DNA of 64,000 nt from Narcine bancroftii. Lineage: Eukaryota. The DNA lies in the NCBI RefSeq assembly GCF_036971445.1, contig NC_091470.1, forward strand, positions 354,206,001 through 354,270,000. Direction: 5' to 3'. Shown here piece after piece: positions 1 to 64,000 of this stretch. The notes under the pieces are model-generated. The model made no database searches, had not been told where the DNA came from, and saw only the letters and a list, made by a program, of their open reading frames with translations. Within the stretch, counting starts at the first letter, position 1, and each line of letters opens with the position of its first letter. The position numbers were made by a program, and so were the translations under genes.

Positions 1-1250
1 TTTAGCAGGAGACAGCGGTCACTTACTCAAAGGTCTGCAAAGGTCATTAATTATTGAGCTTCGTTGTACATTCCACCCAATTAAAACACAGGTGGAAGAG
101 GATCATTCAGCTGCTGATGGTCAGGGATCAGACAGCACAGGCACTTGGCCAAGATGAAGGGTGGGTGGGGGGGGTGAGGAATCCAGTGCAGGGATCTATG
201 GTCATGGGGAAAACTGGGGGCAGCAGAGGAAAAGATATTTCTATTTTGAACTGTAATGGTATCCCAAAATAAGAATGGAAGTTAGGACCCTCAGTTGGCA
301 TACAGAGGTGGGAGATGGGTAAAATCCTGGTTTGTAGAAATGACTGCAAATGTCTGGTCTCGGAGATTCAAGAGACTTCATTACCATCATTGGAGCTTCA
401 TACAAGTCAGGCAACTTTCTCAGGGCTCCAGAGAGCAAGCATTGAAGTTATGGACAACCACCTTTAACCCTGGTTACTGCATCTGGGCAACTCCAGTCCT
501 TTCAACCCCTCACCTCCAGATGAACAGATTCCAACAATCCCCAGCCCTGATTTTACACCTGCTACTCAATCACAATCGACACACCTTCCTCAAGCTTCTC
601 CTCTCATGCATACTCTTATTAACTGAAACCTGCTGCTGGGTCAGAAACAGAATTACAAAATTTTAACACAATGTCTCCATTCTTGCCTTCACCAACTCCC
701 TCAAATTAATTAGGCCTCTGTTCTGGAGCCTCCAACTCTTCTCCTTTGGCTCAACTTGGCTTAAAGTCATTGTCTGGCCTTCCATTTTCTCTGCCCTGCA
801 TTCCTGGTTCCAGAACCACTGATCCAAGCGAGTTAATGAAGTACTCTGGGCCAAGTTTTTCACCAATAGTCCCAGGAAAGGGCTTACAGGAATCACAAAG
901 ATCCAACATGAGAAAGGACGGTAAAATGGCTTTCAGAATGATCCTCTGGCTTCAGGACTACTGGCTTCTACCTGATTTGAGGTGGATCTTTGGCCAACTT
1001 GTTCTACAGCTCCCCTCTTGGCCAGGAGGAGAAGCTTCTGTAGGAGTGCCCACAGGACCTGCAAATCCATACAAGGACCTTAAATTCCCTGGATCCAGTC
1101 CTCAGACAATCGTGTCTCACCTCAGACGACAAACCATCCCACTTCATCCCAGCACATGTAAAGAGATAACAACATTGAAAAAAAACCGCAGGATTGTGCA
1201 GGCCCCTATGAACTGTATTCTCCCTAAATGAGTTTTTGATGGAATTATAA
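1..1250 (-). mobile_element. Possible ancient L2/CR1-group LINE ORF2 remnant
   Basis: Weak minus-strand similarity to recalled LINE linker/RT motifs (WFWNQECRAEK..KSWR, CSLEP, IINDL); heavily disrupted. Confidence 0.25.
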
Positions 1251-1680
1251 ATGTAACTGGAAGAATATCCTCCCACAGCTGACTCCAGGAGAAGGGAAAT
1301 AATTACAAGCCTCCATAATTACATTAGATTTGATTCACCAGTATATTTCTTGGTAAATTACTTCATGTTGATTTTCTAATGAATGTTAATGAACATAATC
1401 ACAAAGGGGCGATAAATCTTTCCTTTCACACATCAGCATAACTTGGAGAATCGTAACCCTCGACCATTTTCCCCAATCCAACAAGACTAATTTACTGGAG
1501 GTACATTGGAGACCACATAAGCTGGAACCGTTTACTCTATTCTTAATGAGTGTTATTTAAACAAGCAAATTCAATAATTAAAAACAGCTCAAATTAAAAA
1601 TAACTCTAGGTAAAAAGTCAATTCTGATAACAGGCATCATTCGAGCCCCTGGTGAGAAGAAAACTTCACAATATGCATAC

Positions 1681-1851
1681 CTTTTGGATTTGCACTGTTC
1701 AGGTCACAAATACGACATTGAGGGTTGCGAATAGGCCTCCCAGGAACGTGCTCCACCAACTTGCAATACATTTCAGGGCCATTTTCACCACAGGTTGCAT
1801 TAGTGGAGATGACTGCATTGCTGGCCAGATTCAGGATGGCTGGGAAAAGAC
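1681..1851 (-). CDS. LAMA1: Laminin subunit alpha-1, exon 2 (start of laminin N-terminal LN domain)
   Basis: Translates GLFPAILNLASNAVISTNATCGENGPEMYCKLVEHVPGRPIRNPQCRICDLNSANPK. Acceptor cttcaacag|G, donor AAAG|gtatgc, 171 nt, phase 1-1. Residues AIL, IST, GRP and D..NSANP fit recalled LAMA1 better than LAMA2. Confidence 0.92.
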
Positions 1852-1959
1852 CTGTTGAAGACAAAACAGGCAAGCTTGGGACCCAAACCAAAAAATAGTA
1901 TCTAACCAATGTCGTAATCTAAAAAGCATGCTCAACAGAAATCGAAACCTGGCGATACA

Positions 1960-2125
1960 CACTGAAGCCGAAAACATTTTGCCTGAGTAACTCAGCAGGT
2001 CAAGTAGTGGGAGAGAAAGAATGGACAAGGTTTCGAACTGATGCCTTTGATCAAAACATGACAAAGGGCTTTAGCTCAAAACGTCGACCATTCTTTTTCT
2101 CTGTCTGTTGCTCCTTGGCTCAGAA
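1960..2125. mobile_element. Palindromic Penelope-derived short repeat
   Basis: gagtaactcagcaggtca...aggtttcg followed by the inverted arm aaagggctttagctcaaaacgtcgacc...; same family as 2630-2780, 9560-9650 and 45520-45620. Confidence 0.5.
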
Positions 2126-2414
2126 ATAAAAACTGAGTGAGCAGGAATTCTTTATTTGTCTTAGATTTTCACATTTAATTCTGGATATCCCTTTCACCAG
2201 AAAAAATGATCCTACTTGTGTGTGTAAAAAAAAAAAATCAAACCTCACCAGTCTCACCTTTCTGCCAAGAATTTGCTGAATGTTTGCAGGACTGGAGAAG
2301 AGAGGAGGAGGAGTGACAAGAAGGATGACCGGCAAGAAAATATACAAGTGAACCGGTGCGGACTCGAAAGGCCAACATGGCCTGTTTCCGCTCCTTATAT
2401 GGTTATATAGGAAC

Positions 2415-3290
2415 TTAAGATCAGATACTATATATTGTCATGTAATAAAACAGAAATGTAATATTACACATAAGCCAGACAAGGAGCCTGACGGCCTTTA
2501 CAATCAAAGAGAGTCCCCCAGAGTCACCGAGTGTCCGTGGATTCGCCTCCAGCGCTTCCGCAGCCCTCTGCAGTCGCACAGATTCCTGTTCAGTTCAAAC
2601 TGTCAGCAACTTGAGCCCAGATCCCAACTAGTTAAAGCACAAAAATCTGTAGACCAAGTGGTTGTAGTAAAAACACAAAGCTGGAGAAACTCAGTCTCAA
2701 TCTCAAGCCTGAAACATTGGTTATGTATTTTTACCTTTGCTATATAAAGGACACTGTTTGACCTGCTGAGATTTTCTTCCAATCCAAATCCTAAGCTTCG
2801 ACACGACGAGGAAGCTTTCAGCGCCCTTTCAGAGCCCTTCTCGAATCCCAGTTCCGATACCCATGAGCCAGTCTCCAGCAGCCCACAACTGCCTGGGTTC
2901 CTTGCCCACAAGTCACCAAGAGCTCGCCATCTATGCAGAGCCCCTCGCTCGTCCACCACCATGGTCACTATCCTTGGGGTCCTCTCCTCTGCTTCTCCTT
3001 CTCAACATTGGGGGGAGGGGGGGGGTATTCTCCCCATCACTGGTGCCCTGCTCCCTCAGAGTCTGCAGTCCCTTGTGACCCCTGCCTGGCACGAGCGCCA
3101 CCATTTTGGGCCCAGATTCCGTAGTCGTAGGATTTTAAATAAAAGAGTTGGCTCCTTTAAAAGGCTGTTTAAAACCTGTAGAGAGCAGTCAGCAGTAGAA
3201 CTGGGTGAGAAGACCCTGTGGGGTGTCCATTCCCCGGATCCACACCAGTATTGCTGTTCCAGCAACTCTGCCAGTGCCACCATTTATTTC
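2415..3290 (-). mobile_element. Non-autonomous interspersed repeat (second copy at ~4400-4880), interrupted by a Penelope-derived piece at ~2630-2780
   Basis: Both copies share tgtcatgtaata and gagtgtcc(g/a)tggattc(g/a)cctccag blocks. Confidence 0.5.
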
Positions 3291-3919
3291 AATATTATTT
3301 TGAATAATAAAACAGAAAATATATTTTCTAACACAACTACTAGTTTGTAAAACCATAATAAGAATGACACTGCCAGAAAAATACTTTAAAATAGAATGCT
3401 CAAGAGGTCAGGCAGCATCTGTGGAGAAGGAAGCCATTAATATTTCAGGTCAAAGATCTTTCATCATTTGTAATCACTAACATAGGTCATAATCCAGGAG
3501 GCCATTCTTCAATCTGATTACGAGAAAGAATGCAATGATAAGAAAACTTGCATGCGTTATTCTGCCTGGCTGAGAATACAGTGGGGGCCAAGGCCACAAG
3601 ACCCGATGACATTCACCGTCTATAGTGGAAAGTGAGTTATTGGATGCTAAGTTTGTGGTGTCCAGCAGCTTAGTGCTCCAGCATGGCTCATCTTGTTGAG
3701 ATGACTGTGTGAGCAGAATATGAAGTGGGAAACAGACAATTTTATCACAACTTTAAAGGCCATGAAGGTGCATTTTATTCTCTGAGTACATTTTGACGAA
3801 AATTGCCTGGGTTACTCCAATAGGAACTTTATTCATTTCCTAATCATTGTGTGGCAAACCTCCTGGTAGCACACCTTAGGTTATTATTTTAACAAAATAT
3901 TGTTTGCTAATACTTAGGT

Positions 3920-4210
3920 TGTGGCGACTCACTTACTAGCAAGCGAACTGGCTCCCAAAATGGCGGACGTGCTATGGAAAACGCGGGAAATTGACCTGTA
4001 TCCAACACAGGGTTTTAATCTGAGCTGACGATGTCACTTCCTGTCCATGTTACAGTAAAAGTGATTATATATAAACCCAGAATGCAAGCCTGGAGGTGTG
4101 AGTCTTGGACTAGGCTCCACAGTGTGTACATTGACTTCCCTGTGCATACGCCAACTCTATAACGTGTACACTAACGTCTATAGTAGCTCAGTACAGAATA
4201 CTTCGCTACA
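3920..4210. mobile_element. Solo LTR (Gypsy-type), 291 bp
   Basis: TGTGGCG...CGCTACA termini flanked by 4-bp TSD AGGT (3916-3919, 4211-4214); internal tatataaa. Confidence 0.8.
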
Positions 4211-5281
4211 AGGTTATATCTTCTGCCTGGATAATTTTCTTTGATATTATCAATTTGTCATTGTTTATTTTTAGATTCCCAGTGAACTTAAACTTGACTT
4301 TTCAAATAGAGGGCTGTGTGTGTGAGGAAGGTAAAAATTAGATTGTTGTGGAGTAGGTTTGCCTTGTGGGCTGAAGGGCCTGTGCTCTGTTATTATGTTC
4401 TACTGTCATGTAATAATATATAAAAATGCAATATACATGATACACTGCTGCAAGGCAAACAAAGAGTCGTCATGAGCATTGCCTGGCACCCTTAACAATA
4501 AGAGATACACAAGCAAAAAATAGACCCCCTTCAGATACTCGAGTGTCCATGGATTCACCTCCAGGGCTCCCGCAGCCGCACAGATCCCTGGTCAGACCAT
4601 CGGCCACCAGAGCTCCAGGTCCTCACCTCCTTAAGCGAGATTAGTTTCCGTTAACAAGCCTTCAACACGGTGACCGTTCCCACCAGGATGCATCATAAAA
4701 ATAGGATTTTTCTTTCTATTTTGCGGGAGGTACTCAGCAAACAACATCGCCCGCTAAAGCAACTGCCCCGTCCCCATGGTCACATCCTCATGCCCATCCC
4801 CACGGTTGCCTGCTCGTGTTTCTCACATGGAGGGAGAGTTTGCACTGCTGTAGACACTTCCCTTCAGATTGAACTTTAAATCCTGGCTTCTCATAATAAT
4901 AAAACATCTTGTATTTGTAGGAGAGGCCCTTACTAATTGTGACTGTTCAATCAACATGACAGACACACTAAATTAACTCCTAGTAGATGCTTGCGCTGGC
5001 TTCAATATTACATCAATAACCATGGAATTACTTGAAGGAGTGAAATGTTCAAAATTATAGAATAAATTGGAGAATTGTGACGGCACCGCGGGAGACCATT
5101 TCATCCATCAAATCTGTGATCCATCAGTCCCATTTCCCCTGCTCTTTTCGCAGCTCGACAAATTATTTTCCTTCAAGTGCCTACTTAATTCAGTTTCAAA
5201 AATCATAAATAATTCTTATCTCTGATTCCAGATCAAAACTATTTTCCACACACAGGCCTCTTCAGATCCCACACCTAATAA

Positions 5282-5831
5282 CACTGGACAACAAAGATTT
5301 TGATCACTTTTGGGTGCATTCTGTGGATTTTGCCTGAACATTTTCCTATCATGTACCATTGGTTTTTTTTTAAGATACAATCATTTCCTGTCATATTTTA
5401 AGTTACTTCAAGTGTACAAGACGATGAAATGCAACATGTCATTGAAAATTCATTTTCTGCATTCGCACTTGCATTTCTTGGTGCACTCAGTGATGAACAT
5501 GGTGAAAGGTTTCATCAGGACGTTGCGACCATGGAGAAATGCTATCAGGGCAACTGTAATCCATCAAATTATTGGGCACTGACAGAAGAGGCACCAGATG
5601 CTGAGTACAAAAATCAATGACAAAGCATCTTTAGGCCAGTTGAACTAATGCAATGTGTCAGAATTATTCTGTAATTAAACATGCTAAATTCCATAAAAGT
5701 TAATTTAACGTTTCTCCAATTTCCTATGTGATACAGGAAATAGGAAATTATCTTCATGCTCAGCTTGAAGTTGTCTATCATAATCCCCAATTTTTTCAGG
5801 GAGCAAATCTTTTGAAATAAATTGTCCAGTG
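5282..5831 (+). mobile_element. Chapaev3-like (CMC) DNA transposon deletion derivative
   Basis: TIRs CACTGGACAA...TTGTCCAGTG; transposase C-terminal remnant KIHFLHSHL / LGALSDEHGERFHQDVATMEKCYQG with frameshift. Confidence 0.7.
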
Positions 5832-5954
5832 TATTACAGCATCTAAAGCAAAATTTCACTGATTTTCCAGGAAATCAATGTTTTATTACCAATGTGGTTC
5901 TGAACAAAAAGTGACCGTGCAACATTATTTATTTGCAATATTGGGGATGGCATG

Positions 5955-6800
5955 AATTGGAAACATCTCTACACTGATTATCAACCTAGGCGCACCTCAA
6001 GGATTTAGCCCACTGCTCTACTCATTATACATCCACGTCTGTGTGGCCAGGCACAATTCCAATGCTATCTACAAATTTGCTGACGACATCACAGTTTTCG
6101 GCAGAGTCACACACGGCCATGAGGAAGTGTACATGAGGGAGATAGATCAGCTCCTTGAATGGTGTCACACCAACAACCTTGTATTTAACCTCAGCAAAAC
6201 TGAGGAGATGATTGTGGACTTCAGGAGGAAGTCACGAATCAGTCCCCATTGAGGGCTCAGTAGTAAAGAGGGTCAACAACTTCCTGGCTGTCAACATCTC
6301 TGAAGATCTGTCCTGGAGCCTCCATGTCGATGCCATCATGAAGAAGGGGCACCAGCAGATATACTTTGTGAGGTGTTTGTGGAGATTCAGTATGTCACTG
6401 AAGACTCTTGAAAACTTCTACAGGTGTACCATGAAACACAATCTGGCTGGTTGCATTACACTCTGGTATGGAGGTTCCAACGCTCAGGACATCACAGGCA
6501 CCAGACTTCACTCCATCGTGGGCATCTACATGAGGCGGCGTCTTAAAAAAGCAGCCTCTATTCTCAAGGACCCCCACCAGCCAGGCCACGCCCTCTTCAC
6601 TCTGCTGCCATCGGGGGGAAAAAGGTACAGGAGTCTAAAAACGAGCACTACAAGGACAGCTTCTTCCCCGCTGCCATCAGATTCCTGAATAATCAATGAA
6701 CCAACTGCCTTACTTTTCGTGCACTGTTTTTAAAAAAATTATTGCTACAAAACAACAAATTTTGTGGTTTGTTCGACAATAAATTCTAATTCAGATTCCG
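5955..6800 (+). mobile_element. Rex1/Babar LINE 3' fragment
   Basis: IYKFADDITVFG, LLEWCHTNNLVFNLSKTEEMIVDFRRK, KDPHQPGHALFTLLPSG; tail gacaataaa. Confidence 0.8.
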
Positions 6801-7089
6801 ATTCAAACATTTTCTCCAAATTATCATCAGTTGGGACATTTACTTTAACTATTATAAGGAACAATATAATCTATGTTTGGAATTTACTCTGATGCACAGA
6901 GGAAATTCAGTTCCACACAAGGTGCCTGGCAGCTGGCCTCAATAGAAGTAAGGAGGTTTTGGTTTCAAAGTCCCCTTTCAGCTAATAGCCTCGGTAAACA
7001 GCTCAGAGAAGCAACATGCACAGTTATAAATTGTTGGTTGAGACAGTATGAGCAGTTTTGCTCCTTCTGAGTCTTGTATCAGTCAGCAT

Positions 7090-7830
7090 TTTCACACCTC
7101 AGGCGAGCAGTGACCCTACATTGTCCCGAAGAAAGTCCCAGGAATTCAGGACCTCTCGGGCCTTTCACACCACAGTCCAAATTCCTGGGAATTTGCCCTC
7201 CTGGCAATTTAGGGGGCCCGTCCCCAAACTCACAGGAGTGCATATCCTTCGATCGCCCTTTCGCTCACTCCCCACCCGTTGGTCTTTCACCCGCCTGCTC
7301 CCACCCTGACCATCGGTAGGTCGGTCGCTTGCCTACCTGCTCCCTCGCACCCGGCAGTCAGTAGGTCCGGTCACCCACTCCCCCTCCCCCCCCCCCCCCC
7401 CCGTCGTCGCCTGCACTTCGGGACCTCTTCTGCACGTCGCAATGGCAGCACATTGAAGGATGAATGGCTGAGTTCGTTTCCCATAATCCGTCATGCAGCT
7501 GGAACAGCTCAGGGAATACATGAGGGATCATGGTTAACGAGAACGGCCATTCATCCCGCAATGTGCTGCTGTTGTTAAGTGGTATCTTTCAATCGCCTAT
7601 GTGACACAGCATGCAAGCGCTGATGTCACAAGGCTTCTCTGCTTGGCCATTTGGCTCTTCACATTGCAGAGAGAGGGTTGTCTGGGAAAAGCTGCTGGGG
7701 CCGCGGCCCTACCGCATAAGTAGGGCCACGGACACGTTTAAAATTCCTGGGCTGACCTTTTCACATGCACGTTCATGGAAAGGTTCTCGGGAAATCTCCA
7801 TTTTACAATGCGGTGTGAAAAGACCTAGTG
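7090..7830. mobile_element. Harbinger-like MITE remnant
   Basis: Recurrent (c)tttcacac/cttttcac motifs, terminus gtgtgaaaagacct, GC-rich interior. Confidence 0.35.
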
Positions 7831-8059
7831 TTATACCCCCCATGCACTCAATGTTTAATGTACTGTACACCAATGTATCAATTAGGAAATTAGAGGTTTA
7901 TGGTAACAAAGGTAATACAATACGTATAGAAATTTAAACATGGAGTGGACAAACCAAATTAGAAGGATTAATGTGAAAGATGAATTGATTAAATGTTCTT
8001 TCTCTGACTGTAAAAGGCAGCTAGCAATTTCTGCTGATGGCAAATCTGTTTGCCTTAGA

Positions 8060-8975
8060 TAGATTCAATGATCTGGATGATAATGTGGTTAATTGGATCA
8101 GTAAGTTTGCCAATGAGACAAAGATCAGGGTCGTTGTGGACAGAGGGGAAGGCTTTCAAAACTTGCAGAGGGATCTGGACCAACTGGAAAAATGGGCAAG
8201 AAAATGGCAGATGGAATTTAATGTAGACAAGCGTGAGGTGTTGCATTTTGAAAGGACAAACCAAAAAAGGACATACATGGTAAATAATTGGGCATTGGGG
8301 ATTGCAGTGGAAGGATCTGGGAATACAGATACATAATTCCCAGAAAGAGGCATCACAGGTAGGGTTATAAAGAGGGCTTTTGGCATATTGGCCTTCATAA
8401 ATTGAAGTACTGAGTGGAAGAGTTATGATAAATGGTAAAGTTGAATAAGAAAGACCTTGGTGAGGCATATTTGGAGTGTTCTGCACTGTTTTGGTCACCT
8501 AATTACAGGAAAGATATCAGGAAGATAGAAAGATTGCAGACAAGATTTACTAGGATGTTGCCAGGAACCAAGTTACAGGAAAAGGTTAAACAGGTTAGGA
8601 CTTTATTCCCTGGAGCACAGAAGAATGAGAGGAGATTTGATAGAGGTATTGAAAATTATGAGGGGATAGACAGAGTAAATGTAGGTTAGCTTTTTTCACT
8701 GAGGGTAGGTGAGATACAAACCAGAGGACATGGGTTAAGAGTGAAAGGGAAAAAGTGGAGGGGGATTGAGAGGGGAAACATTTTGACAGAGAAAGCGGTG
8801 GGAGTGAGGAATGCGCTGCCAGCTGAGATGGTGAATGCGGGCTCATTTTTAACATTTAAGAATTTGGACAGGTGCATGGGAGGGGTATGGACTGGGTGCA
8901 GGTCAGTGGGGCTAGGAAGAAAAATAGTTCAGCACAGACTAGAAGGACTCATTTCTGTGCCAAAATGTTCTATGA
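8060..8975 (+). mobile_element. CR1 LINE 3' fragment
   Basis: NDLDDNVVNWISKFANETKI...LQRDLDQLEKWARKWQMEFN; FWSPNYRKDI; CR1-type 3' UTR. Confidence 0.85.
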
Positions 8976-9229
8976 CTAAGCCAATTTTGTGTAATTTTAC
9001 CTGTTTTATTACATGACTATAAAAGAATCTTGAATCTTGAAGAACTAGGCTTCAAGATCTGTTTATTGAAGAACTAAGAAACAGGCTATTTTTGATGCTG
9101 AATTATGAATTAATAATCTGGTGATTAAAGGGCATTTCAGAAAGCATGATCAAAATAGGATAGAATTTCTAATAAAGTCTGAAAGTGATTTTATTCAACT
9201 TGAAACCACACGAAAGTCTGGAGACACCG

Positions 9230-9650
9230 TGGCTTAGTTCTGCATCCCACTCTCATACTCACATGTCTGTCCATGGCCTCATGCTATCCCGCCAAGAGCG
9301 CCAGTAAATCGGAGGAACACCACCCCTCTGGGCGCCCTCCAACTAGATGGCATTAACGTCGACTTCGCCGGTTTCTGCTCCTCTCCTTTCTCCCTCCCTT
9401 CCCTTCCGCCCGTCTTCTCTCCCTCAGCTCTCCACCCCCTTCTCTCTCTAATCACCGAGCTGCTGTGTCCTCCTCCACCCATTACCTCCTGCCTTTGGGA
9501 CCATACTCCTCCCCTCCCCATTTTCCCTTTTTTGTTCAGACGTCTGTCTCCATTTTTCCATATCTTCAAACTCGAAACGTTGGTTATATATCTTTAGCTT
9601 TGCTAGACAAAGTACACTGACCTGCTGAATTTCTCCAGTACTGTACTTTT
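9230..9650 (+). mobile_element. Penelope-like element 3' fragment
   Basis: gaggaacac...ctgggcgccctccaactagatggcattaacgtcgacttc (EE..LG.LQ..GIN.DF end of the GIY-YIG domain), pyrimidine tract, then cgaaacgttggtt...gacctgctga. Confidence 0.65.
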
Positions 9651-10451
9651 TTTAAACCAAGTCTTAAACCTGAACAAAGTAAACTACAAAGGTACGACAC
9701 AAAGTAAGAAATGGCTCACATTTAAATAAATATATAGGTGTCAACAAATGTATATGATTTGAAAGCATAAAAAGAGAAAAAAATGTAGAGAGTTTGACGA
9801 CTGGGAAATTTCAAAATTCAGTCAAGGAGAACCAAGAAACTGATAACAGTATATGACAATAATCCTGACAGGCACGAAATGAGATTGTAAAACCATAATC
9901 AAGATATTAAAAATAAAGAGCCTTTCTTTATGAAAAGAGGAAGAGAGAAAGAACTGACCAATTAGCCTGACATCATTAGTGGTAGAATTTGGATCAAAGA
10001 ATTTAGAAAATAATGCAATTAGTCAGGGTCAACATTATTTATGACAAATCTCGTAAGAGTTTTTGAGTTTGTGGTAATCAGAATAGATATCAGGGTAACA
10101 GACGGCATCTTTGAAGTTTCAGAGTGTCTTCAATAAGGAGCCAAATAAAAAGTTATTAAAATAAGGACAGAGATAATAAGCCAGTGTGGAACTGGGAGCA
10201 GAAGTAAATCATGTCAATTTCAGGTTCGGATGCGGAGATCACCGGGGCACCTAAGGGATTGGTATTGGGAGCCCCTGGTGTTCACAAGGAACGACAGCGA
10301 GTTGGATGAGAACACCTGCAATACAGCCAAGACTTCTGATAATGCAAAGCTGGCGAAAGTGCAAATTATAATGAGGGAGGAGAGAGGTGTCAAGAAGCAC
10401 ACAAGGTACATTAAGGAGTTGGCACAAGAAATCGAATGTGGGAAATCACAA

Positions 10452-10660
10452 GGGCCGCACAGTTAGCACAACGCTGTTATAGCGTTAGCAATCGGGACCG
10501 CAGTCGAACCTCACGCTGTCTGTAAGGAGTTTGTACATTCTCCCAGTGTCTGCCTGGGTTTCCTCCAACCCCCCCACCTTCGCCTTCAAAATGTACCGGG
10601 AGTTGTAGGTTGAATGAGTATAAATGGGCGGCATGGGCTTGTAAGGGTCTGCATGTCTAG
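10452..10660 (+). mobile_element. tRNA-derived V-SINE-like element
   Basis: gttagcacaacgctgttatagc head, gtctgtaaggagtttgtacattctcc core; related copies at 24955-25170 (+) and 26670-26880 (-). Confidence 0.65.
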
Positions 10661-11479
10661 ATTTTTTTTTAAATTGTAAAGGTATCTGTTGTGGTGGAAA
10701 AATAGAAGAACGTAGTTTATTTTAAGGGAGAGAGATGGAAATCTGTTTGTGTTCAGAGAAACTTGGGTATTATATATCAATTACTGAAAGATAAAGCAAG
10801 CATGTTAACTTTAAGGAAGACAATGTTGGACTTGCATTCACTTTTATTTCATACTTCCAGCATATCAAGATTCCATTATTGTCATGTAATAACACATAAA
10901 ATACAAGACTGTACAACATATCCTTTTGCCTGATGTATCTTGGACTGCATATGCAGTGTTTTGTATTTCACAATTCCAGTGATTCATCTCTCTCCATCCT
11001 TTACTCTCGTCACTGAACAGCACGACATGGTCTGAGGAGGCAGAAGAGGAGTTTTGAGACTCTCTGGAAGGGTGCGTGGGCTTCAATCAGGAATTGCAAG
11101 GACAATGTGTTTCTATTCAGGTTCATCCTAACCAGAAGCCGTGAATGAACCAAGAGATCTGCAAACTGCTGTAAACCAGATCTGTGACGTTCAGAACAGG
11201 TGATTCGGGAGCAGACTAATACTTCTGAAAGGGGGAGGTGGAGGAAGGGGCCGAGATGGACAAAAGAAAATAGAAGGAGTGAAGGGCAATGCACAAATGT
11301 GCCAGAGAAACTCAGGTCACATAGCATCCATAGGAAGTAGTTTACTAATGATTTGGGCCTGAACTTTTCATCAGGAATAATGATTACTCTGGATGCTATG
11401 TGGCCTGCCAAGTTTCGCCCCCTAATCACCATACGATTTTCCTGTCACATACCAGTTTTTTTTTTAAAAAGATAAAACC

Positions 11480-11895
11480 TATTTTTGAAAATTCATTTTC
11501 TGTGTTCGCACTTGCATTTCTTCCCTGCTGATCTTGGTGCAGTCAGTGATGAACATGGTGACAGGTTTCACCAGGACATCGCGACCATGGAAACTGGTAT
11601 CAGGGCAACTGTAATCCATCACTGCTGGCCGACCATTGTTGGACACTGACATGAGAGGCATCAGATGCCGAGTACAAATGAAAATCACCGCAACAAAAGA
11701 TTTTTTAGGTCATTCGAACTAACACAATGCGGCAGCATCATTATGCAATTAAACATGCTAAATCCAATAAAAGTTAAAGTTTCTCCAACTTCCTACGTTG
11801 TACATCAAATCTGGAATTCATCTTGAAGTTGTCCACCATAATCACTATTTTTTTTTCCAGGAAGCAAACATTTTGACAAAATTTGTTGCCAGGAC
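11480..11895 (+). mobile_element. Second Chapaev3-like fragment
   Basis: Highly similar to 5440-5830 (aaaattcattttctg...cagtgatgaacatggtga..ggtttca). Confidence 0.7.
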
Positions 11896-12527
11896 TGAGT
11901 GAATGAAATCTATACTCCATGAAATATGTTAGAATGAGGGATGAGTTACTGAAACATTAAAATTCTGGAGCAGTTTCACAAGGTATGTATTGTCCTCCTG
12001 TTGTGGAAGAAACTAGACAAAGGGCAGAACCTCAGGCTAAAAGGTCGTCCCACTTACTTGATGTAAAGGTGCATGATAGTGGGTGTAGACTGGTGGGCCA
12101 GAGGACCTATTTCCATGATGATCTCTCGAGGGCTTGCGGACTGAGATGAGGGATTCCTTACCCACTTTCCCTGCCCCTCCCTTTTCCTCCAGGGCAACAG
12201 ATCTCAGGCATTAAGTCGTTTCAGTTTCAATTTGTTTAGACAATATGCGAATGAAGATTCATGGGAATCAAGCAGGAAAATGCAAGAGGCCACAATCATA
12301 TCAGCCTTGATCTTAATTGAATTCAAAACAGGCTCAAGATGCAGAGCAGCAACCGTACATGGAACACAACAGAGAGGTCCTACCGCGCGCGAACCTCCAC
12401 CACCTAAAATGACAGAATGAGAAGACGACGAAATGAACAGACCCAGTGTGTAAAAGTAGATGAAACAATTTTCTTGTTTATTTTTATTGTGTGATGACAT
12501 TGTTTAATGGGTTTATGTATAGTATAT

Positions 12528-12700
12528 GCTGACAAAAGACAAAGGAGGAAAAACCCAACACCCAACCCACCAATTTTCCCCTGCAACCGTGTCTGCCTGT
12601 ACCGCATCGGACTTGTCAGCCACAAACGAGCCTGCAGCTGACGTGGACATTTACCCCTCCATAAATCTTCGTCCGCGAAGCCAAGCCAAAGAAAGAAGAA
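12528..12700 (+). mobile_element. RTE LINE 3' end
   Basis: Near-identical to 41151-41328; ends in a gaaagaagaa tail. Confidence 0.75.
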
Positions 12701-12982
12701 TGTTGAATGTTGAGTGGGTGAGGAGGGGGGGTGAAGGAGGGAGGGGGGGTGGGTGGGGAGGGGGGGTGAAGGAGGGAGGGGGGAAATGACACTGTATATA
12801 TTCAAGAGGGAAATGTTTATGTGTATTTTGGTTAATATGGTTCATACTGTGAAAAATAAAGAAAAATTTAAAAAAAGATGCAGAGCAGCCTCCTGTTCCT
12901 TGCATTATAATTTGTGAACGTCTTCCAGTCATGAAAAGGAGAGCAAGAAAGTTCAAGTCAAAGTCAGGTTTATTGTCATCTG

Positions 12983-14077
12983 TGTGACAGAGTATATAGA
13001 GGTGTTTGGTAGATAAATTAGAAAAGTTTTGTTAGAGCAGGTCACACACAAACACTTTAAAACACAGAATTTTTGCAGGTGCTTTTGCAAGAGGCTCAGA
13101 CTCATGATGAACTGTTATTTGCAAAAGGCAACAAATGTAACAACAGGCAGTAGCAGCTTTGTCTAGGAAAGAGAACTTGCTCTCTGGAAGGTCATGTGAT
13201 TTTTGCAGGCAGAAAGCAAAAAAAGCAGGGTTTGCTCTGGCTTTTTCAGGTGCATTCTATGCTAAGAATGCACCTGAAGAAGCAGAAGCGGCCCTTTAAA
13301 TTGCCATTCAGGTGGCAGCGTTTAAAGCGCAACGCTGGCCACTTGAAGGACACAGCTGCACAGGATGTGGCTCTGAGCACACTCGGCTCCTGCCCAGTGT
13401 CAGCTGTGATCAGCAGCCTGACCCTTTAACATCCACTTTCAGCCAGCTGCATTCAGGTGGCTGGGGGAGCCTCTGAGCTGAGCTAATTATCCCTCTCAGA
13501 GGAAGGTTACATAGCTCGCCTCAAGAGCGCCTCCTGCACATTCAGGTGGCCTCAAAACAGCCGCATATTGCCTAAACATGCGGCTTTACATGCAGGGCAA
13601 TTGGCCACCTGAAAGTGCCTAGGACAAGCTTTAGAAGACGGCTTGGTCAAAGGAGAGGACTGGCTGTCCGGTGTTTCCCTTGGAATAGGAGAAACAGAAA
13701 GGAACTCTGTGGTGACCTGAAACAAGAAAGACTCTCTCTCTGAAAACCAACAAGAACCCTCTGAGTGGTAACCATTTACCTGTTAAGCACCAAAACCTGG
13801 TGAACTTTATTAATTTTAACTTCTGTGCACAGTACAAGAATTACCTGCAACTGGTGAAATTGGACTGTGAACCAAAGAACTTTGCTGAACTTACATATAC
13901 ATTACACACACCTGCACTTAGAATTAGAAGAGGGTTAAGGGAGTCGATAGAGATAAGTTAAAGTTTGATTCTATTTTCATGTTCAAAGATAATTAAAAAC
14001 AACTTTTGTTGAAGTTACCCTTTGTCATGGTGCATATCTATTACTGCTGGGTTTTGGGGTCCTCTGGACTCATAACA
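12983..14077 (+). mobile_element. Solo LTR (~0.7 kb core) carrying a MITE insertion at ~13238-13621
   Basis: TGTGACAG...CATAACA termini; reverse-complement homolog at 53329-54293; sits in the tail of a Rex1 fragment. Confidence 0.75.
13238..13621. mobile_element. Harbinger-like MITE rich in CAGGTG/CACCTG motifs
   Basis: Absent from the homologous LTR at 53329; termini ggctttttcaggtg...cacctgaaagtgcc; related copies at ~29228-29520 and ~63638-63979. Confidence 0.6.
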
Positions 14078-14079
14078 AC

Positions 14080-14885
14080 CGCCTGATGGAACAGAGTACT
14101 CCAGTCCTCAGTGCAAAACATGCAGACACACAACTAGACATAACACACATACAGACAAACAGTACATATGCAGGACAAGTATTTCATCTATACAAATAAA
14201 TAAATATTGTTTCATGACTTATTAGAGTCTCGGATGCTAGTGTGAGCAGTTCCTTTGGTCGTTCAGCATCCTCACAGAGCGGGGGAAGAAGCTGTTTATC
14301 AGCCTCGTAGTCTGGCTTTGATACTCCTGTATCTTTCCTCTGACAGGAGCAGCCAAAAGATGGGTGCAGGGTGGAAGGGGTCCTAATGATTTTGCGCGCC
14401 CTCTTCAGACAACGATCCCAGTAGATCAAGTCGCTGGAGACTAGGGAGACTCCAGTGACTTGATCCCAGTAGATCAAGTCGCTGGAGATTAGGGAGCAAT
14501 CCTCCCTGCCACTTGACCTTCAATACATTTTTCCACAGTAAGCATACTACACTGTGATGGAGTCGGCCAGGACACTATCGATGAAACTCCTATTGAAGGA
14601 GGACACAATGGTGGCTGGTAGCCTTGCCCACTTCAGTCATCTCAGGAAGTGCTGCTGATTCTTCCAAAGTGAGGAGATGTTATGTCCACACTAGGTCACT
14701 AGTTCAGCGAACTCCAAGGAACTCCACTCCCTCTACTGTAGAGCCGTTAATAGTGTAGTGGAGGGTGGTCATTCCTGGTCCTCCCGAAGCAAACAAGCAT
14801 CTCCTTCGGCACGTCCACGTGGAGGCTCAGGTTTCATGAGATTTTCCACCTCCTCTCGACTCATCGTTGTTGCTGATGAGGCCTT
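14080..14885 (-). mobile_element. Rex1/Babar LINE 3' fragment with an internal 35-bp direct duplication (14414 and 14462)
   Basis: Minus strand DRCLKRARKII; duplicated gatcccagtagatcaagtcgctggaga(c/t)tagggag. Confidence 0.65.
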
Positions 14886-15534
14886 TTAAGATAGAATGGT
14901 TGAATACAGCAAAGATTATAGGGAAAAGGCCAGGCAGACGGGCTGAATAAGAAAATGGATTAGCTCATGATTGAATGGCAGGGCAGACTCAATGGACTGA
15001 TTAATTATTTTTGCTCCCGTCTTATTTATGACAGTCCACTAGTGAAACATAAAGGTCCTTTTGTTAAAATGTGATACTGAATACAGTATCTAATATGATT
15101 AAACAATGACCTTGAAGCTGTGGGGGTGAGGGAAAGACTTGCAATTGTATTGTAAACAATTTATCAACTCAGTTATGAAAAGCTTGACCTTATTTTAACT
15201 CTTTTATTTTTACTTATTCAAAGGATGCAGGTCTTGCTGACAAGGGCAGCATTTATTAATCATCCAAAATGCCACAGAGAAATGGTGGAAACTCATGTTG
15301 TACAAAACGTTGGTGAGGCCACACTTAGAATTCTTGCAGCTGCATTGCAGGAAGGAAGGCAATGCCAGTGTCTCTTCCAGGCCAACATCCCCAGCAGTGA
15401 GGTCCTAACTGCAATCAGCCCGCTCATTTGGCCAGGGGAACAAGTTACCAGATAGAGAAAGGGGAAAACTCACTGACCACCTCAGAATCCTTGGCCCTTT
15501 GATCACTGAATACTGGCAGAGAAACTCAGGACTA

Positions 15535-15881
15535 CAGGCAGTCCCCGGGTTAAAAACAAGTTCTGTTACCTAGTTTTGTCTTTAACTCGAAACAAGTATA
15601 TACGGCCTTTATTAGCGTCAGTTAGTCAAATGTTTATCTTAGTATATAGTATATATATTCTTTCTATGCACATAAAACACTTAAGAAACACTTCCAAATA
15701 GACTATGACGTCTTAAACAAGTTGGGCTCGGGCCGGAGTAGGGGCCTCGGGTTCCCGGCAGGTGATGCTGAATCAACCACGCTCGAACCGGAAGTTGACG
15801 ACATTCTACTTCTGGCCGGCTTGCAGATTCATAAGTACAAGTTGTTCATAAATAGGACATTTTTAACCCAGATGCTACCTC
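15535..15881. mobile_element. Tigger/MER2-like MITE
   Basis: TA|caggcagtccccgggtta ... taacccagatgctacctc|TA imperfect TIRs. Confidence 0.55.
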
Positions 15882-15889
15882 TATTGAAA

Positions 15890-16790
15890 TGTTGAGGCGA
15901 AGAGAAATTTGGGGTGCAAGTTCATCGCTCCCTGAAAGTGGCAACACAAGAGGACAGGGTAGAGAAGGCGGTATTTAGCTTGCTTGCTTTCATGTTGAGT
16001 ACAAGAACAAGGACATCATATTGCAAATGTACCAGACATTGCTTGGCCACACTCAAGACGACTGGGTGCAGTTCTGCTCACATTACAAAAGGTAGCAGTG
16101 GCAAGAGAAGAGGATGGAAAATGGCAGATGGAATTTACTGCAGGGAAGTGAGAGGTGTTGGAACTTTGTGAGGACAAATCAGAGGGAGGACTTGCACAGT
16201 AAACAGTTGGGCACCGTGGAATGCAGTAGAACAGAGAGAACTGGGAATGCAGGTACTTAATTCCTTGAAAGTGGCATCACAGGTAGATAAGATCATAAAG
16301 AAAACTTTTGGCTTATCGGCCTTCATGAATCAAAGTACTGAGTACAGAAGTTGGGTTGCTTTCTTCAGGTTGCACAAGATATTGGCAAGGCCAAACGTGA
16401 GGTACTCTGTGCAGTTTTGGAAACTTTCCTCCAGGAAAGGTAACAAGATGTTTGAAAGAGTGCAGAGAAGATTTATAATATGGGAAAGTTGGAATAGGTC
16501 AGGATGTTATTTCCTAATGAGGGGATATCTATTAAAGGTACACAAAATAATGAGGGATATAGATGGTGTAAATGCAAGCGTGAGGTGAGACAAGAACAAG
16601 AGGACATGGGTGGAGGGTTAAATGTTTAAGGGGAAATATTGGGGGTGACTTCTTCACTTCGAGAGTGGTATGTGGGATGAGCTGCCAGTGGAAGTGGTGG
16701 ATGCAGGTTCAATTTCAATATTAAAGAGAAATCTGACTAAATACACAGAAGAGAGGGGCACAGAGAGCTATGGTTCAGGTGCAGGTCAGA
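15890..16790 (+). mobile_element. CR1 LINE fragments (two adjacent pieces)
   Basis: QVHRSLKVATQEDRV; NSLKVASQVDKIIKK; ARPNVRYSVQFW. Confidence 0.75.
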
Positions 16791-17455
16791 CAACAGATTT
16801 AGTTTATTGTCAGAGTACATACATGGCATCACACACAACCTTGAGACTCTCTTCTTTGCCGGCAAGGCAGAATTACTACTTATTGATAGTGCAAAAAAAA
16901 GCAAATAAAGAATTGTAAATAGATAACAATGCAAACAAACTGACTCTGCAATACAGAGATTTTTTTTTAATCAATAAAATGCACAAATAAGAGTCCTTAA
17001 ATGAGTCCTTGATTGTGTGTTGTTGTTGAAGAGTCTGATGGTGGAGGGGGAGCAGATGTTCCTGAACCTGGTGGTGCAAGTGTTGTGGCACCAATACCTC
17101 TTTCCTGATGGCAGCAACAAGAACAGAGCATGTGTTAGGTGGTGTGGATCCTTGAATGACAGCAGTGTTCCCTGTAGAGTTTTGCCTGTGATGTCCCGGG
17201 CTGTGTCCAATACTTTTTGAAGGGCTTTACGCTCAGGTGATTTGGTGTTTCCATACCAGACTGTGATGCAGCCAGTCAGCACTTTCCACCACAGCCCTGT
17301 TGAAATTTGCCAGGGTTTTGGATGTCATACCAAACCTCCGCAAACTCCCAAGGTAGTAGAGGTGCTGACATGCTTTCTTCACAATGCCAATGGGGTCTAG
17401 GAAAGATCTCCGGGATAGTGACTCCCAAGAACTTAAATTTGTTCACCTTCTCTAC
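16790..17455 (-). mobile_element. Rex1/Babar LINE 3' fragment
   Basis: LTGCITVWYGN...KDPHHLTHALFLLLPSGKRY. Confidence 0.75.
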
Positions 17456-18031
17456 CTAACAAATGTGTCATTGGGAATAGGTGGAAAAAAAATATTGCTT
17501 TGCAGACTGGAGGGGCCATAGGGCCTGCACTATTCTCAGAGATTCCATAGAACATTGCTGGGAATGGAGGGCTGTAGTTACGAGGTTGATCGGAGAGGCT
17601 GGGATTGTTCCCATTGGAGCACAGGAGGCTGAAGGGGTGGATTTATCAAATTGTGATGGGAAGATAGAGAAAATAATCACATATTTTTTCCAAGGGCAGG
17701 GGAGTCTAAAACTAGATGGCAGTCTTGAAAGGTGGGTGGTGAGATGGAAATATTTAAAGTAGAAGTTTTCACATAAAAGGTGATGGGTCATGGAACAAGC
17801 TGAGAGGAAGTGTACAATTAGATTTTAAAAAGCACTTGTACAGGTACATGGATATGAAAGAAATAAAAGGATATGGGCAGGAAAATGGGATTCGTGGAGG
17901 TGGATACCTTGCTGGGATGGATGAGTCAGGTGGCTTTCATGCTGGAAGGCTCTGTCTTGTGTAAGGTAAAAACATCATGAGATGGGACCGGAGAAGGAGT
18001 CACCCAGTACTAAGGAGTAACAGAATGCAGA

Positions 18032-18324
18032 TGTGACCTTGTCCACTCAAGATAAGTGTGGCACTAACAAGAATGATGTGCAGCAGACTAACAGAGAAGG
18101 GTAGCAACAGTTTATTCATTGGACAATGTCATGGTATGATCATTTACTAAGTACGTATCCTGAGGTATAAAAAAAACACCACTTGCTGATAACGGCAGAA
18201 TGCGCCTTCTCCAACTAACACTGTTAGTTGCAAGTGTTACAATCGGTAATAAAGAACAAAGAACCTTGATTTCGACTCAGTCTGGTGTTTGACTCACTCA
18301 TTCATGAACAAAGCAGACCTAACA
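18032..18324 (+). mobile_element. LTR-like segment
   Basis: TGTGACC...TAACA with tataaaa and a downstream aataaa; no TSD found. Confidence 0.4.
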
Positions 18325-18970
18325 ATTGATAGTCACCATAGGTGGTGAAGGAAGATTTGGGACGGCATCAAGTACCTCAAGATCATGCATCAGCACAAAA
18401 ATTCCTAGATGAGCAACTGAAGAACCCTAGTACCCTATCGGTCACTTCCTGCCTTGTCTATGTAAGAATCTGCCATTCCCACACTGGCACCATCAATCCA
18501 CAAAACCAGCGTGGAATAAATCCTTAAGGGCCCATCTGAGAACATCATGCAGCAAGAGGAATAAAACGGATGGGATGCTGGTTGGCCCCCCAATGCACGC
18601 CAACCACCTGGTCACCACATTTTTGTTGAGACAGAGACGCGAGATGCTGGGAACAAAATACATCCTTGTAGGGACACAAGAGCTACACTATAGCAACTCA
18701 TGATCCAAGAACATGCCAAAGTGATCCACAGAAAAGGCAATGTGTTGTCCTGCCAGCATGGGGATCAAATTAATAAACTCCTCACACTCGAAAATAAAGC
18801 AGAGATTTTTATTTTATTTAACTTTTATCAAAGGGGTTTCTTTAATTCACTTTTAAGTTTTCATCCTGGAGAAGAATGCAACAATTTTCCTCAAACACAT
18901 CAATTCTAATTTGGAGGCCTGCCTACATTCCATCAGACCTTGAAGAAGGCCTCAAGCCCAAAACATTGGT

Positions 18971-21580
18971 TGTGGTCAACCACCGTATATGTATTTAACA
19001 GTCTGGGCATGCCCAATGGCCGAATGTACCTGTGGCTCATCCCACAGAATCCTAAATAAAGGAGACTGTTCCACAGCCCCCTCCCCAGTTCAGGACAGTT
19101 GACCAGCATGGATGTGCCTCTAATCAATTGTGAATGAAAGCCTGTCAGTTTGACGAAACTTACAGTCTTTTGGAGTTACTGATGGTGCATCAATTATATT
19201 CACAATAAATTTTGACATTGGAGCAGATCCTGAAGCCGGTGAAGTTGGATAATTGACCCACAATTGCCTGAAACCTCCAAGAACTTCAACCTCTGGCTGC
19301 GCTGCGTTGCTTCGAAGTGTTCCTGCAGGCATCATCTGCCATTGTCCGATCAGAGAACGACAAGCTGCAGGCACTACGCTCCTGGATTGGGCTCCTAGTA
19401 TACTTAATGATCAGGGTCACCACGGCATACCCAGAAGCAATGGACTTTCTGAAAAGCCAGTAAGTGAAGAAGATAAATGAGGTCTACGTGAGACACCTCC
19501 TGGCCACCCACAAACAGTGACTCAGGGAAACCAAAAACTGAGCCTTACAAACTCAGACGGATCTGCAATTGCAAGGCCATAATGGCCACAGAGAACAAGA
19601 AGGACCTGTTTCTTTCTTTTAATCGACTTAGGGAAAAATTTGGAATACCATTTAATTCTTTATTTGTGCATTATCGAGTTTGTGCTTTAGTTAGAGATGA
19701 TAATTTTGGAAGAGATATGAAGCTACCTGAATTAACAAAGTTTGAGTTTTTTTATTTCGCAAACACTAAAAAAGGTTTTATTTCTGATATATACGCTTTG
19801 TTACAAGATAGTATGAATAAACCAAATTTAAATAAATCTAGAAATAAATGGGAAGAAGTTTTATCTTATGATATACCTCAGGAGGATTGGGAGATTTTGT
19901 CAAGATGGGGTGACTTAACTTACTTAATGTAAGATATAGTTTAGTAAATTATAATTTTTTTTTACATCAACCGTATTTGACTCCTGAGAAATTGAAAAGA
20001 TATGGGTTTAATAATTCGGATTTATGTTTCAGATGTGGATCACAAACTGGAACATTTTTACATGTAGTTTGGCTTTGTGATAAAGTTCAAACTTTTTGGG
20101 GAAAAAAATAATATTTTTAAAAATTATTTAGAATTAAATGCTGCCATCTTGCAACCGAACACATGAACTCTCCATCAACAATTACTGACATCAACCCAAC
20201 ATTGGCCTACACCATGCTGGATCAAGGTAGTCCTCACCAACTCACCAGATCAATGATGGACGTCCCGGTAAACAGCCACATGATGAACTGTCTGTTCAAT
20301 AGTGGGTGCAAGGAGAACTTCATCCACCCGGACACAGTGCAGCACCACTATCTCAGTTAGGCACCACTATCTCGAAGTCCCATACACCTGATGTAGTAAC
20401 CCTATGGAGGTTATGGAGCACAGACTACAAAGACTTTAAACTTCTGATGTCACAGCTATGCACCGCTATGCTACTGGGATCAGACTTTCAATGCCACTTT
20501 AAAAGCATGATGAAGGAGTACGATTCCCCTCCGACCCCATTCACTGTCTGTATCCAGAAGTTCTTAAATCAACCACTGCGCTCCACCAGCAAAAAACCCC
20601 AGCTGTCCCCCCCTCCCTCTCCGTTTCCAGCCAGCAACCAGTAGATTGCTCAGCAGACTCTCGACCCTCAAGATCACCCTTCCACCACTGTTCGTTAACC
20701 TCACCCCTGAATGCAAACCCGCTGCCATCAAAAGTAGGCAGTACAGTGCTGGGGGCAAGGCCTTTATTAGGTTGGAGGTGCAACAGTTACTCAATGCGGG
20801 GATCATTGAAGCCAACAACAGCCCTTGGAGAGTCCAAGTGGTGGTGTGAGCAATGGGGAGAAAAACCAGGATGGTCATGGACTACAGTCAGACTATTAAT
20901 AGATATACACAGCTGGACATGTTCCCTCATCCCCAATATCTGATATGGTAAACCAAATTGCGCACCATTGGCTTTTCTCCACCATCGAGCTAAAGTCAGC
21001 ATACCAGCAGCTTCCCATCTGCCCGGAGTACCGCCAATATATTGGTTGAGGCAGATGGCTGCCGCTACCATTTCCTGAGGGTTCCCTTCCACGTCACCAA
21101 TGGGGTCTCAGTCTCCCAGTGGGAGATGGACCAAATGGTAGACCAGTATGAGCTGTAGGTCACATTCCCTTATCTTGATTTGTGACCATGACCTGCTGAA
21201 CCATAACACCAACCTCCAAAAATTCCTCCAGACTGCCAGACTCCTTAACCTCACATACAATAAGGCTAAATGCATATTTTGCATAACCCACCTTGCCATC
21301 TTTGGCGGCACCGTGGAGAACACAGCCATTGGCCCCAACCCCGATTGCATGCTCCTGCTTTTGGAACTCCCCCTTCCCCATAGCCTCAAAGCCCTGAAAA
21401 GGTGCCTGGGCTTCTTGTACTACATGCCCAGTGGGTCCCCAATTGTGCGGTCAAGGCCTGACCCCTTGTTAAATCCACCTCCTTTCCCTTGGTACCAGTT
21501 GCATCAAGGCAGACATTGGTACAGCTACGACGCACGCCATGGATGCAGGTGCAGAACGATGCGCCCGACTGCTCTGGCTG
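18971..21580 (+). mobile_element. Decayed Ty3/Gypsy element A: 5' LTR 18971-19192, gag, protease, RT; 3'-truncated
   Basis: TG...CA LTR; gag EQILKPVKLD; protease NCLFNSGCKENFI; RT NAGIIEANNSPWRVQVVV, DHDLLNHNTNLQKFL; interrupts a Penelope-derived repeat whose halves lie at 18935-18970 and ~21590-21630. Confidence 0.8.
19600..20140 (+). mobile_element. L1-clade ORF2 C-terminal fragment inside Gypsy A
   Basis: AT-rich; SFNRLREKFGIP, KWEEVLS, LCFRCG..GTFLHVVWLC (CCHC). Confidence 0.7.
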
Positions 21581-22779
21581 CCACACAAACACTTAAAGTA
21601 CACTGTTGACTTGCTGAGTTTCTCCAATTTTAGGTTTATAACTTCAACCACGGTATCTACAGAATTTTGTGTTTTACTTCCGTTTTTATTTCTAATTTTC
21701 AGTTCAGAGGCCCCAATCCAAGCAAATATTTCTAATCAAAGAGTCTTGGAGCAGAAACATCAACTCTGGTTCACTTTCCACAGTTGCTGTCAGACACATT
21801 GAATGATTCCAGCATTTTTTTATTTCAGATCTCCATATTGTTTGTCATTATTCTCATCAGCTCTTATGTATTGAGTTAATATGCATCCAGAATCCATGAC
21901 AATCCCTTTCAAATGGGATAAATTTCTCCTTCAGAAATATTAATCTCAAATGATACTGGGTGGTTTTAGTAACATCTGAAAAGGATTAAGCCAAACCACT
22001 GAACTGCCACTAAAAATGCTGTGAAGATTAAGAATGCCAACATGCGATAAGTGAATACAATATGGCATTAGAAATTATTGGCACGCGATGTATGGAGGCA
22101 CATGCATTTAGCAGCTGTTGAAATGACTGAAAATGACGAAGAAAAATTACTCACTGGGCAACATTTTTACTCAGTACCAAGACATACTTTTACAAAGAAC
22201 AAAGAGAAGAATTAAAATGCTGGTGAAAGTCCATGGATGCTGCTTCCCAGCCGGGTCATTCGTCATTTTCATACTGCATGAGCTAACCGTGGTTCGAAGA
22301 AAATGCCATGATGAGCGATTCAGCCACTGTCCTTTTAACGAGCACAGAGCTTTTGGGAGCATGTGTTCACAATGAGGCCGTGTTCGAAAATACATGATTA
22401 AAATAGTTATCACTGAACGCCACTGCTTTCAGCTTGGCCAAATTTCCATATGAATGGAATTGCAAATGAAGTCGTCCATCAATACTTCAGTGTTGAGACT
22501 ATTAATAGAGGCTCCAAATCAAGCACTACCAGTCAATAAACTCTTCCAAGAGAGAAATGTAGATCATTCTACTCCCTGAATAACTCACTATTACTTCAGT
22601 GTACCAATCCCCCCCGCCACCACCCACCAAGAATCCCAAGAATACTTTGAGCAATGGAGAAAAAAAATCTATCCTTCTCAGATTAATATAGTTCAATAAT
22701 CAAAAACTGATCACGTTGGTGAGAAAAAGGAGGCCTATACTTTTCAGCATCTTTTTACAGGAACAACGTCCTGATAAAC

Positions 22780-23780
22780 GAGTGGAAGAGTTCTGGGTTT
22801 AAACTGCTCTTCAGGTGAAAGGGTCCAAGACATATCTTTGGAAGGAAAGGTGAAGATCATGAGGGTTAGGGCAACTCCACACAAGGACAAAGGAGGGAAG
22901 TAACGCGAGAAGTCAGGCTAAGTGGGAGAAACCCTTCTTGTGTACTTTGCATAGGCATTTACCAAGAACATGGAAGATGCTGAGGTTATGGAGGAGTGTG
23001 TTAATATTCTAGGGCATGTTGATATTAAGAAGGTGAAAGTGTTAAACATCAAGGTGGAGAAGTTGCCAGGGCCTGATGGGACACTAAGGAAGGAGATTAC
23101 TGGGGCCTTCACAGAAATCTATGTATCTTCTTTGGCAATAGCTGAGATCCCAAAAGAATGAAGAATAACCAATGCTGTTGCTTGAGTTAAGAAGGGCAAT
23201 TAGGAAAAGCCAGAAAATTATATGCCAGTTAACCTTACATCAATGATGTTACCGGAGAAAATTCAGTGGCAATACGATTATCTCAGGATAAAAAAGCATG
23301 GATTTGTTTGGAATAGTCAGTGTGCTTTGCGTGGGGAGGAGGTCCTGTCACAAGTTTAATTGATCTTTTTCTGATGAAAAATGTTTCAAAAATATATGGG
23401 AGAATTTGTATAAAGTTGGACTTCTGCAAATTAGGTAATGTGTGACCCGGAACCACCTGTATACAAAGCTACAAGAGGCATAGAAAGTTATGTAGTCAGT
23501 CTCTCTCCCAACATTCCCCCCCACCCCCCCGCCAAGGTGAAAATCTCAAATGCTAAAGGGCACAGGGGAAAAGTTTAAATTAGTTAAGTGGGGTGAGTTT
23601 AAGTTTAAGAGAGTGGTACGTATCTGGCACTGCCAAGGGAGGAGGTAGAAGTAGATATGAAAGCAATGTCTAAAAGGCACTTTTTTGACAGACATGAATG
23701 AGCAGGAATAGAGGAATATAGACCATGGGATTGGCATCATGGACTGCATGGATATTGTGAGCTAAAGGGTTTGTTCCTGT
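22780..23780 (+). mobile_element. CR1 LINE fragments
   Basis: KVEKLPGPDG, EIYVSSLAIAEIPKE; CR1 3' UTR remnants. Confidence 0.65.
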
Positions 23781-24449
23781 GCTGCATTACTTTATGTTCA
23801 ATGAAGACAACTTTAGCCATAAGATTATAGAGCACCCTGATTTTTACTGGACAACATCTTCTAAACAGCATCTTCTAAATTCTTACACTTTTTTTGTGAA
23901 CTGATTTCTAAGCAAACATGAAAACAAAAGTCACGTCAGTTCTTGTTACAAGATGTGATTTGCAGTCAGGGCAGGAAGGGAAATGTAGTAATCACTCAAG
24001 ATACGGCAACCAGCAATTTTCCAGTAGTCTACAAATGGGAATCTCCAGCTGAAGGGATGAGAAGTAAATCTGATGCAGTTCCAATTCTTCACATCCCTTT
24101 GCATGCATTTCCATTCAATAAGGGTACCTAGTGTCTTCAAAATTAGTCAGACTTTCAGGGGAACATCTTCAGCCAGAAACTATAAGCAGTTTTAATTTAA
24201 TCCCCAAGTAATCTCGTTTCCAGGTGTAGGGTTGGATTAATGTTTTCAATAGCATTTTCTAAAGTACAAACGATAATGTTGCGCAGGACCCACAGGGAGT
24301 TTAATTTACATTATGTATGGTATTTACCCAGAGCTACATTTCTTTTTCAGAGCTTCATATTTTATTGCTGGATTAAATAGTATTTTGTGAGTGTTTATAA
24401 AATGGCAGTTTTCAATCAGGAGCTCCTGAGGAATTGCTTCTTTTAACTA

Positions 24450-24830
24450 ATGTCATCGTGAAGAAAGCACGTCAGTGCCTCTATTTCCTCAGGAGTTTGC
24501 AGAGGCTTTGAATGACATCAGGAACCTTGGCAAACTTCTACAGATGTGCAATGAAAGTGGGCTGACGGGCTACATCACGGCCTGGTATGGGGGCACAAAG
24601 GCAGTAGGTACACCCCACCTACCCCCCTCCCCCCCACCATCAAGAACATCTACATGGAACGTTGCTGTCAGAGAGCAGCAGCAATCAGAAAAGAATCCAC
24701 ACCACCCAGGACACGTTCTGTTCTCGCTGCTGCCATCATTAACGAGGTACAGTTACCACAGGATTTGTGCCTGCAGGTTCAGGAACAATTACGACCCCTC
24801 CACCATCAGACTCCTGAACAAACTCCTTTA
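24450..24830 (+). mobile_element. Rex1/Babar fragment
   Basis: LTGYITAWYGG...HHPGHVLFSLLPS...PSTIRLLN. Confidence 0.75.
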
Positions 24831-24954
24831 AGTATCCTGGGCTGTGCAAATCATTTTGTTGCAATGTACCCGCTTGTACAGATAGGGAATTAATACATAC
24901 ATTTGGTCTTACCTTATCCAAAAAGATTTGGAAGTGTCTAACAAAGGGAAGCAC

Positions 24955-25170
24955 TGTTGGCGTAGCGGTCAGTGCAATGCCTTTACAGCAGCAGTGATTG
25001 GAATCAGGGTTCGAATCCCGCACTTTCTGCAAGGAGTTCCTACGTTTTCCCTGGGGGCTCCAGTTTCCTCCCACTGTTCGAGACATACCAGGGGGTGTAG
25101 GTTAATTAGGTGTAATTGGGCAGTACGAACTCGTGGGCTGAAATGGCCTGTTACCATACTGTATGTCTAC
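24955..25170 (+). mobile_element. V-SINE-like tRNA-derived SINE
   Basis: A-box tggcgtagcgg, B-box ggttcgaatcc, central ggctccagtttcctcccac, CR1-like tail ggctgaaatggcctgtt. Confidence 0.75.
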
Positions 25171-25920
25171 ATTTTTTTTAAAGTTAAAACATTTTAAAAT
25201 GTTTAGACATTTACCCCATTAAAGTTAATGAGATTAATCATATCATAACAAGAGAAGATTAAAATATAAATTTAAGAACCTATTAGGGATTTATTTAAAG
25301 TACCGGTATATCAAATAAAGCAAGTTAGCTCCAGTTTGAATAAAATCAAAATAATTACCATTGAGTCATTAAAAGACTTCAATCATTAGATTCAATCAAA
25401 AGGAAATGGCATTTTAGCCAAAGGCACAAAAAAATTCTTGAGGACGGATCTTCATCACATATTTGACAAAAAAAACCCAGACTTTTCATGAATTCCAGGT
25501 GCTCCAATTTCTTCCCAACCTTTCAAAATGTACTGAGGTTGTAGGTCAATTGAGCAGCACGGGCTCATGTTACCATGATGCATGTCAAAATTTAAAACTC
25601 AAAAAGTTTCAACAAGTGAGAGAATTTGTTTAAAAATAATGCTCGATCGATTGAGCAGGTTAGTCAGCACCTGAAATTGTGTTGTCTGCCCTGAGAAATA
25701 GATGGCGAGTAATTGCAGCTTGGGCGTGGGGATTTATCTCTGTTAATATAGCTTGCCTGTTGGCCTGTTGAATGGGCAGTCAGTTTGTGACATGTTAAAT
25801 GAGTTGGCAAGGATCTGGCAAATGGGAGCTCAGGGAAGCCATGGATCGGAATGTGCCATTGCTTTGATTCACAAAAGACAGGTCTGAATTGTAGCAACAT
25901 GGAAAATAACAGACTGAAAA

Positions 25921-26562
25921 CAGTGGATCCTTGAATAACGTTTCATTCAGCTCCGTTTCATTATAACGCTGATGAGAAAAAAAAATACTGTGCCACACTG
26001 TTAACGTTTGGGTTTGAACCAAATGCTGGTAGGCGCTGCTTTGTACAATTTTTGCTTTTCAAACATTTATTCCTCGATTCATCCCAATTGCAATGAGCAC
26101 TAAATGAGTGCTGTGCACCACTGCTGTCTGTGGCCACAAAAAACAAAGTGCTCCATTAGAAACAAAATTCGAAGTGTTGGGGAGATTTGACAATGGACAG
26201 CGAGCTGTGGACATTGGAAGAGCCGTCGGGCTGCAAGCCACGACCGTACAAACAATTCGCAGTAATGCCGAAAAGGTTAAAGCTCGTGCTCAAAGTCCCA
26301 CGCCTTTAACTTGCAGTAGACACAGCATAATGGAAAATATGGAAAGATTTCTGAATATCTAAATGGCCATTCATATGAAAGCTTTAAGTTTATTTGAAGG
26401 ACTAAAACAACATGGACCTAGTGATGAAAGTGAAGTGGCAAGTCGTGGTTGGTTTGAGCATTTTAAGAATTGGTTTTAATGTTGAGCCTATGGTAAAATT
26501 GGTTTTGTTTAACGTTGTTTCATTTAAAGTAGTACTTTCCAATGTTAAGTGAGGTCCTGCTG
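25921..26562 (+). mobile_element. Tigger/pogo transposon deletion derivative
   Basis: CENP-B-type HTH LETKFEVLGRFDNGQRAVDIGRAVGLQATTVQTI; VASRGWFEHFK; imperfect TIRs ending cctgctg|TA. Confidence 0.75.
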
Positions 26563-26669
26563 TATACAAGTATGGAGGTTATAGTTACACTGTACAGAAA
26601 ATTGATGAGGCCACATCTGGGGTACTGTGCACAGGTATTGCTGTCCTGATTTAAGGATGTTTAAATTTA

Positions 26670-26880
26670 AGTTTAGGCCTACAGCACAGTAACAGACTCT
26701 TTTGACCCACAAGCACGTGACATACAATTACATCCAATTGAACTACAACCTTTGGTACATTTCGAACGGTGGGAGGAAACCAGAGCGCCCAATGGAAACA
26801 CATGCAGTCACTGGGAGAGAGTACAAACTCCTTACAGACAGCACGGATTTGAACCCGATCGCATTGCGCTAACCACCCAT
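26670..26880 (-). mobile_element. V-SINE-like SINE
   Basis: Reverse complement of the family at 24955. Confidence 0.7.
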
Positions 26881-28139
26881 GCAAATTCACCAGTTTACTA
26901 AAGTCGAGTTGGCGTCAGAACAAATCTAATAGAGGGGCAGTAGAGACTTATTTTTTGGCGGTATCACACCTGGGGTGGGGTGGCGACTGCATCGTTGGCC
27001 GGGGGGGGGGAACAATAACTCATTTGGGAGGAGGTCTGGCCCATGAATGACCACCTCCCAGCATGACCTGACCCTGACTAAAGTGGAATGGGTGTGGCGT
27101 CGTACGAGAAAAGGTAAGAAGGACACTGTTTGTATCAGCCGGAATTTTAAATAAAAAAAGTGACTTCATTGACACGTTCACGATCTCAAGGGTTCCTGAT
27201 GGAAGAAACATCTTGTGGGAGGATCAAGAACTGTTTAAAAATAAGTGTCACCCATTTAAGACAGGTTCTTTTTTTAATGAAGCAATTTTTCCCCCTGCTC
27301 ACAGAGGGGTGGCATTCCCTTCCTCAAAACATGATAGGAGTAAATCTTTGAATATTTTTTAAGGCAGATGTTTGAACTTGGAGCTGTGCCACTGCCAACT
27401 CTCTATGCCCCCTGCCTCACCCTACCCACAGCCCTAACAGCCAGCAAAATGCCATTGCTGCTGGCTGGATCTTTAATGAAAACTATAATGTGAGGAGGCA
27501 GTTGGACTTCTGTGAACAATTTAAAAAATTCTATCTGAGTTCCAAATTCCAAGACAACTTCGAAACCCACTAAGAAGTTGCTACAATTATACTATTCACA
27601 GGGCGAACACAACAGAGGAGTCGTTAATGAGTCCAAAGCAGTTTGGGAATTCACCTAATTAAATAAACCTGGAATCAGGAAGCTCACGATTGTTAACCCA
27701 CCAGAATGACAAAGAAATGCAGCTGGTTCGCCAATGTCAGCTGGTGAAAGAAATCTGCCATCCTCACCCAATCTATCATAACCAAGCTCCCCTTTAACCC
27801 CACCACTTCGCCTCTGACCGCCCAACTTTAGAACAGTGTTTGAGTATTGTCAGAGGATTAAAGGCAGCATTCAACCGTGACTGTTCAGATTGAGAAATGT
27901 TGCCAATATTTCACTATTTTACTGCTCAAAACCACAACAAACTTCAGAGCGCAAGGAATAAGTTGCTTCTTAAAATTGCTCAACTCAAGGGCAATTCAAG
28001 ATGGGCTTTTCCTCATACCTGTGTTGATTCACTGCACATTGCCCTCATTGATGTCACCTGAATAAAACACGAGTTAAAGCTACTCCTGGAAGGTGACTAT
28101 CTTGTATTATACATTTATCACATTTAGGAGAGATTAGAA

Positions 28140-28720
28140 TAGAATTTAGCCAATTGGGCTTTGGAAGAGTGGGCCTTAAATTGTAATAATGAACGTCTGG
28201 TACAAAGAGAGGCTTCAAATAGAATCCCATGTAGTTTAACTGTTGAAAATCCTGCTCCCATAGTTTTTTTTTTAAATTCTGTCCAGGGAACTGTCCCGAG
28301 ATCTTAAAACTAGTTCAAAAGGCCAGATTATAATTAGTTTGGAAATTATAAATCATCCCCTCCATCATTAGGTTCCAGGTCTTCAGGCATCTTCAAAATT
28401 AAAGAATTCAAAAAGCTCCTAACCTGTAAATAATGAAAAATGTGATGTCTAGGATTTGTAAATTTGGCGGATAATTGTTCAAAAGAAGCAAGATTTTGGT
28501 CAGTAATAACATCTAAAAAGGATTGGATACCTAAATTTGACCAATGATGGTAACCGATATCTTGAACCGAACGTAAAAAAAAGGAATTGCCTATAAATAG
28601 GACTAATTAAGAAGAATCTATGGTACCCAAAATGTTTCCTAAATTGAAACCAGAAATCTAGAAATTAAATCCACCAAAAAATATTCTTTTCTTTCGTTAC
28701 TTGGCGCTCCTTTAGCTTTT
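28140..28720 (-). mobile_element. L1-clade ORF2 fragment
   Basis: Minus strand: WFQFRKHFG, SFEQLSAKF, HHIFHYLQVRSFL-like motifs. Confidence 0.6.
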
Positions 28721-29579
28721 TTGGCATCCAAATTTACTGATAACTGTTGTTAGACATACGTTGACAAGTTTAGAAGTAGAACACGAAACACAACCTAGAG
28801 TCTAGACTCTTGAGTAACTTGGCATTCTTTTAAAAAAAAACACCAACTTTGGAATTATTCTGAAAAAAATTAGCATACTTACCTCCGATGTGTCCCAACG
28901 TGGTCGTTTGCACAGACACTTTTAGGGCACTTTTACACAGCCTTCCTGTGTTGCGGAATTTGTTGGAGGGGAAGCCTCGTATTTGTTAGGCCTGTTTATT
29001 TCGGAGTGGCTGCGGTTAATTTACACTGCAGTCGCTCCATAAAAATGTGTAGGAAATGAGTGGAAAAACTACGGATAAAAAAAAAATTCTGTCCCGACAT
29101 TTTTACACTGCCACCGGAGCAGAAATCTTGCTGAAAAGTCCCGACTGTCTTTGAGTACAAGAACAATTGGGAGAAATTCTATCCATTAGGTAATATCACC
29201 AGTCCTTGGGTCCCTGCCACACACCAGCTGCTTTCAGGTGGTCAGAATATCCCAACGTAAAGCCGTCTAAAATACCTGAATGCAGCTGTCGGGGGCCACC
29301 TGATGCGGAGAACCCTGACCCAAGGAGTACTTACCCAACCCTCCTCGAGTAGGTGTATTCTTCACTTTGGAGCGCTCCCCCTGGGCTCCTGAAAGCGGGC
29401 AGGACTATGGTCACAGTCGACAAGAGCTGGCATTTGCTCCGCGGCGCCTCTCCCTGCTGTGGACCTTCCAGGTGCCAGAACAGCGCCTTTAGCACTGCCA
29501 CCTGAATACATATTCGCACACACCCACAGCCAGCTCCAGAGACGCATTCTCTCAGCTATTCCACCGGATAGCAGCTACT

Positions 29580-30290
29580 GTTTCCTATCCACTGATTCCA
29601 TCCTCTCCCTGACAACTGTCTGAAACTGACCCAGGCCCTCTCTGTGACATAAATGGCTGAACTCAGCTTGCAAGCCCCAATCTCTGCGTCATTGGTATCT
29701 CTGCATCATTGGTATCCCTGCAGACTCTAGATCACTGCACATCTCTGCTCATACCTCAACTCACATTCATGCTCTTGTCATTTACTGAAATGACTGTAGC
29801 AATGTCCTTCTGCCTGACCATGAGCTTCCAGGAAATTCACCGCCGCTAATCTCTGGTGTCCCGGGTCAGGCCTGCGCTCATCAACCAACACAAGCTCCCA
29901 ATCCAGCAATGCTTTCATTTTTTAAAAAACTCTAATCGATGCTTTCAAATCCCTCCCTCTTCCTCGAAACTCTTTACAGTCCTCAGGGATACCTGCACTT
30001 CTGAAAATCTATTCTCGTCACTCCACCTATGGCAGCTTTGCTTTCAGTAACTTGGGCTCGAGATCTGGAGTTTCCTCACTAAATTTCTGTTCCCACAGAC
30101 CAGATGGGACCAAGAACCAGTTTCGGTGCTGTAGAATTCTATGATTCGACCTTTCAAATTCTCCTTAAATAACTACTCCACCAACCTTTTGGTTACTGGG
30201 TTTGACAACTCTTTTTACGGCCGAAGTTAAATTTTGTGCATCATGACCTTAGGACATTTATTTCATTAAAAATGCACTACAAATTCTTAG
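29580..30290 (+). mobile_element. L2 LINE 3' fragment
   Basis: IHALV...DCSNVLL; ggcagctttgctttcag...ctgga; tail cattaaaatgcactacaaat. Confidence 0.5.
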
Positions 30291-32380
30291 TGAAGAGTTA
30301 TGATTTGCTGCAGGTTTGGCAACTTCATTTAATTATTCCAGTGAACTGGGATTCACTGGTAGTGTGTGGTGTTGATGGCTGGCTCCACCCCCATCTGCTC
30401 ACATACAAGCCTGGCTTCCCACCTAAACCCAGAATGCTTCTGAAGACTATGGTGAAACCCTGCCCATAGTTATAAGCTAATAAAAGTGCTTGTTCTCCCT
30501 CCTGTTGTGAGAGCTTTTATTCGCACTACCATTTTATTAGCTCATTCCCTAAACGATGGAAGTTCTACTCAAGCCTGGTACATTGCTGATAGACCCTCTG
30601 TCCCCCGACGCGGCTGAGGAGTTCATGTACTGGCTGGACTGCTTCCAGGCCTACCTGAATGTGACCAGAGACGTCTTCCACACTAGTTTCAAGGGTAGGA
30701 ATGAAAGGGTATGCAGTCATCAGGGACTGCACTACATATGATGCTGCCATTGAGGCTTTGAAGGCTCAGTACCTGAAGTTGCAAAATGAGGTCCTAGCGA
30801 GGCACTGACTTGCTCTACGTCGCCAATGGCCAGGAGAGACCATTGATGACTACCTGCTGGATCTGTGGACTCTTGCCAAGAAGTGCAGGTACGAAGCGGC
30901 TACGGGCCGCATTCGTGAAGAATGGATCCAGGACATTCTAGTCGCAGGGGTCCAGGTACATGAGGCAGCGACTACTCAAATTGGGTAATGTCCTGGCTAG
31001 CCACGTTGAACTGGCCAAATGTTTGAACAGGCCAAGCTTGAGAACAACAATCTTGAAGCCAGACCCAGATGACAACTTCCAACACAAGCTGCTCCTGCTA
31101 CCCAGCCCTAATGGCTGCTGCTTCCCGTGCCAGGGAGCGCTTCTGTGCTAGGAAGTACTTTCCCCACTCTCGTTGCCCAGCATTTTGTAAGGGTTTGCCA
31201 CACGAGGGGAAGCCCGGGAAAGTCTAAGGCCTGCACTGCTCCCGGATCAAATTCCAGCCCCAAGCCATCTGCCCTGAATTTACCCGAGCCCACTTGCTGA
31301 GCTACACGCCGACAGGGGGTAGCAGTGAGGTGACTGTGCATAAAGGCTCAGCTGCCATCTTTCCGCGACCCAAATTCAACTCAGCGCCAACATCGTCAGA
31401 GGAGGAAGGGGGGGCAGGCATCTAGCCATGCCATGAGGCTGACTCCATCTTACCCACACAGAGCAATCCAGGACGGTGGGGGCCACTCGAGTGAGGAGTA
31501 TGGAGTCTCCAGGGTCCTAGTCTCAACAGTCCTAGATCAGGACAGTCCTCACCAGCTCAGCAACTCTATAGTGACTGTGAAGGTAAACAGACATTTTACT
31601 AAATGCCTAATCGACAGACTCTACTGAAAGCTTCATAAACTCACGGACTGTTCAAGAGTACAACCTAAAGATGTATTCTTCCAATTATCACATATTCCTT
31701 GCGTCTCAGTCACATTCTATGTGTATTCAACAACATTGTATAGTACATCTGTCGTTTGAGGGTGGTGGGGGAGGTGAGTTCTGTAAATTTCGCCTGTATA
31801 TACTTGATGAATTGTGTTCTCCGGTGTTATTGGGTCTGGATTTCCTGTGTCATCTTAAAAGTGTAACCTTGGAGTATTCTGGTCACCTCCCCTTTAATGG
31901 TTTGGAATGGAGGGACCCTAAAGTCAGAATCCACATGCAGCCTCTCCACACTGAATATCAACGCCGCCCCCACCCCTCTTCCCGAATCTGTCCTCGGACT
32001 GCAAACCTATTGGTATCAAGAGCAGCAGGTACAGTGCAGCAGACTGAGATGTCATAAAGACTGAGACGCAATGTCTGTTCGACAAATGTATAATCGAATC
32101 AATCACCAGCCCGTGGTGAGTGCAAGTAGTTACGGTAAAAAGGGAAAACGAATCCAAGCTAGTAATTGACTATAGCCAAACTATTAATCGTTACACACTC
32201 CTGGACGCATACCCCCTCCCTCGAATTTCGAAAAAGGTGAATGATATTGCACATTATCGGGTCTATTCAACCATCGACCTGAAAGCTGCTCATCATCAGC
32301 TGCCAATCTGTTCCGAGGACCGTCCATATACGGCATTTGAGGCTTTATACGGCATTTGAGGCTAACAGTAATCGCTATCA

Positions 32381-34714
32381 CACAAGATCACAAGATAAAG
32401 GAACAGAAGCAGGCCACTAGGCCCATCGAGTCTGTTTCATGACTCTACATTAAGCTGAACTATGCTCACACCTAGTTCCAATTTCCAGCCTTTTCCCCAT
32501 ATCCCTTGATACCCTTACTAATGAGATACTTATCCATTTCCTGTTTAAATACTCCCTGTGATCTGACCTCCTCTGCTTTGCGCAGCAGTGAGGTTCCACA
32601 GATCCACGACCCTCTAACTCACACATGTCAAACTCTGGCCCGCGGGCCAAATTTGGCCCGCGATATAATTATATTTGGCCCGCAAGAATATTTCAAAAAT
32701 GTATTAGAGGTGGCCCGCCCTGCAGCGAGAGCCGATGCTGTTTTTTGGTAACGTCACCCCCACCATCTTCCCCCTTCATTGCACATCCTTCCCCATTGTA
32801 ACACGAGAAATTGTAATACGAGAAGTCTGTCGATGTCATCAGCCGGCAAGCCAGTTGGAAGGCTCCCCGCACAACTAGTCACTTCTCTCACGTGTCAAGC
32901 GGTGTGGCGGATGGACGAGTGCCTGTGATTTCCTGTCGGCGCGACGGGCATGGCAGGCTGCGCACGGCCCCCGGGCAGCGCGAGCCCCGCGTGACTGGCA
33001 CCGGACGGCCCTTCCACAGCGCGAGCGCACTTCTCCCGGTCGCCACGGCCTTCAGCGCTTGCACCCGCGCGGACCCCAGGGACGGCTGGTTCGGCCCTGC
33101 ACGTGAAGAGAGAGATGGTGGCTGTCCGCAAAGGCTGATTGGCAGCGCACTGGGCCTGAGTGGGTGGGCAAGCAGGGGTGGGCAGATGGTGTAGGTGAGG
33201 AGTAATGGGCAGGGGAAGCTATGGTGGTGCGAGGGGCAGTTAGAGGGAGGGATGAGTAGAAGGAGGGGTGGATAGGGAAGAGGTAAAAGGGGAGGGGCAG
33301 GGCGAGGAGGGGTGATTAGAGGGTGAGAGACAGATAGAGGGAGGAACAGGTTGAGGGGAGAGGCAGTAGAGGGGCATGTATAGGATGGGGTGGGTAGAGG
33401 CAGAGCAAGTGGAGTGAGGGGTGAGTAGAGGTTGGTAAAGGACTGGTCAGGTAGAGGGATGGTGGGTCGAGGGTGAATAGAGGCCTAGAGCCTGAGGAGT
33501 GAGCAGGAAATGCTGAGTCCTGATGCAGGCCAAAATGGACACAGCCTGTGAATGCTGACTACATCTCCACAGGGACCAAATATGTTTCCCTCAGGTCAAG
33601 CAAAGGGTGAACTTGAGCTACCTACTCCTGACCTGTAACTTTATCCTCCTAAAGTTATATCCTAAAGTTTAACATTACATATGTTGAAAGAAGAGAAAAC
33701 ATGCAGATGTTGTTGAAAATTTTCAATAAATATTTAGTTCAGCCCTCGACTTAGTCCAAGTTTTTAATTTTCATCTTCCGTGAATTTGAGTTTGTCACCC
33801 CTGCTCTAACTAAAGAAGTTCTTCTTCCTCTCTGTTTTAACTGGATAACTTCTAATTTTAAGACTATGCCCCTTTGTCCTCAATTCACCCATCAAGGGAA
33901 ATATCTTATCTACATTCACTCCGTCAAAACCTTTCAATATTCAAAATGTCTCTATGAGATCTCCCCTCATTCTCCAATGAATAGAACCCAAGACCTGCAA
34001 AAACACTCCTCATACATTAGCCCTTCCATTCCAGGAATCATTCTGGTAAATCTCCTCTGCACCCTCTCCAACATCACATCCTTCCTAAGATAGGAGGCCC
34101 AAAACTATACACAGTACTCCAAATGGGGTCTCACCAGTGCCCCATAGAGCCTCATTAACACCCCTCTTCTATTATACACTATTCCTCCTGAAATGAATGC
34201 TAGCATAGAATTTGCCTTCTTCACTCCCGATCCCCCCAGGGCATTAACTTTTAGATGACTCTGCACAAGGACGCTCAGGTCTCTTTGCACCACCGAGGAT
34301 TGAATTTTCTCCCCATCCAGATAGTTCTCTGCCTGTTTATTTCCACGGCCAAAATGTAGAACCAAAAACTTCTCAACATTGGGCAAAATTATGGCAGATG
34401 AAGTACAGTCTCCCAATCTGTCTACATCCCTCTGCAATTTTATGGTTTCTTCAACACTTCCTGCTCCACCACCTATCTTAGTGTCATCTGCAAATTTGGC
34501 CACTAAACCATTCATTCCATAATCCAAATCGTTAATAAAAATTGTATACAGCACTGCCCCCAAGACCGACCCCTGCAGAGCACCGCTTGTTACAGGCAGC
34601 TATCCTGAATGGAATCCCTTTAATTCAACCCTTTGCTTTCTGCCTATCAGCCAATTTTCTATCCAGTCTAATAGCACTCCTATAATTCCATGGGCCCCCA
34701 TTTTATTTAGCAGC
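32381..34714 (-). mobile_element. CR1 LINE 3' fragment inserted in Gypsy B RT (split by a hAT element)
   Basis: FINDLDYGMNGLVAKFADDTKIGG...LVRPHLEYCV; tail (tcttgtga)n at left; ctatca repeated at 32375-32380 and 34715-34720 (candidate TSD). Confidence 0.85.
32620..33803. mobile_element. Non-autonomous hAT (Charlie/OC1-like) element, 1184 bp
   Basis: Perfect 8-bp TSD CTCTAACT (32612-32619, 33804-33811); termini cacacatgtcaaactc / gagtttgtcacccctg; subterminal ggcccgcgggcc. Confidence 0.85.
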
Positions 34715-35098
34715 CTATCAATTCTGGAGGGTCCCTTCCGGTATCACGAACAGGGTTTCTATCTTCCAGAGGTAGCTTGTCAGAATGATAGATGAGTATG
34801 GGTTGAAATCTACCTTTCCCTACCACAATAATGTCACCATCTGTGGCCATACCTTGGAAGATCATGATACCAACCTCCAAAGTTTTCTCCATGCAGTGAA
34901 AGCCCTAAACCTTACTTATAACTCTAACAAGTACATGTTCAGGACTAAACATCTGACTTTCCTTGGCTATGTGATGAAGAATGGCATCATTAGCCCCGAT
35001 CCTATAGGATGTGCCCCCTGTTAGAGCTCCCCGTGCCCAGGACTACAAAGACTTTGAGGACATGCCTGGGGCTTTTCTCATATTACACCCAGTGGATA

Positions 35099-37647
35099 TC
35101 TCTTTCTTTTCCAATCTTTTTATTATTATTATAATTTATAAACACATACAGTTCAAAGAGATATGAAAAATACATAGTAAATAATGAATTAATACAGAGA
35201 TATTGAACAATAATATTGCAGAATAAAAATATATCATAAAAAAAAATTTTTAGATCAGTTTAGAGTATGAACTATCTCTAAAAAAAATGATATAATTAAT
35301 AAAAATATATAAAAAAAAGAGAGAAAAAAAACCCACAAAGGAAGAAAAAACAAATCTGAATTAAAAACTTTAAAAAAAAATACCTACCGATATAGCTAAA
35401 TCACGCCGATCATTCCAATCTCATCTAACAGCCCAATTATCATACATAATCATAAAAAGAAAACAGAGCCAGATCAACTCACCACAAATGAAAATATTGA
35501 ATAAATGGTCGCCTGGTTAACTCAAACTTAGAAGGGGATTCATAGACAGAGTTTCTAATTTTCTCTAAATTTAAACATAGTATAGTTTGGGTAAACCATT
35601 GGAAAACAGTGGGAGGATTAACCTCTTTCCAATTCAATAGTATAGATCTTCTAGCCATTAGTGTAAAGCAATCATACGATCCGCAGGAAGAGATAAATAA
35701 GTCAAATCTATCATAGGTAATCCAAAAATTGCAGTAATGGGATGTGGTTGTAAATCAATATTCAAAACGGTAGATATAATGGAAAAAATTTCCTTCCAAT
35801 AATTCTGTAAAGAGGGACAGGTCCAAAACATATGTGTAAGGGAAGCTATTTCCAATTGACATTTATCACATATAGGATCGATATGAAAATAAAAACGATG
35901 GAGTTTATCTTTAGACATATGAGCTCTATGAACAACTTTAAACTGTATCAGTGAATGTTTTGCACATAGAGAAGAGTTTACCAGTCGCAGAATTTTATTC
36001 CAATTTTCATTGGAAATATGAAGGTTGAGTTCTCTTTCCCAATCATTTTTAAACTTTCCAAAAGTCCCAGAATTTATTTTTGTAATTATATTATATAATT
36101 TAGATATTACACCTTTTGGAGGGAATTTTGAATATAGTATATCCTCTAAAACAGTCGTAGTCTCCCGATTGGGAAAAGAGGGTAAAGTCGAAACTAAGAA
36201 ACTCCTAATCTCCATATATCGAAAGAAATGAAATCTAGGTAAATCATATTTCATGGATAATTGTTCAAATGACATGAAAGAGTTATCCAAGAATAAATCC
36301 GAAAAGCATGTTATACCTTTAACTTTCCAGAGTAAATAAGCTTGATCAATTAGAGAGGGATGAAGAAAGAAATTTAGTACAATAGGGGTTTCCAAGATAA
36401 AATGACTTAGGCCAAAAAATCTCCGGAATTGAAACCATATACGTAGTGTATGTTTAGCCATTGGATTATCAATTAGTTTATATAGTTTAGTAAGAGTAAA
36501 AGGGAGAGCAGCTCCCAAAATAGAGCTAATTGAGAAATTTTGTACCGGTTTAATTTCTAAATTTACCCAATGGGTCTTATAGACCAATTTCTTTGTTGAA
36601 TGTTGATTCTAAGATCTTCTCTAAAATTCTAGCGACAAGGTTAGAGAAGATATTACCATATATTATCTCTGAAGACCAGACTGGATTCATTAAAAATCAT
36701 TAGTCCTCCTTTAATATTAGAAGATTGATGAATATTATTTACACCCCTTCACATAAGTCCTCAGAATGTGTTATTTCATTAGATGCTGAGAAGGCCTTCG
36801 ACAGAGTAGAATGGCCTTATTTATTTACAGTTCTTGAAAAATTAAATTTTAGTCCAATATTTATATCTTGGATTAAACTTCTTTATAATTCCCCAGTTGC
36901 CTCGGTTTTTACTAATACTCAAAGATCGCCATATTTTCGATTATTTTGGGGCACCAGGCAAGGGTGCCCCCTTAGCCCTTTATTATTTAACTTAGCTTTA
37001 GAACCTTTGGCAATTGCTATCAGAGAAGCACCCAATATTACTGGTATTATTCGTTGCAGGGATATTCATAAAGTATCACTATATGCAGATGATTTATTGC
37101 TATATATTTCCAATCCTGAAAATTCTATTCCTGCAGTTTTATCTTTATTAGCCCAATTTAGTAATTTTTCGGGATATAAACTGAACTTAAATAAAAGTGA
37201 ATTATTCCCTTTTAATGGATGGGTTCCTATTTATGATAGTTTGCCTTTTAAAATAGCTAGAGACTATTTTATATATTTAGGGATTAAGATTACTAAAAAA
37301 CATAAAGATTTGTTTAGGACTAATTTTTTCCCTCTATTTGACCAATTGGTCACCATTATCCCTATCTATGATAGGCCGAATTAATGCTATTAAGATGATG
37401 ATCTTACCTAAATTTTTATATTTATTCCAAGCTATACCTATTTTTGTTCCTAAATGTTTTTTTGATAAGCTTGATTCTAAATTGTCTTCATATAACTGGC
37501 AAAACAAGAATCCTAGATTGGGAAAAAAATATTTACAGAAATCTAAACTGGAGGGAGGATTGGCATTACCCAACTTTAGAAATTATTATTGGGCAATTAA
37601 TATTAGTTACTTAAGGTATTGGTTGAATTATTCAGAATTATCTCTAA
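35099..37647 (-). mobile_element. 5'-inverted (twin-primed) L1-clade insertion
   Basis: Minus segment ~35099-36575 is the ORF2 C-terminus (CCHC) plus 3' UTR; plus segment ~36575-37647 is the RT core ([27 protein letters not shown]); 14-bp TSD ACACCCAGTGGATA. Confidence 0.88.
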
Positions 37648-39734
37648 ACACCCAGTGGATAACTCATTAAGTTAATAAGGTTTGCCCTCTCTTAAAAGCC
37701 ACTATTTTCCTCCACTTGGCTTTTAACTACCTCCAGAACCACATTGCAAAACCCATCATGTATGTGGTGGATGAGGATGTAACTTTCCAAGTGGAAAGCA
37801 ACACTTTGGACGTAGCCCTGGCCGCTACCCTCAATCAGGGCAGGCTGGTTGCATTTTTTCCCCTCACATTACAAGGCCACGAGCTCCAGAACCCATCTGT
37901 GGAAAAGGAGGCTCAAGCCATTGTAGAAGCCATAAGGCACTGGAAACACTACCTGGCATGTAGGAAATTTACACTCCTCACGGACCGGCGCTCGGTTGCA
38001 TTCATGTTCAATAATGTCAAGAGGGGAAAATCAAAAATGACAAGGTTGCTAGGTGGTGGATCGAGCTCTCCACCTACAATTATGACATTGCTTATTGGTC
38101 AGGAGCTCTTAATGACCCTCCAGATGCCATACCCAGAGGAAGCTGTACCTTTGCACACACTAGCCAACTGAGGTCTATGCATAATGAGCTCTGCCATCCA
38201 GGGGTCACCTGCATGACTCATTTTGTCAAAGTGTGCAATCTGCCCTACTCCATGGAAGACGTCAGGGAAATGATGAGGTCTTGCCAGGTCACTTCTACTG
38301 CCCCACAGAGGCGCATCTGATCAAGTCATCCTGGTGCTCTCCCATCCACGAACAGGAACATTTTCTTCCTCTCTATCACTGATGAATTCTCCCACTTCCC
38401 GTTCGCCATTCCATGTCCAGACACACCCACTTTGTCAGTCATAAAAGACCCTAGATTCCATTTTCACCCTGTTCGGATATCCCAGTAATATTCATAGTTA
38501 TCTGGGCTCATCCTTTATGAGTGACGAGCTACGTCTGTACCTGCTGGTGAGGGGTATCGTGTCCAGCAGTACTACTAGCTACAACCCCTGGGGGAACAGG
38601 CAGGCTGAAAAGGAGAACACCACGATCTGGAAAGCTGTCAAACTGGACCTGAAGTCAAAAGGTCATATAGACTCATGCTGGCAGGAAGTCCTTCCTTTGG
38701 TCTCCATTCCATCTGGTCTCTACTTTGTACCACAACCAACGCTACTCCTCACGAAAGAAGGTCGTCATCGGGAACTACACTCCCAACCTGGCTCAATACA
38801 CCTGGTCCAGTCCTTCTCAGAAAGCACGTGAGAAGAAGCAAGACCAACACCCTGGTGGAAAAGGTGAAACTGCTCCACGCCAATCCCACGTATGCCTATG
38901 TGGAGTACCCGGATGGCAGGAAGAACACAATCTCCATCAGGGACCTGGCACCCACCAAACAGAGTGTCCATTGCTTCAAGTGCCCTGCAAGCCACAGAGC
39001 TCATTCTCACCGAACCCAGTCAGGGCCTCAGGGGATCCAGTTCAGAAGGAAAGTGCATCCTCCTCTGCCGTTGAGCTGGAAACCCAGCCTGCTTCTCCTC
39101 CCTTGCAAGGGGACTATGAGACCCAAGGAGTTCAAGGCCCCCCAGTGCTAAGGCGCTCCACCAGGATCTTCAAACACCCGGACCACTTAAATTTGTAAAT
39201 AACTATTTTTTTTTAAACTTCTTTTCTGAATCCTTGTTCTCTGTCTTCATTCAGATCCTAAATTCTACAGGAAGGTGAATGCCGTGAAGTGGGATTCACA
39301 GGTAGGGTGTTGGCTGGCCCCATATCTGTTCACATAAAACCCTGGTTTCCTGCTAAAAGCCAGAACCCTTCCGAAGACTACTGTGAGACCCAACCCATTG
39401 TTATAAGCTAATAAAAGCATTCGTTCTCCATCCAGTCATGCGAGCTTTTATTCGCACAAAAGCCTACATCCACTGCCAATGAATAACTGATATGGTTGAG
39501 CTTGCTCTGAATATACACAAATGGCTGATCTGAATCTCATCAGTATCTGACTAGATTATGAGCTCCATACAAAGGAATGTGACTAAACCACTTATCTTGC
39601 ATTGACCTGACCAACAGTAAATTGACTTTCTGTCATTGCTCTTAACATGACTTGCTCAATGTTTCTCTACAGCAAAGGTAAATAACTTGCCTTATCTTAA
39701 TTCAGTCAAGTTAAAGAGACCTTGAATTCTTCCA

Positions 39735-39850
39735 TTCAAATAGTGACCAGTGCTCTTTCAACTTCAAACTTCCGTCCCATTTGATACTTTGCCTGCTCAA
39801 CACTACCCTTGTGACAATGCAGCACTCCCTCAGCACGGCTCCAGTGAAAC
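39735..39850 (-). mobile_element. DeuSINE-like core remnant
   Basis: Minus strand gtgctgagggagtgctgcattgtc...cactatttgaa resembles the recalled Deu domain. Confidence 0.4.
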
Positions 39851-40289
39851 AGCAGCAGTGCCGCGCCAAAAAAGCAGCACTCCTTGACACTGCCCTTCCA
39901 TCCTTGGCATAACCCTTTGTAAGTGCTGTACTCCATAGGTCAGTGGTCCCAATTTCTTTTCCAGGTTGTGGCCTCCAGGCCACAACCCGAGCGCTCTGCC
40001 CCACCCCCAAAATTATGGCATGGGGGAGGTGGCTTAGTGGTGGCGCCGAGGGTGTGGGAGGGGGTTAGTGGCAGCGCTGCGCGGGGTTGGGCAGCGGGTA
40101 GTGGTGGGCTGAGCAGGCGGCAGTGACGTCAATACAACATGGCGGCCACTGAGACAAGCTCTCGTGAGAACACAGAGGCGTCGTTTGTTTTGCTCACTAC
40201 TGTCCCTCCCCAAGTCTGGCCAGAAAATTACTGCACTGGCTTCTCCAAACTTTGCAGCAGACGGAATAATGACAAGACGTCCCCTCACC

Positions 40290-40590
40290 GCCCCCTTGGA
40301 TCTTTCCACCCATCAAATCCCCCACCAGCCCATCATCCTCTCCCCCCACCCACATGCCTATCAACCGCTTCCACCATCCTCCCATCAACCCCTGCCCTCA
40401 TCCGCCCATCAACCCCTCCCCCCACCCACGTCCCCACCTACCCATCAAACCCTTTTCCCCATCCTGTCCATCAACTCGTCCCCCCCCAGCCACCTGTCCA
40501 TCAATTCCTCCCATCCCATGTCCCCCATCTGCCCATCAACTCCTCAACCCAGCCCCAACCTGGCTCCACTCTGCCCTTCTTCTCAATCTA
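40290..40590. repeat. Degenerate C-rich minisatellite (recurrent (c)ccatcaa)
   Basis: About eight ccatca(a)-type motifs spaced roughly 20-40 bp. Confidence 0.6.
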
Positions 40591-41330
40591 GCCATTTCCC
40601 CAAGGATCGACAAAGAGATAGACAACAGACTCGCCAAGGCAAATAGTGCCTTTGGAAGACTACACAAAAGAGTCTGGAAAAACAACCACCTGAAGAAACA
40701 CACAAAGATCAGCGTGTACAGAGCCGTTGTCATACCCACGTTCCTGTTCAGCTCAGAATCATGGGTCCTCTACTGGCATCACCTACGGCTCCTAGAACGC
40801 TTCGATCAGCGCTGTCTCCGCTCCATCCTCAACATTCATTGGAATGACTTTATCACCAACATCGAAGTTCTCGAGCTGGCAGAGTCCGCAAGCATCGAAT
40901 CCATGCTGCTGAAGACCCAACTGCGCTGGGTGGGTCACGTCTCCAGAATGGAGGACCATCGCCTTCCCAAGATCGTGTTCTATGGCAAGCTCTCCACTGA
41001 CCACCGAGACAGAGGTGCACCAAAGAAGAAGTACAAGGACTGGTTAAAGAAATCTCTTGGTGCCTGCCAAGAGATTGACCACCACCAGTGGGCTTATATC
41101 GCCTCCAACTGTGCATCTTGGTGCCTCACAGTTCGGCGGGCAGCAACCTCACTGACAAAAGACAAAGGAGGAAAAATCCAACATCCAACCCCAACCAATC
41201 AATTTTCCCTTGCCACCGCTGCAACCGTGTCTGCCTATCCTGCATCGGACTTGTCATCCACCAACGAGCCTGCAGCAGACATGGACATACCCCTCCATAA
41301 ATCTTCATCCGCGAAGCCAAGCCAAAGAAT
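40590..41330 (+). mobile_element. RTE-clade (BovB-like) LINE 3' fragment
   Basis: IDKEIDNRLAKANSAFGRL...TKISVYRAVV...QLRWVGHVSRMEDHRLPK. Confidence 0.88.
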
Positions 41331-41797
41331 CTCAACCAAAAACATCAACTGTCTTTTTCCCTCCACAGAACCCATCGAGTTCCCCCAGCAGTTCGTTTAT
41401 TTGAAATAAACCTTGCATATAATTATTTTACTGCCACACCATCAATTTTACTCTTCTACCAGTTACAAACCAACCATCAGTTATATTTTTAAATCCTGTA
41501 ACTCCATTCTTAAAGGGTTCATTGTTTAAAAGACATTCCTCTGGTCCATCAGAGATTGCTGATAAGAGGTGAAGTATTCAGTCCATTCACTTCACCTTGG
41601 AGCCAGCTTTGCTCCTCAGACATTTGCTCCATACACTGATCAAAACTGATAAATGCGGTCTCAAGTACATTTCACAGTCAAAGCAGTAAATTTATTACTG
41701 AAATGTAATACTCAATTTAGATGTTAAATACGTGAAATTCTTTAACTCTGTCTACTGTAAGGAAGTTGCACTTTTTCCAGCGCTCCTCACAGAAATG

Positions 41798-41874
41798 AGG
41801 CCCCAGTGAGGATCGAATTTGCAACTCCGGGTTTACCACGAAACCAGTGCTCCAACCATTGAGCTATCGGAGCC
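41798..41874 (-). pseudogene. tRNA-Thr-like pseudogene forming the head of a ~200-bp SINE (41676-41874)
   Basis: Minus strand GGCTCCgATAGCTCAATGGTTGGAGCACTGGTTTCGTGGTAAACCCGGAGTTGCAAATTCGATCCTCACTGGGGCCT closely follows vertebrate tRNA-Thr but has insertions in the acceptor stem and anticodon loop. Confidence 0.7.
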
Positions 41875-42746
41875 TAATACCAAAACCCAGGAGTTTTGAG
41901 AAAGAGCTAAAGCAGACTTTAAATATCTCACAGCAACATCACCTGAAACGCTCCAGGACACAACTGAAAGAGCTTGAGATGGTAATTATAGAGCTATGTA
42001 TTGCATTTCAGCTCTTTAATTTCCAACCATAAAATGAGTTTCATGATCTGCACCCAATGGCAGGTTGTATGCTGCCATTTTCAACGGGGGCCACAGCATT
42101 CTTAAAATGGTGGGGGAAAAACGGACTGAAATCACAAAATGTTTTTTAGTAGTCAGTAGAAGTACGGAAAAAACAACTAAACTTGACTGCTTCTCAGGGA
42201 AGGGGGGAGGGGGTCATAAACTTTGGGTAAAGTCCAAAGGGGGCTATAGCCAAAAAAATGGTTGAGAATGGCAGATTTAGGGGATTTTTAAACAACAAAT
42301 GTAGCAGGTTTAAATTGAGTTCTACATTATGATCATTGCAAATAATGTGCATTCCAAACATAAAACTGAAAAACATGGTCTATCTTTCATTGTTTATGTA
42401 CTAATTTTATTGATTTTTATCCCTGTCACAAACAACTGAAACATTTCTTTAAAAAATCATTAACTCCCAGTTACCTCTTTCAATCCTGTCTAATCCCAAA
42501 ATGTTATTTCATTCCATTTATCTGTCTCTGCCACAGCTGGTCCCAGGGTGAGGCTTTCCATTCCAAGATTATAGAGAGATCCTCCTCCTTAAGAAAATGT
42601 GGCTTCCCCTCAACTGCCATTAACTCAACCCTCTCCTGCAGCTCAAAATGAGCGAGAGGACCGCAAGTTCAGCTGTAAAGTCTTTTCTCGATGTGCAATA
42701 TTACAGCATTAAATTGGCTTGAATTGAGGCTCAAAGCCAGAATTAC

Positions 42747-43115
42747 TAGCCCCTTTTCCACTGGCATCCCAGTTAATTGGCTGTGCAGTGTCCCAGGATA
42801 GGAAGCCCTTTGTACGGTTTCCACTGGGCCATCCTGAACTGGGACAGTCATTGCTTTTCCACTGAGCACCCTCATTCACGGGGATCGGCATGTTCCACCT
42901 TCAACTGGAAATGGGCGACTTTCTGCTGTCCTTTTCCCACTGGTTTTACCAGCATGCTGGTGTCAGCAAACGCCAGGGATACGAGTAGGGGTAGAGGCGG
43001 TTAATCCCCGGCGTCAAATGACACCAGCAATTGGACAGTTTTCCTTATCCACTTTACCCTATCCCAGTAAATTCCCAGTTAATTCCTGGGACAGGTGCCA
43101 GTGGAAAAGGGGCTA
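42747..43115. mobile_element. MITE with 20-bp perfect TIRs (Harbinger-like)
   Basis: TAGCCCCTTTTCCACTGGCA ... TGCCAGTGGAAAAGGGGCTA; internal (t)ttccactg repeats. Confidence 0.8.
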
Positions 43116-45519
43116 TGTTTTGAACCAGTAACAGTGAATGCTTGCAATCTTCACAGCTCATACCTACAGATTCAACCAGTTTTCTGCAACTGAAAAGTTA
43201 CAAAGTGTCAATGAGGTGTAGAAGGGAACTTCCAAAATTTACCTATTAATTATCAAGAAAAATGTATTTCTCGTTTACATTCGCAACAACAATCATCCCC
43301 GTCAAACAAAACAAAGAGCTTTTATTTAGAAGCAGAAAACTGTAAGCCTGAACAAATGATCTTCAATACCAATCCAAAGGTTTATTATATAGAATTGGGG
43401 GGCAATAAATTGTACCACTGTCGGTGTCAGTGAGGGGCAGAATTTGAGTGAGTCAAGGGGAATGAAGAGAGAATCAAAAGGGATCTGTGTAAATGGGAAG
43501 TTGATGGTTAGCTCAGAAAGTCATCAATCTGATCGAAAGAATGCAGAAGAGATTTATGAGAATATTGCAAGGACTTCAGGAACTGAGTTACAGGGAAGGG
43601 TTAAACGGGACTTATTCCGTGAAGCGTTGGAGAATGAGGGAAGATTTGATCAAAGTATTTAAAATTATGAGGGGTTAGACAGGACTAGAACAATTTGGTG
43701 CAGGACATTTTGGCCCACCTCCCCACTCACCATCTGCTGCCCGACTCCGTCCTGTTGGCCGCCCTGTGACCGCCCCACTTACAAGACACACATGTTAAAA
43801 GTAATAAAATAGCATTTTCTTTACAGGGTGAATTAGTATGATCTGAAATTCACTGTCTGACTACAAACAGGAAGCAGATTTAATAATAACACTGATGGAG
43901 TCAGTTAGCAACTTGAAGGATTACAGCCCTTCCGGCCAAGCGCTGACAGCCCTAAATATAACAATAAATCCCAAAATGTTTGATGGAGGAAGGTTAGATT
44001 ATTTGTATAATAAGTGATTATTTACAGGTTTCTGAAACGCCGCAACACCAGGCTTTGCCAGGCCAGCGCCAAACTGTGAGCACCAAAATGTCCAAAGGGC
44101 TACAAAAGTGTTTTTTCCCATCAAAATGTCCAGTACCAAAACATCTGGCACCAAAATGTCCAATTCCAGGCTTAAGACAGTGTAAATATAGATGAGATGT
44201 AAACCAGAGGAAAGGCCAAATGTTTAAGGGGAACATTAGGGGGGAACATCTTCACAGAGAGTGGTGGGAGTGTGGAACGAGTTGCCAGCAATTTTAAACA
44301 TTTAATAGAACTTTGGACAGGTACATGGATGGGAAAGGTATGGAGGGATATGGTCCAGGTGCAGGTCAGTGGGGTGAGGCACCATATAATAGTCCATTAC
44401 AGACTAGAAGGGCTTGTTTCTGTGCTGTACACTTTTGAAAATGAAATTACATTAATTTATCCCAATATATTAGTTGGCTGGTTCTTATTTTCATGGAAGA
44501 AAAGCCTCCTCTTTTGTTCGTTACAATTTTCTATGATTGCCATACTTTAATTACACTTAAAGATTCCTCATGCAGGATTTATATTTTGTGAAGGCCCAAT
44601 CTAGATTTGTCAGAGCACTAATTTCATGATGTGCCTTCGACTTTCAAGGTGCAATCTGGCGATCAGTCAACTCCAAATGCAACAATGTTCCAACAGTCAA
44701 CCCAATCATCAAGATCCCATCACCATCAATGGCACCAGTGCCTCTGGCAACTTACAATGTAGACAGAAACACAAAACAAATGGCACATGGAAGGAACGGT
44801 GGTGGACCTGAAACATTAGCTTGGTTTCTCTCTCCATGGCCTGCTGTCTGACCTGCTGGGTATTGCCTGAAACAAAACTAGATTTAGTGTAGCCAAGAAG
44901 GCAGAAACGTTATGTGTAACAAAATGTGTTGGGGCAATGATAATGCTGTCTGAAAAGAAAGATTTCACAGAAATTATTGACTGAAATTCATCAGTGTATA
45001 TTATTGGCTGTTAGCAATTTCTCTTTTTGATATGCAAAGTTATAAAATTATCTGTTGGTTGGGAAATGCAAAGCAATTGAAATTATTGGAACATTTTGCT
45101 GGTTTGAAATTGTTTTTTCTGTTGGATTCTTCTACAAGTTCTAAGTTACAATTTTCCCATTTGATTGTTCAATTGTAATTTGAAAGTTCTCACTGAAACA
45201 GAATTTCAGCCTACAACAATGGAGTCAGATACTAATTAAAATAAACAAACTAGGTTTTGACGCAGGGCTGATTCATTGAGATGTACTCCACAGGAGAACA
45301 TTTAGCCCATCATTACCATGTCAGTTTGAAATAAATATCCCAAGTAAGAACCACAGAAGAACACTCTTCTTGATTGGTGGAGTCAAAGGCCTTTGCGGTC
45401 ATGAAAGACCAAGTTTAGCAATTAATGCTTCTCCCTGCATTGCTCTTTGAGCTGACATAAGGTGAAGATCACACTGATTTCTGGATGATTATCCAACAGG
45501 TTGGACAAGAAGTAAAAAA

Positions 45520-45620
45520 AAGCATACTATGCTAGAGAAACTCAGCAGGTCAAACGATGTACTTATAGAAAAGATACATGACCAAGGATTTGGGCTTGAG
45601 GCCTTCATCAAGGTATGAAA
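45520..45620 (-). mobile_element. Penelope-derived terminal repeat with a degenerate hammerhead-like core
   Basis: Minus strand cataccTTGATGAaggcctcaagcccAAATccttggt...tttgacctgctgagtttctc. Confidence 0.55.
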
Positions 45621-46189
45621 AAAATGTAGGCAGGTACCTGAACTAAATGGTGGGGAGGGGCGGGGTAAAAAGCAGAAACTGCTCTGAACAAAGGAATTTC
45701 CATGTCAATCAAGGTGAGATCCACCCACATTTGGCTCTCATGAATGCCGGACCTCATTTGGGTATACCTGAGCCGACCTCTCCAGCCGGCTGCAGTGTTA
45801 AGCCAACACATGGAGCAGCTTTTGCTCTTCCTCTGGGAATGAACCCAATCACCACTCCCAAGTTGCGATGCTGGAGAATCAATTGTAAGGTGTGTGCCGC
45901 TACAGGGTGGGGGGCTATTGTGGTGCATACCCGAGAAGGACTGTGGTGCCTTTTTTGTTATGAGCAATGTAATCACATTGTCAATCAGGGTGCCTTGCTT
46001 GTCTTCGCGTTTAGCTACGAGGACCACCATTAGCAGCAATATGTCGGGAGCAGCGAGTATCGATCGCTTAGCTGCGTCCGGTGCATGTGAATTGTGTGTT
46101 AGTTTCTTTGTCTGTGTCAGTGAGTGTGATTCCTGTTGCAACTCTTCCCCCCACCCCCACCCACATGGTTAAATTGTGTTCAGACTCAT

Positions 46190-46620
46190 CACTTCTTGGA
46201 CCCTCTGAACTCGTTCTCCACATCACAAATATCCATTGTGCATCTGGATGGATGGAATCATATGTGCTTCGAGAAGCAGCTCTTCGGCCACTAGCTGGGC
46301 GGTGGTTAAGGAGGATCCCCTGGCAATGACTTTCCCTGAACCAGCAATCAGGGGAGTCTTCTTTCTTAATGATAATCACGACTGCGGCATCTGTGAGGTC
46401 CTTTTCTTCTCAGATGTGGGAGTTGGTTACTGAAGTTAATCTTCACCAAGTCTCAGAACTTCCACGTGGATGCCATCTGCCTCCGAGATCTTTTACTTAA
46501 CAAATGCCTTTTTTGATCTCTAGTCAATTGAGACTGGACCAGATGGTTTCCTGTGGGCACTCAGGTCAAGGATGGAGTCATAGTTGAAGTGTTCTGCAAA
46601 GCGCATGTGCCTCACTTTGT
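46190..46620 (-). mobile_element. Old RTE LINE RT fragment
   Basis: Minus strand ADGIHVEVL, DLTDAAVVIIIKK, GKVIA..LLN, AEELL motifs across frameshifts. Confidence 0.55.
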
Positions 46621-48899
46621 TCTTAATAAACTCTCCTTTATTCTAGGTTCTCAACAAAATAAGCCCTTGAGTGCTTGGGCTTGACAGTACTGAAGAGTCC
46701 ACTGAACAAGGAACAGCTGCACTAATAAAGTTCACGTTTATTGTCATTTACTGTCCCAATGAACAGTCTTGTTTTGTGTGCAATCCAGCTAGTCAACCGA
46801 TAGACAGAATCCCAATAAAACACAGACCAGAGTTAGAGTCACACTCTTCAACTACACCAGTCCTCAGCTCACCACTGTGCTATTTTATTGGACTATCTAG
46901 GAGAGGACAACTGCCCACAAATATTAGATGCTTGGTATCCCTCAATAATCCCATTTCTTTTCTAATTCAATGATTTTCAAATCCTCAAACAGTCATTTCA
47001 CAAAAACTAAAATGAACGCTGAAATAATGTGAAAAAAATTAAGCCAATTTAAAGCAGATTCCTGAGTGCAGATTATTACTGAAATGCAATGAATTTCAAA
47101 GCACATTTAGGATTTTGAAAATTTTTTTTTAAAAGAAAAATCCTTTTCCTTTATCCATGAAATAGCCAAGTACATTTCGATTTGAACATTCACAGTGTGC
47201 ATTGAATTCAGAATTGTTGCTTTCCGAACTCACTCGGTGATTACCGTGTTTTCTGAAATCTTCTTTCCCATTTTCTGGTCCAACTCAGTTCTGGTCCTCA
47301 GTGCAACTTCCACACAAGAGATAGGAGCGGGAGTCGACCACCTGGCCCATCAAGCCTGCTCCACCACTCAGGAATCTCATGGCTGATTGGGCCATGGACT
47401 CAGCTCCACTTACCCATCTTTTCTCCATAACCCTTAATTCCCCTAATAGGCCAAAAAAAAAAATCAGTGTCTTAAATATATTTAAATGAGGCAATCTCTT
47501 CTGCTTCCTTGGGCAGAGAATTCCACAGATTCACTACTCTCTAGAAGCACTTTCTTCTCATCTCTCCCCCCCACCCCCCACCACTCCTGCCCTCGGCCCC
47601 ACTCTCTTAGAGGTCTCTTCACTGCCATACTACATTATTGTCTGCCCTTACAATCTTTCTCCAGATATATTTTTGCAGGCAGCTTTCAGTTCATTAGATA
47701 ACTGTGCTGGTAATAAATAACCAAAATCAGTCAGAATGACTTCATACCCTTTTAACTTAACAACAGCCATACTCTGTGGTCTTGGGTTCAGCCACAATTT
47801 CAATGTACACCATTGAGAAGCTGGAGCGGTAGTAGAGAAAATGAATTTTCTCTGGCATATCACACGAGTATCCTCAACATTAAAATTTAAGTGGAGTTGG
47901 AAACGTGAATTTAATGTGGCACACTGCACATAACGAGCCATCACGGACATCACAGACACCAGTCGTCACTCCATTGAGAACATCTACAAGTGACGGTGTC
48001 TTAAGAAAGCACCTCTATCCTCAAGGACCCATCACCACCCAGGCCATGCCCTCTTCATTCTGCTGCCATCAAGAAAAAAGGTACAGGAGCGTGAAGATGA
48101 GCACTTGGCAACACAAGGCAGCTTCATCCCTGCTGCCGTCAGATTCCTGAATGAACAATGAACCACACGACACTGCCTTACTTTGACTTTTCATGCACTA
48201 TTTTAAATTAATATTGCAGTTCTCAGCAGTTTAATGCTAACAGCATCCCTTACAGGCAGGTGGATCATCATCCCATCACCATCAAAGTCTCACACAGCAA
48301 CAATGGCAGGGTCTAAGGCCTGGAATTTCATCCTCATTTGCAAGACTTCAAAGAAACTAAATTTCAAAAGCGCCGAGCAAGCGGAAGCCAACGTTGACTT
48401 GAACTTTTATCGACAGCAGCAGAGGGCAAATTGCAAACAGAAGACCTTTTCTGATGAAAACATTTCAACTCTTGGGATCCTTGATAAGTGAAACATTTAA
48501 GGCTTGCCTCTCTCTATGGTTGGGGTCAACACTGATGCGGAAGGGAGAGCTTGGATGAAACATCTTCATTTCTGCTTCAACACCATTGCAGATTCCAGGT
48601 GCATAGAGAAAGGCACCAAGAGGATTTTTATTCACACCACATAGGAGATAACTGATGTTTGTCACCTTATTTCATCCTTGAATATTTTGTTAATTATTGA
48701 TCTTTTGTGGGGGTGGGGGGGAATTGTCATTTCCCCAAGAAATATGCTGCTTTTAAGAGATTAGCACCCAATACGATTATGTCAACATCTTAGAATTTTT
48801 TCTGGGTTAAAATGAAAAGAAAGTCTTTAAGTATAGAGTAAAAACAATGCTGGAGAAACTCAGCTGGTCAGTGTACTTTATAGGGCAAAGATCCAAGGG

Positions 48900-49880
48900 A
48901 GTAGATTTAGGACAAAAAAGGAATTGCTTTTCCCAGAGGGTGGTAAATCTGTGGAATTTGCTGCCCATTGAAGTCGTGGTGGTGACCTCAGTAAATATAT
49001 TTAAGACAAGGTTGGATCGATTTCTACATAGTCAGGGAATTAAGGATTATGGGGAAAAGGCAGGTTGGTGGAGATGAGCCTATCAACAGATCAGTCACGA
49101 TCTCACTGAATTGCGGATAAGGCTGGGCGGGCTGGATGACCGACTCCTGCTCTTATTTCTTAAGTTCTTGTGTATTAAGAGTGGCTGGAAATAAAAAGAT
49201 AGTTGAATTTGACCTGGAATATGCAAGTCATACAGCATCGAATCCCAGGGAGAGGGTAAGCATACGAGCTCTGGGTCTGTACTCACTGAAGCTTTAGAAG
49301 GATGAGGAGGTAGGTCCTCAAAACATTTTGAATATTGAAAGGGCTGGCTGGAGTGGGCATCGAGATGTTTCCAGTAGTGGGAGAGTCCACAGCACAGCCT
49401 CAGAATTAAAATTTATTCACCAGGAGGATGGTGAATCTGTGTAATTTGTTGTCTCACATGTGGAGCCCATCTGCAGGGTTATTTAAAGTGGAGGTTGATA
49501 GTTTCTTCATTGATAGAGGTGCCAAAGGTTATGGGGAGTATGCAGAAAGGAAAGATACATAAACCATGATTTGAATAGAAGGACATGCTGAATGGCTGAA
49601 TTCTACGTGTATCTCTTCTGGCCTTAAAGAACAGGGTCTTCAACCCAAAGTCCAGACTAACCAATGTGTTCCTGAACTAGTCTCATTTCTCTGCATTTGG
49701 CCCATATCCCTCCAAACTTCTCCTATCCATGTTTCTGTCTTAAATGTTATAATTGTATCCACCTCTACTGCTTCCTCATGCACCTCATTCCATTTACTCA
49801 CAACGCTCTGTGAAATTTCCTCTCAAGCCCTCTAAATATTTCTCCACTCTCCCTTAAACCTACGGCCTGTAGCTTTAGAC
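48900..49880. mobile_element. Cluster of CR1 3'-UTR fragments (both strands)
   Basis: FSQRVVNLWNLLP; ggattatggggaaaaggcagg; tttggcccatatccctccaaac. Confidence 0.65.
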
Positions 49881-50256
49881 CAGTGGTTTTCAAACTGCCC
49901 CCTACACTCGCATTCCTCCTTAGGTAATCCCTATGCCATCAGTGCTCTGTGATTAGTAAGGGATTGCTTAAGGTGGGATGTGAGTGGGAAGGTTGAGAAC
50001 CACTGTTCTAGATGCAATTGTTACTGAAATATTTAGCTTGAGAAAAATTGTCAATGGCCCATTTCCTTTGGAGTTATGAAACCATGCACATAACGAGTCA
50101 ATGAGGACAATGAAAACAGTGGTTTTCAAACTTTTTCTTTCCACTCACATTCCACCTTAAGCAATCCCTTACTAATTATAGAACACTCAAGTCATAGGGA
50201 ATACTTAAATTGGAATGTGTGTTTGGGGGGGGGGGGGGGCAGTTTGAAAACCACTG
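49881..50256. mobile_element. Composite hAT (MER5/Charlie-like) MITE
   Basis: TIR CAGTGGTTTTCAAACTGCCCCC, perfect TSD CTTTAGAC (49873-49880, 50257-50264); two internal TIR-bounded subunits flank a spacer. Confidence 0.85.
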
Positions 50257-50787
50257 CTTTAGACTCTCCTGCCTTGAGACCTTACTTATGTCCCACATGA
50301 TTTTGCAAACCTCCAAGGGCACCAGAACCTCGCCTTATCTCTCAAGCCCTCCATAACATCCTTGAGGTCACTGAGCTGCCACTGTGCTACACTCATGTCT
50401 TCAGTCTGAATTCCCATCAATAGTTCTTGCTCACTCTGCATTGTTCCTGAACCAGAACTGTCGGCCCTGCAAAACAGATCGACATTTCAGCTTTTCTAAG
50501 TATATCCACTAGAATCCAGTTTGGAAAGTGCACTCTGTGGTAAATAATTGGGGCGTGCAGTTACTTGCTAACAGATGCATAGAATGAGTTGTCAATTTTC
50601 CCATGAGCTCGCTCCCAGGCTGACCTCCAAACAGAGAATTAATTTATGAAGGGTTATCATAATGTGATTCTTTTCTGATAGAAATCCTATGCCTGGCACA
50701 TTTTAATGGATATAATAAAAATTATTGTTTTTCTTTCCAAAGATAAAGTGCTCCATTTTAATCTCTATATGTTTAGAAACTCGAGAC

Positions 50788-51991
50788 CAGTGATTTTCAA
50801 ACTTTCTTGTTCCACTCACATACCACCTTAGTAATCCCTGTGCCATAGGTGTTCTGTGATTAGTAAGAAATTGATTAAGGTGGTATGTGGGTGGAAAGAA
50901 AATGTTTGAAAAGCACTGTTTTAATCATACCTCATTGACTCGTTATGTGCACAGTTTCATAACTCCAAAGGAAATGGGCCAATGAGAATTTTTCTCAAAG
51001 TATTTCAGTAACAATTGGGTCTAGAGCAGTGGTTTTCAACCTCCCTTTCCCCCCCCCCCCCACCCCCACCAACCACTCACATAGCATTTTAAGTAATCAT
51101 GGAACATCTACGGCATAGGGATTACTTAAAATGCCACTGAGCTCAAGGTCCCCATTCCTGCCCAGAGCCCCAGGTCCACGCCCCTGCTGCTGATGACACT
51201 CTCACTGATGACACCAGGACAAGAGATTCTTCTGACCGCTTGTGCCTGGGAGACAGTGGCATGCAGTTTGAGAGGGAGAGTTGGAGAGAAAAGTCAATAG
51301 GGGAAGGTAAAGAAGAAATGGAAAGAGAGAGAGAGTTCCCTGAAATGAGGACGATCATCCTTCTAATTTCATGTCAAGTGAATTTTTTTTTTCCAACCTA
51401 TGAGGTCAGTTCTGCTCCAAAAATATTTTGGATAAATAAGGTTTTCTGATTATTTTTTTTTGGCTATCCTCATTTATCCATTGTTTTTTAAAAAAATTTG
51501 GATAAATGAGTATTTCAGAGAACCCCATTTTGGATAAGTGAGGATTTCGGAGAACCCCGTTTCGGATAAGTGAGGATTTCGGAGAACCCCGTTTCGGATA
51601 AGTGAGGATTTCGGAGAACCCCGTTTCGGATAAGTGAGGATTTCGGAGAACCCAGTTTCGGATAAGTGAGGATTTCGGAGAACCCCGTTTCGGATAAGTG
51701 AGGATTTCGGAGAACCCCGTTTCGGATAAGTGAGGATTTCGGAGAACCCCGTTTCGGATAAGTGAGGATTTCGGAGAACCCCGTTTCGGATAAGTGAGGA
51801 TTTCGGAGAACCCCGTTTCGGATAAGTGAGGATTTCGGAGAACCCCGTTTCGGATAAGTGAGGATTTCGGAGAACCCCGTTTCGGATAAGTGAGGATTTC
51901 GGAGAACCCCGTTTCGGATAACTGAGGATTTCGGAGAATCCCATTTCAAATAATCGGAGCTGTACTGTAAGGAAAAGTTTGAAAACCACCG
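50788..51991. mobile_element. Second, inverted copy of the composite hAT MITE; right TIR displaced to 51971-51991 by an ~840-bp insertion
   Basis: Spacer 50919-51027 is the reverse complement of 50006-50116; orphan aagtttgaaaaccaccg after the tandem array. Confidence 0.65.
51500..51947. repeat. Tandem array, 14 x 32 bp (GGATAAGTGAGGATTTCGGAGAACCCCGTTTC)
   Basis: Exact 32-bp periodicity; inner copies near-identical, first and last degenerate; abuts a Tigger-like terminus taatcggagctgtactg|TA. Confidence 0.95.
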
Positions 51992-53328
51992 TTCTAGATC
52001 TCTTTCATTCACTCACTCCTCTCCCAATTAATAATCACCTCAGCGATTGTTCAACTTGATGCCTTTGTTAAATAGTAAGGGCATCAGCGGGCCTGGAATA
52101 AGTGCTGGAAAATGCCGAGTAAATAATCACCCCTAATCAGACTGAATGGCAGAGCTGTCATGAGGGGCAGAATAAGCTGCTCCTGTCTCTATTTCTTTTT
52201 TTTGAATATTTTTATTTTGATTTTCCAAGACTCACACAAATCCAAAACAATAATCTTTCTCAACAATGATACCTTTTCCCCCACCCATCTCCCCTCCCCT
52301 CCCTACATTAATGCTGCAAGGAAAAGATTATGTAAATCAAAGAACCAAAAATCTATAGTCACAGACTCTTAAAGGAACCAAATATAAACCCAGAGTAATA
52401 GAAAGTAAAGTGAAAACGATATGAAACAAGAGCACGTCACCTGCTCCCGACCCACTTCATTTATCTCAGTCGTTCCACTATTAGTACAGAGTTTTACCTT
52501 TCTTCTATATAGAAGGGGTGTAACTATATCTGCGTACCTATGTGTTGCAGATAAGGCTGCCATGCCCTAACAAATGTGTCATCTGTCCTTAAATTGAAAG
52601 TGATTTTCTCCAGGGGAATACAACCTGCAATTCCATCGTGTAATGTTTAGTTGGGAGTCGGACTTCCACGTGACCGTTATACACTTCCTGGTTACCGCCA
52701 AACCGACCTTCACAAACTGAATTTGGTATTTGAACAATTTAAAACACTCGTCCGTGTTTCCCAGAAGGTACAATTCTGGATCCTGTGGAAAAGGTGACCG
52801 CCTTTGTCATTTTTTTTCAGAATGTCTCCCAAGTCTTCCCAGAAGGATCTCTCCTTTGTATACAGTCAAGCTGAATGGATAAAGGTTCCAATCTCCACAC
52901 CACATCTGAAGAACATTTCTAAAATTTGATTTAGATTTATGTAATTTTTATGGTGTGAGGTACAGTTGATGCAGGAAATTGTATTGCACCAACCTGCACC
53001 TGGCATTAATAACTGCTGTCATGCTGTCCAGACATTGATTGTTGTAACCAAGTCCATCTCCCACCTTTCCCTCGACCTGTGTAAGTCCAGCTTTGGGCCC
53101 TCACTTTGGAATAGGAGATACACCATAAAGATGAATTTATGTGTATTCCCCTTTCAAATTAGAATTTCCATGTTACTACACACGGACAAGGCCATAGATG
53201 GACCCAAATTATGCCTTAAGAAAGATCTTAGTTGGAGATAGCAGATGTCAGGATTTCATTATCCAGATTTATGAGTATTAATTTATTCTGGTTCAAGAGC
53301 ACTTTAGGAAACAACTCCACCTTTATTC

Positions 53329-53934
53329 TGTTATGAGCCCAGAGGACCCCAGAACCCAGCAGCAATAGATATTCACTAAAACAAATGGTTACTTAAACAA
53401 AAGTTGCTTTTAATTATCTTTAAACATGAAAACAGGATTACACTTTAACTTAACTAACTTAATCCCCTTCTAATTCAAAGCACACATGTACGTAATGTGT
53501 GTGCAAGTTCAGAAAAGTTCTTCGATTCAGTCTAATCTCACTTCTCATTCCTCCAAGTTCACTAATTGCAGGCAATTTTTATACTGTGCACAGAATTAAA
53601 CATTATTTATAAAGTTCACCAGGCTTTGGTGCTTCAAAAGGTAAATGGTTACCGCTCAGGAAGGCTCTTGTCAGTTTTCAGAGAGAGATTTGTTGTTCCA
53701 GGACATCCACAACTGATGTACTTCCATCAGCACTTCAGAGTCTTACTGACGAAACTTGCCCCTTCAGGGTTCTCCAGCTGATAACCTCTTTCTTTCAGGT
53801 GACCACAGAGTTCCTTTTTGTTTTCCTTATTCCAAGTGAAACATTAGACAGCCAGTCCTCTCCTCTTGCATGAACCACAAGGGCTTTGACCAGGCTGTCT
53901 TCGAAATGGGGCTTTCCACAAGCTTACGAGCTTG

Positions 53935-53993
<59 letters not shown>

Positions 53994-54293
53994 TCTGAGA
54001 GTTAACCTGTTTGACTCTCTCCGCTTGCAAAACCACATGACCCTCTTACAACATCTCCAATCTCCAGCTCCAACAAGATCTTTCACCTGTTGCCTTTTGT
54101 AAGCAACAATCCATTAGTGAAGTCTCTTGAGCACTCTTCAAAACTCTTGCAAAAGCTGTGGAGCCGATATGTCTTGCATTAGCAGCGCTCCAGTATTTCA
54201 AATAAGATCTGCTTTAAAGTGTTTGTATGTTACCTACTCTATCAAACCTTTCCCAATTTATCTCCCAAAAACATATCTATATACTCTGTCATA
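53329..54293 (-). mobile_element. Solo LTR inserted into the L1; contains a (TG)n microsatellite
   Basis: 4-bp TSD ATTC on both sides; homolog of 12983-14077. Confidence 0.8.
53937..53992. repeat. (GT)n microsatellite, ~28 units
   Basis: Directly visible. Confidence 0.95.
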
Positions 54294-57200
54294 ATTCCAA
54301 TACAATTATTTATTTTTTGCTATGTCTGAATTACGTTTTAATATGGAATTATCTGTTTTCTTTGATATCAATTTTATGTCCCATTTATATATGAATTCTC
54401 CTGCTATCTTTTCTCCTACCATGTGTAGCCCAATTTGTGCCCAGGAGGGAATACTACCTCCCTCAGTGAGTGAGGCAATAAACCTTGACTGTACCACCCA
54501 ATAATATTTTTTTAAATCTGGCAATTTCAGGCCTTCCAATTTATAGTCGCAAGTCAATTTTTCCATGGGGATTCCAGCCACTTTACCGTTCCACAGGAAC
54601 TTTGTGACACATCTGTTGAGCATCTTAAAGAAGATCTGGGGCAACAGAATGGGCAAGAGTTAACACAATTAACCCTGCAAGTCCTCCTCAATTTTCAAAC
54701 GGAGATAATTGAGTTTATATAGATTACTCCAATCCTTGCCTACCTTTCTCCCCAAATATTTAATGCCTCCTTGCAGCCATTTAAACTGCCTCCTTTGTTG
54801 GTACTGTCTGTAATGCCCCTTGTCAAAGGCATGATTTCACTTTTATCCAAATTTATCTTGTACCCAGAGATCTTGCCATAATCTTCCAGTGTAGTCCCCA
54901 GCTTGGCCAATAATCCCCCTGTGTCGGTCAAATGTATCAACACATCATCCACAAATAAATTGATTTTATGCTCCTCCTGACCCACTTTGAACCCCTTTAT
55001 TTCTGGATCCCATCATATGGCTTCAAAAGCTAGGGACATTGGGCAACTCTGCCAACTGGATCTACACAGTGGGAACACTGGAGCCATCTGCCTGTTTGTA
55101 ATAATTTTATCTTAGGGTTTATGGGAGAGCATTTTTACTCAATTAATGAAAGGTTGTCCCAGTCCAAATTTCTCCAGTACTTTGAACAAAGTCCCACTCC
55201 AGTCTGTCAAATGCCTTCTCCACGTCCAAAGCCACACCTACACCTGGGTCCATCTCCAACTGTGCCAGATGCACTATATTGAGTAATCTACACACGTTTT
55301 CTCCTGATTTTCTCTTTTGTAAATCCAGCTTGGTCTGGATTTGTCAACTTCAGCTAATATTGAGCCAATCTATTGGACAATTCTTTTGCTATAATTTTAT
55401 AACCTGCATTCAATAATGAAATGGACCTATAGGAGGGGAGATTCAATGGCTCCCTACCTGTTTTTGGATCACCGTAACAATTGCTATTAAGAAAGACTCA
55501 GGGAGGGTATGTCTCCGCCGCCTGATCCACCGCCTTCATAAGAAGGGGCATTAAGAGATCTGTGAACTCTTTAAAATTCAACGGGGAACCCATTGACCCC
55601 CCAGTGATTTGTTGGCCTGTAATGAGCCCAAAGCTTTCTCCATCTCCTCTCTAGAGAAGGGAACACTCAGCCCCTCTTGTTCATTCTGATACAAATTTGG
55701 TCATTCCAATGTAAGCAAGAAATCATCTATTTTAACGGAATCCTGCACGGATTCTGATTTATACAGTTCTTTATAAAACTTTGTAAATGTTTCTTATCTC
55801 CTTTGGTTTATGTGGAATCTTGCCTCCCCCTCCCCACCACCGTTTGAATCACATTAATTGTTCTTGAGACCACTTCCACCCTCACCTGCCAAGACTTTAT
55901 GACCCCTTTCCCTCAACTCATAATACTGTTATCTAACTCGTAAATTCATCTTTTTTTATCTTATACGTTTGCATTGCATTGTATTTGAACTTTTTGTTCA
56001 TCAAATCCTGTATTTTTCCTCAGAACCCAATCTTTGATAATCATTTTACAATCGGGTTATTTCCTGTTCCAAGTTGTTTATCTCTTTCATATACCCTTAG
56101 TATATCCAATTATCTATCCCCTAAAATAAGCCTTTAATGTGACCCATAATAGGACATAACAGTTCGTCTCACAGAACAAATCTAACCGAGCTCTAATGAA
56201 GCTACAAAATTCCTGTTTCCCCAACAGCAATGAGTTAAGGTGCCATCTATATACTGTGGTCTGCGTATCTAGCATTATGATGGATAGAGTCAAAGATGAA
56301 TGGTCAGACAGTAACTGAGCCATGTACTCAGTCTCCACTATCCTACCCTCCAATTGGGCTGAAGCCAAAGATAAATTCTGGTGTAGAAATTGTTTTGTCT
56401 CAAGTAAAAGGAGTAATCCCTCTCTCTTGGATTCTGCCTTCTCCAGACATTGATTTAATTTAGCTCTTCATCAAGGTCAGGGTTGACTTAGCTGTCCTGG
56501 CCCTTGTTACTTTCCTCACTGACTTGTCCGTTACGGATCCAAACAAAAGTTAAAATTTTCACTTCTCTGTTATCTTCAGAAATGTATTTTGTATAAATTG
56601 TTGATCATCAAAATTTGGGGCATAAGTGCCCATGATTCAGAGTATATTTGACAATGGATCATCACAAATCTCCCAGCCGGGTCAGCGGCCCTGCCTCTAT
56701 TTCTTGTGCTCTTGTTTATGATTTGAATTGCACCAAGATTCCCCTTGGCCTCATCGCTCAGTTTTGATGGATGCCCTTTTCCAACCCAGAGCGTCAACTT
56801 TGCCATGAGCTGAATTCTGATCCTTTGGTGGTGCCTGTGAATCAATGATCAATGCTGTTCCCTCTAATTCAAGGGGCTGTGGGCTCAGTGACTTACACAT
56901 CTCAAGTAGTATTGGAGAAGTGGTCAAACTGATGTCCTCTCTATTTTCATAGAACATGTATGAGATCCCATGCCACCATCCAAGATGATCAGGAGTGTTA
57001 CCCCTGGTACTCAGGTCCACATACATTCTCACCTAACATGACTTAAGACATATTATTTGACCTTTCACACTTTGCTCTTTTTGGATGTCACTGGCTGGTA
57101 CCATTTCTTCATCATAGCATGTTACCAGGTCACTTAATTGAGTGTCAATCACTTTCGTTTCTGAAAGCGACAAAGCATGCGACACAAATGCAAGCCTTTC

Positions 57201-59129
57201 TTTAATTCCATTTCAACATTTTTCACTGACATTAACAGCAAACATTCTCACACGAACACCTCCTTTATGTATCTCGACATGGTGGGGGGGGGGTGGAATT
57301 CAAAGTTTAATTCACAGAACCCCCCCCCAAAAAAAATTCCACTGGAGATAAAAGGCCAGAAAATAATACTTTACCAATTAGCATCAAACATTTGCAAAAA
57401 GGGGGAAATTATTAAGTAATTTGGTATCATTTTAACTTTTACTTAATTTACGACACAGCTCTTTTCCAGCGGATGTTCATGGATAAATGCGTTCGATGTA
57501 AAGTCTAAATACTTTGTTAAAGAACTAGCAGAAAATTATCCTTGCAGATGCTCAATGGCAAAACCACTATTTGTTTTTTTAAAAGCAGGAAATTGCATTG
57601 GAAACTGAAGAGGTTGAGATTTCAAAGCTACAACACATCTTCCTATCAGACTTTTAATTCTTGTCATTAACTTGATTTTTGAACAGATGATGCAAGTTCC
57701 TGCAGCGCAGGACATAAATGTGGAAGTCAGAAGTCTGAATGAATCAATGTTGCTGTCCAGAGCTTCTCCCTCTGAGAGATCAGCTGAAAAAATAGGACTG
57801 AAAAGGGAGGTGGGTTGCCGTGGACACGCCAAGTTTCCAGATGTCTGAGGATTTGAGATCTCCCTCTTTAAACAAACCATAAGGGATGGGTGATGAAATT
57901 ATCAGAAAGGGAAGCACAAGGAATTCCTTGGCAGAACAGAAGGATGAATTAAGATAGACGCAGCAGAGAGACTAAAGGGAGGGGGTGGGGCACTTCAATA
58001 GGGAAGATGCCTGGCATTTAGTTGAACATGAGGAAAATTAGGAGAAAAAAAAAATCACAGGCACTGTGTGCCTGAATTTGCAATATGCAATGAAACAAGT
58101 AGGATTCCCAACTCAGCACCAAAGAAAGTAGATAATGGAATTAATCTCTATAACCTAGCTCTACACTGTATAAATTTTAAATGGAGGCACACACCTTTTT
58201 GTCAATTGGATAAATCTTTCCCAGTGTTACCTTGTAAAACGTGTACTGATTTGTGAAATATTCGTTATCTTGCACAAATTATTCCAAGGAGTACAGCAAC
58301 GTCCAGATCCTTCCGGAAAACATTCTATCATGTATCCTCTTCCTTACTCTTGTTCTAATTTACAACATACTTCACAACTCCAACCAACTTCATTTTCTTA
58401 ATCAACAAAGCCTGCTTTATTCATTCCTACCCCTATTCTTTCCAGTTGTAACAGTCTAACCCTCTGTAATGAGAGCTGCCAGAGAAGCACAATCAGATGC
58501 AGATATTTTCCACATAATTATTGCATTATGGTCACCTTTGTGCATTTTGTTCACTCCACAAGGATTGGAAATAATGTATACAACACATTTAAAAGAAATG
58601 TATGCCATAGCGACAAGGTTCAGTGAAGGCAGCTGACACGAGACCAGATGGCTCAGGAATGTAACGACGATTGATTGCTGGAAGTAATGAAGTACTTAAG
58701 AGAGGATCTGCAGAAGCAAACTTAATTCCCCAGAAATCTGACTCATGCCCAATACCACCGAGACGTTGCTCCAGGGTATCCGAGGATAAGAGGTTGTTCC
58801 CAGGAATAAAGAAACAATTTACTGTCAGTGTTTCTCTTGGGTTCACATTCAATCATTATACTCCATCTTTTCTACTTTGGATGTGAAGATACTGTTTTAA
58901 CGAAAGACATAATCTTCCGCAAGATCCCCAAGTCTACTAGCAAAAAAGCCAAATTATTCCCAAGTGCAATGTACAGCGCAACATTGAATTCAATGAACAC
59001 CCGTAACAGGAATATTGTGATGCAGGCTCAAGGACCAACTCATTGACTTTCGCTTCTACTTTTAAAATTTCAATACAGTTCAATTCAAATTTATTGCCAA
59101 GAGCATGGACATGGAGTGAGAAAGTATGT

Positions 59130-60045
59130 TTTATGACTAATCTAGCTGGATCAATGATTTCAGGAGGGGGCATCCCTGTCCACATTAATGGCACTCTAGG
59201 TGAAAAAAATAGATAGCTTCAAGTACTTGGAATAAATATCACCAGTTGACCTGACCTGGGAGAGAAGCACATTGATGCAATGATCAAGAAAGTGCACCAA
59301 CACCTCGACTATCTATTCAGAGTAAGGAAGTTTTGCATGACCCCCTCGTCATGCAACTTCTATAGGTGCACAACCAAAAGCATACTTACTGATGCATTCC
59401 AACATGATATGGGAGCAGCTTTGCTTTAGAATGGAAGTTACACAAGCCAGTGAATGCAGCTCAAAACATTATTCAAACCCTCACTGGACTTCATCTACAT
59501 CTCCCACTTCCTATGAAAGGCACTGGTACATATAATGAATTGGCTGACTGGCAGAAGACAGAGTGGGGAACAGAGGGGACCATTCACGACTGTCCGTCTG
59601 CAACGACTGGTGTTCCAGAAGGGGTCGGTGTTGGATCCACCTCTTTTCACGCTGTATGTAAATAATTTAGAAGATAAGAGTCGATGGCTTTGTGGATGAT
59701 AAGATAGGTGATGAGGAAGCAGGAAGTCAGCAGAGGGACTTGGACGGGTTGCAAGGATGGGCAACGAAGTGACAGATGGAGTACAGTGTTAGGAAGTGTA
59801 TGGCCATATACTTTGGTAGAAGAAATTTTAAAAAGTCTATTTTCTAAATGGAGAGGGAATTCAGATAGTGGAGGTTCAAAGGAACTTAAAAGTCTCAGTG
59901 CACAATTCCTCAAAGGTTAACTTACATGTTGAGTCGGTAGTAAGGAAGGCAGATACAATGTTAGCATTCATTTCAAGAGGACTAGATTACAAAGGCAAAG
60001 ATTTAATGGCAAGGGTTTATAAGGCATTTTCCAGATCACATTTGA
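59130..60045 (+). mobile_element. Rex1 fragment followed by CR1 fragment
   Basis: gcttcaagtacttgga..., aacttctataggtgcac; then TGVPEG, VVRKADTMLAFISRGLDYK. Confidence 0.65.
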
Positions 60046-60682
60046 GGGGGAAAGGGAGATTTACAAAAAAAGCGAGCATTTTTGCCTCATTTCTCTTCTC
60101 TCCAGCCAATCTGACCAGCCAGTCGGAAGTCCACCCTGTGTTCGATGTGTGTTTGCCAGACCATAGCTCAGGTTTTTTTAAAATTAAGACCAGAAGCAGC
60201 AATGCAACTTCTGGTCCTTTTTGATGGAAGTCTCACTGATCCGAAACCTGCTCCCAGATACCACCCAGTCTGTTAAGCATTCATGCCATTTCCAGGAGAA
60301 GCATTCATCTGTCATACCTGCTAGCCCACAATCCTCCGTGCTGATTGCACATCACCTTGGTGAAACGGTGTAAACTACCTGACACCATTGCAAGCCTTCA
60401 AAGGCATCCATCGACCCTGCAAAATTGCCTTCATGTTCTTGGTATTTCTTCTTTCAAGACACACCTGAATCCACTTCCCCTACCTTTCAGGCAGAAGAAA
60501 CCTTGGAGACGTTAACTCAGTGACTGGAACACAAGGTCTTCAGGCGCCGGAGCCCCCCACCCCCCCCCCTTTCTTTTATGCCAGTTGTCCTGCTACATGT
60601 ATCTCCGTTGATAATTGCTACTTTCTCCACCAATGGGAGCGGTTCTCTGCGACTTACCTTGTCACGTGACTTGAAGATGTTT

Positions 60683-61000
60683 TTTTCTTTTCCCACCCTC
60701 CTTCCTTCCCCCACCCCCTCCTTCCTTCCCCCACCCCCTCCTTCCTTCCTTCCCCCACCCCCTCCTTCCTTCCCCCACCCCTCCTTCCTTCCCCCACCCC
60801 TCCTTCCTTCCCCCACCCCTCCTTCCTTCCCCCACCCCTCCTTCCTTCCCCCACCCCCTCCTTCCTTCCTTCCCCCACCCCCTCCTTCCTTCCTTCCCCC
60901 ACCCCCCTCCTTCCTTCCTTCCCCCCCCTCCTTCCTTCCTTCCCCCACCCCCCTCCTTCCTTCCTTCCCCCCCTCCTTCCTTCCTTCCCCCACCCCACTC
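60683..61000. repeat. Polypyrimidine compound repeat (CCTT)n/CCCCACCCC
   Basis: ~320 bp of almost pure C/T on the plus strand, so G/A-rich on the LAMA1 sense strand. Confidence 0.95.
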
Positions 61001-61469
61001 CATGCCTATTTTTTCCCTGGTTAATTATCATATTTTGGCAAAGTGGAGTCTTTTCCCTCGTTCATAAGACATTTGAAGCAATTTTTTTTAGCCTGCATAA
61101 TTATTCCACTAAACTGGAATTTCAACTCGACTCTTTTGCTTTTCCTGATCTGATCCTTATCGAACTTCCCCTGATGAAGTTACCCAGACAAGACTGACCA
61201 GCAGATTCTCATCTGTCCACACCCATCCCCAATTGGTGGCTCGTTTACACACATTTTTTTTAAAAAAACAAGCCACATTCTTGAACATTAATGCAAAATG
61301 CAATGTCACAAGTGTTAAAAAGTGTTCCTCTCTCTTTGAAGCCCAGAGAGCACGGGCCAAATCTTTTTGTCAGTACATGGACAGGCTTGAATGGGAGTTT
61401 CCTGCGCTTTGAAATGCATGGATCCCAAAGAAATTAACACCCACCCACCAAGAGGCTGAGTTTTGAGAA

Positions 61470-63250
61470 ATGCCCCTGGTCGACGACGGATACGAGTGAG
61501 CGGCTTCCCGAGGTCCAGAACCTGACAAAGCACAAACGGGCAGCAGGGCAGCCCCGGGGGGAGGGGGCGAGAGAGGGGCTCCTGCCGCTTCGGTGGGATC
61601 GCGTCGCGTTGGAAATTCTGCCCGAGAAGCCCAGGAAGGTTCAGGAGGTGGGAAGGGACTCGAGAGCGAGCGGGAGCTGTCGGTCAGAACCCTGCCAGGG
61701 GCTCGACCGGGGCAAACGCCACCTCGGTTTGCCAAGCACGGAATTCATTTGCTGCTTGGAAGATTACAGTCTGTTCCGCCACGCATTAGAAGTGTTTCAT
61801 TATCGGATTTACAGCCTCCAGCGGAGTTCACTCTTTTATTATTGGAGTGAAAGCTCTCGAAAGGGGACTAGAAAGTCCTTGGAAACATCTTTGCTCGATG
61901 CAGAAGCCACTGCCCTCACACCCATGCTTGCTGTTTGATTCCCAAAGTTAGAGCAAACTTTTTAAGAGTTGGATTTATGATGAACTGCAAATAAAAACAC
62001 ACTGGAGGAACTCAGTCAGTCTCTCAGCGTCCCGAAGAGGTAAAGCTACTTCTTTACCTCCTACCCACACTGCCAGTTCCTCCAGTATTTCTTTGGGGGG
62101 GTGGTGGGGGGGGGATTGTTTTACTACCATCACAGCGGGAGCAGACTTTCGCAACGTGCTCTCTCACAATGTATGTGCCCGCAGTTTCATGGTGAATGGA
62201 ATAGAGCAGAAAACTGGATGATTCACGATCCCCCCACCCCCTGCTATCGCTATTAACACCGGCAAATGCACAAGTGTCTATCTGCACACACGCAGATCGA
62301 CTCCATCCCGTGTGGTCTCTCCCTGGGAGGGGGGGGGGGGTGGGGTGGGAATGATTCCTCGCCAGCGAACAACTTCTCTCGCTCTCGCCACCAAGTTTTC
62401 GTTTTGCTCCTGTTGTCCCGGGACGCGGCGAGGTCGCCCCAGGCGCAAGGGACGCCGAGGAGAGCCCGCAACGGGGAGAGCGAGCCATTTGCAGGCAGAA
62501 CGCTGCTATTGTCTCATTTGAGACATCGTGTGGTGAGTTTTCTTGCCCAGGATTAAACTTCTCTCGCATGCCTTGAAAGGGGACGGAGGCACAGGTTCAA
62601 TAACACAGCATCCTCTCGCACAATATGAGGGGAGCCCTCCACCAAATCTCCCCCCCCCCCCTCCCCCATTCACACATACATTCTGCTCCAAATCCCACCT
62701 CTTGCTTACCTCTCTGTTGGGACTCTACCCCGATGCACAGCAGAAGGAACCCCAGCTGCCTCGCTGCCATCCTCAGTTGTAGCACAATCCAGCCCCCCCT
62801 CCCTCCCCAAACAAAAGGACTCCAGAACAAAACTTTGTTCTTGCTCTCTCTCTGTCCTGACTCCTGCCTTTACAAATGTTGCATCCTCGGGCGTGGCCAC
62901 TCGAACTCCAGGGACTCTCAGGAAGCCGCCGCAGGATTGACTTTCTCCCACTTGCAGTTGGCTGCGGTGCGTTGACTGGCGGGGGGGCGGAGGGCAGGCT
63001 CTGCCTTCCACCCTGGGCTGGTGCCGAGTAGTTTGGTCCATCACCCCCCCCCCCCCCCCCCCCAGCTTTCTTGGCTTGTGGTATATTCTGACTGAGGAGG
63101 GGGGGGGCGGTGCCGAGGGGCTTTAAAAGTTGAAACAGGAGTGTTGGTTCTCCCGTACAGAAGCGGCGATTGATACATCGTCCCATTTCAATGGGATTCG
63201 GGACGGGAGTGGCCCCGCTCCTGTGGAGGTTGTTCATCCACCTGGGAATC
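61470..63250 (-). promoter_or_regulatory. CpG-island-like promoter/first-exon region of LAMA1 with Sp/KLF GC boxes
   Basis: Visibly GC- and CpG-rich relative to the rest of the window; gggcgtggc at 62889, ggggcggagg at ~62984, long C runs at 63043-63063. TSS not determinable. Confidence 0.6.
62710..62770 (-). CDS. LAMA1: Laminin subunit alpha-1, coding exon 1 (signal peptide MAARQLGFLLLCIGVESQQR/G)
   Basis: Minus strand reads ctgaggATGG (strong Kozak), 20 codons with a hydrophobic core, then AGAG|gtaagc donor. It is 61 nt and phase 1, and joins exon 2 in frame to give QQR-GLFP, resembling human LAMA1 (RQR-GLFP). Lies in a CpG-rich region. Confidence 0.88.
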
Positions 63251-63637
63251 GGCCCATCGAGATCATCTGGGAATGATCCGCGCTTCCACATGATCCCCCA
63301 CCCCCACCACTGAGGGAATTTTACCAGTTCACCAAGTTCTGCTAGGTGGTTAAGTGCAACTCTTGTGCAGAAGGTCAGATCCAAACCAGACATGGTTGTT
63401 GCAAAGCTGTCAAGAGTGGTTGGGCAAATCAATGGTGATTTCGCCTCCATCACTTCCAACTCACCTACAATAAACCCAGAGGATTTTTCTTTGTCATCAA
63501 ATTTACAACTTTGTTTTACACGTCTTCGATACGTTGCTGCGAACCACCTTGAAAAGACCCATGGAACGCTGGCTGAGAAATACAGTGGCTGAAGAAGTTT
63601 CCAGAAGCTGGTATTCAAGCATATCAGCTCCTGGCTG

Positions 63638-63979
63638 AAGCTGCTTTAAGGTGGCCAGAATACCCAACTGTAAAGCCGCCTATTCTACCCCAATGCGGCG
63701 GTCGGGTGGCTACCTGAAAGTGGAGAACCCGGCCAGGAGGAGCACTTACCTAACCCTCCTCCTGTAGGTATATTCTCCAGCTCGGAGAATCCCCCGTTGC
63801 ACCTGAAAGCAGCAGTGGGACTACGGCCACAGTCCTCAGGAGCCGGCGTTCGCTCAGACGCAGCTCTCCTTCGGCCGGCACGTTCAGGTGGCAGAAAGGC
63901 GTCTTCTCCGCGGCCACCTGAACGTCCCAGCTGCGTCTGCCGGTGCATTATCTGCATCCGAACACCTGAAAGCGGCTTG
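63638..63979. mobile_element. Harbinger-like MITE upstream of LAMA1
   Basis: Imperfect TIRs aagctgctttaaggtg...cacctgaaagcggctt; same motif family as 13238-13621. Confidence 0.6.
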
Positions 63980-64000
63980 AGTGGCATTATTGATCTGTTT

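Follow-up and report, generated by a model that had tools for sequence, protein, structure and literature searches.

A fold-back complement at the primer-binding position of a Gypsy lineage without chromodomain suggests tRNA-independent self-priming

Self-priming of reverse transcription has been described for the Tf1/sushi group, whose members are chromoviruses according to the accessible text of PMC4600332. For Tf1, the accessible part of PMC7175516 reports that the RNA's first 11 bases pair with its primer-binding site (PBS) and that cleavage by RNase H falls between bases 11 and 12. The Tf1 cDNA carries a copy of the PBS at its 3' end, and the primer is copied into PBS DNA (excerpts of PMC11042837). 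Furthermore, a three-duplex 'pretzel' is described for Tf1/sushi elements, in which extra stems adjoin the primer duplex (PMC10085805, accessible passages). Self-priming is also predicted for the plant lineages Tcn1 (Gypsy) and TAR (Copia), based on an LTR complement of at least 10 bp that begins 0-5 bp past the 5' LTR (PMC6317226, available text). It is regarded as characteristic of Tf1/sushi chromoviruses and of some few lineages in plants.

The lineage studied here shares with Tf1/Tf2/Tj1 and Tf1/sushi elements that there is no tRNA site and that an LTR arm is complementary to the PBS position. Its member element B also falls under the complement rule used for Tcn1 and TAR, but lineages and hosts are different, i.e., Tcn1 groups with Tf1/sushi and TAR is a Copia lineage in the available text of that study. 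A TGG site is likewise missing in Skipper of Dictyostelium, which has a polypyrimidine tract that is not complementary to the LTR (PMC5006619), and in fungal GalEa and bivalve TRIM elements, whose hairpins are placed within the internal region by the accessible part of PMC6934838. In contrast to these elements, the PBS position of our lineage pairs with its own LTR.

An earlier note on this DNA had regarded the arrangement as a candidate for an undescribed mechanism. Self-priming itself is described, as outlined above; for a non-chromodomain animal Gypsy lineage, no report was located in the literature searched, which was mostly without subscription papers, Repbase and GyDB. If true, a large non-chromodomain animal lineage would represent a further origin of self-priming, or a much older one.

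Element B and its lineage

The window, i.e., the whole analysed stretch of 64,000 nt from Narcine bancroftii, contains on its plus strand a decayed Ty3/Gypsy LTR retrotransposon (element B), recognisable by its LTRs, polypurine tract and gag-PR-RT-RH-IN order. Its 5' LTR (30337..30530; 194 nt, terminal dinucleotides decayed in the window copy) is followed by a broken gag-pol (30556..38956) with gag from 30556, protease at about 31620-31892, RT at about 31970-32344 and 34710-35098, and RNase H plus integrase at about 37650-38956. The polypurine tract (39269..39279) adjoins the 3' LTR (39280..39461), which shares 78% identity with the 5' LTR across 147 nt; a duplication of the target site was not seen around the element. 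Two inserted blocks interrupt pol (window about 32380-34700 and 35100-37650), the second of which holds frames of 316 aa (minus strand) and 226 aa (plus strand). Family B is abundant in the 3.3 Gb host genome (4,400 candidate copies, 40 scored), and its uninterrupted copies measure about 4.2 kb with LTRs of 194 nt.

Full-length relatives encode gag-PR-RT-RH-IN in a single frame. The best named homologues are shark and ray proteins, and the named matches of the lineage come from a tunicate, a psyllid, sharks and rays. That no chromodomain is evident, as stated in the earlier note, held: PF00385 was found in none of the 120 homologues among the matches listed and in 0/3 full-length proteins scanned, compared to 38/64 in a sushi-like comparison set. 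The lineage also differs from Tf1/sushi in its RT-RNase H sequence, with about 30% identity to 20 fish chromodomain elements. In a quick Gypsy tree, the 41 rows of the lineage are set apart from the chromodomain rows (n=20; 99) and from 6 integrase-first ones. The phylogenetic placement proposed earlier suggests a branch apart from the fish chromoviruses, with an unreliable root, a single long-branched BEL row and no fungal or plant chromoviruses among the references; five short rows (L110, L137, L037, L038, L046) were left out. The outgroup search of the host with PF24626 and PF17921 mainly returned integrase-first elements and one sushi-like copy. The Ty3 RT scores 296 bits against a fish chromovirus and 204 bits against this lineage. 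By domain order, integrase before RT (as in Gmr1-like elements) was not observed within the lineage.

The lineage may correspond to the Cigr-1 clade ('Gypsy-Cigr'), which comprises non-chromovirus Gypsy elements from tunicate, molluscs and annelids in the accessible text of PMC6238403 and PMC8556966, or to another named clade. Two lineage peptide motifs had no match in the searched supplement files of these two papers, and Cigr-1-related terms had none in PMC2774666 and PMC2577118. A viral contig collection contained no relatives among 25 pattern matches, and a protein atlas returned generic Gag clusters only. Members of the lineage were also found in prokaryote genome bins (L131-L138; P0023), one of them annotated as a bacterial DDE integrase; these are likely host contamination. 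Besides the lineage, the host genome contains an abundant family with integrase before RT (Gmr1-like) as well as a decayed chromovirus of sushi-like type (L150-L163, L149 group).

The complement at the PBS position within and across families

Immediately downstream of the 5' LTR, TTTTATTAGCT (30532-30542) is exactly reverse-complementary to AGCTAATAAAA (30475-30485) within the LTR of element B. This confirms the 11-nt complement claimed by the earlier note, which begins 1 nt after the 5' LTR. The LTR arm, i.e., the putative self-primer, spans 30472..30485 with AATAAA inside (30479-30484), and its complement at the PBS position spans 30532..30545, where the window copy is mismatched at 30543. 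Between them lies a loop of 45 nt (30486..30530; rest of R plus U5), in which a predicted stem begins directly after the arm. Pairing sets the arm's 3' end opposite the base adjoining the LTR, which is the orientation required of a minus-strand primer. The LTR end at 30530 is given by the flanks of other copies and by the 3' LTRs, which diverge there; CA is found at this column in 26/30 family B copies.

Next, we consider conservation among genome copies. In 30 family B copies, which were retrieved with a query including the fold-back site and are thus family members by construction, the perfect run is 14 nt in 17/30 and at least 11 nt in 21/30, while the remaining 9 show scattered single mismatches. 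The offset of the complement from the LTR end is 1 nt in 25/30. None of the 30 has TGG in the first 8 nt past the LTR, and no TGG PBS was found in 20 family A copies. That is, both the complement and the lack of a TGG/tRNA PBS noted for element B hold across copies. Within dinucleotide shuffles of the LTR, 11 nt is reached once in 20,000, and 11-nt complementarity occurs at 15 of 9,100 window positions; the fold z-score of element B is -3.5. Comparing the post-LTR bases with host tRNAs, as suggested by the earlier note, gives a longest match of 4 nt within a partial set of 28 distinct tRNA sequences (14 anticodons).

The loop of element B includes cttttatt (30514-30521), which had been proposed as a competing partner and is indeed present in both LTRs, but its hairpin is seen in family B alone. 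When R-U5 is folded alone, the hexamer is unpaired at 0.20 in one natural copy vs. 0.82 in the window copy. The hairpin was rejected as a general switch because it was not seen in other families and leaves the hexamer open in the window copy.

Another family of the same lineage is represented in the window by element A on the plus strand (18971..19207 from LTR start to PBS position). It shows the fold-back with a different arm sequence: its 5' LTR (18971-19192) contains an arm at about 19126-19139, and its PBS position (19194-19207) forms its own 14-nt pair. Element A is truncated (window 18971-21560). In family A, whose copies are older, pairing of at least 11 nt is found in 10/20, and in the young family C (open frames of 1,400-1,500 codons) 28/30 copies pair over 13-16 nt at offset 1. 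Family C (L185-L214, L248-L253) has 240-nt LTRs, with 5-bp target duplications in at least 2 copies.

To go beyond the host, a homologue alignment (n=33) was used to fetch 80 metagenome and 8 genome-bin loci. A gag start was present in 43 of these 88 loci, 5 of which were skipped in the LTR-end analysis; L061 and L064, skipped at first, were returned by hand to the comparison of 28 family representatives. For families with the LTR end fixed by the 3' LTR or flanks, the complement measures 10-19 nt in 10/10. Including rule-set LTR ends, it is at least 10 nt in 21/25 families compared to 4/600 cross-family pairs; among the four families scoring below 10, three have one mismatch or wobble and one has a mis-set LTR end. 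Based on a fixed 11-nt window at offset 1, 23/28 representatives pair 11/11 and 5/28 pair 10/11, with 3 LTR ends set by hand (L061, L064, L131) and 16 by a rule requiring pyrimidines after CA. Cross-family pairs reach at least 10/11 in 37/756 and 11/11 in 3/756.

The 28 representatives have 27 distinct arm sequences, i.e., the covariation across subfamilies that the earlier note had in view is found. Three or four different Watson-Crick pairs are used across families at arm positions -9 to -5. Most arms end in AATAAA, ATTAAA or a near variant. Arms with neither AATAAA nor ATTAAA are nevertheless paired (L051-L054, L057, L085, L094, L099, L137), the clearest being L094 (ends ACAAAT; 12 nt) and L099 (ends TGAAGA; 15 nt). 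In one locus (L056), both LTRs show an arm change without compensation. Judged from these sequence comparisons, the fold-back is a trait of the whole lineage, not of one copy, and self-priming of the lineage would explain the failure of PBS finders on such elements.

In predicted folds, the cis duplex has a probability of 0.95-1.00 in 28/28 representatives, and a stem starts at most 2 nt from the arm end in 22/28. Compared to the 'pretzel' of Tf1/sushi, the lineage is thus predicted to have the central duplex and an adjoining stem. A duplex with the downstream leader is not general across the 28 predicted folds; the lineage's leader of 15-45 nt is too short for the downstream duplex of Tf1. 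Further differences to Tf1 are the duplex length, which is 13-19 bp in most families and not 11, and the arm itself, which coincides in part with the poly(A) signal and by prediction lies internally. Two further observations concern single members: protein P0013 contains, between Gag and protease, a tandem repeat rich in Ala/Thr, and in L085 (130-250) the LTR end and PBS position are tandemly doubled ahead of gag.

Covariation was also studied within a single family. Family D comprises 70/110 host loci, of which 51 are anchored; most of the 19 without anchor motif are visibly paired still. For arm positions -6 to -14, 402/459 cells are paired in the 51 anchored copies, while 2,000 shuffles yield a mean of 301 and a maximum of 328 and slid registers pair at 18-39%. 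We find 8 different perfect 13-nt haplotypes, and 84/118 minor arm letters are still paired. Pairing ends sharply past 14 bp (3/51 paired at -15). Comparing 42 nearest neighbours, which are on average 0.117 apart, gives 19 double changes with pairing and 3 without, compared to about 8 double changes in total expected under independence. Changes on one side alone are also frequent (37 in the arm, 31 at the PBS position), as expected from decay. The arm's 5' half shows a variability of 0.26 (vs. 0.05-0.29), which is similar to that of the least constrained LTR parts and no greater than that of other loose ones, and the idea of a hypervariable arm was thus dropped.

This coordinated turnover favours priming over masking of the poly(A) signal alone, since slow change of both sides would be expected for a hairpin kept by selection alone, whereas a primer is recopied into the PBS position each cycle. 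The frequent one-sided changes and the uncompensated change of L056 count against this reading. Coordinated turnover within a family would allow a primer to be told apart from a mere hairpin by sequence alone.

Predicted RNA start, masking and priming

Promoter motifs were picked by eye. Relative to the arm's 3' end, a TATA-like motif is located at -83 (family B), -85 (A) and -85 (C), and an initiator-like A at -55, -53 and -52, respectively; the LTRs of these families have only short matches in common. For element B, this corresponds to a predicted TATA-like box at 30403..30408 (decayed in the window copy) and an initiator-like site at 30429..30433, with a predicted start near 30431, which lies 55 nt upstream of the 3' end of the arm. 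Among anchored family B copies, the TATA-like motif is found at -82/-83 in 18/24 and the initiator-like site in 19/24. Family D shows a similar but closer layout, with the TATA-like motif at -76 to -80 (34/41 with motif), which misses the range predicted in advance (-82 to -86) by 2-6 nt, and the initiator-like A at -45 to -48 (27/28). The spacing between both motifs is 28-33 nt in the four host families. Given these motifs, the RNA of the host families is predicted to begin 45-55 nt upstream of the 3' end of the arm, which is 30-40 nt upstream of the paired arm. The earlier note had considered that the complementary segment might be the RNA 5' end; for the arm in these families, this is probably not the case.

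With an upstream start, AAUAAA would be transcribed in the 5' LTR too. The hexamer is predicted to be unpaired at 0.00-0.01 with the leader and at 0.50-0.99 without it, and masking would be specific to the 5' LTR because the PBS position exists behind that LTR only. In HIV-1, which is tRNA-primed, the AAUAAA of the 5' LTR is placed in the stem of the poly(A) hairpin; this hairpin is local and found at both ends, whereas the partner strand in our lineage is the PBS position. The 5'-specific poly(A) switch put forward in the earlier note as an alternative to self-priming is, based on folding predictions, likely a second function of the same duplex and does not stand as an alternative of its own.

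We favour, with a probability of roughly 0.55, self-priming in cis from an internal arm with an RNase H cut at its last A and masking of the 5' AAUAAA as second job. According to this model, the RNA would begin 45-55 nt upstream of the 3' end of the arm, which places the arm ~40 nt inside the transcript. The arm would pair with the PBS position over a loop of 45-60 nt that opens with the stacked stem. The element's RNase H would then cut after the terminal A run of the arm, as in Tf1, yielding a primer of about 50 nt with its last 14 nt paired. RT would copy the loop, with transfer by means of that part of R which lies between cut and poly(A) site. Plus-strand synthesis would copy the arm back into the PBS position, such that both sides could change together. 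AAUAAA would be hidden at the 5' LTR and exposed at the 3' LTR. With a long primer, copying would have to be stopped to give the sharp limit at 14 bp, which is a point against this model. If it is internal and overlaps AAUAAA, poly(A)-site choice would be tied to priming within one RNA switch.

Over all its forms, tRNA-free self-priming is very probable on the sequence evidence: the missing TGG site, the conserved register and the covariation support what the earlier note had suggested. Self-priming is also the better supported main function compared to poly(A) masking, because of the fixed 1-nt register, the arms without canonical hexamer in some families and the coordinated turnover.

The geometry might instead be exactly that of Tf1, i.e., the RNA begins with the arm as its first 10-14 nt, and the TATA-/initiator-like motifs farther upstream are no working promoter. 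This is in accordance with an A at -11 in 18/28 and a G at -10 in 25/28 representatives, a pyrimidine followed by a purine at -12/-11 or -11/-10 in 20/28, the 11 bases used by Tf1 (PMC7175516, accessible part) and the 14-bp limit in family D. On the other hand, a start at the arm needs a TATA-like motif located 34-46 nt upstream of the end of the arm, which is found in 0/28 representatives. Together with the regular motif spacing farther upstream in the four host families and duplexes beyond 11 bp in most families, this makes a start at the arm unlikely for the lineage as a whole. It may apply to the non-host families, which have a TATA box at neither distance; at -92 to -78, one is found in 4/28 representatives, three being host families, and this counts against an internal arm outside the host. 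That is, primer geometry may differ within the lineage, with the A at -11 and G at -10 of the non-host families fitting an 11-nt terminal primer.

Complementarity, register and covariation are explained equally well as with the internal cis primer if the arm acts in trans, i.e., if the PBS position anneals with a short RNA that terminates at the 5' LTR, or with the 3' R copy of a second genome, which is then trimmed to the arm. The overlap of arm and poly(A) signal in most families would suit such an origin, but the cis duplex predicted for all 28 representatives would block a trans partner and the stacked loop stem makes sense in cis only. Given Tf1 as a precedent for cis priming, we consider trans priming improbable.

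If the duplex merely hid the 5' poly(A) signal, with priming done by something else, one would expect the hexamer at the arm end of most families and the 5'-specific masking predicted above. Such a function does not need the fixed 1-nt register, and it leaves the element without any primer site, as no other exists. Furthermore, the ACAAAT and TGAAGA arms of L094 and L099 still pair, and covariation extends to bases 5' of the hexamer, so we regard masking alone as quite improbable. Finally, a host-RNA primer (tRNA half or other), for which half-tRNA priming in Copia lineages (PMC6317226, available text) and the coverage of the tRNA comparison (28 sequences, 14 anticodons) could be brought forward, or an AT-rich chance match is largely refuted and hardly credible, given 27 different site sequences that each match their own LTR, the 4-nt tRNA match and the shuffle result.

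The YxDN reverse transcriptase and further observations

In 89/110 homologues with readable motif (P0001-P0120, among the matches listed), the RT motif is YxDN and not YxDD, which is another difference to Tf1/sushi. YxDN is also present in young copies with 99-100% identical LTRs; further YxDN loci are L248-L253 as well as L052, L054, L058, L078 and L080. For Ty1, the accessible text of PMC2148107 reports that the D211N mutant polymerises but shows no transposition unless rescued by RNase H changes. Young lineage copies with Asn at the second catalytic Asp would be the natural counterpart of this mutant, as far as it is described there. Within the literature searched, no paper matched YLDN together with retrotransposon.

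Tentatively, and at less than even odds, these observations can be combined with the internal cis primer: a widespread non-chromovirus animal lineage would have evolved its own tRNA-free priming, in which a 14-bp duplex hides the 5' poly(A) signal during transcription and then, once cut at the last A of that signal, provides an internal, capped primer of ~50 nt, the pair drifts freely via recopying, and the polymerase is naturally YxDN.

Apart from elements A and B, the window contains a tandem array at 51401-52040 (32-nt unit, copies 96-97% alike) and a looser one at 60648-61014 with units of about 20 nt.
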